Shown: positions 1 to 64,000 of the stretch, one piece after another
Numbering within the stretch: position 1 is the first letter of the stretch
How the letters are laid out: each line of letters starts with the position of its first letter
Assembly: GCA_040767195.1 (NCBI GenBank)
Contig: JAXGPA010000001.1
Coordinates: 768,001 to 832,000, forward strand
Source: Syntrophales bacterium
GTDB taxonomy: Bacteria > Desulfobacterota > Syntrophia > Syntrophales > UBA6807
DNA: 64,000 bases
Direction of reading: 5' to 3'
Made by a program: the position numbers and the translations under genes
The notes under the pieces: model-generated
The model's input: the letters and a program-made list of their open reading frames with translations, nothing else
Databases searched by the model: none
What the model was told of the DNA's origin: nothing

Positions 1-1022
1 CCGCGGCGATCCCCGCTTCCCTCGCCTTCTTCTCCACCTTCATGCAGGTCCACTTCCGGGCCGTCTCCCTCGGGCTTTCGGGGATTCCCCGGGCCGATCT
101 CCCCAGCATCAGGGGCGCTTTCGCCGCGGGATGGCATCATCTTTTCTCCATCTTCATTCTCATCTATTTTCTCATGCAGAACTACTCCCCCGAACGGGCC
201 GTTTTCTGGGCCATCATAACGACCGTCACCACCTCTTTTCTCATGGCCCTGGTCCGGCGGGAACCACTCGCCCTGCTGGGAAGGTATATTCTCGAAGGTC
301 TCAAGGAGGGCGCCACCGGTGCCGTCGAAGTCGCCGCGGCCTGCGCGGCGGCGGGAATCATCATCGGGTGCATCACCATGACCGGGCTCGGCATCCAGTT
401 CTCGTCCATCGTCATAGACGCCTCCATGGGACACCTGTACCTGGCGCTTCCCTTCACCATGGTCGCCTGCCTGTTCCTGGGAATGGGCGTCCCCACCACG
501 GCCCAGTATGTCATCATCTCCTCCCTGGTGGCACCCGCCCTTATCCAGATGGGCGTTCTGGCCATGAGCGCCCACCTGTTCATCCTCTATTTCGGAACCC
601 GGGCGGACATCACGCCGCCTGTGGCTCTGGCGGCCTACGCGGGGGCCGGCGTCGCCGGTTCCAACCCCTGGAAGACGGGCCTCTCGGCCTTTCAGCTCGG
701 CATCGCCGGTTTTATCATTCCCTTCATGTTCATCTACTCCCCCGAGCTCATCCTGGTGGGAAACCCTCTCCGAATCATTCTCGCCACGGCGACAGCGGCT
801 TTTGGAATCGTCTGTCTCGCCGCGGGCGTCCAGAAGTGTCTCATGATCCAGGCCACCTGGTACGAAGCGGCGCTCCTGATCGTCATCGCCCTTTTGCTCA
901 TCAAACCGGGCATTCCCACCGACGCGGCCGGGATAGGCCTTTTTGCCATTGTCTTTGTCCTGCAGTGGATCAGGAAAAAGCGTCTAAAAAACGGGGGTCC
1001 CCCCCAGGAGGTGTCTCCATGA
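1..1022 (+). CDS. TRAP transporter fused (4TM/12TM) permease, 5'-truncated by window edge
   Basis: Highly hydrophobic ORF with LGMGVPTTAQY and ADITPPVALAAYAGA motifs typical of TAXI-TRAP fused permeases; frame open from window start. Confidence 0.88.
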   Translation, partial: AAIPASLAFFSTFMQVHFRAVSLGLSGIPRADLPSIRGAFAAGWHHLFSIFILIYFLMQNYSPERAVFWAIITTVTTSFLMALVRREPLALLGRYILEGLKEGATGAVEVAAACAAAGIIIGCITMTGLGIQFSSIVIDASMGHLYLALPFTMVACLFLGMGVPTTAQYVIISSLVAPALIQMGVLAMSAHLFILYFGTRADITPPVALAAYAGAGVAGSNPWKTGLSAFQLGIAGFIIPFMFIYSPELILVGNPLRIILATATAAFGIVCLAAGVQKCLMIQATWYEAALLIVIALLLIKPGIPTDAAGIGLFAIVFVLQWIRKKRLKNGGPPQEVSP

Positions 1023-2365
1023 CCGGAAAAACGAACGAAGACCATGTTTTTTACAGAAATCCCACGAAGCATTACCCGAAGGCCGTGAGGGGACAGGGCA
1101 TTTATATTTACGACAGCGACGGGAAGGAATACATGGACGGATCCGGCGGGGCCGTCGTCGTCTCCATAGGTCACGGCGTCCCGGAAGTACAGGAGGCCAT
1201 GCTCCGGCAATCGGGCCTCATCTCCTTCACCCACGGTTCCCAGTTCACCACGGAACCGGCTGTCGCGCTGGCGGACCGCCTCATCGGGATAAGCCCCCGG
1301 GGACTGAACCGGGTTTATTACCTCTCCGGGGGATCTGAAGCCGTGGAAACAGCCGTCAAAATGGCCCGCCAGTACCAAGTGGACCGGGGTGTCCCCTCAA
1401 AGTACAAGGTGATTTCCCGCTGGACGAGCTATCACGGGAACACGCTGGGAGCCCTGGCGCTGAGCGGCCACACGGGCCGGCGGCGTTACCACCAGCCCCT
1501 CATGACCCACACCCCGCACATCATGCCCTGCTACTGTTACCGGTGCCCCCTCAACCTGAACCCGGAAAGCTGCGCCGTCGAGTGCGCCGACGACCTGGAA
1601 AAAGCCATTCTCTATGAAGGTCCTGACTCCGTGTCGGCCTTCATCGCCGAGCCCGTGGTGGGCGCTACAGCCGGGGCCCTCGTGCCGAAGGACGGTTACT
1701 TTCAGAGAATCCGGGAAATCTGCGACCGCTACGACGTGCTTCTCATGATCGACGAAGTCATGACCGGGGTCGGCCGGACGGGCCGTTATTTCGCCATGGA
1801 CCACTGGAACGTGGCCCCGGACATGATCATCGCCGCCAAGGGCCTCGCGAGCGGCTACACGCCCATCTACTGCGTCATCACCACGGAGGCGATTCACCGG
1901 GCCATCCGGGAAGGAAACGGGGCCTTCATTCACGGTCACACGTACAGCCAGAACCCTCTTTCCTGCGCCGTTGCCCTGGCGGTCCTCGAATACCTGGAAA
2001 AACACGGCCTCGTGGAACGGTCCGCCGTCATGGGGGCCTATCTCCTGGAAAAACTCCAGACGCTCAAAAATCACCCCATCGTGGGAGACGTCCGGGGCCT
2101 GGGGCTCTTCTGCGGAGTGGAACTCGTCCGGGACCGGAAAACAAAGGAACCCTTCGATCCCAAGATGAAAGTGAACGTCCTCGTGGGAAACCGGGCGTTT
2201 GAGAAAGGCCTCATCACCTACCCCGGGGGCGGGGGCGCCGACGGCGTTAACGGGGATCACATTCTCCTCGCGCCGCCTTTCATTATCGAAAAGGAGGAAA
2301 TCGACCGGCTCGTGAGCATTCTCGACGCATCCATCGGCGAAATCGAAAAAGAGAAAGGCTTTTAA
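1019..2365 (+). CDS. Class-III PLP-dependent aminotransferase
   Basis: SGGSEAVE, SYHGNT, FIAEPVVG, DEVMTGVGRTG, AKGL motifs. True start is ATG 1019 (ATGA overlap with the permease stop, AGGAGG upstream), not 131. Confidence 0.92.
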   Translation: MTGKTNEDHVFYRNPTKHYPKAVRGQGIYIYDSDGKEYMDGSGGAVVVSIGHGVPEVQEAMLRQSGLISFTHGSQFTTEPAVALADRLIGISPRGLNRVYYLSGGSEAVETAVKMARQYQVDRGVPSKYKVISRWTSYHGNTLGALALSGHTGRRRYHQPLMTHTPHIMPCYCYRCPLNLNPESCAVECADDLEKAILYEGPDSVSAFIAEPVVGATAGALVPKDGYFQRIREICDRYDVLLMIDEVMTGVGRTGRYFAMDHWNVAPDMIIAAKGLASGYTPIYCVITTEAIHRAIREGNGAFIHGHTYSQNPLSCAVALAVLEYLEKHGLVERSAVMGAYLLEKLQTLKNHPIVGDVRGLGLFCGVELVRDRKTKEPFDPKMKVNVLVGNRAFEKGLITYPGGGGADGVNGDHILLAPPFIIEKEEIDRLVSILDASIGEIEKEKGF

Positions 2366-2398
2366 AGGAAAGGTGGCGGCGGGCCGGAAAAAGCGTTC

Positions 2399-3544
2399 AT
2401 GATCCTTTTCCTTCTAACTTTCATCTTCATTTACGGCGGCCTTCACGCCTATGGCCTTTGGAAACTTCAGTCCGCCTTCTCCTTAGGAGCTCGGGTCACG
2501 GTCCCCCTTCTCATCGCGGCGGTCTTCCTCGTCCTGACCCCCCTGCTCACGCGAGTGACCGAACGGGCGGGCCATGAGGGTGCGGCCTTCGTCCTCGCCC
2601 ACATCGGGTATCCCTGGATGGGGTTCCTTTTTCTGTTTTTCGTCTTTTCCCTCCTCCTGGATCTCGGGCGCCTGTTCGTCCGCCTTTTTCGGGCTTCCGG
2701 GGAAACGGGGACGGGGCTCTTCCTTGAAGGATCCACTGCGTTTTTTCTGGCCTTCGGGGCCGCTCTCCTCGTTTCCCTTTACGGGGTCCTGGAAGCCCGG
2801 CACATCCAGGTTGAAAGAGTGTCCCTGGAAACGGACAAGCTGCCTCCCGGAACGACATCCCTCAGGATCGTCCAGATATCGGATGTCCACCTGGGGCTCA
2901 TGGTCGGGAAAAGCCACCTCGAGAGAATCGTCCGGATCGTCCGGGACCTCAAGCCGGATCTGCTCGTTTCCACGGGGGACCTGGTGGACGGAACCCTCTG
3001 CCGCCTGCCCGGACTCGCCGAAACGCTCCGGCGCCTGCCGAGTCCCCTGGGAAAGTTCGCCGTCACCGGCAACCATGAATCTTACGCGGGCCTGCCGGCG
3101 GCTCTGAGTTTCACCGAACAGGCCGGTTTTCGAATCCTCCGGGGCGAGACCGTCCGCCTTCCCGGCCTTTTGAGCATCACCGGCGTGGATGATCCCGCCG
3201 TGGGCCGTTTTGGTGGCGTCCCGAAAGGGGAGGAAGACACCCTTCTGCCCGAGGACGATCTTTTCACGCTTCTTCTGAAACACCGGCCCCTCATCCATCC
3301 CGCCTCGGAAGGGCGGTTCGATCTTCAGCTTTCCGGGCACACCCACCGGGGTCAGATTTTTCCCTTCACCCTTCTCACGGCCGTCGCCTATCCTTATCAA
3401 TCCGGCACCTACAGCCTTGCCGGGGGAGGTCTCCTGCACGTCAGCCGGGGAACCGGGACCTGGGGCCCGCCCCTGCGGGTCCTGTCCCCCCCGGAGATCA
3501 CCCTGGTCGAATTGAAGAAAAAAGCGACCGCGGCGGGATCCTGA
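2399..3544 (+). CDS. Membrane-anchored metallophosphoesterase (YkuE/YaeI-like)
   Basis: N-terminal TM helices; DVH, GDLVD, GNHE, SGHTHRGQ calcineurin-like motifs. Confidence 0.9.
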   Translation: MILFLLTFIFIYGGLHAYGLWKLQSAFSLGARVTVPLLIAAVFLVLTPLLTRVTERAGHEGAAFVLAHIGYPWMGFLFLFFVFSLLLDLGRLFVRLFRASGETGTGLFLEGSTAFFLAFGAALLVSLYGVLEARHIQVERVSLETDKLPPGTTSLRIVQISDVHLGLMVGKSHLERIVRIVRDLKPDLLVSTGDLVDGTLCRLPGLAETLRRLPSPLGKFAVTGNHESYAGLPAALSFTEQAGFRILRGETVRLPGLLSITGVDDPAVGRFGGVPKGEEDTLLPEDDLFTLLLKHRPLIHPASEGRFDLQLSGHTHRGQIFPFTLLTAVAYPYQSGTYSLAGGGLLHVSRGTGTWGPPLRVLSPPEITLVELKKKATAAGS

Positions 3545-3619
3545 ACCCGGCCATTTCTTGAAGATGAGTTGCCGCTGTGTTAGAATTTTTCAAAAAAGAG
3601 GTACGGGAAAGGATTCCCC

Positions 3620-4444
3620 ATGGAAGAAAAGGTCATTCTGACAGCAGCCATTACGGGGAGCCGGATGCAGAGAGACGTGGCCCCCTACATCCCTATCACC
3701 CCGGAAGAAATCGCCCAGTCCGCCGTTGAGTGCTGGGAAGCGGGCGCATCCATCGTTCACATTCATGTCCGGGACCCCCAAACGGGGATGGGCAGCCAGG
3801 ACCTCAACCTGTTCCGAAAGGTCGTGGACACACTGAGGGCGAAGACGGATGTGGTCATCTGCCTCACCACGAGCGGCGTGCCCGGATTGAACCTGCCCAC
3901 GGAAGAACGGCTCGCCCCCCTGAAGCTGAAGCCCGAACTCGCCTCATTCGACGCCGGGTCGATCAATCTCGGTGGGAAGCCTTTCATCAATTCTCTCGAG
4001 TTTCTCGATGAGGCGGCAAGGCAGATGAGGGCGTACGGCGTCAAGCCGGAAATCGAGGTTTTCGACCTGGGAATGATCATGACGGCCCTGCGGATGAGAG
4101 ACGAGGGCAAACTGGACGATCCCCTGCATTTTCAATTCGTACTCGGGACCCCCTGGGGAGCGCCGGCCACACCCAAGTCTTTCCTTCACTTTTATGAACA
4201 TCTCCCGCCGGAGGCCACCTGGTCTGTCATCGGCATCGGACGGCAGCAGATTCACATGGCCATGATGGCCCTGATTTCAGGCGGCCACATCCGGGTCGGC
4301 ATGGAAGACAATATTTACCTGAAGCATGGGGTTCTCGCCCGGACGAACGCCGAGTTCATCGAAAGGTACGGAAGGCTCTGCCGGGAATACGGCCGTGACG
4401 TGGCCACCCCGGCGGAAACGAGGAAGATTCTCGGTCTCATTTGA
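3620..4444 (+). CDS. kce: 3-keto-5-aminohexanoate cleavage enzyme family (BKACE/DUF849)
   Basis: ILTAAITG, PITPEEIA, GASIVHIHVRD (HxH metal ligands), HIRVGMEDN. Confidence 0.88.
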   Translation: MEEKVILTAAITGSRMQRDVAPYIPITPEEIAQSAVECWEAGASIVHIHVRDPQTGMGSQDLNLFRKVVDTLRAKTDVVICLTTSGVPGLNLPTEERLAPLKLKPELASFDAGSINLGGKPFINSLEFLDEAARQMRAYGVKPEIEVFDLGMIMTALRMRDEGKLDDPLHFQFVLGTPWGAPATPKSFLHFYEHLPPEATWSVIGIGRQQIHMAMMALISGGHIRVGMEDNIYLKHGVLARTNAEFIERYGRLCREYGRDVATPAETRKILGLI

Positions 4445-5798
4445 ATCCATATTTCTTCAGCTTATACCGGAGCATCCTCTCGCTTATCCCTAAAAGGGAG
4501 GCCGCCCGGCTCTGGTTGTGATCGGCCTGTTCAAGGGCTTTCTGGATCATCTCCTGTTCCATGTCCTCGATGGCGCCCCGGAGAGACTCTTTTCCCGGTC
4601 GCGCCCCTTCCCGTGGGTGAGAGGGCAACGCCTGAAAGGGAAGGTCGCGGAGGGAAATGACGGGATCCCGGGCGATGACGACGGCCCGCTCGATGATATT
4701 TTCCAGTTCCCGCACATTGCCCGGGTAATTGTACTTGAGCAGGAGATCCATGGCCTCACTGCTCGTGCCCTGTATGTCCTTGTCGTTTTCCCTGGCGAAC
4801 TGCTTGATGAAATGGTTGATCAAAAGGGGGATGTCCTCTTTCCTTTCGCGGAGGGGCAGGATGTTCATGACCACCACGTTGAGGCGATAGAACAGGTCTT
4901 CCCGGAAAGATCCTTCCCGGACCTTGCTTTCCAGGTCCCTGTTCGTGGCGCTGATGATCCGGACGTCCGCCTTGATGACCTGATTTCCTCCCAGTCTCTG
5001 AAACTCCCGTTCCTGCAGAAAGCGCAGAAGCTTGACCTGGACCGGGGGAAACAACTCACCGATCTCGTCCAGGAAGAGGGTTCCCCCGTCGGCTTCCTCG
5101 AACTTCCCGATCCTGCGCGCCGCCGCTCCCGTAAAGGCTCCCCGCTCATGGCCGAAGAGCTCGCTTTCCAGAAGGGTATCCGGAATGGCGCTGCAATTGA
5201 CGACAATAAGGGGTTTCTCCGACCGGGGACTCATGGTGTGAATGAGACGGGCGAAAAGCTCCTTGCCCGTGCCGCTTTCCCCTTGCAGGAGAACGGTGGC
5301 CCGGCTCGGGGCGACCCGGCCGACCATGTTGATCAGGTCCTCCATGCGCCGGTTCTTGTAGATGATCTGGTCCGGCGCGCTTCCTTTTTTCCACAGCCGC
5401 TGCCGGAGAATTTCATTCTCCCGGATGAGGACCTTTCGCTCAGCGATCCGGTCAATGAGTATGCCCAGTTCATCGAGATCGACGGGTTTGGTGATGTAAT
5501 CGAGGGCGCCCTGTTTCATGGCATCCACGGCCGTTTCGATGGTTCCGAAAGCGGTGATCATGATGACATCGATACCGGGATTGATGGCTTTCAGGCGGTT
5601 CAGGACTTCCATGCCGTCCATGCCGGGCATCTTGTAGTCCAGGAGGGCCAGGTCCACAGGACCGCTCATGACTTGATCAATCGCTTCCTGGCCGTTCTGG
5701 GCTTCAAAAACGGTATGACCTTCCGCGGCCATGTAGTCCCTCAGCATCTCCCGCTGGGTCTTACCGTCTTCCACGATGAGGATGTTCAGTTTTGTCAT
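4437..5798 (-). CDS. Sigma-54-dependent response regulator (NtrC/ZraR/AtoC family)
   Basis: Receiver (LLDYKMP), GESGTGKE, GAFTGA, LFLDEIGE, YPGNVRELEN, C-terminal Fis-type HTH. Confidence 0.95.
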   Translation of the reverse strand: MTKLNILIVEDGKTQREMLRDYMAAEGHTVFEAQNGQEAIDQVMSGPVDLALLDYKMPGMDGMEVLNRLKAINPGIDVIMITAFGTIETAVDAMKQGALDYITKPVDLDELGILIDRIAERKVLIRENEILRQRLWKKGSAPDQIIYKNRRMEDLINMVGRVAPSRATVLLQGESGTGKELFARLIHTMSPRSEKPLIVVNCSAIPDTLLESELFGHERGAFTGAAARRIGKFEEADGGTLFLDEIGELFPPVQVKLLRFLQEREFQRLGGNQVIKADVRIISATNRDLESKVREGSFREDLFYRLNVVVMNILPLRERKEDIPLLINHFIKQFARENDKDIQGTSSEAMDLLLKYNYPGNVRELENIIERAVVIARDPVISLRDLPFQALPSHPREGARPGKESLRGAIEDMEQEMIQKALEQADHNQSRAASLLGISERMLRYKLKKYGFK

Positions 5799-5851
5799 TT
5801 CCCCGGACCTTTTTCAGTCCTTCCGATGGCCGTCACGAGCCTTTTGTAATC

Positions 5852-7663
5852 TCAAATTCCTTCTCTGACCGTCTTTTCAGCGGCCCCCTCCGCCTGTTCC
5901 ACTGGAAGCCGGATCTCAAAGGTCGTTCCCTGGCCCGCCTCGCTTTCCACGTGAATTTCCCCCTGGTGGCCGCGGATCACCTCGTAGGCCAGGGGAAGCC
6001 CGAGACCCAGACCCTTCTCCTTGGTCGTGTATTCGGGACTGAAAATGTGCTCCATCTGCTCATCCGTGAGACCGCTGCCCGTGTCGGATATGCGGATCCG
6101 GACCTCTTTTTCCCCGTTTTTCTGAAGGGCCACCGTAACCGTTCCTTCTCCCGTGATGGATTCCAGGGCGTTTTTGAGAATATTGAGAAGCGCCTGTTTC
6201 ATCTTGTCTTCATCCATGGAGACGATGATGGGACCGCCATTAAAGACCGTTGTCAGCCTGATCCCCCGAGAATGGGCCTCCTCGGAGACGAGTCCCGTTA
6301 TTTTCTGAAGAACGTCAACGATGGAGTGGTTATTGAAAACGAGCTTGCGGCTCCGGGTAAAGACGATGAATTCCTCGATAATACCGTTCAGCCTCCGGAT
6401 CTCCTCCCGGAGGATCTCCATGATCTTCAAGAATTGCGCCTTTTTCTCCTCCTGGTCCGGGGGGAACTGGCGCTGCACCCGCTGAACGGCGATACTGATG
6501 GCATTGAGGGGGTTTCGAATTTCGTGGGCGACGCCGGCAGCCAGTTTGCCGAGTGCTGAAAGACGCTCGGCCTGCCTCAGCTTCCGGCTCATTTCCTCCA
6601 TTTTCATGAGATGGCGGTTCTGATTCTGATAGAGGGCGTAAATGGAAAGAACACCGATGAGAAGGAAAAATACCGTGGAAAGGATGGCCTGGTTCTTGTT
6701 CTCTCTCAGGATGTCATTGGTTTTGTCGTTATAGAGGCCGATGCGCGCATAACCGGCCACCTGATCGTCAAGGGTCACCGGGGACAGGACCTCCAGAACG
6801 GGGTGACCGTCAAAATCACTCTTGCGGATCGAGATGGGAACCTGTTGCTCAACAATTTTTGGAAACAGGGAAGAATCCTCGACGGGCGGAAGGTCCGGGG
6901 CCCCGGAGCGGCCGATTTCCAGGCCCTTCTTGTCGAGAATCACCAGGTAGGCCATGCCCTTTCCCCACCCTGCTTCGCCAATGGCCCGGTCCAGGGAAAT
7001 TCGGGTGCACCACTCCCGCAACCCCTTGTCGTCCAAGGCGGTAATGATGGTGCCGCTTCCATCCTTGCGACGCACGGCGATATACCCGATTTCATCGAGT
7101 TTTCCGCCCACACGGTTGAAAAGATCGATGATGATGTCTTCGTGACTCAGAAAAATCGGCGGAGACTGACGGGGTGTCTCTCCTTCCGTCCGGCCGCTTT
7201 GGTAAACGATCTCCCCTTTCCTGTCCAGAACGGCGATGAGCCAGATGTTTTCCCGTTCCGCGATGGTTGTGAGATCTTCGTCCCGAAGCCCTTCGGTCTG
7301 CCATTTCCTGTCGATGTTCCTGGCGATGTCAACGAGGGCCCGGATCAAATCTTCCTGGGGAGAAAAACTCTCACTGGCGAGAGGAATGAAATTCCGGCCG
7401 CCCTCGTCCTTGCGGAAGGCCTGATACATGGAATGAAGATTGTCCTGGGCCACTTTTTCAATCGTGGTCAGAATATCCAGGGCGCGGCTCTCCATGAAAT
7501 CGTTCAGAGTCTTGTCGAGCCTCTTGAGGTAGGTGAAACCGAGACCGGAAATGAGTCCTGCAACGATGAGAATGACCACGGTAACGGTGAGAGGCCGGAG
7601 GATCGGTCCCCGGGGGGGAGGCGTCCCGGACGTGTCTTCCTTTTTCTGCCTGCGACCGATCAT
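5852..7663 (-). CDS. Membrane sensor histidine kinase (ZraS-like)
   Basis: Two TM segments flanking a large periplasmic domain; H-box AHEIRNPLN, N-box NILKNALE, DTGSG and GLGLGL G-boxes. Confidence 0.93.
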   Translation of the reverse strand: MIGRRQKKEDTSGTPPPRGPILRPLTVTVVILIVAGLISGLGFTYLKRLDKTLNDFMESRALDILTTIEKVAQDNLHSMYQAFRKDEGGRNFIPLASESFSPQEDLIRALVDIARNIDRKWQTEGLRDEDLTTIAERENIWLIAVLDRKGEIVYQSGRTEGETPRQSPPIFLSHEDIIIDLFNRVGGKLDEIGYIAVRRKDGSGTIITALDDKGLREWCTRISLDRAIGEAGWGKGMAYLVILDKKGLEIGRSGAPDLPPVEDSSLFPKIVEQQVPISIRKSDFDGHPVLEVLSPVTLDDQVAGYARIGLYNDKTNDILRENKNQAILSTVFFLLIGVLSIYALYQNQNRHLMKMEEMSRKLRQAERLSALGKLAAGVAHEIRNPLNAISIAVQRVQRQFPPDQEEKKAQFLKIMEILREEIRRLNGIIEEFIVFTRSRKLVFNNHSIVDVLQKITGLVSEEAHSRGIRLTTVFNGGPIIVSMDEDKMKQALLNILKNALESITGEGTVTVALQKNGEKEVRIRISDTGSGLTDEQMEHIFSPEYTTKEKGLGLGLPLAYEVIRGHQGEIHVESEAGQGTTFEIRLPVEQAEGAAEKTVREGI

Positions 7664-7667
7664 GCCT

Positions 7668-8126
7668 TTACCAGACCCGCCTCAAGGGCGGGGTTTCCAG
7701 GTTGCACCACGACCGGATCTGTTCAGCCGTCAACACGCGCCGGATTTCTATCTGGCACTGAATGCCCGCCATCTCCAGTTCACTTCGAACCTTTCCAATA
7801 TCCGAGGCCGCGGAGAGAATATCCGTGTCCCGGGCGTCCGGGTTTCTCAAGAGGGCCGCGACTTCCAGCTGCTTGAGCATGATCTGGCTTCGAAGCTGCA
7901 TAAACAGATTATTGTACTTGAGGCTTATCCTGTCAATGGCCTCGACCTGCTCGGAAGAGAGGATCATTTTCGAAATGGGGGTGCACTTGCAGGCCCCGTC
8001 TTCTTCCTGCATGGGCGTAGCCGTCTCTTTTTTTCCCTCCTGTGTCTCTTCCCCGGAAACGGGAGAAACGGAATAAAGGGCAAGAGAGAGGGCAAGAGCC
8101 AGAAGAAAATAAAAACATTTTTTCAT
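7668..8126 (-). CDS. Periplasmic Spy/CpxP/ZraP-family protein
   Basis: Signal peptide from MKKCFYF (ATG 8126, AGGAG RBS); LSSEQ...VLTAEQ (LTxxQ) motifs; first gene of the TCS operon. Confidence 0.8.
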   Translation of the reverse strand: MKKCFYFLLALALSLALYSVSPVSGEETQEGKKETATPMQEEDGACKCTPISKMILSSEQVEAIDRISLKYNNLFMQLRSQIMLKQLEVAALLRNPDARDTDILSAASDIGKVRSELEMAGIQCQIEIRRVLTAEQIRSWCNLETPPLRRVW

Positions 8127-8163
8127 GATTCGATTCTCCTTTTCAGCACATCGTCCTCTCTGT

Positions 8164-8180
8164 CGCAAATATTGTACCAG
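8164..8180 (-). promoter_or_regulatory. Sigma-54 (-24/-12) promoter
   Basis: Minus strand CTGGTACAATATTTGCG = GG-N10-GC, close to consensus TGGCAC-N5-TTGC, ~40 bp upstream of the ZraP-like start; the operon encodes a sigma-54 activator. Confidence 0.8.
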
Positions 8181-8581
8181 AGAACGGGGCCGACAAAACC
8201 GGCGAAACGCTTCCTGACGACTGCCGGAGACGTCTGACGGACAACCCCTGAAGCGGCCCCCGGAAATCTTTTTTACATCAGGAAAATTCGCCTTTTCAGC
8301 ATGCTGCATTGAAATAGATATTCCTTTTCACGAGATAATGCAAACCAAAGAACACGGGATGCCAGACGGAAAATGGCATTGTCCCGGACGGCGCGGCGAC
8401 AATGACGGTCCCGGCGGCCTCGAAAACGACAATAATGTCGAACCCGTCTTTTTCTCGGCTTCAGATCTATCCATTTTTTAATCAATTATCCATCCACAGG
8501 GCTTCCCTGGAAAATTGGATTCCCGGCTGTCAAGGACAGGATTCATATTTTCTTTGACTTGATTTTCCTTTTTTCTTTATA

Positions 8582-9679
8582 GTGCTTTCCATGACCCGCT
8601 CCCGTCTCCTTCATGAAAAAGACATTCAGCGGAAAACCGTGACGACGTCATCCGATGATTTCATTTTCTGTGAACGTTTCCTGAGAAAGGTCTCCCGGAC
8701 GTTTGCCGTGAACATCGGGGTCCTTCGGGGACCTGTTTACCGGGGCGTCCTGATTGCCTATCTCCTGTGCCGCATGGCCGACACGATCGAGGACGACCCG
8801 GAGATGGCGCCTTCTCTGAAGACGGAAAAACTTCGCCAGTATGCCTCCATGTTTCCGCCGTCCCGAAATTTTGAAAACGGTTATGTCGACTTTCTTGACG
8901 ACCTTCCCTTCAGGGAGGACGAGGATGAAAGCATCCTTCTCCACAGCGGCAGCCGGGTCCTTCGGGAATTCGTCAAGCTTCCTCCCTCCCTCGTGAAAAT
9001 CGTCTCCACCCATGTCCGGGAAATGGCGGAAGGGATGGCGCGGTTTCAGGAGCGCGTCGCAAAGGAAGGGACCTCTTTTCTCCGGGACGAAAAAGACCTT
9101 CGAAAATACTGTTATTTCGTTGCCGGTACCGTGGGCGTCATGCTGACGGGTATCTTCACCGGGCACACGTCCCGCATCTCGCCGGCGGCCAGGCGGATCC
9201 TCGAAAACAAAAGCGTCGCTTTCGGGCAGGGTCTTCAGATCACGAACATCGCCCGGGATGTCTTTGGAGACCAGGCAAGAGGCTGGTGCTACATTCCCCG
9301 GTCGTTCTTCCCTGAATCGACCCATTTTCCCATGGACCTGTCAGCGCCGGGAAACCGGGACGCCCTCGTGCAGGCCCACCGGCGTCTTGTCCGCCTGGCC
9401 GCGGATTGTCTTGACGACGCCCTGGAATACACCCTGGCGCTCCCGCGAAGCCTCTATCGCTTAAGGCTTTTTTGCCTTTGGCCTCTTTTCATGGCCGTCG
9501 AGTCCCTCGGAAAGATCAGCGGTGACGGGGATTTTCTCACCGGGAAGCCCGTCAAAATCACCCGGGGCGACGTGAAGCGGATCGTCAGAAACACGAGCCT
9601 GGCCGTCTTTTCGAATCACGCTCTTCGAAAAATGTACGGGAACGCCCGCAAACGGGTCTTGACGACCCCGCCTCTATGA
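8582..9679 (+). CDS. Squalene/phytoene synthase family protein (squalene synthase-like)
   Basis: VSRTFA, DTIEDD, YCYFVAGTVG, GLQITNIARD motifs; start may be ATG 8591. Confidence 0.88.
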   Translation: MLSMTRSRLLHEKDIQRKTVTTSSDDFIFCERFLRKVSRTFAVNIGVLRGPVYRGVLIAYLLCRMADTIEDDPEMAPSLKTEKLRQYASMFPPSRNFENGYVDFLDDLPFREDEDESILLHSGSRVLREFVKLPPSLVKIVSTHVREMAEGMARFQERVAKEGTSFLRDEKDLRKYCYFVAGTVGVMLTGIFTGHTSRISPAARRILENKSVAFGQGLQITNIARDVFGDQARGWCYIPRSFFPESTHFPMDLSAPGNRDALVQAHRRLVRLAADCLDDALEYTLALPRSLYRLRLFCLWPLFMAVESLGKISGDGDFLTGKPVKITRGDVKRIVRNTSLAVFSNHALRKMYGNARKRVLTTPPL

Positions 9680-11232
9680 TCCTCCTTGTTCATCCCCCCG
9701 TGTCCCGGCCTTCAGAACCCCCGCCGGGACTGGTCCGCCTGGCCGGCGCCCTCACCGCTTACCAGGTACCCCATCGAATTCTGGACGTCAACGTGGAAGG
9801 GCTTCTGTTTCTTCTTTCCAGGGACCTGGGACACAAAAAGGACACCCGGACCGTCCGGGCGTTCCGCCATGTCTCTCAAAACATTGAGATACTGAAAAAT
9901 GAAAAGGGCTATGAAAATATAGACCGATACCGGAAAGCCGTCCATGAGTTGAACCACCTGCTCCAGGCCCCTTTCGATTCCGCCTCCCGGCGCCTCCAGC
10001 TGGGTAATTACCAGGATGCCCGCTTTTCGCCGCTGAAATCGGAAAACCTTCTTCGAATGGCCCAGACACCGGAAGAAAATCCCTTTTTCCCTTATTTCAG
10101 GAGTCGGCTCACGACCCTTCTGGAACAACAAACGCCGGAGCTCATCGGCTTTTCCCTGAACTACCTGAGCCAGGCTCCGGCAACATTCGCCATGCTTGGA
10201 TTTCTTAAAAGAGAGGCGCCGGAGGTTCCACGGGTTCTCGGGGGCGGGCTGGTGACCTCCTGGGCAAGCCGGCCGGGATGGAAGAACCCTTTTACGGAAC
10301 TGGTGGACCATCTCATCCCGGGTCCTGGTGAGGAACCTCTCCTGGCCCTGGCCGGGATAAGGGAGGCCGGCATGACGGCCTGCCTTCCAAACCTGGACGG
10401 GTTCCCTCGGAACGCCTATCTTTCACCGGGCCTGGTTCTTCCCTACGACGCGTCTTCGGGCTGCTACTGGAGGCGATGCGCCTTCTGCCCGGAACGGGCG
10501 GAGGGAAAACCCTATCGGCCCATTCCCGCAGGACGGGTCCTGGAAGACCTGGACATTCTCTGCCGGAGGCATGCGCCCCGCCTCATCCACTTCGTCGACA
10601 ACGCCCTGAGCCCCTCCCTTCTCCGGGTTCTTGCCGGAACAAGGCTTCCGGCACCCTGGTACGGGTTCGCCAGAGTTTCAGACGATCTCGACGATGATGA
10701 TTTCGTTCGCTGTCTCCGGTCCTCGGGATGCGTCATGCTCAAGCTGGGGATTGAATCGGGGAGCCAGGCGGTGCTGGATGGGCTGAACAAGGGGATCGAC
10801 GTCGAAACGGCTTCCCGCGTTCTCACGAGGCTTCACCGGGCGGGTATCGTCCCCTACGGGTATTTTCTTTTCGGCACACCGGCGGAAACGGAAGAGACGG
10901 CCCGGGAGACCCTCCGTTTCATCGCCCGGCACGGATCCGCCATGGGTTTCGTGAACCTGGCCGTCTTCAATCTCCCCACTTTCGGACCGGAATCGGAAAG
11001 ACTCGAAACCCGTGACTTTTATGAGGGGGATCTCGCCCTTTACCGGGACTTCGAGCATCCCCTCGGGTGGAATCGGGACCGCGTCCGGATCTTCATCGAC
11101 CGGACCGTGAAGCGCCACCCCGCGGTGGCGGCCGTCCTTCGGCGGGAACCGCCGACCTTCGGTTCAAGCCATGCCCCCCTTTTCGCCATGGCCTGGAAAC
11201 GGTCAGGCGAAAACGAATTCATGCCCTCTTAG
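9676..11232 (+). CDS. Radical SAM protein with N-terminal B12-binding-like domain
   Basis: CYWRRCAFC (CxxxCxxC), HFVDN, LGIESGS, FLFGTPAET; N-terminal LLVHPP...PPPGLVRLAG; ATGA overlap with upstream gene. Confidence 0.85.
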   Translation: MILLVHPPVSRPSEPPPGLVRLAGALTAYQVPHRILDVNVEGLLFLLSRDLGHKKDTRTVRAFRHVSQNIEILKNEKGYENIDRYRKAVHELNHLLQAPFDSASRRLQLGNYQDARFSPLKSENLLRMAQTPEENPFFPYFRSRLTTLLEQQTPELIGFSLNYLSQAPATFAMLGFLKREAPEVPRVLGGGLVTSWASRPGWKNPFTELVDHLIPGPGEEPLLALAGIREAGMTACLPNLDGFPRNAYLSPGLVLPYDASSGCYWRRCAFCPERAEGKPYRPIPAGRVLEDLDILCRRHAPRLIHFVDNALSPSLLRVLAGTRLPAPWYGFARVSDDLDDDDFVRCLRSSGCVMLKLGIESGSQAVLDGLNKGIDVETASRVLTRLHRAGIVPYGYFLFGTPAETEETARETLRFIARHGSAMGFVNLAVFNLPTFGPESERLETRDFYEGDLALYRDFEHPLGWNRDRVRIFIDRTVKRHPAVAAVLRREPPTFGSSHAPLFAMAWKRSGENEFMPS

Positions 11233-11235
11233 CGA

Positions 11236-11523
11236 TCAGAAATCGAAGTCGGCCGCCACGATCTTTTCGCAGACAGCCTTCACCCTGGCGAGAACCACAA
11301 CGTGATCCGGGTGGGCCTGGTAACGCTTGAGGGCCTCGGCATCCTGAAAAGCCGACACGAGGGCGAAATCATAGGCCCGCTCCGGACGCCTGTCCCGGCC
11401 GAACTCGTACTGCCGGATCTCGGGGATAACCGGGGGAAGGGACGCCAGCCCCCTTTCCATGTCGCGGATATCTTTCTCAGAAGCCCCTTCCTTGAATGTC
11501 ATGAGAACAATGTGCTTCAGCAT
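11236..11523 (-). CDS. Dabb family stress-responsive A/B barrel protein
   Basis: MLKHIVLMTFK...YDFALVSAF...YQAHPDH...DF pattern. Confidence 0.88.
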   Translation of the reverse strand: MLKHIVLMTFKEGASEKDIRDMERGLASLPPVIPEIRQYEFGRDRRPERAYDFALVSAFQDAEALKRYQAHPDHVVVLARVKAVCEKIVAADFDF

Positions 11524-11704
11524 GTTCCTTCTCCTGAAATTTTCATGTTCCCTTCACCGGCGGTTCCGATCTCCCGTTCCCGGCCGGATTTCCCGCAATA
11601 CGTTAAAAGCCCTGCCGGAAGCCAATCATGACAGCAGGGCTTTTACCTCTTAATCTGTTTCTAAATGTTCCTCAATGTCGTGTTTTAAAACTTTTCAGAT
11701 CTAG

Positions 11705-12322
11705 TCAGTCTCTCAGGTTTTCAACGTTCCTCCGGAACGGCCGGGACGCCGCCTCGTCCCGCTTCGTGAAAGCGAGTTCAGCGGCAATTTCGGCGGCATC
11801 GGTGATCAGTTCCCGGCAGAAAAGGGCGTGATCCCGGCAGAGCCAGGACTCCTGCCACTTGGCGGTGAGTTCCCGGCAAAGGGTCTTGCCGTACTTGTCC
11901 GCCAGACGGTTTGGAATCTGGTTGAACAACCGATAGAGGCCCCGTTTCCCGTAAAGCTCGTCCACCGCCTTCTTGATGCTTTCCTGGCCCTCCCCTTCAG
12001 GAAGACCGGGCCTGCCGTGGACGGCACCGACAGCAAGGACAGCGCCGGTAACGGCTCCGCAGGTGTCTCCAAAAAGACCGACCCCGCCCCCGAAACCCGT
12101 AGCCACTTTCTTCGCTTCCGACGGCAATCCCGTCTCCACGACGGCAAGAACGGCCTCCATGACACACTCGGCGCAATTGTAACCGAGTGTAAAATTTTTT
12201 CGGGCTCTCTTCTTGATCATTTCAATTTTTTCTTTTTTCCCCTCGCCGAAAGCATCAAACAAAACTTCGCTTTTTTTCTGTCCCTCACTGTTTTCCTTCA
12301 TTTTTCCATCCTGAGCGTCCAT
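11705..12322 (-). CDS. C_GCAxxG_C_C family putative redox protein
   Basis: GYNCAECV, GFGGG, TCGAVTG, LCREL, FCREL. Confidence 0.85.
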   Translation of the reverse strand: MDAQDGKMKENSEGQKKSEVLFDAFGEGKKEKIEMIKKRARKNFTLGYNCAECVMEAVLAVVETGLPSEAKKVATGFGGGVGLFGDTCGAVTGAVLAVGAVHGRPGLPEGEGQESIKKAVDELYGKRGLYRLFNQIPNRLADKYGKTLCRELTAKWQESWLCRDHALFCRELITDAAEIAAELAFTKRDEAASRPFRRNVENLRD

Positions 12323-12520
12323 ATCTAACTCCTCGGTTTCGATCCCTGTTCCCCGGTTCTCGGTCTTCCGCCCTCAAGGCACACCCCGAGTCAGGAGAAC
12401 ACGTCTCTTGCCCTTCACCTTTCGGATCTGCAGGTCCTGGATCACCCCTGAGCGCCGGCATCTTACCGAAACGGCCCGTAAAAAATCCCTTTCGTGTCAC
12501 CCCGCGAAAAAATGAATTTA

Positions 12521-13309
12521 TTACTTCATCTTCCAGGCCGGGGGCCTTTTCTCACTGAACGCCGTTATACCCTCCAGTGAATCGTCCAGCGTGCACAGAA
12601 GGGCAAACTGGTTGTTCACAAGTTCCATGGCCTTGCCGAATTCCAGGTCGGACTGATCGTAGAAGGACTTTTTAGCCAACCAGAGCGCAAGGGGGCTTTT
12701 CGCTGCCAGTTCCTTGGCCAGGGCCATGGTTTCCTCTTTAAGCGATCCCTTCGGGACGACCTTGTTGATAAGACCGATTCTTTCCGCTTCATCGGCCAGG
12801 ATAAGATTCCCCCGGAGGACAAGTTCCATGGTCTTTTTCTTCCCGATATTGCGATAAAGGGGAACCTGGGGACCGATGCAGTTCAGGCCCACGTTGATCG
12901 CCGTCGCTCCGAACCGGACGCCCTCCTCCGCGATCGCCAGGTCCGCGGCGGCGACGATGCCGATGCCGTTGGCGACGGCGAACCCGTGAACGGAAGCGAT
13001 GACCGGTTTTTTAATTTTCGCGATGGTGACAATGGCCTTCTCCATGAGCGTGATCCACTCGTAGTACTCGGCGGGAGTCATCGCCTTGAAAACTTCCGGA
13101 GAAACATCGATCCCGGCGGAGAAGCATTTCCCCGCCCCGTTGATGACGATGACCCGGACCTCCTTGTCCGCGTCCAGATCCAGGAGGGCCTGGCTGAGAT
13201 CCCCGGCAAGATCGGTATTGAACGTATTCAAGGCCTCCGGCCGGTTCAACGTGATAATGCCGACCAGCCCCTGTTCCTCCTTTGTGACCGCAACCGCTTT
13301 GTACGCCAT
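12521..13309 (-). CDS. Enoyl-CoA hydratase/isomerase (crotonase family)
   Basis: ITLNRPEALNT, FSAGID, KPVIASVHG, AERIGLINKVV; start ATG 13309 with AAGGAGG RBS. Confidence 0.9.
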   Translation of the reverse strand: MAYKAVAVTKEEQGLVGIITLNRPEALNTFNTDLAGDLSQALLDLDADKEVRVIVINGAGKCFSAGIDVSPEVFKAMTPAEYYEWITLMEKAIVTIAKIKKPVIASVHGFAVANGIGIVAAADLAIAEEGVRFGATAINVGLNCIGPQVPLYRNIGKKKTMELVLRGNLILADEAERIGLINKVVPKGSLKEETMALAKELAAKSPLALWLAKKSFYDQSDLEFGKAMELVNNQFALLCTLDDSLEGITAFSEKRPPAWKMK

Positions 13310-13428
13310 GACATTTCCCTCCTTTGATTTTTGAGTGACCGCAAAGGCTGTCCGCACCGCGAACAGCGTTTCATAAGCAAGGTTTTTAAAACCACTTTTC
13401 TTTCATGGAATTCAATGGAAAAAGCCGG

Positions 13429-14034
13429 TTACTTAACCAGGATGAGACCGATCCATGACACCTTTTCCCGGACGGGGAAGGCCACGGACATTCCCGCCTT
13501 CTCTGCCGTCTTGATGACATCGATCCCCATGGACTCCATGGAGGGACGGGCTTTGAAAGGAAACCGGCAGGCCTCGCCCGTCACGGCCCCGCAGATTTCA
13601 CACAGGCGGCAGCATCCGCCGATGAATCCCGCTGCAAATCGATATCCCATGGAAAAGGCTTTCTTCTCTCCCCGGTTGATGATTTCATGGAGCAGCCCGG
13701 CAGAGCGGAAGGGATCGCCTTCGGCTTCCGCCAGGTCGTCGATCACCCGAACGAGAATTCCTCTTTTATAGTTCTTCAAGGCCTTTTTGAATTCGGCCGG
13801 CGAAGGAACGTGGGGCGGGCAGGTGTAATTTCTGCCGTACGTGTCGCAAAGAGGCACCTGGCACTTCAGCCGGACCCGCTCATCGACGGAAATACCCACG
13901 GCGGAGATGATCGCCGCTTCATCCGCCCCGTTCTCCCGGACGAACGCGACGAGTCTCTCAAGATCCTTATCCGTCTTTCCGGGCTTTCCGCCTTTAGAAT
14001 TCAATCCCTTCCCGTTCCTTGACCCCCTTGGCAT
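13429..14034 (-). CDS. DUF2284 Cys-rich metal-binding protein
   Basis: RLKCQVPLC..YG....CPP, GCCRLCEIC, CRFPFKARPSMESMGIDV; start uncertain (overlaps cobO). Confidence 0.82.
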   Translation of the reverse strand: MPRGSRNGKGLNSKGGKPGKTDKDLERLVAFVRENGADEAAIISAVGISVDERVRLKCQVPLCDTYGRNYTCPPHVPSPAEFKKALKNYKRGILVRVIDDLAEAEGDPFRSAGLLHEIINRGEKKAFSMGYRFAAGFIGGCCRLCEICGAVTGEACRFPFKARPSMESMGIDVIKTAEKAGMSVAFPVREKVSWIGLILVK

Positions 14035-14557
14035 AGTGATGCTTGATCTCCCGGACCTCGCTCACCGTGTCGGCCAGAGCGATGACCTCTTCGGGGGCAT
14101 AGCGGCCGGTGAGCAGAAGGTCCCTCTCGGGCGGCTTTTCCCGGATGAGATCGAGAACCTGGGAAAGGGAAACAAGCTCGAAGTCGAGGGCCACGTTGAC
14201 TTCATCAAGAATCACCATCTGGTATTTGCCCGAGTGCAGGGCTTCCCGGGCCAGGTCAAGGCCCCTCTGGGCCAGTTCCACGTCGACCGGCGCGGGATTC
14301 CCCCGCATGACGAAGCTGTCCAGGCCGGACCGGACAATGGTCAGGCCCGGAAGATACTTTTCAGCGGCCAGGACTTCCCCGTACTTTTTTCCCTTCATGA
14401 ACTGGACCATGAAGACATTCATGCCGTGCCCGATGGCACGAAGGGCCTGGCCGAGGGCCGCCGTGGTCTTTCCCTTCCCGTCCCCGGTGAGGACGATGAC
14501 CAGGCCTTTTCGATACTTCGCAAGGACATCCTCCATGGACATCTTCCTTTCTACCAT
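13994..14557 (-). CDS. cobO: Cob(I)yrinic acid a,c-diamide adenosyltransferase (CobO/BtuR)
   Basis: TGDGKGKTTAALG, VQFMKG, ILDE, LTGR, ADTVSE...KHHY...GIEF. Confidence 0.92.
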   Translation of the reverse strand: MVERKMSMEDVLAKYRKGLVIVLTGDGKGKTTAALGQALRAIGHGMNVFMVQFMKGKKYGEVLAAEKYLPGLTIVRSGLDSFVMRGNPAPVDVELAQRGLDLAREALHSGKYQMVILDEVNVALDFELVSLSQVLDLIREKPPERDLLLTGRYAPEEVIALADTVSEVREIKHHYAKGVKEREGIEF

Positions 14558-14668
14558 CTCTCCATCATCGCGTCGGGAGCCGCTTTCCGCTAAAAACCCG
14601 GGGACGATTGAAAAACCGATCAACCCGGGCTTAGGCCGAATGCATTGGAATGAAAAAATCTATTCCCG

Positions 14669-15634
14669 TTATGAAAATTCCTTGAGATAACGCCCGGCAA
14701 TTTCCTCCGCGCAGGAGTATGGATCGGTCTCTTTCTTGAGGCAGCGGTCGGCCATCTTTTCGAGTTCCCCGTCCGCCACCAGCCGGTTCAAAATCGGCTC
14801 CAGGATACAGGCGCGGAGGGATTCATTCAATTCATGGATGGTTTTTCGTCGGATGCGGCTTCCCAGGAGTCCCTTTTCCAGGAGATGGGCATAGTGCCTC
14901 TGGATGGCCTCGGACACCTGGCCGACCTGTTCCTTGAACTTGTCCGGCTGAAAGACGCTTTCCACCCGGACGATGGGCGGACGCCAGTCGCCCTTGGAAA
15001 AGCCGGCCATGTCGAGCATCATCATGAGGTCCCGGTAGAGCTTTCCCGTCCCTTCCCGGTCCGCCTTGTTGATGATGAAGAGATCGGCGATTTCCATGAT
15101 CCCGGCCTTGATGGCCTGGATCTCGTCTCCCATGCCCGGTATCAGGACAACGATGACCGTGTGGGCGTGATTGATGATTTCCACCTCCTGCTGGCCCGTG
15201 CCCACGGTCTCGATGATCACCACATCTTTCCCCATGACATCGAGGACATGAACGGCATCCCCGACAGCCTTGGAAAGCCCCCCCAGGGCTCCCCGGGTGG
15301 CAAGGCTTCGAACGAAAACCCCGGGGTCCTCCGTGTGCCGCTGAAGCCGGATCCGGTCACCAAGAATGGCCCCGCCGGTGAAAGGACTCGTCGGGTCCAC
15401 GAGAAGGACACCTACCGTCTTCCCTTTTTCCCGGTTGGCCGCAATGATGGAGTCGATAAGGGTGCTCTTTCCCGCGCCGGGGGAACCGGTGACGCCGATG
15501 ACGTGGGCTTTTCCCGTGTAGGGGAAGATATGCTTGATTGTGGTTTTGGCCTCGGGGATATTATCCTCCAGGTTCCGGATGACCCGCGTTGCCGTTCGAA
15601 CGTCCCCTTCTCTGATTTTTTTTACTTTTTCCAT
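14669..15634 (-). CDS. meaB: MeaB/ArgK GTPase chaperone of B12 mutase
   Basis: GSPGAGKST, VDPTSPFTGGAILGDRIR, ETVGTGQ, QAIKAGIMEIAD, NKAD. Confidence 0.93.
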   Translation of the reverse strand: MEKVKKIREGDVRTATRVIRNLEDNIPEAKTTIKHIFPYTGKAHVIGVTGSPGAGKSTLIDSIIAANREKGKTVGVLLVDPTSPFTGGAILGDRIRLQRHTEDPGVFVRSLATRGALGGLSKAVGDAVHVLDVMGKDVVIIETVGTGQQEVEIINHAHTVIVVLIPGMGDEIQAIKAGIMEIADLFIINKADREGTGKLYRDLMMMLDMAGFSKGDWRPPIVRVESVFQPDKFKEQVGQVSEAIQRHYAHLLEKGLLGSRIRRKTIHELNESLRACILEPILNRLVADGELEKMADRCLKKETDPYSCAEEIAGRYLKEFS

Positions 15635-15656
15635 CTTCCCGCCAATCTGTCATGAA

Positions 15657-15693
15657 GCGGGAGGCGCAGACGCCGCAGCGCCTTGCCTCCCGC
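15657..15693 (-). terminator. Intergenic stem-loop between mutase small subunit and meaB
   Basis: GCGGGAGGC ... GCCTCCCGC 9-bp inverted repeat; no strong U-tract. Confidence 0.4.
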
Positions 15694-15711
15694 CCGTTGA
15701 TTATTCTGATG

Positions 15712-16113
15712 CTATCTCGGTTTTACGTTTGTCCGGATCCAGTCGAGGATCGAATCCAGGGTCGCTCCAGGGACGAAGATGGCCTTCAGACCCGCGTCGT
15801 GCATGGACTTTAAATCCTGATCGGGGATGATGCCCCCGCCGATGACGGTGATGTCATCCGCCCCCTGCTCCCTCAGAAGTTCCACGACCTTCGGGAAAAG
15901 GTACTTGTGAGCGCCGGAAAGGCAGCTTAGCCCCACCAGGTCCACGTCTTCCTGAATGGCCGACGCCGCAATCTGTTCCGGCGTCTGGTGACAGCCCGTG
16001 TAAATCACTTCAAAACCCGCATCCCGGAAGCAGCGGGCCAGGACCCGGGCCCCCCGGTCATGCCCGTCAAGGCCGGGCTTTGCAACCATCACTCGAAGTT
16101 TCCTGTCTGCCAT
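15712..16113 (-). CDS. Acyl-CoA mutase small, cobalamin-binding subunit
   Basis: [10 protein letters not shown] (DxHxxG), [15 protein letters not shown]. Confidence 0.95.
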
Positions 16114-16139
16114 GTGTTTTCCCTCCCTTTCCCAAAACC

Positions 16140-17822
16140 TTAGTAGAGTCCCGGATCCCTGTATTCGCCGAAGACTTCGCGGTAGACGTCGCAGATTTCC
16201 TGAACGCTGACCAGGTTCTTCACCGCCTCGATGCAGTAGGGCATGACGTTTTCCCCCTTCTTGCAGGCGGCCTTCAGGTCGTCCAGGCTCTTCTTCACGG
16301 CCTTGCCGTCCCGCTTGCGGCGGACGGCGCTCAGCCGCTCAATCTGCTGCTCTTCAACGGAATCGTCGATTTCCAGGAAGGGAATTTCGCCCTTGTCCTC
16401 GGTGACATACTTGTTGACACCGATCATGATCTTCTCGCCGGCATCGATCTGATTCTGGTACTTGTAAGCCGCGTCGGCGATCTCGAGCTGGGGGAAGCCC
16501 TTTTCGATGGCCGCCACCATGCCGCCCATGTCATCGATCTTCTCGATGTATTCCCAGGATTTCTCTTCCATTTCGTTGGTCAGGGCCTCCACGAAATAGG
16601 AGCCCGCCAGCGGGTCGACCGTGTTGGCCGCACCGGTTTCCTCGGCGATGAGCTGCTGGGTCCTGAGCGCGATCTGAACGGCGTGGTCGGAGGGCAGGCA
16701 CCAGACTTCGTCAAGGGAGTTCGTGTGAAGCGACTGGGTCCCGCCGAGAACCGCCGCCAAGGCTTCCGTGGCGGTGCGGACGACGTTGTTGTATGGCTGC
16801 TGGGCCGTGAGGGAGCACCCCGCCGTCTGGGTGTGGAAGCGCATCCACCAGGACCGGGGATCTTTCGCTTTGAAGCGGTCCCGCATGAGCTTGGCCCAGA
16901 GTCTCCGGGCCGCCCGCAGCTTGGCGATCTCCTCGAAGAAGTCGATGTGGGAGTTGAAGAAGAAGGACAGCCTGGGGGCGAACTCGTCCACCTGGAGTCC
17001 CTTGCGCTTGATCACGTCGTCGGCATACTCGACGCCGTCCCGGATGGTGAAGGCCAGTTCCTGGACCGCTGTCGACCCCGCTTCCCGGATGTGGTAGCCG
17101 CTGATGCTGATGGTGTTCCACCGGGGAACGTGCTTCGTGCCGAACTCGACGGTGTCGCTGATGAGCTTCACCGAGGGTTCCGGGGGGCACATGAGGGTCT
17201 TCTGGGCGATGAACTCCTTCAACATGTCGTTCTGGATGGTGCCGCCGATCTTGGTCAGGGGGACCCCCTTGATCTGGGCGGCGGCGCAGTACATGGCCCA
17301 CAGGGCCGTCGCCGGGGGGTTGATGGTCATGGACGTGGTGATCTGGTCCATGGGGATCCCGTCGACGAGGACCATGAAATCCTCCAGGGTGTCGATGGCC
17401 ACGCCGCACTTGCCGCACTCGCCCCGGGCCTTCGGGGAATCCGTGTCGTAGCCCATGAGGGTGGGGAAGTCAAAAGCCGTGCTGAGGCCCGTCTGGCCCT
17501 GCTTGAGCAGCAGATGCCACCTTTCATTGGTGTCCTTGGCGCTCCCCATGCCGGAAAACATGCGGAAGGTCCAGTACTTGCCCCGGTACCCCGTGACCTG
17601 GTTCCCCCGGAGATAGGGGAACTGGCCGGGATAGCCGATATCCCTGGCGAAATCCATGTCCTTGATGTCTTCCGGACCATAGAGACGATTGATCTCCAGG
17701 TCGGAGACGGTGGACCATCGCTCCTTCTGGTCCGGCCACTTGGCGACGGTCTTCCGGACCTCGTCTTCCCACTTTTTTCTCATTTCGCTGGATTTTTCCA
17801 GCAGTTCCTTTGCAAAGTACAC
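16140..17822 (-). CDS. Acyl-CoA mutase large subunit (MCM family, probably isobutyryl-CoA mutase type)
   Basis: [52 protein letters not shown] start 17822 after GGAGG. Confidence 0.93.
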
Positions 17823-18384
17823 GTTTCTCCCTCCTTTCAAACCCTTTCCGTTATATTATTTTCTATGGCTGCCGTCCCCTTTTCCTCAACATCCCAGGAG
17901 ACGATGCCAATTCCTGGGCAACCGGGAAACATCCATGAACCGAAACGAACTGAACGGGTGGCTGTGGCGCCGTGTTCGCCGTAAAGGTGTGTCGCTTGCC
18001 GACCTGCGGGCAAAAGAGGGGAACCGCGTTCGAGAACCGAGGATCCTGTGAAATGTCTCATAGAGTAGAAGTACAGCAAGCCGCTGCGCGCCTAAAGAGT
18101 GTTAACCTGCCCCGAAGTATCGTTAGTATGGAACCGGTCTTTTGTCAAGAGAAAATCAGGGTGGCGCTGGTCCGGAAATGAACGGCCCTTCCTGGGTCCG
18201 GGCAATGGAAATACTCTTAAAAAAACCGTTTTTCTCAAACGGGCCTCTTACCTGCGGAAACGGATGAAGATGTTACCCGTTCAGTTTTTTTGTGTTACAA
18301 GAAACAGGGCTGCCGTATTTTTTGACTCCCGATCCAGGAAACGGGAACAGGCGCCTTGAAACATAAAAAAGGAAACGACAGGCC

Positions 18385-19047
18385 ATGTGCGGGCGCTTCA
18401 TCCTCATCAGCGACCTTTCCGAAATCACCTCCTTCCTGCCATTGGAGATGTCGGCGGAGATCCCGCGCCGCAGCTACAACATCGCCCCCGGAACGACCGT
18501 CACGTCCCTGCTTCGGGAAGAGGGGAACCGGCTGGTGCGGCTCCGGTGGGGGTATCTCCCGCCCTGGGTCCGGAACGGTGGGCCGGGTCGGGAATTGATC
18601 AATGCCCGCGGAGAAACGGTGGCCTCCAAGCCGGCCTTCCGGGAAGCCTTTCTGAAAAGACGCTGCCTGGTCTTCGCCAACGGTTATTACGAGTGGCGGC
18701 GCGAAGAAAGGCAGAAGATCCCATGGTTCGTTCACCTGGAGGGGAACCGCCTTTTCGCTTTTGCGGGAATCTATGACCGGGTCGAAGGGACGACCCTTCC
18801 CGGTGTCGCCCTCGTCACGACGGAACCGGCACCTGCCATCCACGACATTCACGACCGGATGCCCGTTATCCTCGCCGGCGAATCCGCCGGAAAATGGCTC
18901 GATCTCCCCGCCGCCGCGGAAAAAGATCTTCTTTCTCTTCTGAAACCCTATCCCGGCAAGGACCTTTCAGCACACGCCGTTTCGACCTTTGTCAACGCTC
19001 CCTCCCACGACTCGCCCCGGTGCATCGCCCCCGTGACGGGAACGTGA
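18385..19047 (+). CDS. SOS response-associated peptidase (SRAP/YedK/HMCES)
   Basis: N-terminal MCGRF, YNIAP, INARGET, RRCLV, GYYEW, IHDRMPVIL. Confidence 0.93.
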   Translation: MCGRFILISDLSEITSFLPLEMSAEIPRRSYNIAPGTTVTSLLREEGNRLVRLRWGYLPPWVRNGGPGRELINARGETVASKPAFREAFLKRRCLVFANGYYEWRREERQKIPWFVHLEGNRLFAFAGIYDRVEGTTLPGVALVTTEPAPAIHDIHDRMPVILAGESAGKWLDLPAAAEKDLLSLLKPYPGKDLSAHAVSTFVNAPSHDSPRCIAPVTGT

Positions 19048-19311
19048 CTTTGCGACGGACCTGGAAGCGGCGCGACGAACCGTTTGACTTTTCCTCTCCA
19101 TTACACTAGATAACATGGGTTGGTCCCCGGGGCGATACCCCTGTTTGTGACGGCTTCTTTGAAAGTCCCTGTGCCACGCAGCCCTTCTTATCCCATCATT
19201 GAGGCATCCCTTTACGGGCGCCTTCGCCACAGGGATTCGGGCGCCTTGCCTGCGAGGCCTTCTACAAAGCCGCCGAAAAATGACCCTTTACAATTTTAGA
19301 GTTCATCAGCC

Positions 19312-20286
19312 ATGGAAATTCAGGAGATCCTCCAATCCTACGAAAAGGATCTTAAAAAGGTCGAAGCCATCCTCGATGAAAACAAGCGTTCCTACGTCGA
19401 CCTCATCCCCGACATCAGCAGCTATATCATACAGAGCGGCGGCAAGAGGCTCCGGCCCCTTCTTGTCATGATCGCGTCGGACCTGTGCGGGTATGGCGGG
19501 GAAAGGCGATATTCCGTCGCCGCCGCTATCGAGTTCATCCACACGGCATCACTCCTTCACGACGACGTCATCGATCATGCCGACACGCGGCGGGGCAAGC
19601 GGTCGGCGAACCGGGTCTGGGGAAATTCGGCGAGCGTCCTCGTCGGGGACTATCTCTATTCGAAATCCTTCAAGATGATCATCGACGACGGAGATCCGCG
19701 AATTCAGGAGCTCCTCTCGACAGCCACCGTTCTCATGGTGGAAGGAGAAACGGCTCAACTCATCAGTTCCGGGGATATCGCCATCAGCGAGGACACTTAC
19801 CTGTCCATCATCGAGAAGAAAACGGCCATCCTCATTTCGGCAGCCTGCGCCGCCGGTGCCGTGCTCGCGGATCTCCCGGAGAATCGGTCGACGTCTCTCG
19901 GTACGTTCGGCCTCTGCCTGGGGAAAGCCTTCCAGGTGACCGATGATATTCTCGATTACATGGCCGAGGAGAAGGACTTCGGAAAAGCCATGGGCATGGA
20001 CCTGAAAGAAGGCAAGATCACCCTCCCCCTGATCCGGGCGCTGGCGGTGTGCGGCGGCGAAGAGCGGAACCGGGTCGGGAAACTGGTTCGGGCGAAGGAA
20101 CTGGCGGAAGCGGAAATACGGGAAGTGACATCCCTCATCGGGAAATACGGGGGCATCGAATACGCTCTTGAAAAGGCCCGAAAAACAATCTCGGACGGGA
20201 AAAGGCACCTGGACGGATTTCCCGACGGCCCGCCGAAAACGGCCCTCCTGACCCTGGCCGACTATATTCTGAAAAGGAAGATGTAA
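19312..20286 (+). CDS. ispB: Long-chain polyprenyl diphosphate synthase (IspB-like)
   Basis: GGKRLRP, ASLLHDDVID (FARM), RRG, KTA, FQVTDDILD (SARM), DLKEGKITLP. Confidence 0.9.
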   Translation: MEIQEILQSYEKDLKKVEAILDENKRSYVDLIPDISSYIIQSGGKRLRPLLVMIASDLCGYGGERRYSVAAAIEFIHTASLLHDDVIDHADTRRGKRSANRVWGNSASVLVGDYLYSKSFKMIIDDGDPRIQELLSTATVLMVEGETAQLISSGDIAISEDTYLSIIEKKTAILISAACAAGAVLADLPENRSTSLGTFGLCLGKAFQVTDDILDYMAEEKDFGKAMGMDLKEGKITLPLIRALAVCGGEERNRVGKLVRAKELAEAEIREVTSLIGKYGGIEYALEKARKTISDGKRHLDGFPDGPPKTALLTLADYILKRKM

Positions 20287-20410
20287 CGCCGGCGAATCCC
20301 CAGGGATTCCATTCCCCCTGAATTCCTTCTTTCACCCCGGAAAACTTCGCGAAACCGGAGCGAGGGCCTTGGCATGCTTGGGACCGCCGGACATTCGGCC
20401 GGGTGCGTCT

Positions 20411-21985
20411 TCACACCGCGTCCAGGGTCAACCCGAGAAAGGGGGCCGGGAATCCCTGCTGTTTACGAATCGTTTTCAGGGCCCGGGGGAGGAAGCGAAG
20501 CAGGTCCCCCGCCAGAAGACCGTCTTCTCCCATAGATCGCGCCGCCAGGTCCCCCGCCAACCCGTGGACGAGAACCCCCATCCGGACGGCGCCGTCAAGG
20601 TCGAGACCAAGGCCCGCCATGGCGGCGATACATCCTGTCAGGACGTCCCCCGCCCCGGCGGTAGCCATCCCCGAATTTCCGGTGAGATTGATCCAGGTCC
20701 GCCCGTCGGGTTCCGAAACGAGGGTGTGAGCCCCCTTCAGGACGATGAAGCTCCGGAGGGTCCGGCTCGTTTCCCGGAGGATCTCCAGGCGGTCCCGCTC
20801 CAGTTCGCTGACCGGCCGCCCTGTCAGCCGCGCCATCTCCCCCATGTGGGGCGTGAGGATGGTGGGGGCTTTTCGTTTTTGCAGGATGTGGGGGCTGGCC
20901 GACAGGGCCGTGAGACCGTCCCCGTCGATGAGAAGGGGCCGGTCCAGTTTTGCCGCCAGGTCCCGGGCAAGCTGGGCCGTCTCCTCGTTCAGGGACAGGC
21001 CGGGGCCGAGGACGACGAAATCCGTACGGCCGGCCGTTTCGAGAATCGAATTCAGGCTGTCCGGGGAAAGGGACCCCGATTCCGTTTCCCCCTGGGGGTG
21101 AAAGACGATCTCGCTTCCTTTCCCGGCGATGACGGGAATGACCGAACGGGGGGCGGCGAGCCGGGCATAGCCGCCGCCGGCCCGGAGAAAGGCCTTGGCG
21201 GACAGAAGGGGGGCCCCGTAATAACCGGAGGCTCCTGCAACGAAAAGGGCCTCGCCGAAATCCCCCTTGTGGCCCGCGTCCTTCCTCGGGGGCAGGGGCA
21301 CCGGGCCGTTCACCGCCACGGGAATCCTCTCGTCCCCGTAGAGAGGCGGCGGGAAGGATATGTGGGATACAAATAACTTGCCGCAGGACGCCGCGCCCGG
21401 GTAGAGCAGGTTCCCCCTCTTGGGAAGCCCGAAGGTCACCGTCTGACGGGCCCGCACGGCCGCCCCCAGGATCTCTCCCGTGTCCCCGCTCACCCCGGAG
21501 GGAATGTCGACGCTCGTGACGGGCTTTCCCGACCGGTTCACGGCCTCGATGATTTCCCGGTGAAGCCCCGTCACCTCCCGGGTGAGCCCCGTCCCGAAGA
21601 GGGCGTCGACGATCCGATCACAGGAAGCGAGCGACGACGGCAACCTTTTCGTCGATACCTGATTCTCCAGACGGAGAGGCAGGCGCTGCAGCATCCCGTA
21701 ATTCACCGCGGCCGCCCCCGTGAGTTTTTCCGGGTTTCCCGGAAAGATCACGGTGACGTCGGCACCCCGGGACAACAGGAGCCTGGCGACAGCGAAGCCG
21801 TCCCCGCCGTTATTCCCCGTCCCGCACACGATGACGACCCGTTCCCCCGCAAGGGGAGCGGTTTTTTCCATCACGGAAACGACCGCCAGGGCCGCGTTTT
21901 CCATGAGCAGGAGCTCCGGTATGCCGAAACGTTCCGTCGCTTCCCGGTCCAGCCTCCGCATTTCCTCTACCGTGGCAACCTTCAT
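20411..21985 (-). CDS. nnr: Bifunctional NAD(P)H-hydrate epimerase/dehydratase
   Basis: LMENA, GNNGGDG, DALFGTG, VDIPSG, HKGDFG, LTPHMGE, ATAGAGDVL. Confidence 0.93.
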   Translation of the reverse strand: MKVATVEEMRRLDREATERFGIPELLLMENAALAVVSVMEKTAPLAGERVVIVCGTGNNGGDGFAVARLLLSRGADVTVIFPGNPEKLTGAAAVNYGMLQRLPLRLENQVSTKRLPSSLASCDRIVDALFGTGLTREVTGLHREIIEAVNRSGKPVTSVDIPSGVSGDTGEILGAAVRARQTVTFGLPKRGNLLYPGAASCGKLFVSHISFPPPLYGDERIPVAVNGPVPLPPRKDAGHKGDFGEALFVAGASGYYGAPLLSAKAFLRAGGGYARLAAPRSVIPVIAGKGSEIVFHPQGETESGSLSPDSLNSILETAGRTDFVVLGPGLSLNEETAQLARDLAAKLDRPLLIDGDGLTALSASPHILQKRKAPTILTPHMGEMARLTGRPVSELERDRLEILRETSRTLRSFIVLKGAHTLVSEPDGRTWINLTGNSGMATAGAGDVLTGCIAAMAGLGLDLDGAVRMGVLVHGLAGDLAARSMGEDGLLAGDLLRFLPRALKTIRKQQGFPAPFLGLTLDAV

Positions 21986-21996
21986 GACGCCCCCCG

Positions 21997-23067
21997 TCAG
22001 GCATCCCGCGCCGTTTCCGGCACCGCGGAAGCGACCGTTTCCCCGAAGGGCCCGGCAGACTGATCGTCGAGCCTGGAAAAGGCCAGCTCCACCAGGCTTT
22101 CGCCGTCAATCACGGACCGGTCCTCGATGGATGCGACTCCGATCCGCAGAAGAAAAGGGAGCGACCCATCGTCCGCCGCCGGAAGGCGGCACAAAATTAC
22201 CTCCGCCGCGCGGCGGGCCGTTTCCCGGGCCGCCATCTCCTCCCGGTAGGGGAGGCAGAGGACATAACCGTTCTCCCGACATCGGAAGAGGCTGTCCTCC
22301 CGCCCCATGGAAGCGCCGATTGCCCCGGCCATCAGGACGGCGAAGGCGTCGGCCTTTTCCGGGCCCTGACGTTCTTTCACGTCATCATAGTTTTCATGAC
22401 AGAAGGCGACCACGGAAAGGGGAAAACCCCGGGTCCGGGAGGAGGCGACCTGCCTGTCCAGGAATACCTTCAATTCCGAACCATTCGAAAGCCCTGTCAG
22501 ATCGTCCCGGGTAACCCGTTTCCGGAGATTTTCCTGGGTGAGGACGTTGGACAGGGATATGGAAATGATGAGGGACAACTGGGAAAGGAAAAACGTGTCC
22601 ATGTCCGGCTGAAAGCGGGAGTCCGAGTAGTCCCCCAGATTGAGGCCACCGATGATTTTCTCGCGAAAGAAGAGAGGGCACACGGCCATGGATTTGACCA
22701 TGCATTTCTGGTGATGGGGAAGAAGCCGGTAGTAGGCCTTCAGGTTCTCGTTCACCAGTATCGGCAGCCCTTTTTCGTCCATGAGGGCCGAAAAATCACT
22801 CCGGGGGAGGACATTGAGACGTTCCTTGAGGAGCGGGGAGGCTTCCAGTGACTCCCACGGGAACCGGTCCGTTTCCTCCTCGATGACGGAAATCCAGACA
22901 TGGGGGATGGAAAATTTTTCTTCCACAGCGGTGAGAAGACGCTCGAAAAGGTCCCGAAAGGTGGACACGGTGAGGATTTCCATTTCCATCTCAAAGAATT
23001 TCCTCAAGATTTCCTCATTTGTCCGCACATGATGAAAGATTTCCTCCAAACGAAACAGGGTGGCCAT
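21997..23067 (-). CDS. DUF484/GAF domain protein with degenerate GGDEF domain
   Basis: N-terminal GAF-like region (SMAVCPL...GGLNLGD...RFQPDMDTFFL); DDLTGLSN, but the active-site segment reads RCRENGY. Confidence 0.75.
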   Translation of the reverse strand: MATLFRLEEIFHHVRTNEEILRKFFEMEMEILTVSTFRDLFERLLTAVEEKFSIPHVWISVIEEETDRFPWESLEASPLLKERLNVLPRSDFSALMDEKGLPILVNENLKAYYRLLPHHQKCMVKSMAVCPLFFREKIIGGLNLGDYSDSRFQPDMDTFFLSQLSLIISISLSNVLTQENLRKRVTRDDLTGLSNGSELKVFLDRQVASSRTRGFPLSVVAFCHENYDDVKERQGPEKADAFAVLMAGAIGASMGREDSLFRCRENGYVLCLPYREEMAARETARRAAEVILCRLPAADDGSLPFLLRIGVASIEDRSVIDGESLVELAFSRLDDQSAGPFGETVASAVPETARDA

Positions 23068-23105
23068 CCCTACATCCCCTCCTTGGTCTTGTTTCGAAAA
23101 TGCCC

Positions 23106-25418
23106 TCAAGATCCCATCGTCCAGAGCGTCCCCTCCGGCGTGTCCTGGACATGGACTCCCAGGCCCTCCAGGGCTTCACGAATCCGGTCCGACTCGGACC
23201 ATCGTCCCGCCGCCCGGGCCTCTTCCCTTTTTTTGAGAAGCTTTTCCGCCTCTTCGGGGAGACGTTTCGGCTCGAAATCCATGACGGCGATGACCGAATC
23301 GACGGTTCTCAATTCCTTGAACACGGCGTCCCGCTCCCGGTCGTTCAGGAGGTCTTTCGACAGGGGGCCGTTCACCTTCCGGACAAATTCAAACAGGGCG
23401 GCCAGGGCGCTCGATATGTTGAAGTCGTCGTCCATGGCGTCCTCAAAACCGTGGTGAAGATCGTAGACGTACTGGTCCACATCGGGACACCCCGCTCCCG
23501 CTCGTGCCCGGAGCAGTCTCTGGAGAAAACCGTTCAGCCGCCGGACGGTGTTCCGGGCCGTGTCGAGGGCCCCGAAGGAAAAATTCAGGGGCTTCCGGTA
23601 GTGAGACCCGAGAAGGAAATAACGGATGTCCCGACCCTCGTAACCTTTTGCTTCCAGTTCCTCGAGGGTGCAGGCGTTTTCGAGAGACCGCGACATTTTC
23701 TTCCCGTCCAGCATGACCAGTTCCGTGTTGATCCAGTAGTTGGCCAGGGGGCCCCCGGTGGCCGCCTTTCCGATGGCCAGGACGTTCTCACAGTGCGGGA
23801 AAAGGATGTCCGTTCCGCTGGCATGAATGTCGAAGCGTTCCCCCAGGTGTTCCAGGGCCATGGCGGCGCATTCGAGATGCCACCCTGGGCGGACGTTCCC
23901 CCAGCGGGTCTTGTGGTAGATGCCCCTTTTAAGCTCCGCCAGGTTGGACCTTTTAAGAAGGGTGAAATCCACGGGACTGTCCTTCTCGTAGTCATCGCCC
24001 TCCACGGTCGACTTCCGGAGCATGTTCTTCAGATCGATGTTGGAGAGGACCCCGTAATCGTCGAGCTTGGAGATGTCGAAATAGACGGACCGTAGTTTTT
24101 CGTAGGCAAATCCCTTCTCCACCAGTTTTTCCGCCAGGCGGACCATGGCGTCCACATGCTCGCTCGCCCGGGGATATTTCGTTTCGGTCCGCATGTTGAG
24201 ATTCTCCAGGTCTTCCCGGAATCTTCCCACGTAGCGTTCCGTCAATTCCTTCAGATCGGCGTTTTCCCGGTCCGCCCGCCGGATGGACCGGTCCGCCAGG
24301 TCGATGATATTGGAGGCCACGGAGACATGGAAGCCCTTGAGTTCGAGGTAACGGGCCACCAGGTCCGCCACGACGAACCGCCGGTATGTGCCCAGGTGGG
24401 GGGTGTCATGAACGGTCGGGCCGCAGGCGTGGATGAGCACCCGGTCGGGGCGGAGGGGCCGGAAGAAATCCTTTTTCCGGGTCAGGGTGTTGAATATTTT
24501 CAAAGTGGTCTCTCCCTGGTCGGCGAACAGCTCCGTACTCAGATAGCGCTCCCCCGAGTCGGGAAAAATGACGACGATGAGACCATCCTCCATTTCCCTG
24601 GCCTTTTCCAGGGCCACATGCATGGCGGCGCCGGAACTCATACCCGCCAGGATTCCCTCCTCCCGGGCAAGCCGCCGGGCCATGGCGAAGGCGTCCTCGT
24701 CGTGGATGTTCACGATCTCATCAAGCCGCGACCGGTCAAAGATGCCCGGCTGGTAGGACTCCTTCATGTTCTTGAGACCCTGGATCCTGTGACGGAGATA
24801 GGGCTCCACGCCCACGACCCGGATGTCCTTCCCGTACTCTTTCAGCCGGCGGGCGCATCCCATGGCCGTTCCCGATGTTCCCAGGGTGGCGACCACCATG
24901 GTCACCCGCCCTTCCGTCTGACGCCAGATTTCTTCCGCTGTCCCGTGGTAGTGGGCGTTTATGTTATCCTCGTTGTTGAACTGATCGGGAATGAAATAGG
25001 TTCCCGGATGCTCCCGGTACAGCGTGTAGGCGTACTCGATGGCCCCGTCCGTCCCGAGGGCCGCCGGGGTGAAGTGAAGTTCCGCCCCCATGGCCTTCAG
25101 GATTTTTTTCCGCTCCTCGCTCACCCCTTCCGACATGGCGAGAATCAGCCTGTACCCCTTAACCGCCGACACGAGAGCGAGGCCGATGCCCGTGTTTCCG
25201 CTCGTGGCCTCGAGAATCGTTCTGTCCTTCGTCAGCTCCCCCCGTTTTTCCGCCGCTTCGATCATGAAGAGGGCCGTCCGGTCCTTGATGGACCCGCCGG
25301 GGTTGTGACATTCAAGCTTGGCGAAAATCCTGACATTACCGCCCGGGTTGAGGCGCCTGATTTCCACAAGGGGGGTATTCCCCACCATATCGAGAATGTT
25401 TTCGTAAACGCCTTTCAT
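23106..25418 (-). CDS. Fusion of cysteine synthase (CysK/CysM) and divergent cysteinyl-tRNA synthetase
   Basis: aa ~1-300: GNTPL, NPGGSIKDR, ATSGNTG, GTSGT, PDSGERYLST. Remainder: FNTLTR, CGPTV, RPGWHLEC, FPH, KMSRS, HYR, DDDFN, DRIR...VQD..EGTLW. One uninterrupted frame. Confidence 0.9.
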   Translation of the reverse strand: MKGVYENILDMVGNTPLVEIRRLNPGGNVRIFAKLECHNPGGSIKDRTALFMIEAAEKRGELTKDRTILEATSGNTGIGLALVSAVKGYRLILAMSEGVSEERKKILKAMGAELHFTPAALGTDGAIEYAYTLYREHPGTYFIPDQFNNEDNINAHYHGTAEEIWRQTEGRVTMVVATLGTSGTAMGCARRLKEYGKDIRVVGVEPYLRHRIQGLKNMKESYQPGIFDRSRLDEIVNIHDEDAFAMARRLAREEGILAGMSSGAAMHVALEKAREMEDGLIVVIFPDSGERYLSTELFADQGETTLKIFNTLTRKKDFFRPLRPDRVLIHACGPTVHDTPHLGTYRRFVVADLVARYLELKGFHVSVASNIIDLADRSIRRADRENADLKELTERYVGRFREDLENLNMRTETKYPRASEHVDAMVRLAEKLVEKGFAYEKLRSVYFDISKLDDYGVLSNIDLKNMLRKSTVEGDDYEKDSPVDFTLLKRSNLAELKRGIYHKTRWGNVRPGWHLECAAMALEHLGERFDIHASGTDILFPHCENVLAIGKAATGGPLANYWINTELVMLDGKKMSRSLENACTLEELEAKGYEGRDIRYFLLGSHYRKPLNFSFGALDTARNTVRRLNGFLQRLLRARAGAGCPDVDQYVYDLHHGFEDAMDDDFNISSALAALFEFVRKVNGPLSKDLLNDRERDAVFKELRTVDSVIAVMDFEPKRLPEEAEKLLKKREEARAAGRWSESDRIREALEGLGVHVQDTPEGTLWTMGS

Positions 25419-25476
25419 CCACCCTCACCGACAAAAAGGGGGCCTTTCCGGAATCCCCCTCGATTTTTTCATCCGC

Positions 25477-25896
25477 TCAGCTGTCTAACTTGAGGACCGG
25501 CACCTTGATAAACTGGACACCCTCCTCCTTCAAGGTTTCCTCTTCCTCTTTCGACGTGGTGCCTCGAATATTGCGGCGGTCTTCCTCGCCCCTGTGAATT
25601 TTAAGGGCCACCTGGGCGAAGCGGTCTCCCACATCGTCAAAATTGTTCTCCAAAAATTCGTGGAGCTTCTTCAAGGCCAGACGGGGGCTCATTTCATCTG
25701 GAGGCGCCTTTTTCTCCCCTTCGGAACGGGAGCGGCTGATGACGGAAACGGAGGACGGAAGGCGCTCGATCTCGGACCCGCCGCAGACGGGACAGGTGAT
25801 GAGACGCGCCCGCAACTGGGCCTCGAAAGCGGCGCTGTCCTGGAACCACGCTTCAAAGCGATGCTGTTTACGGCACTGAAGATCATATATGATCAC
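25477..25896 (-). CDS. DUF1178 family protein
   Basis: MIIYDLQC...HRFEAWF...ITCPVCG...DDVGDRFA...RNIRG...LKEEG. Confidence 0.85.
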   Translation of the reverse strand: MIIYDLQCRKQHRFEAWFQDSAAFEAQLRARLITCPVCGGSEIERLPSSVSVISRSRSEGEKKAPPDEMSPRLALKKLHEFLENNFDDVGDRFAQVALKIHRGEEDRRNIRGTTSKEEEETLKEEGVQFIKVPVLKLDS

Positions 25897-26105
25897 GGAA
25901 CCACACTCTCCCCATGATCCTGAAAGGTCATCTTAACATAGTAATAATTTTACCATGCTCTGGAACGGATCACAACGGCTACTTCCGTGCCGGGCACAAG
26001 GGCACGGGGCCGTTCCCGAAAAAGCTCCCGCGGCCCTGCGGCGGAGCGGTCACTCCAAAAAAACGGTGGACATTTATCCAATAATTATATAATGAAGAAC
26101 GGAGT

Positions 26106-26182
26106 CGGGATGTGGCCCAGTCTGGTAGGGCACTGCGTTCGGGACGCAGGGGTCGCGCGTTCGAATCGCGCCATCCCGACCA
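26106..26182 (+). tRNA. tRNA-Pro (anticodon CGG)
   Basis: Acceptor CGGGATG/CATCCCG, anticodon arm CTGCG-TTCGGGA-CGCAG, T-arm GCGCG-TTCGAAT-CGCGC, encoded CCA. Confidence 0.96.
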
Positions 26183-26188
26183 TTTTAA

Positions 26189-27400
26189 TTAACCGCCCAT
26201 AACCCCGGCCATGCGGAAAACGGGAAGATAAAGGGCCACGATCATCCCTCCCACAAGCCCCCCGAGAACAACCATCATCACCGGCTCGAGCAGCGAAGTC
26301 ATGGCGTCGGCGGCGGCGTCCACCTCCTGGTCGTAAAAATCGGCGATCTTGTCCAGCATGGCGTCGAGGGTTCCCGTGCTTTCGCCCACACCGATCATCT
26401 GAACGACCATGGAGGGAAAGACTTTCGATGAGGCGAGGGTTTCGGCAATGGGCTTGCCCTCGGTGACCCTCTTCCGTGTTTCCACGAGAACATTCTCCAC
26501 GGCCTTGTTGCCGGAAACCCTCCCGACGATCTCGAGGCCCTCCAGGATGGGAACGCCGCTGGAAACGAGGGTGGACAGGGTCCTGGAAAACCGGGCCACC
26601 GCCACTTTTCTGAAAAGTGTCCCAAAAACGGGAAGTTTGAGAAGGATCCTGTCAACGCCAAGCCGTCCCCGTTCCGTTTTGTAAAAGCGCCCGAAACCCA
26701 GGACGGAAAGAACGAGGAACAGGACGCCGTAAAGAAAGTTGCCCTGGACGAATTCGCTGGCTTCCATGAGAAGCCGGGTCGGGGCGGGCAGGGCGGAACC
26801 CATCTGGCGAAAAAGGTCGTCGAAGACGGGCACGACCCTCCACAGGAGAAGCGCGATCACCGCCGAGGATATGAGAAGGACGGAAGCGGGGTAGACCAGG
26901 GCGCCCCTCAATTTCCTCTTCAACTGGACGGTTTTCTCCAGGTGGCCCGCGAGGCGGTTCAGGATCACGTCGAGGACACCGCCCGCTTCGCCGGCAGCGG
27001 CGAGATTCACGAAAAGTTCATCGAACACGGCGGGATGCCTGCTCAGGCTTTCCGTCAGGGACTGTCCCTGGCCGATGTCCGTCCTGACCGACAAGATGAC
27101 CCGGGCGAAGACGCGGTTCCTTTCCTCCGAGGACAGGAGATCCAGGCACTCCATGATGGGCAGCCCCGCGTTGATCATGGTGGCGAACTGACGGGCGAAG
27201 ACCGCTACCTCCTTTTCCCGGACCCTGCCCGGGGAAAAGGGAAGACAGGCCTTCAGGTCTTTTCGTTTCTTTTCGACCTTGACGCCGGTGAGCCCCTGCC
27301 CCCGGAGAAAAACCCTGAGAGACGCTTCGCTCGCGGAAGCCATCTCCCCCCGCCGGATCTCCCCCTCCCGGGTCTTTCCCACCCACAGATACGCCGCCAT
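26189..27400 (-). CDS. pilC: Type IV pilus inner-membrane platform protein PilC (GspF family)
   Basis: FARQFATMINAGLP, GEAGGVLD, ALVYP, LVSSGVPI, GESTGTLD, LLEP, LYLP. Confidence 0.92.
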   Translation of the reverse strand: MAAYLWVGKTREGEIRRGEMASASEASLRVFLRGQGLTGVKVEKKRKDLKACLPFSPGRVREKEVAVFARQFATMINAGLPIMECLDLLSSEERNRVFARVILSVRTDIGQGQSLTESLSRHPAVFDELFVNLAAAGEAGGVLDVILNRLAGHLEKTVQLKRKLRGALVYPASVLLISSAVIALLLWRVVPVFDDLFRQMGSALPAPTRLLMEASEFVQGNFLYGVLFLVLSVLGFGRFYKTERGRLGVDRILLKLPVFGTLFRKVAVARFSRTLSTLVSSGVPILEGLEIVGRVSGNKAVENVLVETRKRVTEGKPIAETLASSKVFPSMVVQMIGVGESTGTLDAMLDKIADFYDQEVDAAADAMTSLLEPVMMVVLGGLVGGMIVALYLPVFRMAGVMGG

Positions 27401-27581
27401 AGGACCGCTCCCGTGTCTTCCAGCGCGGTGGCTTCGCCAGAAGTCCCCGTTCCGGATTTTCTATGTTCTTTTAACTGCCCTTTTGACCGTGACGGGATTT
27501 CGTCTTCCCGGCGGCGGCAAAAAAGGAGTCCGAAGGCTGTCACGACACCGGGGGCGGGAACGGTCCCGGACGGTAGGGGCC

Positions 27582-28319
27582 TCAGATCGTCCTTTCCGCC
27601 CGGCTCCGAAAGACTTCGTAAAGGAAGATTCCCGCGGCAACGGAAACATTGAGAGAATCGAAGCCTCCCGACATGGGGAGGGTCACCAGGGCATCGCACT
27701 TGTTTCGCACCAGGGGCCGCATGCCCTTTCCCTCACTTCCGAAAACGATCCCCACGGGCCCGCTGAAATCGATTTTCCGGGGATCGACGCCCGCTTTCGG
27801 GTCGGCGCCGTAAATCCAGAAACCGCGATCTTTCATGTCGTCCAGAACCCGGGCCAGGTTAACCACCGGGGCGACGGGCACGTGGAGGAGGGCCCCCGAG
27901 GAGGCTTTCATAACCGCCGCCGTGACCCGGACGGAACGATCCCGGGGAAGAAGAACCCCTCGAACACCATAGCAGTGTGCCGTGCGAAGAATGGACCCCA
28001 GGTTTCGGGGGTCCGAAAGACCGTCCAGAAGAATGAGAATCCCGCCCGTTTCCACCGCCGGGCCGAGAAGGTCATCCGCAGCGGCGTAGCGATACTCGGA
28101 ACAGCGCGCCACGACGCCCTGGTGGGCGCCCCCGGCCGCCAGCTCGTCCATTTCCTTTTTCTGCCGGTATTCAACGGAAACGCCTTTCTGGCGGGCAAGG
28201 TCGAGAATCCCGGACAACCGGGCGTCCCCGCCTTCCCGCGCCACGAGGACCGTCTTCACGTCCCACGTCCCGCTGAGAAGGGCCTCCCGTACGGGATTTC
28301 TGCCATAGATGACAAACAA
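27582..28319 (-). CDS. rlmB: 23S rRNA Gm2251 methyltransferase
   Basis: IYGRNPVREAL, HQGVVA, DPRNLGSILRTA, GSEGKG, SLNVSVA. Confidence 0.92.
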   Translation of the reverse strand: MFVIYGRNPVREALLSGTWDVKTVLVAREGGDARLSGILDLARQKGVSVEYRQKKEMDELAAGGAHQGVVARCSEYRYAAADDLLGPAVETGGILILLDGLSDPRNLGSILRTAHCYGVRGVLLPRDRSVRVTAAVMKASSGALLHVPVAPVVNLARVLDDMKDRGFWIYGADPKAGVDPRKIDFSGPVGIVFGSEGKGMRPLVRNKCDALVTLPMSGGFDSLNVSVAAGIFLYEVFRSRAERTI

Positions 28320-28362
28320 GGGCCTTCTCCCGTTTTTCAGGTGCGCCTATCCGAAAGGATTT

Positions 28363-29121
28363 TCAGCGATTGGGAATCTTTTTTTCTTCCAGGGCGAGAT
28401 CGATTTCTTTCCCGATCTCCCGGGCCGCCGCCACGGGATCGGCGGCGGAGCGGATAGGCCGACCGATGACCAGGAAATCGGATCCGGCGGCGATGGCTCC
28501 CGCAGGCGTCTCCACCCGCTTCTGGTCATCCCCGGAAACAGGCTCCCATCGAATTCCCGGCGTCACGAGCGTGAAATCGGGCCCACAGGCCCGGCGGATG
28601 GCGGTAGCCTCCCGGGCCGAGCAGACCACGCCGTCGACGCCCGCTTCACGGGCCATGACGGCGAGCCGGAGGGCAAGACGGTCCGCCGTTTCCCCGTATC
28701 CCAGGTCCCGAAGATCGCTGTCGGAGAGGCTGGTGAGAACCGTGACGGCCAGGACAACAGGCGGCGTGGTCTCCTTTTTTCCGGCCGCCGCCCGGACGGC
28801 GGAAACGGCCTGACGCATCATTTCCCTTCCACCGCCGGCGTGAACATTGAACATGGCGACGTCCCAGCGCACGGCCGCCTCGGCCGCCCGGGCCACCGTG
28901 TTGGGGATGTCATGAAACTTCAGATCGAGAAAAACGTTCCCTCCCCGGGCGGTTATTTCCCGGAGAATGGAGGGGCCGAAATGGGTGAACGATTCCTTGC
29001 CCACCTTGAAGAGCCCCACGTGGTCCTTCAGAAGGTCCACCCACCGGAGAGCGTCAGCGAGACGTTCCCCCGTGTCGATGGCGAAGATGATACGGTCTTT
29101 TCCCGAATCAATCGAGATCAT
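28363..29121 (-). CDS. pyrF: Orotidine-5'-phosphate decarboxylase
   Basis: FKVG, FLDLKFHDIPNTV, VTVLTS, TPGIR, DDQKR, GRPI; start 29121 or 29127. Confidence 0.95.
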   Translation of the reverse strand: MISIDSGKDRIIFAIDTGERLADALRWVDLLKDHVGLFKVGKESFTHFGPSILREITARGGNVFLDLKFHDIPNTVARAAEAAVRWDVAMFNVHAGGGREMMRQAVSAVRAAAGKKETTPPVVLAVTVLTSLSDSDLRDLGYGETADRLALRLAVMAREAGVDGVVCSAREATAIRRACGPDFTLVTPGIRWEPVSGDDQKRVETPAGAIAAGSDFLVIGRPIRSAADPVAAAREIGKEIDLALEEKKIPNR

Positions 29122-29380
29122 CCTCATCCCCGACAAACTCGGTGTCCATATCCGTGTACTTGTCGTTTTCCATACGGGTGTGAAGATACTCGGCATGGGC
29201 GAACCGGACCTTTCCGGCGGCGATTTCCCGGAGGGCCGTCACGATTTCCCGGTTTCCCCGGTCGGGGATGAGCATCCGGGACTCCTTGAGGAGCTGCTTG
29301 GTCCTCTGGGCGGACAGGATGACGAGGGCGAACCTGTTGAAGGCCACCCTCAAGGAATCTTCCACGGTAATTCTTGCCAT
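29108..29380 (-). CDS. rpoZ: RNA polymerase omega subunit
   Basis: MARITVED...NRFALV...ALREIA; follows gmk. Confidence 0.92.
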   Translation of the reverse strand: MARITVEDSLRVAFNRFALVILSAQRTKQLLKESRMLIPDRGNREIVTALREIAAGKVRFAHAEYLHTRMENDKYTDMDTEFVGDEDDLD

Positions 29381-29399
29381 ACGATTCAATACCTCCCCG

Positions 29400-30050
29400 T
29401 TATCGGCGAAGGAAGGGGCTGAGCCTCTTTTCCTGCCGGCCGACTCTTATTTTTTCCGCCACGTAAACGGCTTTCATGGCGTCGATGGATGTCTTGAGAT
29501 CTTCATTGAAAATCACATAATCATACCACAACGCCTCCTGAATTTCATCAAGGGCCCGTGAAATTCTCCTTTTCAGGGCATCACGGTCCTCAGAACCCCT
29601 CTGGGACAGCCTTTCCTCCAGGACCTCAAGGGATGGGGGAAGAATGAAGATGAAGACACCCCGGGGGAAATAGTCCCGTATGCGGCGCCCTCCCCGGGGA
29701 TCCACGTCAAAGAGAACATCCCGGCCCTGGCGAAGCTTCCCTTCCACCTCTTCCCGGGGCGTCCCGTAGTAGTGACCGAAATTTTCTTCCCATTCGAGAA
29801 ATTCGCCCTGCTCTATATTTTTCCGGAATGCCTCCCGGGAGATGAACCGGTAGTCCCGGCCGTCGACTTCCCCGGGCCTCGGGGCCCGGGTCGTGCTGGA
29901 AACGGAAAAATAAACATCGGGATAGGCCTTCAAAAAAGCCCTGCAGATGGAGGTCTTGCCGCCTCCGGAGGGGGCGGACACCACGAGGACGACATTCTGG
30001 TCTCTTCGGTCCGTTTCCATGGAAATCTCCGGCAAGGGCCTCTTTATCAC
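29400..30050 (-). CDS. gmk: Guanylate kinase
   Basis: SAPSGGGKTS, STTRAPRPGEVDGRDY, YYGT, FILPPS; alternative start ATG 30020. Confidence 0.95.
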   Translation of the reverse strand: MIKRPLPEISMETDRRDQNVVLVVSAPSGGGKTSICRAFLKAYPDVYFSVSSTTRAPRPGEVDGRDYRFISREAFRKNIEQGEFLEWEENFGHYYGTPREEVEGKLRQGRDVLFDVDPRGGRRIRDYFPRGVFIFILPPSLEVLEERLSQRGSEDRDALKRRISRALDEIQEALWYDYVIFNEDLKTSIDAMKAVYVAEKIRVGRQEKRLSPFLRR

Positions 30051-30931
30051 TCTACGTTTTGAACCTGCTCCCGCAGCTTGGCCAGTTCACTCTTGATGTC
30101 TATCACCGCCCGGGCCATGTCGACGTCACCGCTTTTAGACCCTATCGTGTTGATTTCCCTGTGCATCTCCTGGAGCAGGAAGTCGAGTTTCCGACCCACC
30201 GGTTCGCCGCTCTCCAGCATTTCCAGGAACTGTTTCCCGTGACTTTCAAGACGGACCAATTCCTCCGTAATGTCGCTCTTTTCCACCAGGATGGCGATTT
30301 CCTGGGTCATCCGCCCTTCGTCCAGGGGCAATTCCCCCATGAGTTCCCGAACCCTCTCGGTAAACTTCCGCTGAAATTCCGCCTGAACGGCGGGAACCCG
30401 GGAACGGATCTGGTCGACCCATTGAAGGACATTCCCGACCCGGGCCAGCAGATCCTGGCGAAGGGCGTCCCCCTCGGTCTCCCGCATGGCCGTCAGGGCA
30501 TCCAGCGCCTTCGAGAGACCGGCGGTAACGAGGGCGCGGAGTTCCTCCGGGGCCGGGGCCGTTTCCTCGTAGACCAGGGCGTCCCGGACGGCGAGGGCCA
30601 TGGCCAGCGTGGGCCGGTCCTCGAAGCTGAATGTCTCACGGACTTTTTCCGCCTCCCGGAGGTAACGCTCGATGAGAGGGACGTTGGCCCGGAGAACGCC
30701 CGTCGTTTCGGCGCCGGGATCGACATCCAGCTGCAAGTTGACCTCCACCCGCCCGCGGGCGATGATCGCGGCCAGCTGTTTTCGAACATCGCTTTCCAGG
30801 GAGGCCAGGGCGCCGGGAAGACGGACAATGGCCTCCAGGTTTCGGTGATTCAGTGATTTTACTTCCACGGTAAGCTTTTTCCCCGCGGCGGCCGTCTCGG
30901 CTCTTCCGAATCCCGTCATGCTCCGAATCAT
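30047..30931 (-). CDS. yicC: YicC/YloC family endoribonuclease
   Basis: SMTGFG, KSLNHR, DITEELVRL, GRKLDFLLQEMHREINTIGSK, REQVQNVE. Confidence 0.93.
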   Translation of the reverse strand: MIRSMTGFGRAETAAAGKKLTVEVKSLNHRNLEAIVRLPGALASLESDVRKQLAAIIARGRVEVNLQLDVDPGAETTGVLRANVPLIERYLREAEKVRETFSFEDRPTLAMALAVRDALVYEETAPAPEELRALVTAGLSKALDALTAMRETEGDALRQDLLARVGNVLQWVDQIRSRVPAVQAEFQRKFTERVRELMGELPLDEGRMTQEIAILVEKSDITEELVRLESHGKQFLEMLESGEPVGRKLDFLLQEMHREINTIGSKSGDVDMARAVIDIKSELAKLREQVQNVE

Positions 30932-31494
30932 TGTGTCACGCCTTCCCGGTCACGGACCGGGCTCCTTTCCGTTTCCTTCCGTTGAAGGAGATATTTTCTC
31001 CGGATGGACAGGAGCATCTGGTGCATCCGCTCCTCCCGATAGTCCGGATAGGTCCAGGGAAGCGGGTGAAAGGCCCCGTCCCTGTAAATAAGGGTGAGAT
31101 CGGCATAAATGCCCTGCCTCAGGTAGGGCCGGTGCGCGTATCCTTTTCCGGTGGCCAGGATCAGGTGAAAGGCCGACAGATACCCCGGGTCGATGTTGAT
31201 CCTTCTTTTGCCGTTCAGAGCCGTCCCGTCCTCCAGGTCATTGGTCCAGATCTTGATTCCCGGAAGCCTGTCCGGCGCGATGAGGGTCTCGAAGGACAGG
31301 AGCCGTCGTTCCAGGAAAGGACCTATCTCGTCAGCGTAATAATCGGTATAGGTAAAGGGGATATACTCGCTCACGAAGTCGGGCGGTCCCGCCCCGGCGG
31401 CGAGGTCCCCCATGATCCCGCTCATCAGGTCCCGGTCCCCGGACAGGAGACTCATGATCAGTTTGACGGGCTCGGGCTTTCGGACGCGGCTCAC
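30928..31494 (-). CDS. DUF4416 family protein
   Basis: TDYY, RRINIDPGY, LATGK..AHRPYL..GIYA, PWTYPDY; position upstream of yicC. Confidence 0.8.
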   Translation of the reverse strand: MSRVRKPEPVKLIMSLLSGDRDLMSGIMGDLAAGAGPPDFVSEYIPFTYTDYYADEIGPFLERRLLSFETLIAPDRLPGIKIWTNDLEDGTALNGKRRINIDPGYLSAFHLILATGKGYAHRPYLRQGIYADLTLIYRDGAFHPLPWTYPDYREERMHQMLLSIRRKYLLQRKETERSPVRDREGVTQ

Positions 31495-32468
31495 AGGACC
31501 CGTCTCAACTCCTCCCGGGTCGCCGTGGCCGTTCCCACTTTGCCCACGACGATACCCGCGGCGTGATTGGCCAGCGCGGCCGCCTCCCTCAAAGTCGCCC
31601 CGGACGCGACGGCCAGGGCGAGCACCCCGATCACCGTGTCCCCCGCACCGGTGACATCGAAGACCTCCTTGGCCACGGCGGGGATGTGGACCGCTTCCCC
31701 GAGCCGCTCCACCAGGGTCATGCCTTCCTCTCCCCGGGTGATGAGGACCGACCCGACGTCATATTTTCGAAGCAGTTCCCGGCCCACCGCAACGATATCC
31801 CCCGTCCCCTCCCGCCCGAGAGCCCTCATGGCCTCGTGATGGTTGGGCGTAATGACGTGACAGCCTTCGTAAAGGGAGAAATCGTTCACCTTGGGGTCGG
31901 CGCAGAGAAAAACCTTCTCTTTTTCAAGAATCTTTCGAATCCCCTTGAGAAGGTCCCGGGAAACCATACCCTTGCCGTAATCGGAAATAACGACCGCCCC
32001 CAGACCTTTGCTGACCTTTTCAAGGTAGCGAAGAACGCGGTCGGCGCTTTTCATCCCCACGGCGGCCTTTTTCTCCCTGTCAAAACGGACGACCTGCTGG
32101 TGATGGGCCACAACCCGCGTTTTAAGAGTCGTCGGGCGGCCCGGCTCAACGATCAGGCCCTCCGTGTCCACGCCCATCCTCTGCAGTTCTTCCAGGAGCC
32201 AGCTGCCCATGGCATCAGACCCGACAACACCTGAAACCAAAACATTTCCACCCATGGAATGAATATTGTTCAGCACGTTGGCGCACCCGCCAAGGAGAAG
32301 GGACTCGGACAGGACATCCACGACCGGAACAGGTGCTTCGGGCGAGATACGGCTGACCCGGCCCCAGACAAACTGGTCCACCATGAGGTCCCCAAGCACC
32401 AGGACCCTCGCCTTGTCAAACCGGTCCATGATTTCGCCGGCTCTCTTCCGGCTCAGGATTTTCACCAT
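31491..32468 (-). CDS. hldA: D-glycero-beta-D-manno-heptose-7-phosphate kinase (stand-alone RfaE domain I)
   Basis: RISPEAPVPV, GGCANV, KTRV, SDYGKG, DPK, TPN, DVTGAGDTV. Confidence 0.92.
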   Translation of the reverse strand: MVKILSRKRAGEIMDRFDKARVLVLGDLMVDQFVWGRVSRISPEAPVPVVDVLSESLLLGGCANVLNNIHSMGGNVLVSGVVGSDAMGSWLLEELQRMGVDTEGLIVEPGRPTTLKTRVVAHHQQVVRFDREKKAAVGMKSADRVLRYLEKVSKGLGAVVISDYGKGMVSRDLLKGIRKILEKEKVFLCADPKVNDFSLYEGCHVITPNHHEAMRALGREGTGDIVAVGRELLRKYDVGSVLITRGEEGMTLVERLGEAVHIPAVAKEVFDVTGAGDTVIGVLALAVASGATLREAAALANHAAGIVVGKVGTATATREELRRVL

Positions 32469-32809
32469 GGGGGCGCTCTCCTCCGTTACGGGCCGCCTCT
32501 TTTTGAGTTTCATGATGTTTAAACCATAACGATCAAAAAAACAACTATTTATCTTCAAAAAACGATGCCGGAGCCCAAAAACCTTCAACTCCAACAGGGG
32601 AACGGCCCAAAAGAGTGGCCCCGTGGTGACGGGATACAGCCCCCATGCCCTGCCGCCTTCCAGGGAGGCCCCGCCTCAATTCAGGCTTGACTAAAAAACA
32701 AAAAGGATATAGTGATCATGAACTTATACTTGGCATAAAATTTACAGAGGAGAAAAAAGGCGAACCGGCCCTCAAAAGGCCCGGATATCCCCACGAAGGG
32801 TCTCGAATA

Positions 32810-34297
32810 ATGGAAGATGAATTGATCAGGATCCGGAGAGAGAAGCTGGAATCTCTGGGAAAGGACGACGCCGGTCTTTACCCGAACGACGTGAAGGTGA
32901 CGGCGACGACGGACGAACTCCATGACCGTTTCGACGACAGGCCCCCGGAGGAACTCGCCTCCCTCGATGAAACATTCGATCTCGCCGGACGGATCATGGC
33001 CCTGAGAAACTTCGGAAAAGCCTCTTTTCTGAACCTTCAGGACCGGAAGGGCCGCATTCAGGTCTACGTCAAGAAGGACGGCATCGGAGAGCCCGCCTTC
33101 GAGTCCTTCAGGAAAATGGACATCGGGGACATCATCTTCGCCTCAGGGCCGGTCTTCAAAACCCGCACGGGGGAACTGACCGTCGAAGCCCGCCAGATCC
33201 GTCTCCTTGCCAAGGCGCTCCGTCCGCTCCCGGAAAAATGGCACGGCCTCACCGATGTGGAGATCCGGTACCGGCAGCGTCATCTCGATCTAATCGTCAA
33301 CCCCCAGGTCCGGGACGTCTTCCGGAAACGGAGCCGGATCGTCCAGCTGATCCGGGATTTCATGCACAGCCGGGATTTCCTGGAAGTCGAGACGCCCATG
33401 ATGCACCCCGTGGCGGGCGGGGCCATGGCGAAACCCTTTAAAACCTATCACAACACCCTGGCCATGGACCTTTATCTCCGGATCGCGCCGGAACTCTACC
33501 TCAAGCGACTCGTCGTCGGCGGACTGGAACGGGTTTATGAAATCAACCGGAACTTCCGGAACGAAGGCGTATCGACGCTCCACAACCCCGAATTCACCAT
33601 GATCGAGTTCTACATGGCCTATGCCGATTACGAAGATCTCATGGTCCTGACGGAAGAGCTCCTGAACCACATCGCCTTCGAACTTTTCCGGTCCCCCCGG
33701 TTTGTCTACCAGGGGACGGAAATCGACCTGACACCCCCCTGGAAAAGGATCAGCGTCAGGGACGCCGTCGTCGAATACGGCAACGTGGATCCCGATCTCC
33801 TGAAAGACGGCCCGTCCCTTTTCCGGTTCGCCCTGGAGCAGGGTTATAACGTCAAGGAAAGCGACCCTCCCGGAAAAGTCCTCATGACCGTTTTCGAGGA
33901 ACGGGTCGAATCCAAGCTCATCCAGCCGACCTTTGTCACGGGATACCCCATCGAGGTCTCCCCCCTGTCGCGAAGAAACGCCGGGGACCACGATATCGCC
34001 GACCGTTTTGAGCTCTACATTTTCGGGAGGGAGATCGCCAACGCCTTCTCCGAGTTGAACGATCCGGCGGATCAGCGTGAACGCTTTCTTCTCCAGCTGC
34101 GCGAACGAGAGGGGGGCGACGAGGAGGCCCACGTCATGGATGAGGACTACGTGACGGCCCTCGAGTACGGAATGCCGCCCACGGCGGGAGAAGGCATCGG
34201 TATCGACCGGCTCGTCATGCTCTTCACCGATTCTCCCTCCATCCGGGACGTCGTTCTTTTCCCCCAGATGCGGGCGAAGGAAGGAACGACCCCATAG
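32810..34297 (+). CDS. lysS: Lysine--tRNA ligase (class II)
   Basis: [30 protein letters not shown]...[22 protein letters not shown]. Confidence 0.97.
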
Positions 34298-34374
34298 ACC
34301 GCCCTTCGGGGCCCGGCGGGAAAACCGCCGGAACGGATAGGCAATGAACCCATCAGGGAGCGTCCCGGCCGTAC

Positions 34375-35646
34375 ATGTCCATCTATGAATTTTTCATAGC
34401 CCGCCGTTATCTGCAGGCACGACGGAAACAGATGTTCGTTTCTCTTGTTTCCTTCATGTCCGTCATGGGTATTTTTTTGGGCGTCGCCGCTCTCATCATC
34501 GTCCTGGCGGTCATGAACGGCTTCGAAACGGACCTGCGCAACAAGATCCTGGGAATAAATTCGCACATCATTCTCATGAAATACACCGGCGCCCTGGAAG
34601 GGTACCCCTCGGTCAGGGAAAAGGTGGAAAAACTTCCTGGCGTCGTCGCCTCCACTCCTTTCATCTACGGCCAGGCTATGATCAAGAAGGACGACCGGGT
34701 CACGGGGATCGTCCTTCGGGGCATCGACCCCGAGAGCGTGGGGAATGTCATCGATTTCGGAAAAATCTCCGTGGGAAACGTGGGTGATCTCGAAGGATGG
34801 ATGGCGGATGAAAAGGAAGGAGGGGCGGAACAGCCGGGCATTCTCATCGGCAAGGAACTCTCCGGACAGATCGGCGCCTTTCTCGGTGACACCGTGGAGG
34901 TTCTCTCTCCCATGGGGGTCCCGACGCCCATCGGGCTTGTCCCTAAAATCAGTAAATTCCAGGTCGCGGGCATCTTCGACTCGGGCTTTTACGAATACGA
35001 CGCCTCCCTGGCTTTCATTTCCCTCGCCGAATCCCAGAATTTCCTCAACATGGGAGACGCCGTAACAGGTCTGGAAATCAAGGTCAGGAATCTGTACGAG
35101 GCCGAAAAGATCGCCCGGGCCGTAGAAGCAGAACTCGGTTACCCTTTCTGGGCCAGGAACTGGATGCAGATGAACAAGAATCTCTTTGCCGCCCTGCGCC
35201 TGGAAAAGCGGGTCATGTTCATCATCCTGAGCCTCATCGTCCTCGTGGCCGCCTTCAACATCATCACGTCCCTCACCATGGTGGTCATGGAAAAGACGAA
35301 AGACATCGCCATCCTGAAATCCCTTGGGGCCACCGCATCGAACATAATGAAGATATTTATGATCCAGGGAATCATCATCGGCGCCGCGGGAACCCTCCTG
35401 GGCTGCGCGGCGGGGATTCTCGTGGCCCTGCGCCTGGAGAAAATTTCCCTCTTCGTCGAAGATCTCTTCGGATTCAAGATCCTGCCGGGAGATGTGTACT
35501 ACCTGAGCCAGCTGCCGTCGCGGATCGACTACGGGGATGTGTTCCTCATCGTTGTCGTCGCCATGATCCTCAGTTTTCTCGCCACGCTCTATCCGGCGTG
35601 GCGGGCCTCCCGGCTGGATCCGGTGGAAGCCCTGCGCTATGAATGA
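34375..35646 (+). CDS. lolC: Lipoprotein-releasing ABC permease LolC/E
   Basis: [51 protein letters not shown]. Confidence 0.93.
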   Translation: MSIYEFFIARRYLQARRKQMFVSLVSFMSVMGIFLGVAALIIVLAVMNGFETDLRNKILGINSHIILMKYTGALEGYPSVREKVEKLPGVVASTPFIYGQAMIKKDDRVTGIVLRGIDPESVGNVIDFGKISVGNVGDLEGWMADEKEGGAEQPGILIGKELSGQIGAFLGDTVEVLSPMGVPTPIGLVPKISKFQVAGIFDSGFYEYDASLAFISLAESQNFLNMGDAVTGLEIKVRNLYEAEKIARAVEAELGYPFWARNWMQMNKNLFAALRLEKRVMFIILSLIVLVAAFNIITSLTMVVMEKTKDIAILKSLGATASNIMKIFMIQGIIIGAAGTLLGCAAGILVALRLEKISLFVEDLFGFKILPGDVYYLSQLPSRIDYGDVFLIVVVAMILSFLATLYPAWRASRLDPVEALRYE

Positions 35647-36358
35647 CGAGGACGCCATGACTGTCGAGACGACCCCCCTTCTGGCCGCGGAAAACCTCTT
35701 CCGCACATTCATCAAGAACGGCACCACCGTTGAAGTTCTCAAAGGAGTAAACCTGGCCGTACGGCGGGGGGACTCCCTGGCCGTTGTGGGCGTTTCAGGC
35801 GCCGGGAAAAGCACGCTCCTGACAATCCTGGGGGCTCTCGACCACCCAACGGCGGGAAGGGTTCTGTACAACGGGATCGATATCTTCGAGTGGAACGACG
35901 GGCGGCGGTCGCGGTTCCGGAACGAAAAAGTCGGCTTCGTGTTCCAGTCTCACCATCTTCTGCCCGAATTCACGAGCCTGGAAAACACCATGATGCCCGC
36001 CCTGATTCACGGGCACCCGCAGAGAAAAGCCCGGGAAAAGGCGACCCTTCTCTTGACGGACTTGGGCCTCGGTGATAGATTGACCCACAAACCCGGAGAG
36101 CTGTCAGGCGGGGAACAGCAGCGGGTCGCCATCGCCCGCGCTCTCGTCATGGAACCGGAAATTCTACTCGCCGATGAACCGACGGGAAATCTCGACACGA
36201 AAACAGGTGAGAACATTCAGGAGATTCTCCTGGAGCTGAATCGAAACCGGAAAATCACGCTCGTCATCGTGACCCACAATGAGCGGCTGGCAAAGCGGAT
36301 GACCCGCTTTGTCGGCATCAAGGACGGTCTCCTCTATGAAATCAGGTCACCCGAATAA
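35639..36358 (+). CDS. lolD: Lipoprotein-releasing ABC ATPase LolD
   Basis: [39 protein letters not shown]. Confidence 0.93.
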
Positions 36359-38993
36359 TAGGCCCTTTTTCCCTCTCCTCATGCTCCTGACCGCTCTTTT
36401 GCTCGTATTCCCGGAAACACGGGCCCTTGGGGCCGACGGGCAACAAACGGTTCTTCTCGCCCCTTTCGCCGTTTACGCGTCCGAGGACAGCGGCGAAATC
36501 GGGAAAACGGCCATGGACACCCTGCATGCATACCTCATGGAAGCAGAGGATCTCCAAGTCATCGACGGGAGGGCTTTTCTCCCTTCCGGGCCGGGGAAAC
36601 CCGTCGATGAAACGGACATCCTGGCGCTGGGAAAGGCCCGGGGGGCGGATTTCACCATCACCGGAAGCCTCTCCTTCTTCGGCCGCCAGATCAGCGCCGA
36701 CGCCACGATACGGGATCTGGACTCGGGCGGCCGGACCGATCATTTCGTCCAGGGCCGGAACCGGGAGAATCTGCCGGCGGTCGTCCGAAGCCTCGGTGAG
36801 AAAATCGTCCTTTCCCTGCTCCCACAAAGAAAAATTTCGGAAATCCGCATCCGGGGAAACCGGAAAATCGAAAGCATCGCCATCCAGAACGCCCTGAAGA
36901 GCAAAAAAGGCATGCTTTTCGACAGGAAACGGGTGTCCGAGGACATCAAGAGCATTTACGCCATGGGCTATTTCAGCAACGTCGAGGCGGCAAAGGAAAC
37001 GGGCCCGGAAGGCATGACCCTGATTTATGCCGTCGAGGAAAAACCTCTCATCTCGGAAATCAATCTTCAGGGATTTGACGATATAAGCCGCGGAGAAATC
37101 GAAGCGGTCATGACCATAAAAACCCGCCAGATCCTCGACCTGGACCGTCTCAAGGCGGACATCGAGAAAATAAAGGCCCTGTACCATGACAAGGGTTACA
37201 GGAACGCTCTCGTCTCTTATGAAATTCAAGAAACAGGCAAGGATATCCGTGTCATTGTCAAGATAACGGAAAACGAAAAGCTCCACATCGAGTCCATCAC
37301 TTTCCGGGGAAACCGCGTCTTTACGGACAAGGAACTGAAAGACCTGATGAGCACCTCCGAAAAAGGCTTCTTTTCCTTCATCACCGACTCGGGGCTCCTG
37401 AAAACGGACCAGCTCAAGGAAGACGTCCAGAAGATCAGCGGCTATTACCACAATCACGGGTACATCGAGGCCACTGTAGGGGATCCGGAAATCACAAACG
37501 ACCTCGAGGGGATCTACATCGCCATTCCCATCACGGAAGGGAGACAGTTCAAGGTAGGGACCGTGGCCATCGAGGGAGACACCCTCTCCCGGCCCCGCCA
37601 GGACCTTCTCGACAACCTCAATATCAGTAAGAAGGATTACTTTGACCGGCAGGCGGTCCTGAAGGACGTGGACACCCTGGAGGAGATCTGCAACAACGAG
37701 GGTTACGCCTACGCGGTGGTTTCACCGGAAATCGTCACCCGGGAAAAGGAAGAGAGGGTGGATGTCATTTTACGCATCAGTAAAGGCATCCCCGTTTACT
37801 TCAACAGGATCACCATCGCGGGAAACTCCAAAACACGGGACAAGGTCATCCGTCGGGAGCTTGGTTTCGTCGAGGGAGAGGGCTACAGCCGGGATAAGCT
37901 GCAGAAAAGCTACATGAAACTCAACCAGCTCCGGTATTTCGAGGAGGTCAACTTTCAGACGGAGAAGGGCCCAGACGAAAGCCTCATGGACGTTAACATA
38001 CAGGTCAAGGAAATGGCGACGGGGCTCTTCAGCATCGGGGCGGGATACAGTGCCACCGAAAACGCCATCTTCATGGCCCAGGTGGCCCAGAGAAATCTCT
38101 TCGGCCGGGGACAGACCCTCAGCCTGAACGCCTATTTCGGTTCCCAGACGACCAATTACGAGCTCTCCTTCGAGGAGCCCTGGCTTTTCGACATGCCCCT
38201 CTGGAGCCGCCTGGAAGCCTGGAACATGGAAGTGGATTACGATACATACGATCTCGATACAAACGGTCTCGGCTTTACCCTTGGCTATCCCCTTTTCGAG
38301 TATTTCAAGGGATACGTGGAATACAAGCTTTCCCGCAACGATGTCTACAACATCGAAAACAATGCCTCCAGTTACATCAAGGATCAGGAAGGGGAACTGA
38401 CCTCCAGCGGGGTGACCCTGACCCTGATGAGAGACACGACGGACGACTGGATGTTTCCCAGCCGGGGGTCCAAGAACAGTGTTTCCGTCGAGCAGACGGG
38501 AACCATCTTCGGAGGCGACGCCGCCTACACGAAATACATCCTTTTTTCCTCGTGGTTCTTTCCCCTGCCCCTGGACAACGTGTTCAACATCCGCGGCAGG
38601 CTCGGATACATCTCCCCCATGGACGACAAGGAAGTTCCCGTTTACGAGCGGTTTTACCTGGGAGGCATATCCACCTTGAGAGGCCTTAGGGACGTGGGCC
38701 CCGTCGATCCCGTAACGGGGGATGTCATCGGCGGTCTCACCATGCTCAATTTCAACGCGGAAATCGTTTTCCCCCTGGTCAAGTCGGCGGGCATGAAAGG
38801 CGTCGTCTTTTTCGACACGGGAAACGCGTGGGAAAGCGGCTATGAACTGGGAGACATGCGGAAAACGGCGGGAGTCGGCATTCGCTGGTACTCTCCCGTC
38901 GGGCCGCTCAGGCTCGAGTGGGGATACGTCCTCGATCAAAAAGACGATGAACCGGCGAGCCGCTGGGAATTCACCATCGGAATGTTCATGTAA
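36336..38993 (+). CDS. bamA: Outer membrane protein assembly factor BamA with extra N-terminal domain
   Basis: POTRA repeats (GN..., GYF), NLFGRGQ, FYLGG..TLRG, C-terminal SPVGPLRLEWG...WEFTIG. Confidence 0.95.
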   Translation: MKSGHPNNRPFFPLLMLLTALLLVFPETRALGADGQQTVLLAPFAVYASEDSGEIGKTAMDTLHAYLMEAEDLQVIDGRAFLPSGPGKPVDETDILALGKARGADFTITGSLSFFGRQISADATIRDLDSGGRTDHFVQGRNRENLPAVVRSLGEKIVLSLLPQRKISEIRIRGNRKIESIAIQNALKSKKGMLFDRKRVSEDIKSIYAMGYFSNVEAAKETGPEGMTLIYAVEEKPLISEINLQGFDDISRGEIEAVMTIKTRQILDLDRLKADIEKIKALYHDKGYRNALVSYEIQETGKDIRVIVKITENEKLHIESITFRGNRVFTDKELKDLMSTSEKGFFSFITDSGLLKTDQLKEDVQKISGYYHNHGYIEATVGDPEITNDLEGIYIAIPITEGRQFKVGTVAIEGDTLSRPRQDLLDNLNISKKDYFDRQAVLKDVDTLEEICNNEGYAYAVVSPEIVTREKEERVDVILRISKGIPVYFNRITIAGNSKTRDKVIRRELGFVEGEGYSRDKLQKSYMKLNQLRYFEEVNFQTEKGPDESLMDVNIQVKEMATGLFSIGAGYSATENAIFMAQVAQRNLFGRGQTLSLNAYFGSQTTNYELSFEEPWLFDMPLWSRLEAWNMEVDYDTYDLDTNGLGFTLGYPLFEYFKGYVEYKLSRNDVYNIENNASSYIKDQEGELTSSGVTLTLMRDTTDDWMFPSRGSKNSVSVEQTGTIFGGDAAYTKYILFSSWFFPLPLDNVFNIRGRLGYISPMDDKEVPVYERFYLGGISTLRGLRDVGPVDPVTGDVIGGLTMLNFNAEIVFPLVKSAGMKGVVFFDTGNAWESGYELGDMRKTAGVGIRWYSPVGPLRLEWGYVLDQKDDEPASRWEFTIGMFM

Positions 38994-39035
38994 CCTTCCC
39001 CCGGGAAGACACAATTATTTTTTAAGGAGACTAAA

Positions 39036-39554
39036 ATGAAAAAGGTGCTTCTTCTGACGGTTCTGGTATTTTTTCTGACGGCGGGCAATCTCCTGGCGGC
39101 GGACAAGATCGCCATCATCAACATGAAGGTAATCCTTCAGAAATCCCTGGCGGGACAGGAGGCTACCAAGGAGTTTCAAAAAATATTCGACAAGACACGG
39201 GCCAAGATCGAGGCGGAAGAAAAGAAACTGCAGCAACTGAAGGAGACCCTGGAAAAGCAGCGGCTCATCCTCACCGAGGAGGCCCTGAAGGAAAAGGAAA
39301 TCGAATACGAGAAGCAATACCGGGATTACAAGCGGCTCGTCGAGGACTCCAACAACGACATGCAGCGCACCAACACGGAAATGAGCCAGAAAATGATTCC
39401 CGAGGTCCTTAAAATCGTCGCCGAAATGGGAAAGAGCGGCGGATACCTGGCCATATGGGACGCCGACAGCCCCGGTCTCGCTTACCACGCGCCGCAGATC
39501 GACCTTTCCGACAAGGTCATCGCCGAGTATGACAAGGTCTACAAAAAGAAATAA
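39036..39554 (+). CDS. skp: Periplasmic chaperone Skp/OmpH
   Basis: Signal peptide, KIAIINM, coiled-coil body, IDLSDKVI; between bamA and lpxD. Confidence 0.9.
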   Translation: MKKVLLLTVLVFFLTAGNLLAADKIAIINMKVILQKSLAGQEATKEFQKIFDKTRAKIEAEEKKLQQLKETLEKQRLILTEEALKEKEIEYEKQYRDYKRLVEDSNNDMQRTNTEMSQKMIPEVLKIVAEMGKSGGYLAIWDADSPGLAYHAPQIDLSDKVIAEYDKVYKKK

Positions 39555-39586
39555 CGGCCCCCATGGAAAAGCCGGGAGCCCGGAAG

Positions 39587-40618
39587 ATGCCGAAAACACT
39601 CAATGAGATCGCGTCGTACGTGGGAGGAACCGTTTCCGGAAACGGTGAGGTGGCCATTCGCCATATCCGGGGACTCCAGGAAGCGGGCCCGGGGGATCTG
39701 ACCTTTTTCACAAACCCCCGTTACCGACCCCAGCTTCAAAAAACAAAGGCTTCGGCCATTCTCGTTCCGTCGGGTACGGAGATTCCCGGGAAGACCCTCC
39801 TTCTCGCCGCCGACCCTTATGCCGCCTTTGCCAGGCTTCTTCGCCTCTTTTACCCGGAAAAAAAAGAAAAACCCCACGTCAGCGAGGACGCGTGGATCAG
39901 CCCGGGAAGTTTTGTCGACGGCGATGCCACCATCTATCCCGGTGTCTACATCGGCGAAAAGGCCCGGATCGGAAAGAGAGCCGTCCTCCATCCCGGCGTC
40001 GTCATCGGCGACGAGGCGGAGATCGGCGACGAATCCGTTCTCTATCCCAATGTCACCGTCTACAGGCGCTGCCGAATCGGCAAACGGGTCATCCTGCATG
40101 CAGGGGTGGTCGTCGGCAGTGACGGATTCGGGTTCGCCAACCCGGGGCGGGAAAACATCAAGGTTCCCCAGGCAGGCATCGTCCAGATCGACGACGACGT
40201 GGAAATAGGCGCCAATACGACCATCGACCGGGGAACGCTTGACAAGACCTGGATCAAGAGGGGCGTCAAGATAGACAACCTCGTCCAGATCGCACACAAT
40301 GTCGTCATCGACGAAAACTCCGTTATCGTCGCCCAGGTGGGCATATCGGGAAGCTCGAAACTGGGGAAGGGAGTGATCATCGGGGGACAGGTGGGCATCG
40401 TCGGCCATATCGAAATCGGCGATCACGTGATGGTGGCCGCCAAATCGGGGATCCACAAAAACGTGCCGGCCCTGCAGACCGTGTCGGGATACGTCCAGAT
40501 GCCCCACCAGGACTGGCTTCGAACCCTGGCCTGCTTCCCCAGGCTGCCCGACATGAGAAAAACACTGACGAGCCTCCAGAAACGGATCGAGGAACTGGAA
40601 GAAAAAACCAAATCCTGA
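39587..40618 (+). CDS. lpxD: UDP-3-O-acylglucosamine N-acyltransferase
   Basis: Hexapeptide repeats, GSDGFG, EIGANTTIDRG, KIDNLVQIAHNV; start 39563 or 39587. Confidence 0.95.
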   Translation: MPKTLNEIASYVGGTVSGNGEVAIRHIRGLQEAGPGDLTFFTNPRYRPQLQKTKASAILVPSGTEIPGKTLLLAADPYAAFARLLRLFYPEKKEKPHVSEDAWISPGSFVDGDATIYPGVYIGEKARIGKRAVLHPGVVIGDEAEIGDESVLYPNVTVYRRCRIGKRVILHAGVVVGSDGFGFANPGRENIKVPQAGIVQIDDDVEIGANTTIDRGTLDKTWIKRGVKIDNLVQIAHNVVIDENSVIVAQVGISGSSKLGKGVIIGGQVGIVGHIEIGDHVMVAAKSGIHKNVPALQTVSGYVQMPHQDWLRTLACFPRLPDMRKTLTSLQKRIEELEEKTKS

Positions 40619-40721
40619 TATGAAGAGCCCGGCTTCGAGGCTGCGGGAAGAGGAAGGCGATGCCGGCCGCTCTTCTTTCCCCGGCCTCTTGTTGTATACC
40701 CCAGGAAGGACTTGAAAACCC

Positions 40722-41495
40722 ATGAACATTCATTCAACGGCGATCATTTCAGACGGGGCCGTCCTCCACGAAACGGTGGAGGTCGGTCCCTATTCGATCA
40801 TCGGCGACGGCGTGACCATCGGAAAAAACACCCGCATCGGCCCCCATGTCGTCATCGAGGGAACCACGACGATCGGCGAAAACTGCCAAATTTTCCAGTT
40901 CGCCGCCATTGGCGCCCTTCCCCAGGACTTGAAATACCAAGGGGAAGACTGCCCCGTCGTCATCGGGAACAATAACATCATCCGGGAATTCGTGACCATC
41001 CACAAGAGCACCTCCGCGGACATCGCCCGGACGGTCATCGGAAACCAGAATCTCATCATGGCTTACTGCCACGTGGCCCACAACTGCAAACTCGGAAACG
41101 GCATCATTCTCGCCAACGGGGTCAACCTGGCCGGTCACATCCACATCGACGACCACGCCATCGTCGGGGGGATGTCAGGCATCCACCAGTTCACCCGGAT
41201 CGGCTCTCACGCCTTCATCGGCGGAGCATCGGCAGTGGCCCAGGACATACCGCCCTTCGTCAGCGCCGCGGGCAACCGGGCCAAGCTTTATGGACTGAAC
41301 CAGGTGGGACTCCGTCGCAGAGGATTCCCGGTCGAAACCATAGAGGCCCTCAAGAAGGCCTACCGGATCGTTTTCCGATCCTCCCTGCTTCTCTCGGAGG
41401 CCCTGGAGAAGGTAAAAAAAGAGGTGGCGCCCCTGCCGGAAGTAGAAGCCTTCGTTTCCTTTATTGAAAAAGCCCCCCGGGGAATCTGCCGTTAA
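40722..41495 (+). CDS. lpxA: Acyl-ACP--UDP-GlcNAc acyltransferase
   Basis: [41 protein letters not shown]. Confidence 0.95.
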
Positions 41496-41525
41496 CGGCC
41501 GCTCACCGGAAAGGCAGGCTGTTTC

Positions 41526-42488
41526 ATGAAAGAGAAAAAGCCGAAAGTCCGGACAGGAGTTGTCGGAATCGGTCATCTCGGAACCTATCACCTGCAGAAG
41601 TACAGCGGGATCGGTGAGTGCGTCCTGTCGGCCGTGGTGGACATCCTTCCCGAAAAAGCGGAAGCGGCGGGACGGGCGTATGGCTGCCCGTTTTTCACCG
41701 ATACCCGGGAACTCATCGGCCGTGTCGATGCCGTCAGCGTCACCGTTCCGACGGATAATCACCACGATGCCGCCCGGGAACTTCTCGCCGCCGGCATCGA
41801 TGTCCTCATGGAAAAGCCCCTCGCCGCAACCCTCGAGGAAGCAGACGATCTCATCGCCGAGGCGGAAAAATCGGGGGCCCTTCTCCAGGTCGGCCTCATC
41901 GAGCGATTCAACCCGGCCATCACCGCCCTGGACGGTATCATGAAAACACCGCTCTTCATCGAATCCCACCGCCTACACCCCTTCTTTCACAGGGGAACGG
42001 ATGTGGATGTCGTGCTGGATCTCATGATACACGACCTGGACATCGTCCTTCATTACGTCCCCTATCCCATCCGGGACGTGGAGGCCGTCGGGATCCCGGT
42101 CCTTTCCGACAAGATAGACATTGCCAACGCCCGGGTCACCTTCGAAAACGGCTGTGTCGCCAACATCACCGCAAGCCGGGTGACGGGAAAGAAAATGCAG
42201 AAGATCCGGTTTTTCGGTCCCGAGGGGTACCACTCGGTTGACTATGGAAAACGGGAACTGGTTTCCCTGGCCCGGAAAAGAGGCCCCGGGGGAAACGTTG
42301 AAATAACACCCAACGACGTCCGGATCGAGACATACGACCCTCTGGAGCGGGAAATCAGGGCCTTCGTTCACTCGGTGATCACCCGGGAACCGCCCGCCGT
42401 TTCCGGCCGGGAGGGCAGACGCTCCCTGGAACTGGCCTGCCTCATTCTGGAAAAGATGAAAACGGGAGAGGAGTATCTGAAACCATGA
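41526..42488 (+). CDS. gnnA: Gfo/Idh/MocA oxidoreductase, probable GnnA (UDP-GlcNAc 3-dehydrogenase)
   Basis: GIGHLG, EKP, ERFNP, DVDVVLDLMIHDLD, ASRV; located between lpxA and lpxB. Confidence 0.8.
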   Translation: MKEKKPKVRTGVVGIGHLGTYHLQKYSGIGECVLSAVVDILPEKAEAAGRAYGCPFFTDTRELIGRVDAVSVTVPTDNHHDAARELLAAGIDVLMEKPLAATLEEADDLIAEAEKSGALLQVGLIERFNPAITALDGIMKTPLFIESHRLHPFFHRGTDVDVVLDLMIHDLDIVLHYVPYPIRDVEAVGIPVLSDKIDIANARVTFENGCVANITASRVTGKKMQKIRFFGPEGYHSVDYGKRELVSLARKRGPGGNVEITPNDVRIETYDPLEREIRAFVHSVITREPPAVSGREGRRSLELACLILEKMKTGEEYLKP

Positions 42489-43576
42489 TCCCCATGGTGA
42501 ACCTGAAAAGACAATACGAATTGCTGAAGGGGGAAATGGACCGGGCCGTTCTGGGCGTCCTGGACAGGGGACAGTTCATCCTCGGAGAAAACGTGTCCCT
42601 CCTGGAACAGGAAATCGCCGACTATCACGGGACATCCCACGGCATCGGCGTGGCCAACGGAACGGACGCTCTTCTTCTCGCCCTTCGGGCCTGCGGTATC
42701 GGCCAAGGCGACGAGATCATCACGACGCCCTTCACCTTCATCGCCACGGCCGAGGTGATCGCCCAGGTCGGCGCCGTTCCCGTCTTTGTCGACATCGAGA
42801 GGGACACCTTCAACCTGGATACCGGAAAAATCGAGGAAAGGATCACCCCGCGAACCCGGGCCATCCTCCCCGTGCACCTTTTCGGCCACCCCGCGGAGAT
42901 GGACCCCATCCTCGACCTGGCCAAGGCCTACAGTCTCCGGGTCATCGAGGACTGCGCCCAGGCCTTCGGCGCCCAGTACAAAGGAAAAAAGGTTGGATCT
43001 TTCGGAGATTTAGGCTGTTTCAGCTTTTTCCCGAGCAAGAATCTTGCCTGCTACGGCGACGGCGGCATGGTCATCACCGGTGACGACGATCTGGCAAAAA
43101 CGGTCCGCATGCTCAGGAATCACGGCACATCGGTGAAATACCATCACAGCCTGCTGGGGTACAACAGCCGTCTTGACGAGATACAGGCCGCCATTCTCCG
43201 GGTGAAGCTCCCGAGAATCGACGCCTGGAACGAAGCCCGTCGAAAAAATGCCCGATCCTACGGAAAAGGGATACACCGCGAGGGAATTAAAACGCCCGAA
43301 GCCAGGTCCCACGTGTCCCCCGTCTATCATCAGTACACCCTGCGCTGTACGGACCGGGAGAATGTCGCCCAGGCCCTTCAGGAGGCGGGCGTCGCCACAG
43401 CCGTTTACTACCCGGTCCCCCTCCACCGACAGGAGGTTTTCGCCTACCTGCCCGACGGTGGTAAACTCGAGGAAAGTGAAACGGCCTCGCGATGCGTTCT
43501 GTCCCTCCCCATGTGTCCTCAGCTGACGGAAGAGGAAATCGGAAAGATCTGCCATGTCATCAACGAGATCCCCTGA
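42485..43576 (+). CDS. gnnB: DegT/DnrJ/EryC1/StrS aminotransferase, probable GnnB
   Basis: NGTDAL, PVHLFG, EDCAQA, SFFPSKNL, GDGG, NSRLDEIQAA; overlaps gnnA and lpxB. Confidence 0.8.
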   Translation: MIPMVNLKRQYELLKGEMDRAVLGVLDRGQFILGENVSLLEQEIADYHGTSHGIGVANGTDALLLALRACGIGQGDEIITTPFTFIATAEVIAQVGAVPVFVDIERDTFNLDTGKIEERITPRTRAILPVHLFGHPAEMDPILDLAKAYSLRVIEDCAQAFGAQYKGKKVGSFGDLGCFSFFPSKNLACYGDGGMVITGDDDLAKTVRMLRNHGTSVKYHHSLLGYNSRLDEIQAAILRVKLPRIDAWNEARRKNARSYGKGIHREGIKTPEARSHVSPVYHQYTLRCTDRENVAQALQEAGVATAVYYPVPLHRQEVFAYLPDGGKLEESETASRCVLSLPMCPQLTEEEIGKICHVINEIP

Positions 43577-44729
43577 CACCTCCCCGGCATCACATGGCGG
43601 AAAAAAGGTTCTTATCGTGGCCGGCGAAGCCTCGGGAGACCTCCATGGATCCAGCCTGGTCCGGGAAATGCGGACGCTAAGACCTTCCCTTCGGTTCTAC
43701 GGAATCGGCGGAGAACGGATGAAAAAAGCCGGGGTCGACCTGGTGGCCGCCTCCGCCGACATGGCCGTCGTCGGGCTTACCGAGGTCGTCGGGAAGCTTC
43801 CTTTCATCCTGGGAATCCTGAAACGGCTGAAAGCCTCCCTGGTGACGGAAAAGCCGGACCTGGTCATCCTCATCGACTATCCCGACTTCAATCTCCCCCT
43901 TGCCCGGTGGGCCTGCCGAAAGGGAATCCCCGTCTTTTACTACATCAGTCCGCAGGTCTGGGCCTGGCGGCGGCGCAGAGTGAAGAAAATCAAAAAATAC
44001 GTGCGCCGCATGGCCGTCATTCTCCCTTTCGAAAAGGCCCTTTACGAGGAGGCGGGCATGCCGGACGTTCACTTCGCCGGGCACCCTCTCCTGGATGTGG
44101 TGAAATCGAGCTTTTCACCTGAGGAAATCCGTCGACGCCTTGAAGTGAAAGAGAAACAACATCTTGTCGCCCTTCTCCCGGGGAGCCGGACGGGAGAGGT
44201 GAAAACGCTCCTTCCCGTGATGATCGAAACGGCCCGGCGTCTCAAGGCGCATCTGCCCGATCTCGTGTTTGCCGTCCCCCTGGCCGAAACGGTGCCGGAA
44301 CGGGTGGTCTCGGACATCATCGGAAAGCCGGAAATCCCTGTCCGTGTCATCCCCAATCATGTTTATGACCTGCTGGCGGTGGCCGACGGGGCCCTGGTGG
44401 CATCGGGCACGGCAACGCTCGAGACGGCTCTCATGGGAACCCCCATGGCGGTCCTGTACCGGGTCTCCCCCATTTCCTACTTCATCGGCCGGCTGGTCAT
44501 CCGGATCCGCTCCATCGCTCTTGTCAACATCGTCGCCGGAAGGACCATCGTTCCCGAATTCATTCAAAAACAGGCGGAACCGGAAGCCATGTCCCGGGCA
44601 CTCCTGAAAATCCTCACCGACAGCACCGTCAGAAAAAGGATGTCTGATGATCTGAGAACCCTGCGGGAGAAGCTGGGAGAACCGGGCGCGGGAAAACGGG
44701 TTGCACAACTGGCCCTGGATCTTCTATAA
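43554..44729 (+). CDS. lpxB: Lipid-A-disaccharide synthase
   Basis: AGEASGDLHG, IDYPDFN, SPQVWAWR, LLPGSR, SGTATLE. Confidence 0.95.
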   Translation: MSSTRSPDTSPASHGGKKVLIVAGEASGDLHGSSLVREMRTLRPSLRFYGIGGERMKKAGVDLVAASADMAVVGLTEVVGKLPFILGILKRLKASLVTEKPDLVILIDYPDFNLPLARWACRKGIPVFYYISPQVWAWRRRRVKKIKKYVRRMAVILPFEKALYEEAGMPDVHFAGHPLLDVVKSSFSPEEIRRRLEVKEKQHLVALLPGSRTGEVKTLLPVMIETARRLKAHLPDLVFAVPLAETVPERVVSDIIGKPEIPVRVIPNHVYDLLAVADGALVASGTATLETALMGTPMAVLYRVSPISYFIGRLVIRIRSIALVNIVAGRTIVPEFIQKQAEPEAMSRALLKILTDSTVRKRMSDDLRTLREKLGEPGAGKRVAQLALDLL

Positions 44730-44800
44730 GTAGAAAAGTCTTCCAGGACCGCTCGTTGCGATAAAAAAAGTTTCTCACTGTAACGGGAAGGCATTTTTTC

Positions 44801-46546
44801 ATGACCGTTTTCAGACGCCTCCTCAGACTGGCCACACCACACACGGGGAAGTTTCTCATCGCCCTCGTTCTCATGCTCGTCGTCGGCCTCACCACGGCGG
44901 CCCTGGCCTTCCTTGTCAAACCCGCCCTGGACGACATTTTCTTCCAGAAAAAGGCTGCCATGCTCTACCTCATCCCCCTGGCCATCCTGGCCATCTACTT
45001 CGTCAAGGGGATCTGCACCTACGGCCAGGCCGTCCTCATGAACTACATCGGGCAGAGAATCGTCATGGATCTCAGGAACGATCTCTACAACCACATCCAC
45101 CGCCAGTCCCTGGCCTTCTTTCACAAAAACCCCACGGGCATGCTCATGTCCCGGATCACCAACGACGTCACCCTCATTCAGAGCGCTGTCTCGGAGGCCC
45201 TGACGAGCCTCCTGAAAGACTCCTTTTCCCTCATCGGGCTTGTTTTCGTCATCTTCTACAGGGATTGGAAACTCGCCATCATCGCCGCCTTCGTCTTCCC
45301 GCTGACGATTTATCCCATCGCCAAGTTCGGCGAGAAACTGCGGAAGGTGGCCACGGGCACCCAGGTGACCCTGGGAAGCCTGTCCAACCTCCTCCAGGAA
45401 ACCATCTCGGGCATCCGAATCGTCAAGGCCTTCGGGATGGAACGTTACGAGGGAAAGCGTTTCGGCCGGGAAAACGAGGAGCTTTTCCACCTTTTCATGA
45501 AATCGGCCTCCATCAGGGCCGTCTCGGGACCTTTCATGGAATTCCTCGGCGGCCTCGGCATCGCCGCCATCGTCTTCTACGGCGGGTACCAGGTCATCCA
45601 GGGCACTTCCACACCGGGAACGTTCTTTTCCTTCCTGACGGCCCTCATCATGCTTTACGAGCCGGTGAAACGCCTCACCAACGTGAACAACACGATACAG
45701 CAGGGAATCGCCGGCGCCGCCCGGGTCTTCGAGATTCTCGACATGGAGCCGGACATCGCGAATGCCGAAGGAGCCGTCCCCCTGCCCCCCGTCCGGGGGG
45801 AAATCCGCCTGGAAAACGTTTCCTTCCGATACGAGGAAGCCCCGGTCCTGAAAAACATCAACCTGGCCATCCGGCCCGGTGAAATCGTGGCCTTCGTGGG
45901 ATCCAGCGGTGCCGGCAAGACGACCCTGGCCAATCTCATTCCCCGGTTCTATGACATCACCGAGGGCCGGATCCTCCTGGACGGCCTGGACATCCGGACG
46001 GTGACCCTGGAATCCTTGCGGACCCAGATCGCCATGGTGACCCAGCAGACCATCCTTTTCAACGACACGGTGAGAAACAATATCGCGTACGGGGATGTCG
46101 GGAAAGACGACGACGCCGTCATCGAGGCCGCCCGGGCGGCAAACGCCCATCACTTCATCGAACAGCTCCCCGAGGGATACGACACCATGATCGGCGAGCA
46201 GGGGGTCCGCCTTTCCGGGGGGGAACGGCAGCGGCTCACCATCGCCCGGGCCATCCTGAGGGACGCCCCTGTCCTCATCCTCGACGAAGCCACCTCCTCC
46301 CTGGACACGGAATCGGAAAGGGAAGTCCAGGTGGCCATAGACAACCTCATGCGGGGCCGGACGACCCTGGTCATCGCCCACCGGTTGTCCACCATCCAGC
46401 ATGCCGACAGGATCTGCGTTCTCGCCGGAGGCCGCATTGTCGAGGAAGGAACCCACGAAGAACTCCTCCAGAAGGAAGGCGAGTACAGCCGCCTTTACAC
46501 TCTCCAGTTCCGGGAACCGAAAGAAGGCCTGGCGGCGGGAATCTGA
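44801..46546 (+). CDS. msbA: Lipid A export ABC transporter
   Basis: 6-TM domain plus GSSGAGKTT, LSGGERQR, LDEATSSLD, IAHRLST; in lipid A operon. Confidence 0.92.
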   Translation: MTVFRRLLRLATPHTGKFLIALVLMLVVGLTTAALAFLVKPALDDIFFQKKAAMLYLIPLAILAIYFVKGICTYGQAVLMNYIGQRIVMDLRNDLYNHIHRQSLAFFHKNPTGMLMSRITNDVTLIQSAVSEALTSLLKDSFSLIGLVFVIFYRDWKLAIIAAFVFPLTIYPIAKFGEKLRKVATGTQVTLGSLSNLLQETISGIRIVKAFGMERYEGKRFGRENEELFHLFMKSASIRAVSGPFMEFLGGLGIAAIVFYGGYQVIQGTSTPGTFFSFLTALIMLYEPVKRLTNVNNTIQQGIAGAARVFEILDMEPDIANAEGAVPLPPVRGEIRLENVSFRYEEAPVLKNINLAIRPGEIVAFVGSSGAGKTTLANLIPRFYDITEGRILLDGLDIRTVTLESLRTQIAMVTQQTILFNDTVRNNIAYGDVGKDDDAVIEAARAANAHHFIEQLPEGYDTMIGEQGVRLSGGERQRLTIARAILRDAPVLILDEATSSLDTESEREVQVAIDNLMRGRTTLVIAHRLSTIQHADRICVLAGGRIVEEGTHEELLQKEGEYSRLYTLQFREPKEGLAAGI

Positions 46547-46574
46547 AAAGGCGGGAGAAAAGGCTTTTCGAAGC

Positions 46575-47681
46575 ATGAGACGACAGGTATGGAAAGACCA
46601 TGGTATCCAGGCGACCGCCTCCCCCGGAACGGGCGGTTCGCCTTCCCGGTCCCTGATGACCCTGCTCCGCGGCCTGTCTCTCCTTTACGAGGGAACCGTC
46701 CGGTATCGGAACCGCCTCTATGACGGGAAAATCCTTCACCCGGTGAGGCTTCCCCGCCCGGTGGTGTGCGTGGGAAATCTCACCACCGGGGGGACGGGCA
46801 AAACGCCCATGATCCTCCATCTCGCCCGTTTCTACCAGGACCGGGGATACCGGCCGGCGGTGATAAGCCGGGGCTATGGAAGCCGGGGAGCGAACCGGGT
46901 GAACGTCGTTTCCGACGGAAAGGCGGTCCTTCTCGACCCGGACAGGGCGGGTGACGAGCCGTATCTCATGGCCCGGTTCCTGGGGAACGTCCCCGTCGTC
47001 ACCGGGGCGAAACGGGTCGAGGCGGGATACGAGGCCCTGAAACGGTTCCGGCCGGACATTCTGCTCCTAGACGACGGGTTCCAGCACCGAAAGATCGGAC
47101 GGGACCTCGACATTCTTCTCATGGACGAGAAATCCCCCTTCGGCAACGGCCATCTGCTTCCCCGGGGGATACTCCGGGAGCCCCCGGAAAGTCTCTCCCG
47201 GGCGGACGCCATCATTCTGACAGGAGCCGGGGAAACAGGAGGGGCACCGGTGGCCACCGATCCCCGGATTCCCGGTGAAAAACCTCTTTTCCGGGCCCAC
47301 CGGAAAGGGGAATCCTTCATCCGCGGGAGGGAAAACATCCGCCGCCCCCTGGCGGATTTCAGGGGAAAACCCCTGGTGGCCTTTTCGGGAATCGCCGCCC
47401 CCCGGTCCTTTCACAGGATGCTGACCCAAATTTCGGGAAGCGCCCCGGCCTGCATCACGTTTCCGGACCATCACCGGTACACCCGGCAGGATGTGGACCG
47501 ACTCCGCCGGGTCGCCGGCCGCGTTCCCGGGGCCGTCCTCGTCACCACGGAAAAGGACGGCGTCAGACTGGAAAAATTCCCCGATTTCCATGAAGAATGC
47601 CATCGTCTCCGGATCGTCATGACCCTCGATGACGGAAACGAGGCCTTTGAAGACCTGCTCCTGGGGGTTCTGTCATCGTGA
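46575..47681 (+). CDS. lpxK: Tetraacyldisaccharide 4'-kinase
   Basis: VGNLTTGGTGKTP, SRGYG, GDEP, LDDGFQH, LLPRG.LRE, FPDHH, TTEKD. Confidence 0.95.
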   Translation: MRRQVWKDHGIQATASPGTGGSPSRSLMTLLRGLSLLYEGTVRYRNRLYDGKILHPVRLPRPVVCVGNLTTGGTGKTPMILHLARFYQDRGYRPAVISRGYGSRGANRVNVVSDGKAVLLDPDRAGDEPYLMARFLGNVPVVTGAKRVEAGYEALKRFRPDILLLDDGFQHRKIGRDLDILLMDEKSPFGNGHLLPRGILREPPESLSRADAIILTGAGETGGAPVATDPRIPGEKPLFRAHRKGESFIRGRENIRRPLADFRGKPLVAFSGIAAPRSFHRMLTQISGSAPACITFPDHHRYTRQDVDRLRRVAGRVPGAVLVTTEKDGVRLEKFPDFHEECHRLRIVMTLDDGNEAFEDLLLGVLSS

Positions 47682-48562
47682 CCATGACCCGTTCGACCCG
47701 ATTCATCCTCCTCACCTTCCGGGTTTTGCCCCTGCGGGCACGGAAAAAATTTTTCCGGGCCCTGTTTCTCCTTTATTACCGGTTTTCCCCGCGGCACCGG
47801 CTCATCACCCTCAATAATCTCCTGCGGGCTTTTCCGGAAAAAGGGACCGGCGAAATCTCCCGGATCGGGAGAAGCGTTTTCCGTAACATGGGCACCGTGG
47901 CAGCCGAATTCTTCGAAATCCCGACCTACCAGCCGGGCGAACTGCCCCCCGGGGTGATATTCACGGGCCGGGAATACTACGAGAATGCCCTGGCCAGGGG
48001 GAAGGGCTGCCTCTTTTTCACCGGCCATCTGGGCAACTGGGAACTCATGTCTGTGGCCATGGGCTTCGTGGGCATTCACGCCAACATCGTCTACCGCCGC
48101 CTCGACAACCCCGTGCTGGAAAATGTGGTCCTCTGGTTCCGAAGCATCACGGGACACCGGATGATCCCCAAGGGGGGCGCATCGGAAGCCATCCGGTCGC
48201 TCCTCAGGAACAACCAGGCGGTGGCCATTCTCATGGACCAGAACGTCGCCTGGCGTGAAGGGGTCTTCGTTAATTTCTTCGGACGCCCCGCCGCTACGAC
48301 CCGGGGCGTGGCCGGTTTCGCCCTGGACACGGGCGCCGCCGTCGTCCCAGCCCTCAATGTCCGGCAGGCCGATGGAACCTATCACGTCATCATGGGGCCG
48401 GAGATCCCCGTCACCCGCACAGGCGACCGGAAGCGAGACCTCGTGGAAAACACCCAGGCCTTCACATCCTACCTGGAAGGGTTCATCCGCCAATACCCCG
48501 ACCAGTGGTTCTGGCCGCACCAGCGCTGGAAGACAAAGCCTTACGAGGTCACGGCATGGTGA
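47678..48562 (+). CDS. lpxL: Lipid A secondary acyltransferase (LpxL/HtrB family)
   Basis: HLGNWE, DQN, FFGRPA, PDQWFWPHQRWK. Confidence 0.9.
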   Translation: MTMTRSTRFILLTFRVLPLRARKKFFRALFLLYYRFSPRHRLITLNNLLRAFPEKGTGEISRIGRSVFRNMGTVAAEFFEIPTYQPGELPPGVIFTGREYYENALARGKGCLFFTGHLGNWELMSVAMGFVGIHANIVYRRLDNPVLENVVLWFRSITGHRMIPKGGASEAIRSLLRNNQAVAILMDQNVAWREGVFVNFFGRPAATTRGVAGFALDTGAAVVPALNVRQADGTYHVIMGPEIPVTRTGDRKRDLVENTQAFTSYLEGFIRQYPDQWFWPHQRWKTKPYEVTAW

Positions 48563-49638
48563 AACGGACGCATCCCGGAACCGTTCCCTTCGCCGATCTC
48601 GAGCGGATTCTCGTCCGCGGAACAAACTGGATCGGAGACGTGGTCATGACCCTTCCGGCCCTCCGGGCCATCCGCAAAAGCGCCCCACGGGCCCGGATCA
48701 CCATTCTCGTGAAACCCTGGGTGGCCGATCTCTTCGACCTGTGCCCCGACGTGGACGAGGTCATGATCTATGAAGCCCCGGGCATCCATGAAGGCCTCCC
48801 GGGAAAATGGCGGCTCGCCCGTTCTCTCGCAGAGAAAGACTTTCAGGCGGCCGTTCTTCTCCAGAACGCCTTCGAGGCGGCCCTCATCGCCCGCCTTGCC
48901 GGAATCCCCATCCGGGCGGGATACGGAACCGACGGAAGAAGGCTGCTTCTGACCCACCCGGTGAAACGGGAAAGGGCGATCCTGAAACGCCACCAGATCC
49001 ACTATTACCTGGAAATGATCAAGGCCCTGGGCGGCCGGGGGGATGCCGGCCCGACGGTCCGGCTTTTCCCGGGACAGGACGCGGGTGCCGAAACCCGTGA
49101 GATTCTTCGGGCACACGGCATGACCGAGGAGATGCCCCTGCTGGGCATCGCCCCCGGAGCGACCTATGGACCTGCAAAAATGTGGTTCGCCGAACGGTAC
49201 GCCGCCGTGGCGGACCGTCTCGCCGACGAATACGGCCTCAAGACCGTCCTTTTCGGCAGCGGGGCGGACAGGCCCGTGGCCGAACGGGTGGCCGGGGCCG
49301 GGCGGCATTCCATGATCAACCTGGCGGGATCGACGTCCCTGAGAGAGGCGATGGCGGTCATCTCCCGCTGCCGGCTCTTCCTTTCCAACGACTCGGGCCT
49401 CATGCACCTGGCCGGGGCCTTCGGGATCCCGCTGGTTGCCGTTTTCGGATCCACCAATCCCCGAACCACCTCTCCCGTGGGGGAAAAAAGCGTGGTCATC
49501 ACGAAGAACGTCTCCTGCAGCCCCTGCCTGAAAAAAACCTGCCCCACCGATTTCCGGTGCATGAAAGAAATCACGGAGGAAGACGTGCATGAGGCGGCGG
49601 CCTCCCTGCTGAACCACGAGGAGGACTTCCCGGCATGA
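48556..49638 (+). CDS. waaF: ADP-heptose:LPS heptosyltransferase II (GT9)
   Basis: NWIGDVVM, PGATYGPAKMW, NDSGLMH, FGSTNP. Confidence 0.9.
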   Translation: MVKRTHPGTVPFADLERILVRGTNWIGDVVMTLPALRAIRKSAPRARITILVKPWVADLFDLCPDVDEVMIYEAPGIHEGLPGKWRLARSLAEKDFQAAVLLQNAFEAALIARLAGIPIRAGYGTDGRRLLLTHPVKRERAILKRHQIHYYLEMIKALGGRGDAGPTVRLFPGQDAGAETREILRAHGMTEEMPLLGIAPGATYGPAKMWFAERYAAVADRLADEYGLKTVLFGSGADRPVAERVAGAGRHSMINLAGSTSLREAMAVISRCRLFLSNDSGLMHLAGAFGIPLVAVFGSTNPRTTSPVGEKSVVITKNVSCSPCLKKTCPTDFRCMKEITEEDVHEAAASLLNHEEDFPA

Positions 49639-50195
49639 GCGGTAACGGCGCGGTATTTCTTGACCGGGACGGGACGATCCACGAGGAAGTCGGCTATCTG
49701 AACCGGCTGGAACAGCTGAAGCTCTTTCCCGGGACGGCGGAAGCCGTCGCCCTCATCCATGAAATGGGACGGAAAGCCGTGGTGGTGACGAACCAGTCCG
49801 GCGTGGCCCGAGGCTTTTTCGACGAGGGGTTCCTTCACGAAGTGCACGGGGAAATAAACGCGAGGCTGGAAAAGGAAGGAACGCGAATCGACGCCTTTTA
49901 CTACTGTCCCCACCACCCTCAGTTCGGCACCCCTCCTTACAGAAAAGACTGCGACTGCAGAAAGCCGAACCCGGGCCTTTTCTTCAGGGCCGCCGCCGAC
50001 CTGGGAATCGACCTTCACCGGTCCTACATGATCGGTGACATGCTGAAGGACATGGAGGCGGCCCGACACGCCGGCGTCGGGGGCATCCTGGTCAGGACGG
50101 GTTACGGTGCCAACATCCTCCGGGCCGACCGGGTCCTTTACAGGGCCGACGATATCCTCGACGCTGTCCGGTGGATCCGGGAAAGGGAATCATGA
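49635..50195 (+). CDS. gmhB: D,D-heptose 1,7-bisphosphate phosphatase
   Basis: FLDRDGT, TNQSG, CPHHP...CDCRKP, MIGD. Confidence 0.93.
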   Translation: MSGNGAVFLDRDGTIHEEVGYLNRLEQLKLFPGTAEAVALIHEMGRKAVVVTNQSGVARGFFDEGFLHEVHGEINARLEKEGTRIDAFYYCPHHPQFGTPPYRKDCDCRKPNPGLFFRAAADLGIDLHRSYMIGDMLKDMEAARHAGVGGILVRTGYGANILRADRVLYRADDILDAVRWIRERES

Positions 50196-51286
50196 ATATC
50201 CTCATGGTCAAGCTGAGCGCCATCGGGGATGTCATCCACACCCTTCCATCCCTGGCCGCGCTGAGAAAGCGTTACCCCGGGGCCCACATCACCTGGGTCG
50301 TGGAAGAGGGAGCTTCCGACCTTCTGGCGGGCCACCCCTGCCTGGACCGGGTCATCGTGTCCCGGAGAAAAACCTGGGCCTCCCATATCCGGAAAGGCCG
50401 GCACCTTCCGGAAACCCTTAAAGAAATAAAAACATTTCTGGGCGACTTACGGGACCGGCGCTACGACCTGGTCATCGATTTTCACGGCCTTCTGAAAAGC
50501 GCGGTCCTCGTTTTTCTATCCTCGGGAAAACGCCGGGTCGGATACGACAGTCTCCAGGAATTGAGCGGCCTTTTCTACAATGAAAAGATAGACGAGGACA
50601 TGGGAAAGCACGCCGTCCTGAGATACCTCGACTTTGTTTCTCACCTGGGCGGCGATCCCCGAAATCCCCGTTTCGATATTCCCGAGGACGAAGGTAACAG
50701 GACCCGGGTGGACCAGCTTCTCCGGCAGTCGGGACTGGCTCCCGGAACCCCTTTTTTCGCCCTCAATCCGGTCGCCTACTGGAAAACCAAACTCTGGGAC
50801 AGTGAAAAATTCGGGGAGCTCTGCCGCCGAATCACGGACGAGATGAACATTCCCGTCGTTCTCACGGGCAGCCGGTCCGACGGTATCCTCGGGGACATCG
50901 AGGCCCTCTGCCCCCGGTCGGTCAACCTGGGGGGTCAAACGACACTGAAGGACCTGGCCTGCCTTTACCGGCGGTCGTCCCTGGTGATCACGACGGACTC
51001 GGGGCCCATGCATCTGGCCGCCGCCGTGGGAACCCCGACGATCGCCCTTTTCGGCCCCACCGACCCGATCAGGACCGGTCCCTTCGGTGAAAATCACATC
51101 GTCATCAGGAAAAACCTCCCCTGCAGCCCCTGCTTTCTCAAAAAATGCGACCGCATGGACTGCATGAGGGAGATCACCGTTCAGGAAGTTCTCGACGCGG
51201 TCAAACTTTCGGCGGAGGGCAGATTGCCGGGGAAAACAAAGAAGAGGGACCGCTCTCTTTTGAAATCAGAGACCAAAGGAGGATGA
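50192..51286 (+). CDS. waaC: GT9 heptosyltransferase, probable heptosyltransferase I
   Basis: VKLSAIGDVIHTLP, DFHGLLKSA, DSGPMHLAAA, FGPTDP. Confidence 0.82.
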   Translation: MNILMVKLSAIGDVIHTLPSLAALRKRYPGAHITWVVEEGASDLLAGHPCLDRVIVSRRKTWASHIRKGRHLPETLKEIKTFLGDLRDRRYDLVIDFHGLLKSAVLVFLSSGKRRVGYDSLQELSGLFYNEKIDEDMGKHAVLRYLDFVSHLGGDPRNPRFDIPEDEGNRTRVDQLLRQSGLAPGTPFFALNPVAYWKTKLWDSEKFGELCRRITDEMNIPVVLTGSRSDGILGDIEALCPRSVNLGGQTTLKDLACLYRRSSLVITTDSGPMHLAAAVGTPTIALFGPTDPIRTGPFGENHIVIRKNLPCSPCFLKKCDRMDCMREITVQEVLDAVKLSAEGRLPGKTKKRDRSLLKSETKGG

Positions 51287-51291
51287 AAACG

Positions 51292-51489
51292 ATGGCGATC
51301 AGGAAAGAACTCCTGGACATCCTGGCATGCCCCAAGTGCAAGGGTGACATCGTCCTCAACGACCAGAAAGACGGCCTCATCTGTCATCACTGCCGTCTTC
51401 TCTACCGGATCGAGGACGATATCCCCATCATGCTCATCGACGAGGCTGTCCCCCTGGACCCGCCTTCTCAGAGCCCGGAAAAGCCTTGA
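51292..51489 (+). CDS. Trm112/YcaR family protein
   Basis: LLDILACPKCKG...LIC..C...YRIEDDIPIMLIDEA. Confidence 0.9.
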   Translation: MAIRKELLDILACPKCKGDIVLNDQKDGLICHHCRLLYRIEDDIPIMLIDEAVPLDPPSQSPEKP

Positions 51490-51671
51490 AGACCTTCTCC
51501 CATGAGAGACGCCTCAATCTTGTGGATGCCTGAACAAAGAAAAGGGCAAAACCCCGCATGACACGTTTCAACCATGCCCCCTATCCACAAGGCCCGGCAC
51601 CGGCATCGGAACTGGAGATGCCACGGTAACGGGAGGAGGCATGGGGTCATCCTGAAAAACCCCTGAAACGA

Positions 51672-51709
51672 ATTGTGGGGAATTGGATTTAATCCCAATT
51701 CCCCACAAT
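51672..51709. terminator. 15-bp perfect hairpin between convergent transcription units
   Basis: ATTGTGGGGAATTGG-N8-CCAATTCCCCACAAT, between Trm112 (+) and tRNA-Leu (-). Confidence 0.65.
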
Positions 51710-51733
51710 CACGAAGGATGTTGTTTTTTAAAA

Positions 51734-51819
51734 TGGTGCCGAAGCCGGGACTTGAACCCGGACGGGCTTCCCCACTACCCCCTCAAGATAGCGTGTCTAC
51801 CAAATTCCACCACTTCGGC
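51734..51819 (-). tRNA. tRNA-Leu (anticodon GAG)
   Basis: Acceptor GCCGAAG/CTTCGGC, anticodon arm CTATC-TTGAGGG-GGTAG, long variable arm, GGTTCAAGTCC, CCA; downstream of secG. Confidence 0.95.
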
Positions 51820-51899
51820 ATTTGCGTAAAAAGTCTATTTTCTTTTATGTTTTTTGTCAATACAAAAGTGAGCGGGAACGCGTTTAAACGCCTTATCCA

Positions 51900-52286
51900 C
51901 TACTTCGTTCCACCCGTGTTTTCGCTTCCCGTTTCTGCTGGTTGTGCCGGCTGAACGGGTACCGCCGCAGGGGATGCTTCTCCCTTTCCGCTATCCGACG
52001 GCGGCAGGGTCTGCTCCACCGCGGAAGGAACCGACACATCCTCCATCACCGACGGAACCTTGTGAACGGCGACATAGGCGAGCCACAAGGACGTGAGCAT
52101 GAAAACCGTGGCGATGACCGTCGTCATCTTACCCAGAAAAGTCGTCGGGCCGCTGCTTCCGAAAATGGTCTGGCTGGAACCGCCGAAAGCCGCCCCCATG
52201 TCCGCCCCGCGACCGCTCTGCAGGAGAACGATCATAATGAGCAGCAGACATATAATTACATGAATGACCGTAATAAGAATGAACAA
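51900..52286 (-). CDS. secG: Preprotein translocase subunit SecG
   Basis: VLLQSGRGADMGAAFGG.SQTIFG, two TMs; tpiA-secG-tRNA-Leu synteny. Confidence 0.95.
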   Translation of the reverse strand: MFILITVIHVIICLLLIMIVLLQSGRGADMGAAFGGSSQTIFGSSGPTTFLGKMTTVIATVFMLTSLWLAYVAVHKVPSVMEDVSVPSAVEQTLPPSDSGKGEASPAAVPVQPAQPAETGSENTGGTK

Positions 52287-52306
52287 AGCCTTCTATCTCC
52301 TTACTG

Positions 52307-53065
52307 TTATTGTAATGGGCACCGGGCAATTCCGAGGAAAGATTCAACGTCCAGGCTGGCCCCGCCCACCAGAACCCCCTGGATATCGGGCATGCCCATG
52401 AGTTCTTTTATGTTCGATTCCTTGACGCTTCCGCCGTATAAAATTCTCACGGACCGGGCGGCCTCCGCGCCGTAAAGTTCACGGAGCCGCTTCCGGATGA
52501 AACGGTGAACCTCCTGGGCCTCGTCAGGCGTCGCCGTTTTTCCCGTTCCGATGGCCCACACGGGCTCATAGGCTATTGTGAGCGCCTTTATATCACCGGG
52601 AGAAATATTATTCAATCCCCCCGTCAACTGTTTTCCGACAACGTTGAAGGTCCTCTCCCGCTCCCGTTCTTCCAGGGTCTCCCCGATGCAGACCAGCGGC
52701 TTCAGGTGGTGTTGGAGAGCGGCTTTTACCTTGTAATTCACCATTTCGTCGCTTTCCCCGAAGAGATGGCGCCTTTCCGAGTGGCCGAGGATGACCCATG
52801 TGCAGCCGGCGTCGAGAAGCATGTTCGGGGAGATTTCGCCCGTGAAGGCCCCTTTTTCCTCCCAGTGCATGTTCTGGCCGGCCAGGGAAACGGCGGAATC
52901 CCGGCAGGCGAGGGAAACAGCGGAAAGAGCGGTGTAGGGCGGTGCCAGAAGGACCTCCCGGTCCGAAAGGGATGCGATGGACTCTGTCAGCTTCCGGGCG
53001 AACGAAACGGCCTCCCCGACGGTTTTATTCATCTTCCAGTTTGCGGCGAAAACAGGCTTTTCCAT
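52307..53065 (-). CDS. tpiA: Triosephosphate isomerase
   Basis: ANWKMN, GAFTGE, GHSERR, AYEPVWAIGTG, YGGSV, LVGGASL. Confidence 0.97.
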   Translation of the reverse strand: MEKPVFAANWKMNKTVGEAVSFARKLTESIASLSDREVLLAPPYTALSAVSLACRDSAVSLAGQNMHWEEKGAFTGEISPNMLLDAGCTWVILGHSERRHLFGESDEMVNYKVKAALQHHLKPLVCIGETLEERERERTFNVVGKQLTGGLNNISPGDIKALTIAYEPVWAIGTGKTATPDEAQEVHRFIRKRLRELYGAEAARSVRILYGGSVKESNIKELMGMPDIQGVLVGGASLDVESFLGIARCPLQ

Positions 53066-54082
53066 TTACTTACCGGTCATCTTTTTCCCCATGAAAAGGG
53101 CCAGGTCTCTCATCCGGCAGGCATATCCGCTTTCGTTGTCATACCAGGAAAAAACCTTCACCAGGTTGCCGTCGATGACATTCGTCAGCGGGGCGTCCAC
53201 GATGGAGGAATAAGGACTGCTGGTGAAATCGACGGAAACAAGCTCTTCCTCGCAAAAGGCCATGTAACCCTTGAGCGGTCCGTTGGCCGCCGCCTTGAGG
53301 GCGTCGTTGACTTCGGCGATGGTGACGTTCCGGCTCACTTCCGCCACAAAATCGACGACGGAAACATTCGGCGTGGGAACCCGGAGGGCGACACCATCCA
53401 TCCTGCCCTTCAGATCGGGAATGACCTCCGTGACCGCCCGGGCCGCCCCCGTTGTCGTGGGAACGATGGACATGGCCGCCGCCCGGGCCCTTCGGAGGTC
53501 CTTGTGAGACCCGTCGAGAAGACGCTGATCCATGGTATAGGCGTGGACGGTGGTCATGAACCCCCGGCTGATCTTGAACGAATCGTGGAGCACCTTTACC
53601 ACCGGGGCCAGACAGTTTGTCGTGCACGAGGCGTTGGACACGATGTGATGTTTCTCCGGATCATAAGACGCTTCATTTACACCCATGACAAACGTGCCGT
53701 CGACTCCCTTGCCGGGTGCCGCGATGATCACCTTTTTCGCCCCCGCGTCGATGTGGCCGGCGCATTCTGCGCGCTTTCGGAACTTGCCCGTCGATTCGAA
53801 AACGATATCCACCCCCATGTCCCCCCAGGGAAGAGCGCTCAGGTCGCCCGTCAGGGATGTAATCATGATTTCACGGCCGTTAACGATCAAGGAGGCGTCC
53901 TTTACCTCCACTTTTCCAGAAAACGGGCCGTGAACCGAATCATACCGGAGAAGATGGGCCAGAATTTCCGGATTGGCCCGGGAGTTGATGGCCATGATCT
54001 CCATATCCTCCCTGTCCACACAGGCTCGAACAAGATACCGCCCCACACGACCGAATCCATTGATCGCCACTCTTACGCGCAC
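53066..54082 (-). CDS. gap: Glyceraldehyde-3-phosphate dehydrogenase (type I)
   Basis: INGFGRVGR, SNASCTTNCL, WYDNE. Confidence 0.97.
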   Translation of the reverse strand: MRVRVAINGFGRVGRYLVRACVDREDMEIMAINSRANPEILAHLLRYDSVHGPFSGKVEVKDASLIVNGREIMITSLTGDLSALPWGDMGVDIVFESTGKFRKRAECAGHIDAGAKKVIIAAPGKGVDGTFVMGVNEASYDPEKHHIVSNASCTTNCLAPVVKVLHDSFKISRGFMTTVHAYTMDQRLLDGSHKDLRRARAAAMSIVPTTTGAARAVTEVIPDLKGRMDGVALRVPTPNVSVVDFVAEVSRNVTIAEVNDALKAAANGPLKGYMAFCEEELVSVDFTSSPYSSIVDAPLTNVIDGNLVKVFSWYDNESGYACRMRDLALFMGKKMTGK

Positions 54083-54297
54083 GGTCCACCTCCTTGAAGA
54101 TATCCCAGGGAAAAATTTAGTTAAAAAATTACGCTGAAAATGAAGAACACAAGCGTTTCAATTTGTTATATATCCAAGCACGCCTTATATTATGGAAGCC
54201 CGGCGTATTCGTCAATCATTATTTCTCGCTACCCCGTGACCTTCAGGCATGACCCCGCCGCCCCCGGCGCACATGTTTTCCCAATATTTGTTTTGCC

Positions 54298-54327
54298 TTG
54301 ACAAGGAAGTTTAAAGGGGCTATTAAT
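54298..54327 (+). promoter_or_regulatory. Probable sigma-70 promoter of tRNA-Arg
   Basis: TTGACA-17 nt-TATTAA(T), ~35 bp upstream of the tRNA. Confidence 0.5.
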
Positions 54328-54360
54328 TTCAATTCTTTAAAGCCGTGTGACATAAATCGT

Positions 54361-54437
<77 letters not shown>

Positions 54438-54445
54438 AGAAAAGC

Positions 54446-54486
54446 AAGGGGTTACGAAAAATATGACGTAACCCCTTTTTATTTTA
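54446..54486 (+). terminator. Rho-independent terminator after tRNA-Arg
   Basis: AAGGGGTTACG-N10-CGTAACCCCTT followed by a T-rich tail. Confidence 0.8.
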
Positions 54487-54754
54487 TGCTGCCCCATAGC
54501 TACCCTTATAGAATGAATTGTGTTAAACAAAAAAGCAGACTTGACCTTCTCGTCTGCACCTGCAAACAGGCAGGTCGTGTAAGCTTACCAAATCATTGAA
54601 TACCGTTTCAAGTCTAACGCGAGTTTCTTTATTCCATGACAAGCAAGAATTCCTTGACAAGTAAGTGCCATAACTTTAAATACATATGACGATTCATTTG
54701 TCTTGCCTGTGTCATGCAATTCTTTGAGCGGCTTTAATGAAGGGGGGCATCGTC

Positions 54755-55061
54755 ATGAAGGCGCTCATGCTTTTATTCCTTACTCATGATCTTTTTTATT
54801 TTTTCGCCGGTTGCTGAGGCCACGGCGTTGGTCTTGCCACAAGGGCAGCCATGGTCAGAAGGGAAGGATCCTTTTATAATGGCATGTTCGGGGGATTCAA
54901 ACTCTTACAATAGTGATCTTTTGGCTGCACAGTACGACGACTATGCAATGCACGGTCTTATCGAATTTGATATTTCTTCTTTCCCTGCCGGCACACCTGT
55001 TCATAGCGCAACCTTGGAATTGAAGGAGTATTATCTTTATAATTCCAAAGTTTTTCTTTAA
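54755..55061 (+). pseudogene. Frameshifted, truncated secreted protein with DNRLRE-like fragment
   Basis: Signal peptide split across frames (MKALMLLF.. at 54755; MIFFIFSPVAEA at 54786); GLIEFDISSFPAGTPVHSATLEL motif, then an early stop. Confidence 0.55.
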
Positions 55062-55112
55062 TATGCGACAGGATCAGGAAAGGAAACGAAACATGAAAAA
55101 GGAGAAATCAGT

Positions 55113-55781
55113 ATGAAAAAGAGAAGATACGCCCTGTTTTCTGCCTTGACCCTTTTGATGTTTCTTGTGACGCCTCTAATGGTAAACGGTGCCCAAACGC
55201 CAGGACCTATTTACGGGCCCTTTTATCTTCCTGATTTCGGAACAAACCCAGGATCTGAGCACTATTACCAGATCGTTACAACAGACTATCAGGAATTAAC
55301 TTGGTCACAGGCTGTCGAAGCGGCGGAAAACATACCGCCCTACAAGCCTCACCCCCTGGGACCGACATATTATCCACATCTGGTGACGATTACATCGGAG
55401 GATGAGTGGGATATTATCAAGGATGTCATTTTGAAGGAGGGTGACAATTGGTATTGGCTGGGAGCGACGGATAAAGAAGACGAAGGCACGTGGACTTGGG
55501 TCACCGGTGAGGAATTCAGTATTCAAAAATGGTATGCTCCTGATGAACCGAACGGGGGTACCAGTGAAAATTATCTGGAAGGAAGCTATTCGGGATGGAA
55601 TGATATCGACGACACTGGCAGGGCTTGGGGATATATTGTTGAATATGAGCGTAATGAAAACTCCGCACCGGCCGCCATCCCCACGCTTTCCGGGTGGGGA
55701 ATGATCATTATGTCAATACTGTTGGTGTTGACGGTGATAATATTCATGCATCGAGGGCGTATGGTAAGTCGAAGTAAATGA
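55113..55781 (+). CDS. Secreted C-type lectin domain protein with IPTL-CTERM sorting signal
   Basis: Signal peptide; LTWSQA, HLVTITS.DE, WLGATD..DEGTWTW, EPN, WND; C-terminal AIPTLSGWG + TM + basic tail. Confidence 0.85.
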   Translation: MKKRRYALFSALTLLMFLVTPLMVNGAQTPGPIYGPFYLPDFGTNPGSEHYYQIVTTDYQELTWSQAVEAAENIPPYKPHPLGPTYYPHLVTITSEDEWDIIKDVILKEGDNWYWLGATDKEDEGTWTWVTGEEFSIQKWYAPDEPNGGTSENYLEGSYSGWNDIDDTGRAWGYIVEYERNENSAPAAIPTLSGWGMIIMSILLVLTVIIFMHRGRMVSRSK

Positions 55782-56060
55782 CAGGTAAATACCTTGTTGG
55801 TCCCACGCGATGTTAGAATAGGTTGCAGCAAACCTATTCAACATAGGAAGAGAACAACATGGTATTTACACGTCTATTTTCAATAGTCTTGACTTTTTTC
55901 AGAAATCGATAAGATTCAATACAGATGCCTCAAGTCTCCGTCCACGGTTACCCGGACGCATTTCCGTTCTTCCGCAAAATCGAAGCCGGTCCAGATTCCG
56001 AACGCCTTCAGGAGGATTTCCTCGGGATGAAAATTCTTCCGGGTATGACCTCATTATGCC

Positions 56061-56313
56061 TTACAAGACACGCTTCACCCCGGGAATTCCCCGGATCAGA
56101 TGAGCGGAAAGAAAGCAGGCTGGAATGCCTGACACGAGTACCAAAACCAGTCTTGCCAGCGGGAAAAGCGCCGCATGCTCGGAAAGGATCGTAAACCCGA
56201 CCACAATCAGCGGGTGGAAGATGTAGTCCGCCAAAAGCGATGGCCGAATGGTGGACGATGACCAGCGTTATGAGAAAAACCCGAAGCCGGTCGATGTAAT
56301 AGGCGCGTTTCAT
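56061..56313 (-). pseudogene. Internally deleted acyltransferase-3 (OpgC/NodX-like) gene
   Basis: N-terminus MKRAYYIDRLRVFLITLVIVHHSAIAFGG joined out of frame to C-terminus YIFHPLIVV...LIRGIPGVKRVL*. Confidence 0.75.
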
Positions 56314-56518
56314 AAAATGATGAAAAAAATGGGACTGAGCTGGCAAAACATTATTTGAGAAGTTTATTTTCAGAGTGGCAAATTACGTAAAACAATAGTA
56401 TTTGTCAAAGGATTACGGGCGCTGCATTCAAGTTCAAGTGTACCTGCCGCGGCATATGGCAAATTTCCGGTTCAGAGAAGACAGAATGTGAGTTTATATT
56501 TATCAATAAGGAGGTTCC

Positions 56519-58030
56519 ATGATGAAGAGGCGTGACTTTATTAAAACCGCTCTTGTTTCCTCCGCCGGTATCGGCGTCATGTTGAAAGGAATCCCCTCCT
56601 GCGCGCGGGGCATACCCGCCTCGGCTTTTACAGGAAGGGCCGGGGTCCGTTGCTATGCCGGAGCGCCTGGCGGGGTAATCCTGACATCGCTGAGCGATTT
56701 TTTCAAGATCGGCCCGGGACCCTCCAGTTCCCACACCATCGCTCCCCTCAGAATCGCCGCCCACTTCAGAGAAACCATGGAGAAGCTTCCCCGGGAGAGC
56801 ACATCCCGGGCGAAACAGATCAGAGCGCGGCTTTACGGCAGCCTGAGCAGTACCGGCAAGGGTCACAGAACCGACCGAGCCATCATCGCCGGCCTCCTCG
56901 GCCAGAGGCCGGAGACCTGCGACACCGGGCTGATGGAGGCGCTCGCCGATGAAACGAAAACATACATCACCACAATCGGCGATGTTGATTTTACGGTCGG
57001 ACACAGCACGATCGTTTGGGACAAGGTGGAACACACCTTTCCCTTTGTCAACACGCTGGTCATGGAGCTCATCGACGAGACGGACGTGGAGGTTTTCTCG
57101 CGGGAATATTACTCCACGGGGGGCGGATTCTTTCAGTGGAAAGGTCAGAAACCAGAGGTCCGGGGCGAACCGCTTTTTCCGTACGGCAGCATGACGGCTT
57201 TCCGCCGCCTGGCGGCGGCCCAGGGCAAAGGGCTCCACGAGATCATCCTGGAAAACGACATGGCCGTTATGGGTGTGGATGAAGGAAAAATACGGGAACA
57301 CCTGGACCTTGTCCTGGAAACCATGGACAAAGGGGTACAGCAGGGTCTTCGTGAGGAAGGGCTGCTGCCGGGGCCCTTCGAATTTCACCGCAAGGCCAAG
57401 CGCATCCACGAGCAGGCGCTGAAAAAGAAAGGCGGCGACAATTTCATGGGAATGCTGAGCAGTTACGCCCTCGCCGTTTCCGAGGGTAACGCCGCCGGCC
57501 GGCTGGCCGTGACGGCGCCCACCCTGGGCTCGGCCGGCACCATACCGGCTGTGGCGTATGTGATGAAACACCACCTGAAGTGTTCCCAGGAAACCATGCG
57601 CAAAGGCCTGCTGGCGGCGGCACTGGTCGGGTTCCTCTGTAAAAACAATGCCAGCGTGGCCGGCGCCGAGGTGGGATGCCAGGGCGAGATCGGTGTCGCC
57701 TCCTCCATGGCCGCCGCCATGATCACTTACGCCCGCACCGCTTCCCTGGAAGCCACCGAGGTGGCCGCGACCATCGCCCTGGAGCATCACCTGGGCATGT
57801 CCTGCGATCCCGTGGGAGGCTTTGTTCTGATTCCCTGTATCGAACGGAACGCTTTCGGGGCCGTCAAGGCCTACAATGCCTATCTCATGGCCACGAGCGA
57901 GATCACTTCTCAGCACTGGGAAGACCTGGACCGGGTCATCGCGGCGATGCTGGAGACAGGGAAAGCCCTGCCGCAGGCTTACCGGGAAATGGGAACCGGC
58001 GGCCTGGGCGTGACGATGGTGGACTGCTAG
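56519..58030 (+). CDS. sdaA: Fe-S L-serine ammonia-lyase (single chain) with twin-arginine signal peptide
   Basis: KIGPGPSSSHT, LYGSL..TGKGHRTD, YYSTGGG, EVGCQGE, MSCDPV, IPCIERN, C-terminal Cys; N-terminal KRRDFIK + hydrophobic stretch. Confidence 0.9.
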   Translation: MMKRRDFIKTALVSSAGIGVMLKGIPSCARGIPASAFTGRAGVRCYAGAPGGVILTSLSDFFKIGPGPSSSHTIAPLRIAAHFRETMEKLPRESTSRAKQIRARLYGSLSSTGKGHRTDRAIIAGLLGQRPETCDTGLMEALADETKTYITTIGDVDFTVGHSTIVWDKVEHTFPFVNTLVMELIDETDVEVFSREYYSTGGGFFQWKGQKPEVRGEPLFPYGSMTAFRRLAAAQGKGLHEIILENDMAVMGVDEGKIREHLDLVLETMDKGVQQGLREEGLLPGPFEFHRKAKRIHEQALKKKGGDNFMGMLSSYALAVSEGNAAGRLAVTAPTLGSAGTIPAVAYVMKHHLKCSQETMRKGLLAAALVGFLCKNNASVAGAEVGCQGEIGVASSMAAAMITYARTASLEATEVAATIALEHHLGMSCDPVGGFVLIPCIERNAFGAVKAYNAYLMATSEITSQHWEDLDRVIAAMLETGKALPQAYREMGTGGLGVTMVDC

Positions 58031-58086
58031 AAAGGGGGCACGTTCTTCGTCCCCTCAGAATCGTTTTTCGAGAAGGTAGTCTTTTT

Positions 58087-58746
58087 TTACTTGTGGGGAT
58101 TTTTTCTCAATTCCGGCTGCATGATCCCCTCCAGAAAGAGCCTTTGCGTTTCGAAAGCGGATTTATCTTCGGACGGGAAAAACCGGAGAATTTTTCCAAA
58201 AGAGATAACCACCCTGGCAAAAGGTTTCGGAAGGAAAAAACTGTCCCAGCTGTTGAAATACCATGCCCTGTCGGCCGAGACGTAGAAAGGAACGATCTCC
58301 GCATGGGCGGCGAGAGCCAGTTGGATCGCCCCCGCTTTGACGTGACCCGCCGGACCTTTCGGCCCGTCAACGATGTGGCCGGCCAACCCTGTTACGGCCA
58401 GACGATCTATCAGCTTCTTCAGGGCTTCCTTGCCACCCCGGGATGAAGAGCCCCGAACCGTGTGCCAGCCGCTTTTTTCGGCCACGCCGGCGATGATATC
58501 TCCGTCGGCGCTTTTGCTGATCATGAGGGAAGGGTTAAAGCCCCTGTAATTCTGAAAATGCCTTATGGCGACAAAGAACTGCTGATGCCAGGCACACAAA
58601 AGAACCCGTCCGCCGCTCCTGCAGTGATCCATCCATTCGTTCTCATTTTCGACTTTCATGTGAAAGGTTGAACTGTAGAAACGAATAAACCGGTAGAAAA
58701 GAGTGTGAAACAGCCTTGTCTTGACGATGCTCCTGAGGTTCAGCAT
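58087..58746 (-). CDS. DUF374 / lysophospholipid acyltransferase-like protein
   Basis: WHQ, ISKSADG, VRGSSSRGG, DGPKGP, SWD..FLPKPF. Confidence 0.85.
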   Translation of the reverse strand: MLNLRSIVKTRLFHTLFYRFIRFYSSTFHMKVENENEWMDHCRSGGRVLLCAWHQQFFVAIRHFQNYRGFNPSLMISKSADGDIIAGVAEKSGWHTVRGSSSRGGKEALKKLIDRLAVTGLAGHIVDGPKGPAGHVKAGAIQLALAAHAEIVPFYVSADRAWYFNSWDSFFLPKPFARVVISFGKILRFFPSEDKSAFETQRLFLEGIMQPELRKNPHK

Positions 58747-58795
58747 TTACAAGAGTTCCTATCGCTTCACAAGTTGAGAAGATCTTTTGAGGGGT

Positions 58796-58829
58796 TCGAA
58801 CATCCGGGCACGCGAGCCCGGATGTTCGA
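58796..58829. terminator. 14-bp perfect hairpin downstream of RND operon
   Basis: TCGAACATCCGGGC-N6-GCCCGGATGTTCGA; no clear U-tract. Confidence 0.5.
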
Positions 58830-58889
58830 GCATCGTTATCGGGGTTGAAAGGAGGGTGACTTTCGGTCTTTTTCCTGCCGGGATAATCA

Positions 58890-60356
58890 TCAATGGCCTT
58901 CTTCCGGCCCGCTGTCTCTATTTTCCCGGTATGCCTGTCCGGATGGCGTTGCTGATGGCTCCAGTGCTTCCACTTCCCAGCCGCCGCCCATGGATTTGTA
59001 GAGATTGACCATGGCGCGGAAAAGGGTTCCCTTGGTCTGGACGTACGTGAGTTCCATGTTGAAGAGGTTCCTGTCCGCGTCGAGAACTTCCAGATAACTG
59101 CTGTAGCCGTTTTCGTAACGGAGCCTGGCCAGGTCCCTGTATGATCGCAGGGCTTCGACTTGAGCCGCCTGGGCCTCCATGATCTCCCGGGTCTTTCGCT
59201 GGTCGACCAGGTTGTCTTCGACTTCCCGAAAGGCCTCCTGCACGGACTGCCGGTATCGGATCAGGGCCTGTTCCTGAATGGCCTCCGTCGCCTTTTCCTG
59301 GCCGTAGAGACGGCCGGCCATGAAAATCGGCATCGTGATCGTTCCGCCGAAATTCCATGCCTGGGCAGGCCCGGTGAAGAGATTGGAAAGGTCGGTGCTG
59401 ATGGAGCCGAACATGCCGGTCAGGGAGATGGACGGAAAATAGGCGGCCCGGGCGACGCCGATACGGGCGTTCGCGGCGATCAGGTCCTGTTCGGCCTGCC
59501 TGATGTCGGGGCGGCGCTCCAGGACGTCCGAGGGCAGACCTGCCGGCACTTCCGGCACGACGAGCTCGTTGATGGACCTGCCCCTCTTCACCGGTCCCGG
59601 ATTGCGGCCCAGCAGGAAGTTCAGGGCGTTTTCCCCCTGGTAGATTGTTTTTTCGATCTTCGGTATGGCCGCCCTGGCGCTTTCATACTCCGATTTCACC
59701 TGGCTCAGTTCGAGTTCCGAAACCACGCCCCCGGCAAACCGCATGTTGAAAAGATCCAGCGATTCCTTGCGCGTTTCCACGGTCCTCCGGGCGATTTCCA
59801 ACTGCCGGTCCAGATCCCTCAGATCGATATAGCTGCCCGCCACGGTGGCCGCCAGGGAAAGAAGAACGGCACGGCGGGACTCTTCCTTTGCAAGGAGGTC
59901 CGCCCGGGCCGCTTCCGTGGCCCGCCTCAGTTTCCCCCAGAGGTCGATCTCCCAGCTCGCGTTCAGGTCGGCCTGGTAGGTGCTGTACTCCGGTGACAGC
60001 CCCGGCTGCCATCCCGTGATTCCTTCCTGTGTCGCCCGCTGTCTCGCCGCGGCGGCCCCCGCGCCGGCCTGGGGAAAAAGATTTCCCCGGGTGGCCATGT
60101 ATCTTCCCCGGTATTCCTCTATCCGGGCGGCGGCGATGAGTAAATCCTTGTTGTCCTTCAAGGCGGTTTCGATCATTTCGTTCAGCACGGGATCGCCGAA
60201 CTGCTCCCACCAGCGGGCGTTTACGGATGCCCCGGCGTCCTTCTCCTCGAAACGCCAGGCCTGGGGTGTGTCCACGTCAGGCCGGCTGTAATCGGGCCCG
60301 ACGGCGCACGCAGTAAGGATGAGGGCGGCCAGAGCGGCAGCAAGCGGCCTTTTCAT
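58890..60356 (-). CDS. RND efflux outer membrane lipoprotein (NodT/OprM family)
   Basis: Lipobox LTAC, WWEQFGDP.L, SWEIDLWG, LERRPDI..AE, LYKSMGGGW. Confidence 0.93.
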   Translation of the reverse strand: MKRPLAAALAALILTACAVGPDYSRPDVDTPQAWRFEEKDAGASVNARWWEQFGDPVLNEMIETALKDNKDLLIAAARIEEYRGRYMATRGNLFPQAGAGAAAARQRATQEGITGWQPGLSPEYSTYQADLNASWEIDLWGKLRRATEAARADLLAKEESRRAVLLSLAATVAGSYIDLRDLDRQLEIARRTVETRKESLDLFNMRFAGGVVSELELSQVKSEYESARAAIPKIEKTIYQGENALNFLLGRNPGPVKRGRSINELVVPEVPAGLPSDVLERRPDIRQAEQDLIAANARIGVARAAYFPSISLTGMFGSISTDLSNLFTGPAQAWNFGGTITMPIFMAGRLYGQEKATEAIQEQALIRYRQSVQEAFREVEDNLVDQRKTREIMEAQAAQVEALRSYRDLARLRYENGYSSYLEVLDADRNLFNMELTYVQTKGTLFRAMVNLYKSMGGGWEVEALEPSATPSGQAYRENRDSGPEEGH

Positions 60357-60357
60357 A

Positions 60358-63300
60358 TCAGGCACCCTCCTTTTCCGGTGGCTGTTCGACAGCGCCCGGC
60401 TCGACTGTCCGGGCCCGGGCGTTCTCCCGACCCTTCGATCCCGGAGCGCGGACTTTCGTGCTTTCCAGGAGATAGAAAAAGAGGGGGATGAAGAAAATGG
60501 CGATGAGGGTGGCGCCGAGCATGCCCCCGATCACCCCCGTGCCGATGGAATGGCGGCTGTTGGCCGAGGCGCCCGTCGCGAGGGCGAGAGGCACGCAGCC
60601 GAGAATGAAGGCAAGGGACGTCATCACGATGGGGCGCAGCCTCATGCGGGCGGCGGAGACGGCGGCGTCGTAAACAGAGGCGCCCTCCTGGAGCTTCAGG
60701 ACGGCGAACTCGAAGATGAGGATGGCATTTTTCGCGGCCAGTGCAATGAGTGTGATCAACCCGATCTGGAAATAAACGTCGTTCTCGATACCCCTGAGCG
60801 CGATGGACAGGAGGGCCCCGAAAAGGGCGAAGGGAACGGCCAGAACGACACCGAACGGCAGCGACCACTTCTCGTACTGGGCGGCCAAAATGAGAAAAAC
60901 CATGACGAGCCCGAAGATAAAAACGACAACCGACGTTCCACCAGCCTTTTTTTCCTCGTAAGATTGGCCGCTCCAGGCGTAGGAAAAATCCGCCGGCAGA
61001 ACCTGGACGGCCACCCGTTCCATGGCCTCTATGGCCTGGCCGGTGCTGTAGCCGGAAGCGGCACCCCCGATAATCTTGGCGGCGGGAAAGTTGTTGAACC
61101 GGGTGATCAGGTCCGGTCCCGCGACGTAGCGCCTCGTGATGACCGACTTGAGAGGAACCATGTTGTTGTTTTTCGAACGCACGTAGGCCTTTTCTATGTC
61201 TTCCGGTTTGGAGCGGTATTGGGGCTCCGCCTGCAGAATGACCTGCCACAGGCGGCTGAACTTGCTGAACTGGCTGACATACATGGACCCGAACAGGATC
61301 TGGAGGGTGTTGTAGACATCCTCCACGGGGACGCCCAGCATCTCCGATTTTTCCACGTCCACATCGACCATCAGCTGTTGCGAGTGCGCGTTCATGAGGG
61401 TATTGACCCCCTGCAGCTCAGGCTGACGTTTCGCCACGGCGATAAAGGACCGGGTCACCTCTTCAAGCTTGTCCGTTCCCCCGGAGCCGGTGTTCTGAAT
61501 CCAGAATTCGAAACCCGCCGTCGTTCCGAGTCCCGGGATGGAGGGCGGGTTCACCGGCAGGACAATGCCTTCACGGTGCTTCATGAGCTGCATGCCCGTC
61601 GCCCTCACGACTGCTGGAGCCTGCAGCGCCTTTTCCGATCGTTCCTCATAATCCTTCAGGGAAATGAACAGGGTGCCCGCATTGGTCTTCAACTGCCCGT
61701 CCATGAGGCTGTAGCCGTCCACCTCGACGACGTCCTGAACGGCAGGGTGCCCGGAGAATATCATGCCCGCGGCCCGATCCAGTTTCTGGGCCCGGTCAAG
61801 ACTGGCGGCGTCGGGGAGAAAGCTCACCCCCAGGAGGTACCCCTGGTCCTCCGAGGGAACGAAGCTTGTCGGTATCCTGTGAAAGAGGGCGACTGTCGCG
61901 GCAATCATGACGACGACGAAGAGAAGGGACACGAAAGCCCGCCTGATGACGAGCCGGACCACCCGGATGTAGCCTTCCACAAGGCGGTTGAACCCCTTTT
62001 CGAACCAGACAAAGAACCTGTTCTTTTTGTCATCCCCGTGCGTGAGAAGGATGGCGGCCATCGCCGGGGACAGGGTCAGGGCGACGATCCCGGAAAGAAC
62101 GACGGAGATGGCGATGGTTACGGCGAACTGCTTGTAGAGCTGTCCCGTCATCCCCCCCAGAAACGCGACGGGGACGAAAACGGCGCAAAGGACCAGGACA
62201 ATGGCGACAACGGGACCGGTCACCTCCCCCATGGCTTTTTTCGCCGCGTCTTTCGGGGTGAGATTGAACTCGGTCATGTTACGCTCGACGTTCTCAATAA
62301 CGACGATGGCGTCGTCGACCACGATGCCGATGGCGAGAACCATGCCGAAGAGGGTCAGCATGTTGATGGAAAAGCCGAAGAGGGTCATGCCGATGAAGGT
62401 CCCGATGATGGATACGGGAATCGCCATGATGGGAACGACCGTCGCCCGGACGCTCTGAAGAAACAGGTAGACCACGAGCACGACCAGGAGGCACGCCTCG
62501 AAGAAAGTGATGAGGACTTCCTCGATCGACGCCCGGACGAACTTGGTCGTGTCCATGGCGATCTTGTACTCGATGCCGTCGGGGAAATCCTTGCTCATCT
62601 CCTCCAGGGTCCGGGTCACCTGGCTGGACACGTCGAGGGCGTTGGCGCCCGGCTGCTGGTAGACGGCGATGGGGGTGGCCGTTTTACCGTTGAGCCGTGT
62701 GCGGATCGAGTAATCCCGCAAGGCCAGTTCGGCCCGCCCGATGTCTTTCAGGCGGACGATGGCAGCGCCTTCCCGGTCCGTTCGCAGGATAATGTTTTCG
62801 AATTCTTCGGGCTCCACGAACCGGCCCCTGGTCGTGACGGAAAACGTCTGTTCCACCGGGCCATCGGTGGGGGACTGTCCGATCTTGCCGACGGCGTACT
62901 GCTGGTTCTGCCTCTTCACGGCATTGGCCACGTCGGTGGCGTTGATCCCGAGCTGGGCCATGCGGTCCGGCTTCAGCCAGATGCGCATGGCATAGTCGGG
63001 CAGTCCCAGGATGGCCGTCTGGCTGGCGCCCGGTATGCGCTTCAAGGCATCCAGAACGTGGAGATTGGCGTAGTTGGCCACGTAGGTTTCGTCATAGCGG
63101 TCGTTGGGGGAGTAAATGCCGATAACCATGAGGAAAGTGCTTGATTTCTTGCTGACCTGAACTCCCAGGTCCGTGACCGATGAGGGCAGCAGCGGCAAGG
63201 CCTGGTTCACCCGGTTCTGAACGTCCACCTGGGCCAGATCGGGGTCGGTCCCGATGTTGAAGAAAACGGTGAGGGTCATGTTGCCGGTGCTGGCGCTCGT

Positions 63301-63543
63301 CGAGGACATGTAGATCATGTTGTCCGCGCCATTCACCTGCTGCTCTATGGGTGCGGCCACGTTGTCGGAGATCACGTCGGCGCTCGCCCCCGGGTAACTG
63401 GCCGAAACGGTGACCTGGGGTGGCGTTATGTCCGGATACTGGGCGATAGGAAGGTTGTACATGGCCACAAGGCCCGCGATGACGATAATGATGGAAATGA
63501 CGGAAGCGAAGATGGGGCGGTCGATGAAGAAATGGGAGAACAT
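60358..63543 (-). CDS. HAE1-family RND efflux permease (AcrB/MexB-like)
   Basis: FFIDRPIFA, LPIAQYP, AMRIWL, GIVVDDAIVV.EN, AKNAILI, RLRPIVMTS. Confidence 0.96.
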   Translation of the reverse strand: MFSHFFIDRPIFASVISIIIVIAGLVAMYNLPIAQYPDITPPQVTVSASYPGASADVISDNVAAPIEQQVNGADNMIYMSSTSASTGNMTLTVFFNIGTDPDLAQVDVQNRVNQALPLLPSSVTDLGVQVSKKSSTFLMVIGIYSPNDRYDETYVANYANLHVLDALKRIPGASQTAILGLPDYAMRIWLKPDRMAQLGINATDVANAVKRQNQQYAVGKIGQSPTDGPVEQTFSVTTRGRFVEPEEFENIILRTDREGAAIVRLKDIGRAELALRDYSIRTRLNGKTATPIAVYQQPGANALDVSSQVTRTLEEMSKDFPDGIEYKIAMDTTKFVRASIEEVLITFFEACLLVVLVVYLFLQSVRATVVPIMAIPVSIIGTFIGMTLFGFSINMLTLFGMVLAIGIVVDDAIVVIENVERNMTEFNLTPKDAAKKAMGEVTGPVVAIVLVLCAVFVPVAFLGGMTGQLYKQFAVTIAISVVLSGIVALTLSPAMAAILLTHGDDKKNRFFVWFEKGFNRLVEGYIRVVRLVIRRAFVSLLFVVVMIAATVALFHRIPTSFVPSEDQGYLLGVSFLPDAASLDRAQKLDRAAGMIFSGHPAVQDVVEVDGYSLMDGQLKTNAGTLFISLKDYEERSEKALQAPAVVRATGMQLMKHREGIVLPVNPPSIPGLGTTAGFEFWIQNTGSGGTDKLEEVTRSFIAVAKRQPELQGVNTLMNAHSQQLMVDVDVEKSEMLGVPVEDVYNTLQILFGSMYVSQFSKFSRLWQVILQAEPQYRSKPEDIEKAYVRSKNNNMVPLKSVITRRYVAGPDLITRFNNFPAAKIIGGAASGYSTGQAIEAMERVAVQVLPADFSYAWSGQSYEEKKAGGTSVVVFIFGLVMVFLILAAQYEKWSLPFGVVLAVPFALFGALLSIALRGIENDVYFQIGLITLIALAAKNAILIFEFAVLKLQEGASVYDAAVSAARMRLRPIVMTSLAFILGCVPLALATGASANSRHSIGTGVIGGMLGATLIAIFFIPLFFYLLESTKVRAPGSKGRENARARTVEPGAVEQPPEKEGA

Positions 63544-63557
63544 GGGGGGTCCTCCCT

Positions 63558-64000
63558 TTACCGGCCCGGGCTGGTGCCGGCGGCGGCCGGCGGGGCTTTA
63601 CCGTTCTGTCCGGAGGGCGTTCCCGTCGTTCCGGCTTTCGCTGACGGCTCGGCGATTCTGACAGGAACACCGGGCGCGAGGCGGATCAGGTTGTCGATGA
63701 TGACCTTATCACCGGCCTTGAGGCCTTCGGAGATGAATACACTGTCGCCGTGCCACTCTCCGATGACGACACCGCGAAACTCCACCTTGCCTTCCTCGTC
63801 GACAACCCAGGTAAAATGCCCCTTGGCTCCCTGCATGACGGCGCTGCGCGGCACCAGGACGGCATCGGGACGGATGGCGCCCTTCAGAAACACCCGGGCG
63901 AACTCCCCCGGTCGAAGGAAACCGGGAACCGTCAGCGGGTTGTCGATCTCCGCCCTCACTTCAAAGGTCCCGGTCTTCTGGCTGTAAGAAGGGTCGGCAA
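63558..64000 (-). CDS. RND membrane fusion protein (periplasmic adaptor), 5'-truncated by window edge
   Basis: TGTFEVRAEIDNP..LRPGEFARV, LVPRSAV, EGLKAGDKVI; directly upstream of the RND permease. Confidence 0.9.
   Translation of the reverse strand, partial: ADPSYSQKTGTFEVRAEIDNPLTVPGFLRPGEFARVFLKGAIRPDAVLVPRSAVMQGAKGHFTWVVDEEGKVEFRGVVIGEWHGDSVFISEGLKAGDKVIIDNLIRLAPGVPVRIAEPSAKAGTTGTPSGQNGKAPPAAAGTSPGR

Follow-up and report, generated by a model that had tools for sequence, protein, structure and literature searches.

Gene, translation start and transcription

The window, that is, the whole stretch of 64,000 nucleotides that was analyzed, contains at 56519..58030 on the forward strand a stop-free open reading frame of 503 codons. 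Its product is a homolog of the type-2 [4Fe-4S] L-serine dehydratases with a predicted Tat (twin-arginine) tag, as judged from TIGR00720, PF03315 plus PF03313 and a Foldseek match to 4RQO. The strong ribosome-binding site described in an earlier, sequence-only reading of this DNA was found at 56508..56514 on the same strand (Shine-Dalgarno [SD] motif AAGGAGG), 4 nt upstream of the ATG at 56519 and 7 nt upstream of a second ATG at 56522. The clade of the window gene is referred to here as TatA and two further Tat-tagged clades as TatB and TatC. The second ATG gives the M-x-R-R start seen in homologs, and this start has an SD-like motif ahead of it in each of 23 TatA-clade loci. Because of this match to the homologs, the protein is probably 502 amino acids long and begins at ATG 56522, a likelier start than 56519. 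The only other in-frame starts within the leader are ATG21 and TTG22, and the SD motif is found at neither; a translation start downstream of the twin arginines was thus ruled out, as no SD-backed start lies further along the leader in the window.

An orphan gene, it lies on the margin of a stretch of 43 to 47% GC that follows a tRNA-Arg(TCT) gene. This low-GC accessory stretch (54361-56500) contains a DNRLRE-domain fragment (54786-55061), a gene for a C-type lectin protein with an IPTL-CTERM-like tail (55113-55781) and, on the reverse strand, a weak acyltransferase-3 remnant (56008-56346). A promoter scan was uninformative, with 8 sites compared to 4.2 ± 1.8 expected. Contigs from four RNA libraries, all of one study and possibly containing DNA, cover the leader and the gene, and one contig spans the ribosome-binding site, the leader and the SSSHT motif in two runs. 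The runs holding the gene are from anaerobic digesters; runs X5 to X17, with small or no shares, were left out. Cover by these contigs begins near 56420, is sparse just upstream and is zero over 54608-54808, although contigs cannot show a transcript start. Overall, the contig cover is weak evidence of expression. An in-frame insertion of 3 nt at window position 57077 was also seen in two RNA-library runs and represents a strain variant.

Enzyme family, fold and core residues

The protein scored 383.1 bits against the TIGR00720 equivalog model (curated cut-off, 345.1), and the two Pfam domains, PF03315 at residues 57 to 208 and PF03313 at residues 236 to 496, lie in a single chain in the order beta then alpha. 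Among solved structures the sole full-length match was 4RQO, the Legionella pneumophila enzyme (E value, 9e−84), and the AlphaFold model (pLDDT, 85.3) superimposed on it in Foldseek with a TM score of 0.85 and an rmsd of 2.9 (E value, 2e−28). An alignment of 243 rows (132 TatA, 67 canonical, 6 TatB and 38 other) was used to compare individual residue columns. The SSSHT motif (residues 69 to 73; 56723..56737; S16 to T20 of 4RQO) is invariant, and the Thr290 equivalent, T335, is kept and followed by L336 (with G323, within 57485..57526); both SSSHT and the Thr290 equivalent are presumably functional sites of type-2 L-serine dehydratases. H116 (56864..56869, together with R117) corresponds to His61 of 4RQO, the proposed catalytic base, and C503, the terminal residue of a C-terminal arm at 57965..58027, corresponds to Cys458, the fourth cluster ligand (roles from the accessible text of PMC12647591). 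The remaining cluster cysteines are C387, C429 and C440 (57677..57838). The complete SdaA with SSSHT, three cluster cysteines and a C-terminal Cys described in the sequence-only reading is therefore present, and the gene product is a single-chain type-2 [4Fe-4S] L-serine dehydratase homolog with predicted activity.

The beta-then-alpha chain, SSSHT, His61 equivalent, cysteine set and fold are shared with the type-2 enzymes L. pneumophila LSD (4RQO), Escherichia coli SdaA, SdaB and TdcG, and Campylobacter jejuni SdaA. Compared with these, the window protein adds a Tat signal and an arm of about 26 amino acids on the mature protein, has F/Y for the His of the HxN motif, and is changed at the equivalents of E323, E418, Q437, D483 and T491. 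Whereas sdaCB, tdc and C. jejuni sdaCA are operons with an SdaC/TdcC importer, the window gene is not part of such an operon.

It is the only SdaA-type gene of its genome. CyuA has a homologous Fe-S fold (Foldseek E value, 2e−6; 12% identity), but the Cys23/Glu25 dyad that defines it (accessible text of PMC12647591) is absent from the window protein. The genome's second PF03313 match is another gene, CyuA-like and bearing a GCTEP motif (L187; contig C7 of the window genome, G000, 6357-8081, reverse strand), which has no RR motif at its likely start. Membership in CyuA was ruled out on the missing dyad and the presence of this separate gene, and the same two observations make the suggestion of cysteine desulfidation in the sequence-only reading less likely. 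Cysteine is also an inhibitor of the solved dehydratase, according to the same portion of PMC12647591.

Residue changes specific to the TatA clade

Six columns that are otherwise near-invariant are changed in TatA only, among the groups tabulated for each: E323G, E418T, Q437L, D483A, T491M and A497G. At 323, 418, 437, 483 and 491, the residues of TatC and of the leaderless group are still E, E, Q, D/E and T, respectively; the window protein has G323, T418, L437, A483 and M491, the last two in its C-terminal arm. Several TatA changes are adjacent in sequence to catalytic or ligand residues, namely, R117 (G in the TatC and leaderless groups), which follows the catalytic His, L336, and L437, three residues before a cluster Cys. 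Position 336 is Asn in canonical rows, and N, C, A, G and S occur in other groups.

The change at the HxN motif is more widely distributed. In the window protein it reads F176-x-N178 (57044..57052), replacing His124 of 4RQO, part of a proposed second, activating serine site; this His was taken as common to the family, not as defining it. His is found here in 97% of the 67 canonical rows, compared with 3% of the 132 TatA rows (F, 67%; Y, 30%). Replacement by F/Y is common to TatA, TatB and the leaderless group (21 of 21 leaderless rows) and is not seen in TatC, and many of the leaderless relatives with F/Y adjoin serine/threonine transporters. As several near-invariant residues are changed in TatA alone, the TatA substrate may differ from L-serine.

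The twin-arginine leader

Residues 1 to 29 (56519..56605) form a predicted cleavable Tat signal peptide with the anatomy KRRDFIK (RR at 56528-56533), 13 uncharged residues from T10 to L22, a basic K23, and S-C-A followed by R at residues 27 to 30. The sequence features of class I Tat signals given in the accessible text of PMC7317946 (an S-R-R-x-F-L-K-type motif, an h-region of at least 12 residues, an AxA-type site and a basic Sec-avoidance residue) occur in it. The RRxFxK motif and h-region claimed in the sequence-only reading are thus RRDFIK and the T10-L22 stretch. Its extension of about 55 amino acids exists but was refined here into a signal peptide of about 29 amino acids and an arm of about 26 predicted to stay on the mature protein. 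This arm (RGIP...CY..., residues 30 to 55; 56606..56683) is absent from the canonical SdaA rows inspected, and a Cys is present in it in 100 of 114 homologs. A lipoprotein reading of S-C-A was ruled out in this protein, since the Cys is unconserved and homologs have A-x-A before the Arg. The Pfam TAT_signal model, of 21 positions, gave 14.1 bits against a cut-off of 22.7 (E value, 0.048).

The leader is shared by homologs, a point raised in the sequence-only reading. Among 121 proteins (the query and its 120 best matches, ranked by a score that favors leader-bearing matches), 114 have a full-length leader, and RR is kept in all 114, with F at +2 in 110 and K at +4 in 108. In the same best matches, position −1 of the cleavage site is A in 105 and G in 9, position −3 is A, S, T, V, L or G in 114 of 114, and position +1 is R or K in 110. 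The uncharged stretch is at least 12 residues long in 104 of these 114 leaders and at least 13 in 92, leaving 22 below 13. Across the 23 TatA-clade loci all six Arg codons are used at RR. The conservation of RR and the cleavage site together with this codon variety argues that the leader is not due to chance. A tree of the catalytic part alone (47 rows; a quick tree, like all those reported here) also groups the leader-bearing proteins, with an SH-aLRT of 100. The seven proteins without a full leader look like truncated gene calls: a 90%-identity cluster mate carries the full RR leader in four cases and is just as short in one, and the other two proteins have no cluster mate. In P0133, a TatB-related member, the leader has K-R for R-R.

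The window genome encodes tatC and two tatA/B genes, and 28 of the 29 other carrier genomes likewise have tatC. In G001 none was found, but this genome also lacks gatC, which adjoins tatBC in the window genome, and this suggests an assembly gap. A pattern scan identified other RR-leader proteins in the window genome. Twin-arginine-like leaders belong to a rubredoxin-like open reading frame (G000, C1:79438-79737, reverse strand) and a hydrolase-like one (C7:294159-295034, reverse strand), both named by eye from their sequences.

Distribution and phylogeny of the Tat-tagged clades

TatA members originate from sources including Syntrophaceae, Smithella, Syntrophorhabdaceae, Syntrophobacteraceae, Desulfobacterales, Nitrospirota, Competibacteraceae, Lamprocystis, Maridesulfovibrio and Anaeroselena; named carriers are Maridesulfovibrio sp. 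(WP_320172086.1), Anaeroselena agilis (WP_413781503.1) and Lamprocystis purpurea (WP_020505306.1). Close homologs of the window protein are found in Syntrophales-like genomes. The distribution is patchy, with 4 of 41 genomes of the order carrying the gene. Some TatA copies look frameshifted or truncated (L016 and several members of the 90% cluster of P0014), which would fit an accessory gene subject to occasional loss. TatB differs from TatA in its mature N terminus, and the cluster mates of one member are labeled Desulfovibrionaceae. It was identified in 11 of 81 genomes of one genus, and all 11 have a second, more distant SdaA match, leaderless where inspected. TatC is from metagenome contigs; 62 of its 68 loci fit a strict RR pattern, among them 16 whose leader has a lipobox-like end.

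In a tree of 58 rows (two chosen rows were skipped), TatA, TatB, TatC and the leaderless relatives form an unresolved fork. A monophyletic grouping of the three Tat clades is compatible with the data (p-AU, 0.579) without being demonstrated by them. The TatA stem branch is long, at 0.82 in the 47-row tree and 0.38 in the 58-row tree.

Genomic neighborhoods

Fifteen seed proteins were used to search the neighborhoods of fetched loci, 96 of them Tat tagged (22 TatA, 6 TatB and 68 TatC) and 29 leaderless; the counts include near-duplicate loci and kin and are to be read as a pattern, not as a statistical test. A HAAAP (serine/aromatic) importer was found in 0 of the 96 tagged loci compared with 18 of the 29 leaderless loci and, where at least 1 kb was available on both flanks, in 0 of 52 compared with 13 of 24. 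One HAAAP seed passes TIGR00814 (serine/threonine transporter). Counted by genome, PF03222 was present in 0 of 19 TatA, 1 of 5 TatB and 5 of 7 leaderless carriers. No match to PF03222, PF00375, PF01235 or PF13520 was identified in the window genome (SDF, AlsT and APC-family transporters being absent), these being the amino acid importer families covered. The genome search also found no lactate permease, and there are three unassigned SSF transporters. Taken together, Tat export of the window protein is likely and is well supported by comparison: the conserved RR and cleavage site, the Tat genes, the lipoboxes of a sister clade and the absence of serine-importer neighbors.

C69 dipeptidases with Sec-like N termini adjoin 6 of 6 TatB and 3 of 22 TatA loci (L051 to L055, L119, L013, L056 and L063). 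None was found in the window genome. The C69 dipeptidase was therefore ruled out as an obligate partner, as it is absent from that genome and present in 5 of 19 TatA genomes.

Among the 68 TatC loci, 30 have a major facilitator superfamily (MFS) transporter gene, and 32 have a gene for PFL, AckA, Pta or PFOR. Such operons (L068 to L138) combine the unassigned MFS transporter, PFL and its activase, AckA, Pta, PFOR and DcaP-type porins in a tdc-like fermentation module; AckA is once fused to cNMP and PduL domains. As in the E. coli tdc operon of anaerobic serine/threonine fermentation, the TatC gene is accompanied by PFL, its activase, acetate kinase and Pta, but the MFS transporter stands in the place of TdcC and the dehydratase is Tat tagged. 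The window locus differs from tdc in having no linked PFL, acetate kinase or transporter. Genes for pyruvate use were found in 2 of 22 TatA loci and not at the window locus. Considering also the TatA residue changes, the pyruvate context of TatC transfers to the window protein only in part.

Other genes were found beside TatC members. A RidA homolog adjoins one (L121:2124-2579) and aspartase homologs adjoin two (L075:4184-5665 and L076). The N termini of the L121 RidA and L075 aspartase homologs resemble signal peptides, which suggests that a wider periplasmic deamination toolkit may exist. A PF13759 2OG-Fe(II) oxygenase-family gene lies closely downstream of the TatC gene in seven loci (L103, L112, L114, L116, L121, L125 and L126), an odd neighbor for an oxygen-labile enzyme.

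In one TatA locus an AspT/YidE-type gene is directly upstream, and in genome G031 a 2-oxoacid:ferredoxin oxidoreductase operon comes after the dehydratase gene. The CstA gene of the window genome lies about 1.3 kb from such an operon, and pyruvate can be imported by CstA proteins. CstA is not diagnostic as a clade-specific partner, being present in 16 of 19 TatA genomes compared to 30 of 41 genomes of the order. The window genome also encodes an aspartate 4-decarboxylase and an antiporter, both above NCBIfam cut-offs (L188; G000, C7:21089-24392, reverse strand).

Proposed role and alternative explanations

Fe-S clusters are assembled in the cytoplasm, and a cluster enzyme acting outside it would therefore need Tat. 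From the family assignment, catalytic His, cluster cysteines, leader anatomy, Tat genes and absence of several importer families, we infer an export, a substrate, a pyruvate importer and a benefit as follows. We lean slightly toward a reading in which the holo-enzyme is exported, serine is deaminated in the periplasm and the pyruvate is imported. The cluster would be loaded into the enzyme in the cytoplasm, and the folded enzyme would be exported via Tat and cut after Ala29. In the anoxic periplasm it would then deaminate L-serine, yielding pyruvate and ammonium, and the pyruvate would be imported and used, with the CstA-family gene near the 2-oxoacid:ferredoxin oxidoreductase operon encoding a candidate importer. 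The host could thereby use serine without a serine importer and keep ammonium and the reactive enamine intermediate off the cytoplasm. Clusters of this kind are solvent exposed and prone to oxidation (accessible text of PMC9040844), which fits anoxic hosts.

A working precedent is available in C. jejuni, where a secreted asparaginase converts an amino acid outside the cell and the product is imported; AnsB(s), together with the periplasmic GGT, illustrates how a cytoplasmic-type deaminating enzyme can gain a secretion signal (accessible text of PMC4178425). However, AnsB has a Sec signal and neither AnsB nor GGT needs an Fe-S cluster, whereas the window protein would be an oxygen-labile, non-redox Fe-S enzyme exported via Tat. 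Detoxification, pH control and cross-feeding, the purposes put forward in the sequence-only reading, received no direct support. Secreted dipeptidases and pyruvate-using enzymes adjoin tagged genes, and the neighborhoods therefore point more to carbon capture.

The exported enzyme could instead be a periplasmic Fe-S beta-eliminating lyase that converts another beta-substituted amino acid to a 2-oxoacid and ammonium, candidates being L-threonine, a beta-hydroxy amino acid and an S- or O-substituted cysteine or serine. Such a shift would accord with the long TatA stem branch, with the clade-specific R117, L336 and L437 near the catalytic His, Thr290 equivalent and cluster Cys, with M491 in the C-terminal arm, and with the lack of a linked pyruvate operon at the window locus. 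We regard it as unlikely, though deserving of weight, as the core residues are all invariant and the equivalog cut-off of TIGR00720 is passed, position 336 varies in other groups too, and the loss of the HxN His is common to leaderless relatives beside serine/threonine transporters; the missing CyuA dyad and the inhibition of the solved enzyme by cysteine (accessible text of PMC12647591) also count against it. Alternatively, the enzyme could act on L-serine outside the cell in a protective or ecological role, with pyruvate uptake not the main purpose and with serine removal before entry, buffering of periplasmic pH by ammonium, or feeding of partners as variants. The orphan position within low-GC accessory DNA that follows a tRNA gene, the patchy presence in 4 of 41 genomes and the absence of a linked uptake gene would suit this explanation, but TatC genes form part of operons for pyruvate fermentation in which an MFS transporter is conserved and TatB lies beside a secreted dipeptidase, both indicating nutrient capture, and the genome has CstA and 2-oxoacid:ferredoxin oxidoreductase genes. 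It appears improbable.

Characterized members of the serine dehydratase family are cytoplasmic, and the window protein might be so too if the leader were a chaperone-binding or membrane-tethering remnant or if translation began downstream. This accords with the Pfam Tat score below its cut-off and the short h-region, with the failure to find tatC in G001, with the seven of 121 proteins lacking a full leader, and with the gene being the only SdaA type in its genome. However, all 114 leaders show a signal-peptidase I pattern and a sister clade has lipoboxes, features that would be meaningless in a cytoplasmic protein. In addition, no downstream start in the window is backed by an SD motif, four of the seven short proteins have a cluster mate with a full RR leader, and G001 lacks gatC as well; we consider a cytoplasmic location very improbable. 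Beyond periplasmic serine deamination with pyruvate import, our preferred reading, a bolder and rather doubtful scenario is that serine fermentation was inverted up to three separate times. SdaC and a cytoplasmic SdaA would have given way to a Tat-exported, non-redox Fe-S lyase that deaminates outside, with secreted dipeptidases supplying it and with coupling to the uptake of 2-oxoacids, and the TatA pocket would have been remodeled for a substrate other than free L-serine.

Novelty and significance

The sequence-only reading knew of no described example of an exported serine dehydratase, and none was found in literature searches that covered listings and the starts of abstracts, largely of openly available papers. 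The terms "serine", "dehydratase" and "lyase" are absent from the searchable portion of a 2026 Tat review (PMC13673990), and the accessible portions of PMC6300728, PMC9121001 and PMC13759103 contain nothing on export. The window gene belongs to a known enzyme family and encodes a conserved variant of it that is so far undescribed; export and substrate are predicted from sequence comparison. The Fe-S proteins known as Tat substrates are mostly redox enzymes, and an exported Lewis-acid Fe-S lyase would extend this redox-dominated picture. If the prediction is correct, metabolic reconstructions would change for genes now annotated as plain "L-serine ammonia-lyase": a serine importer would be unneeded for serine use, and ammonium and pyruvate would appear extracellularly. 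It would also represent an overlooked route of periplasmic amino acid catabolism in anaerobic digesters, sediments, soils and Desulfovibrionaceae.
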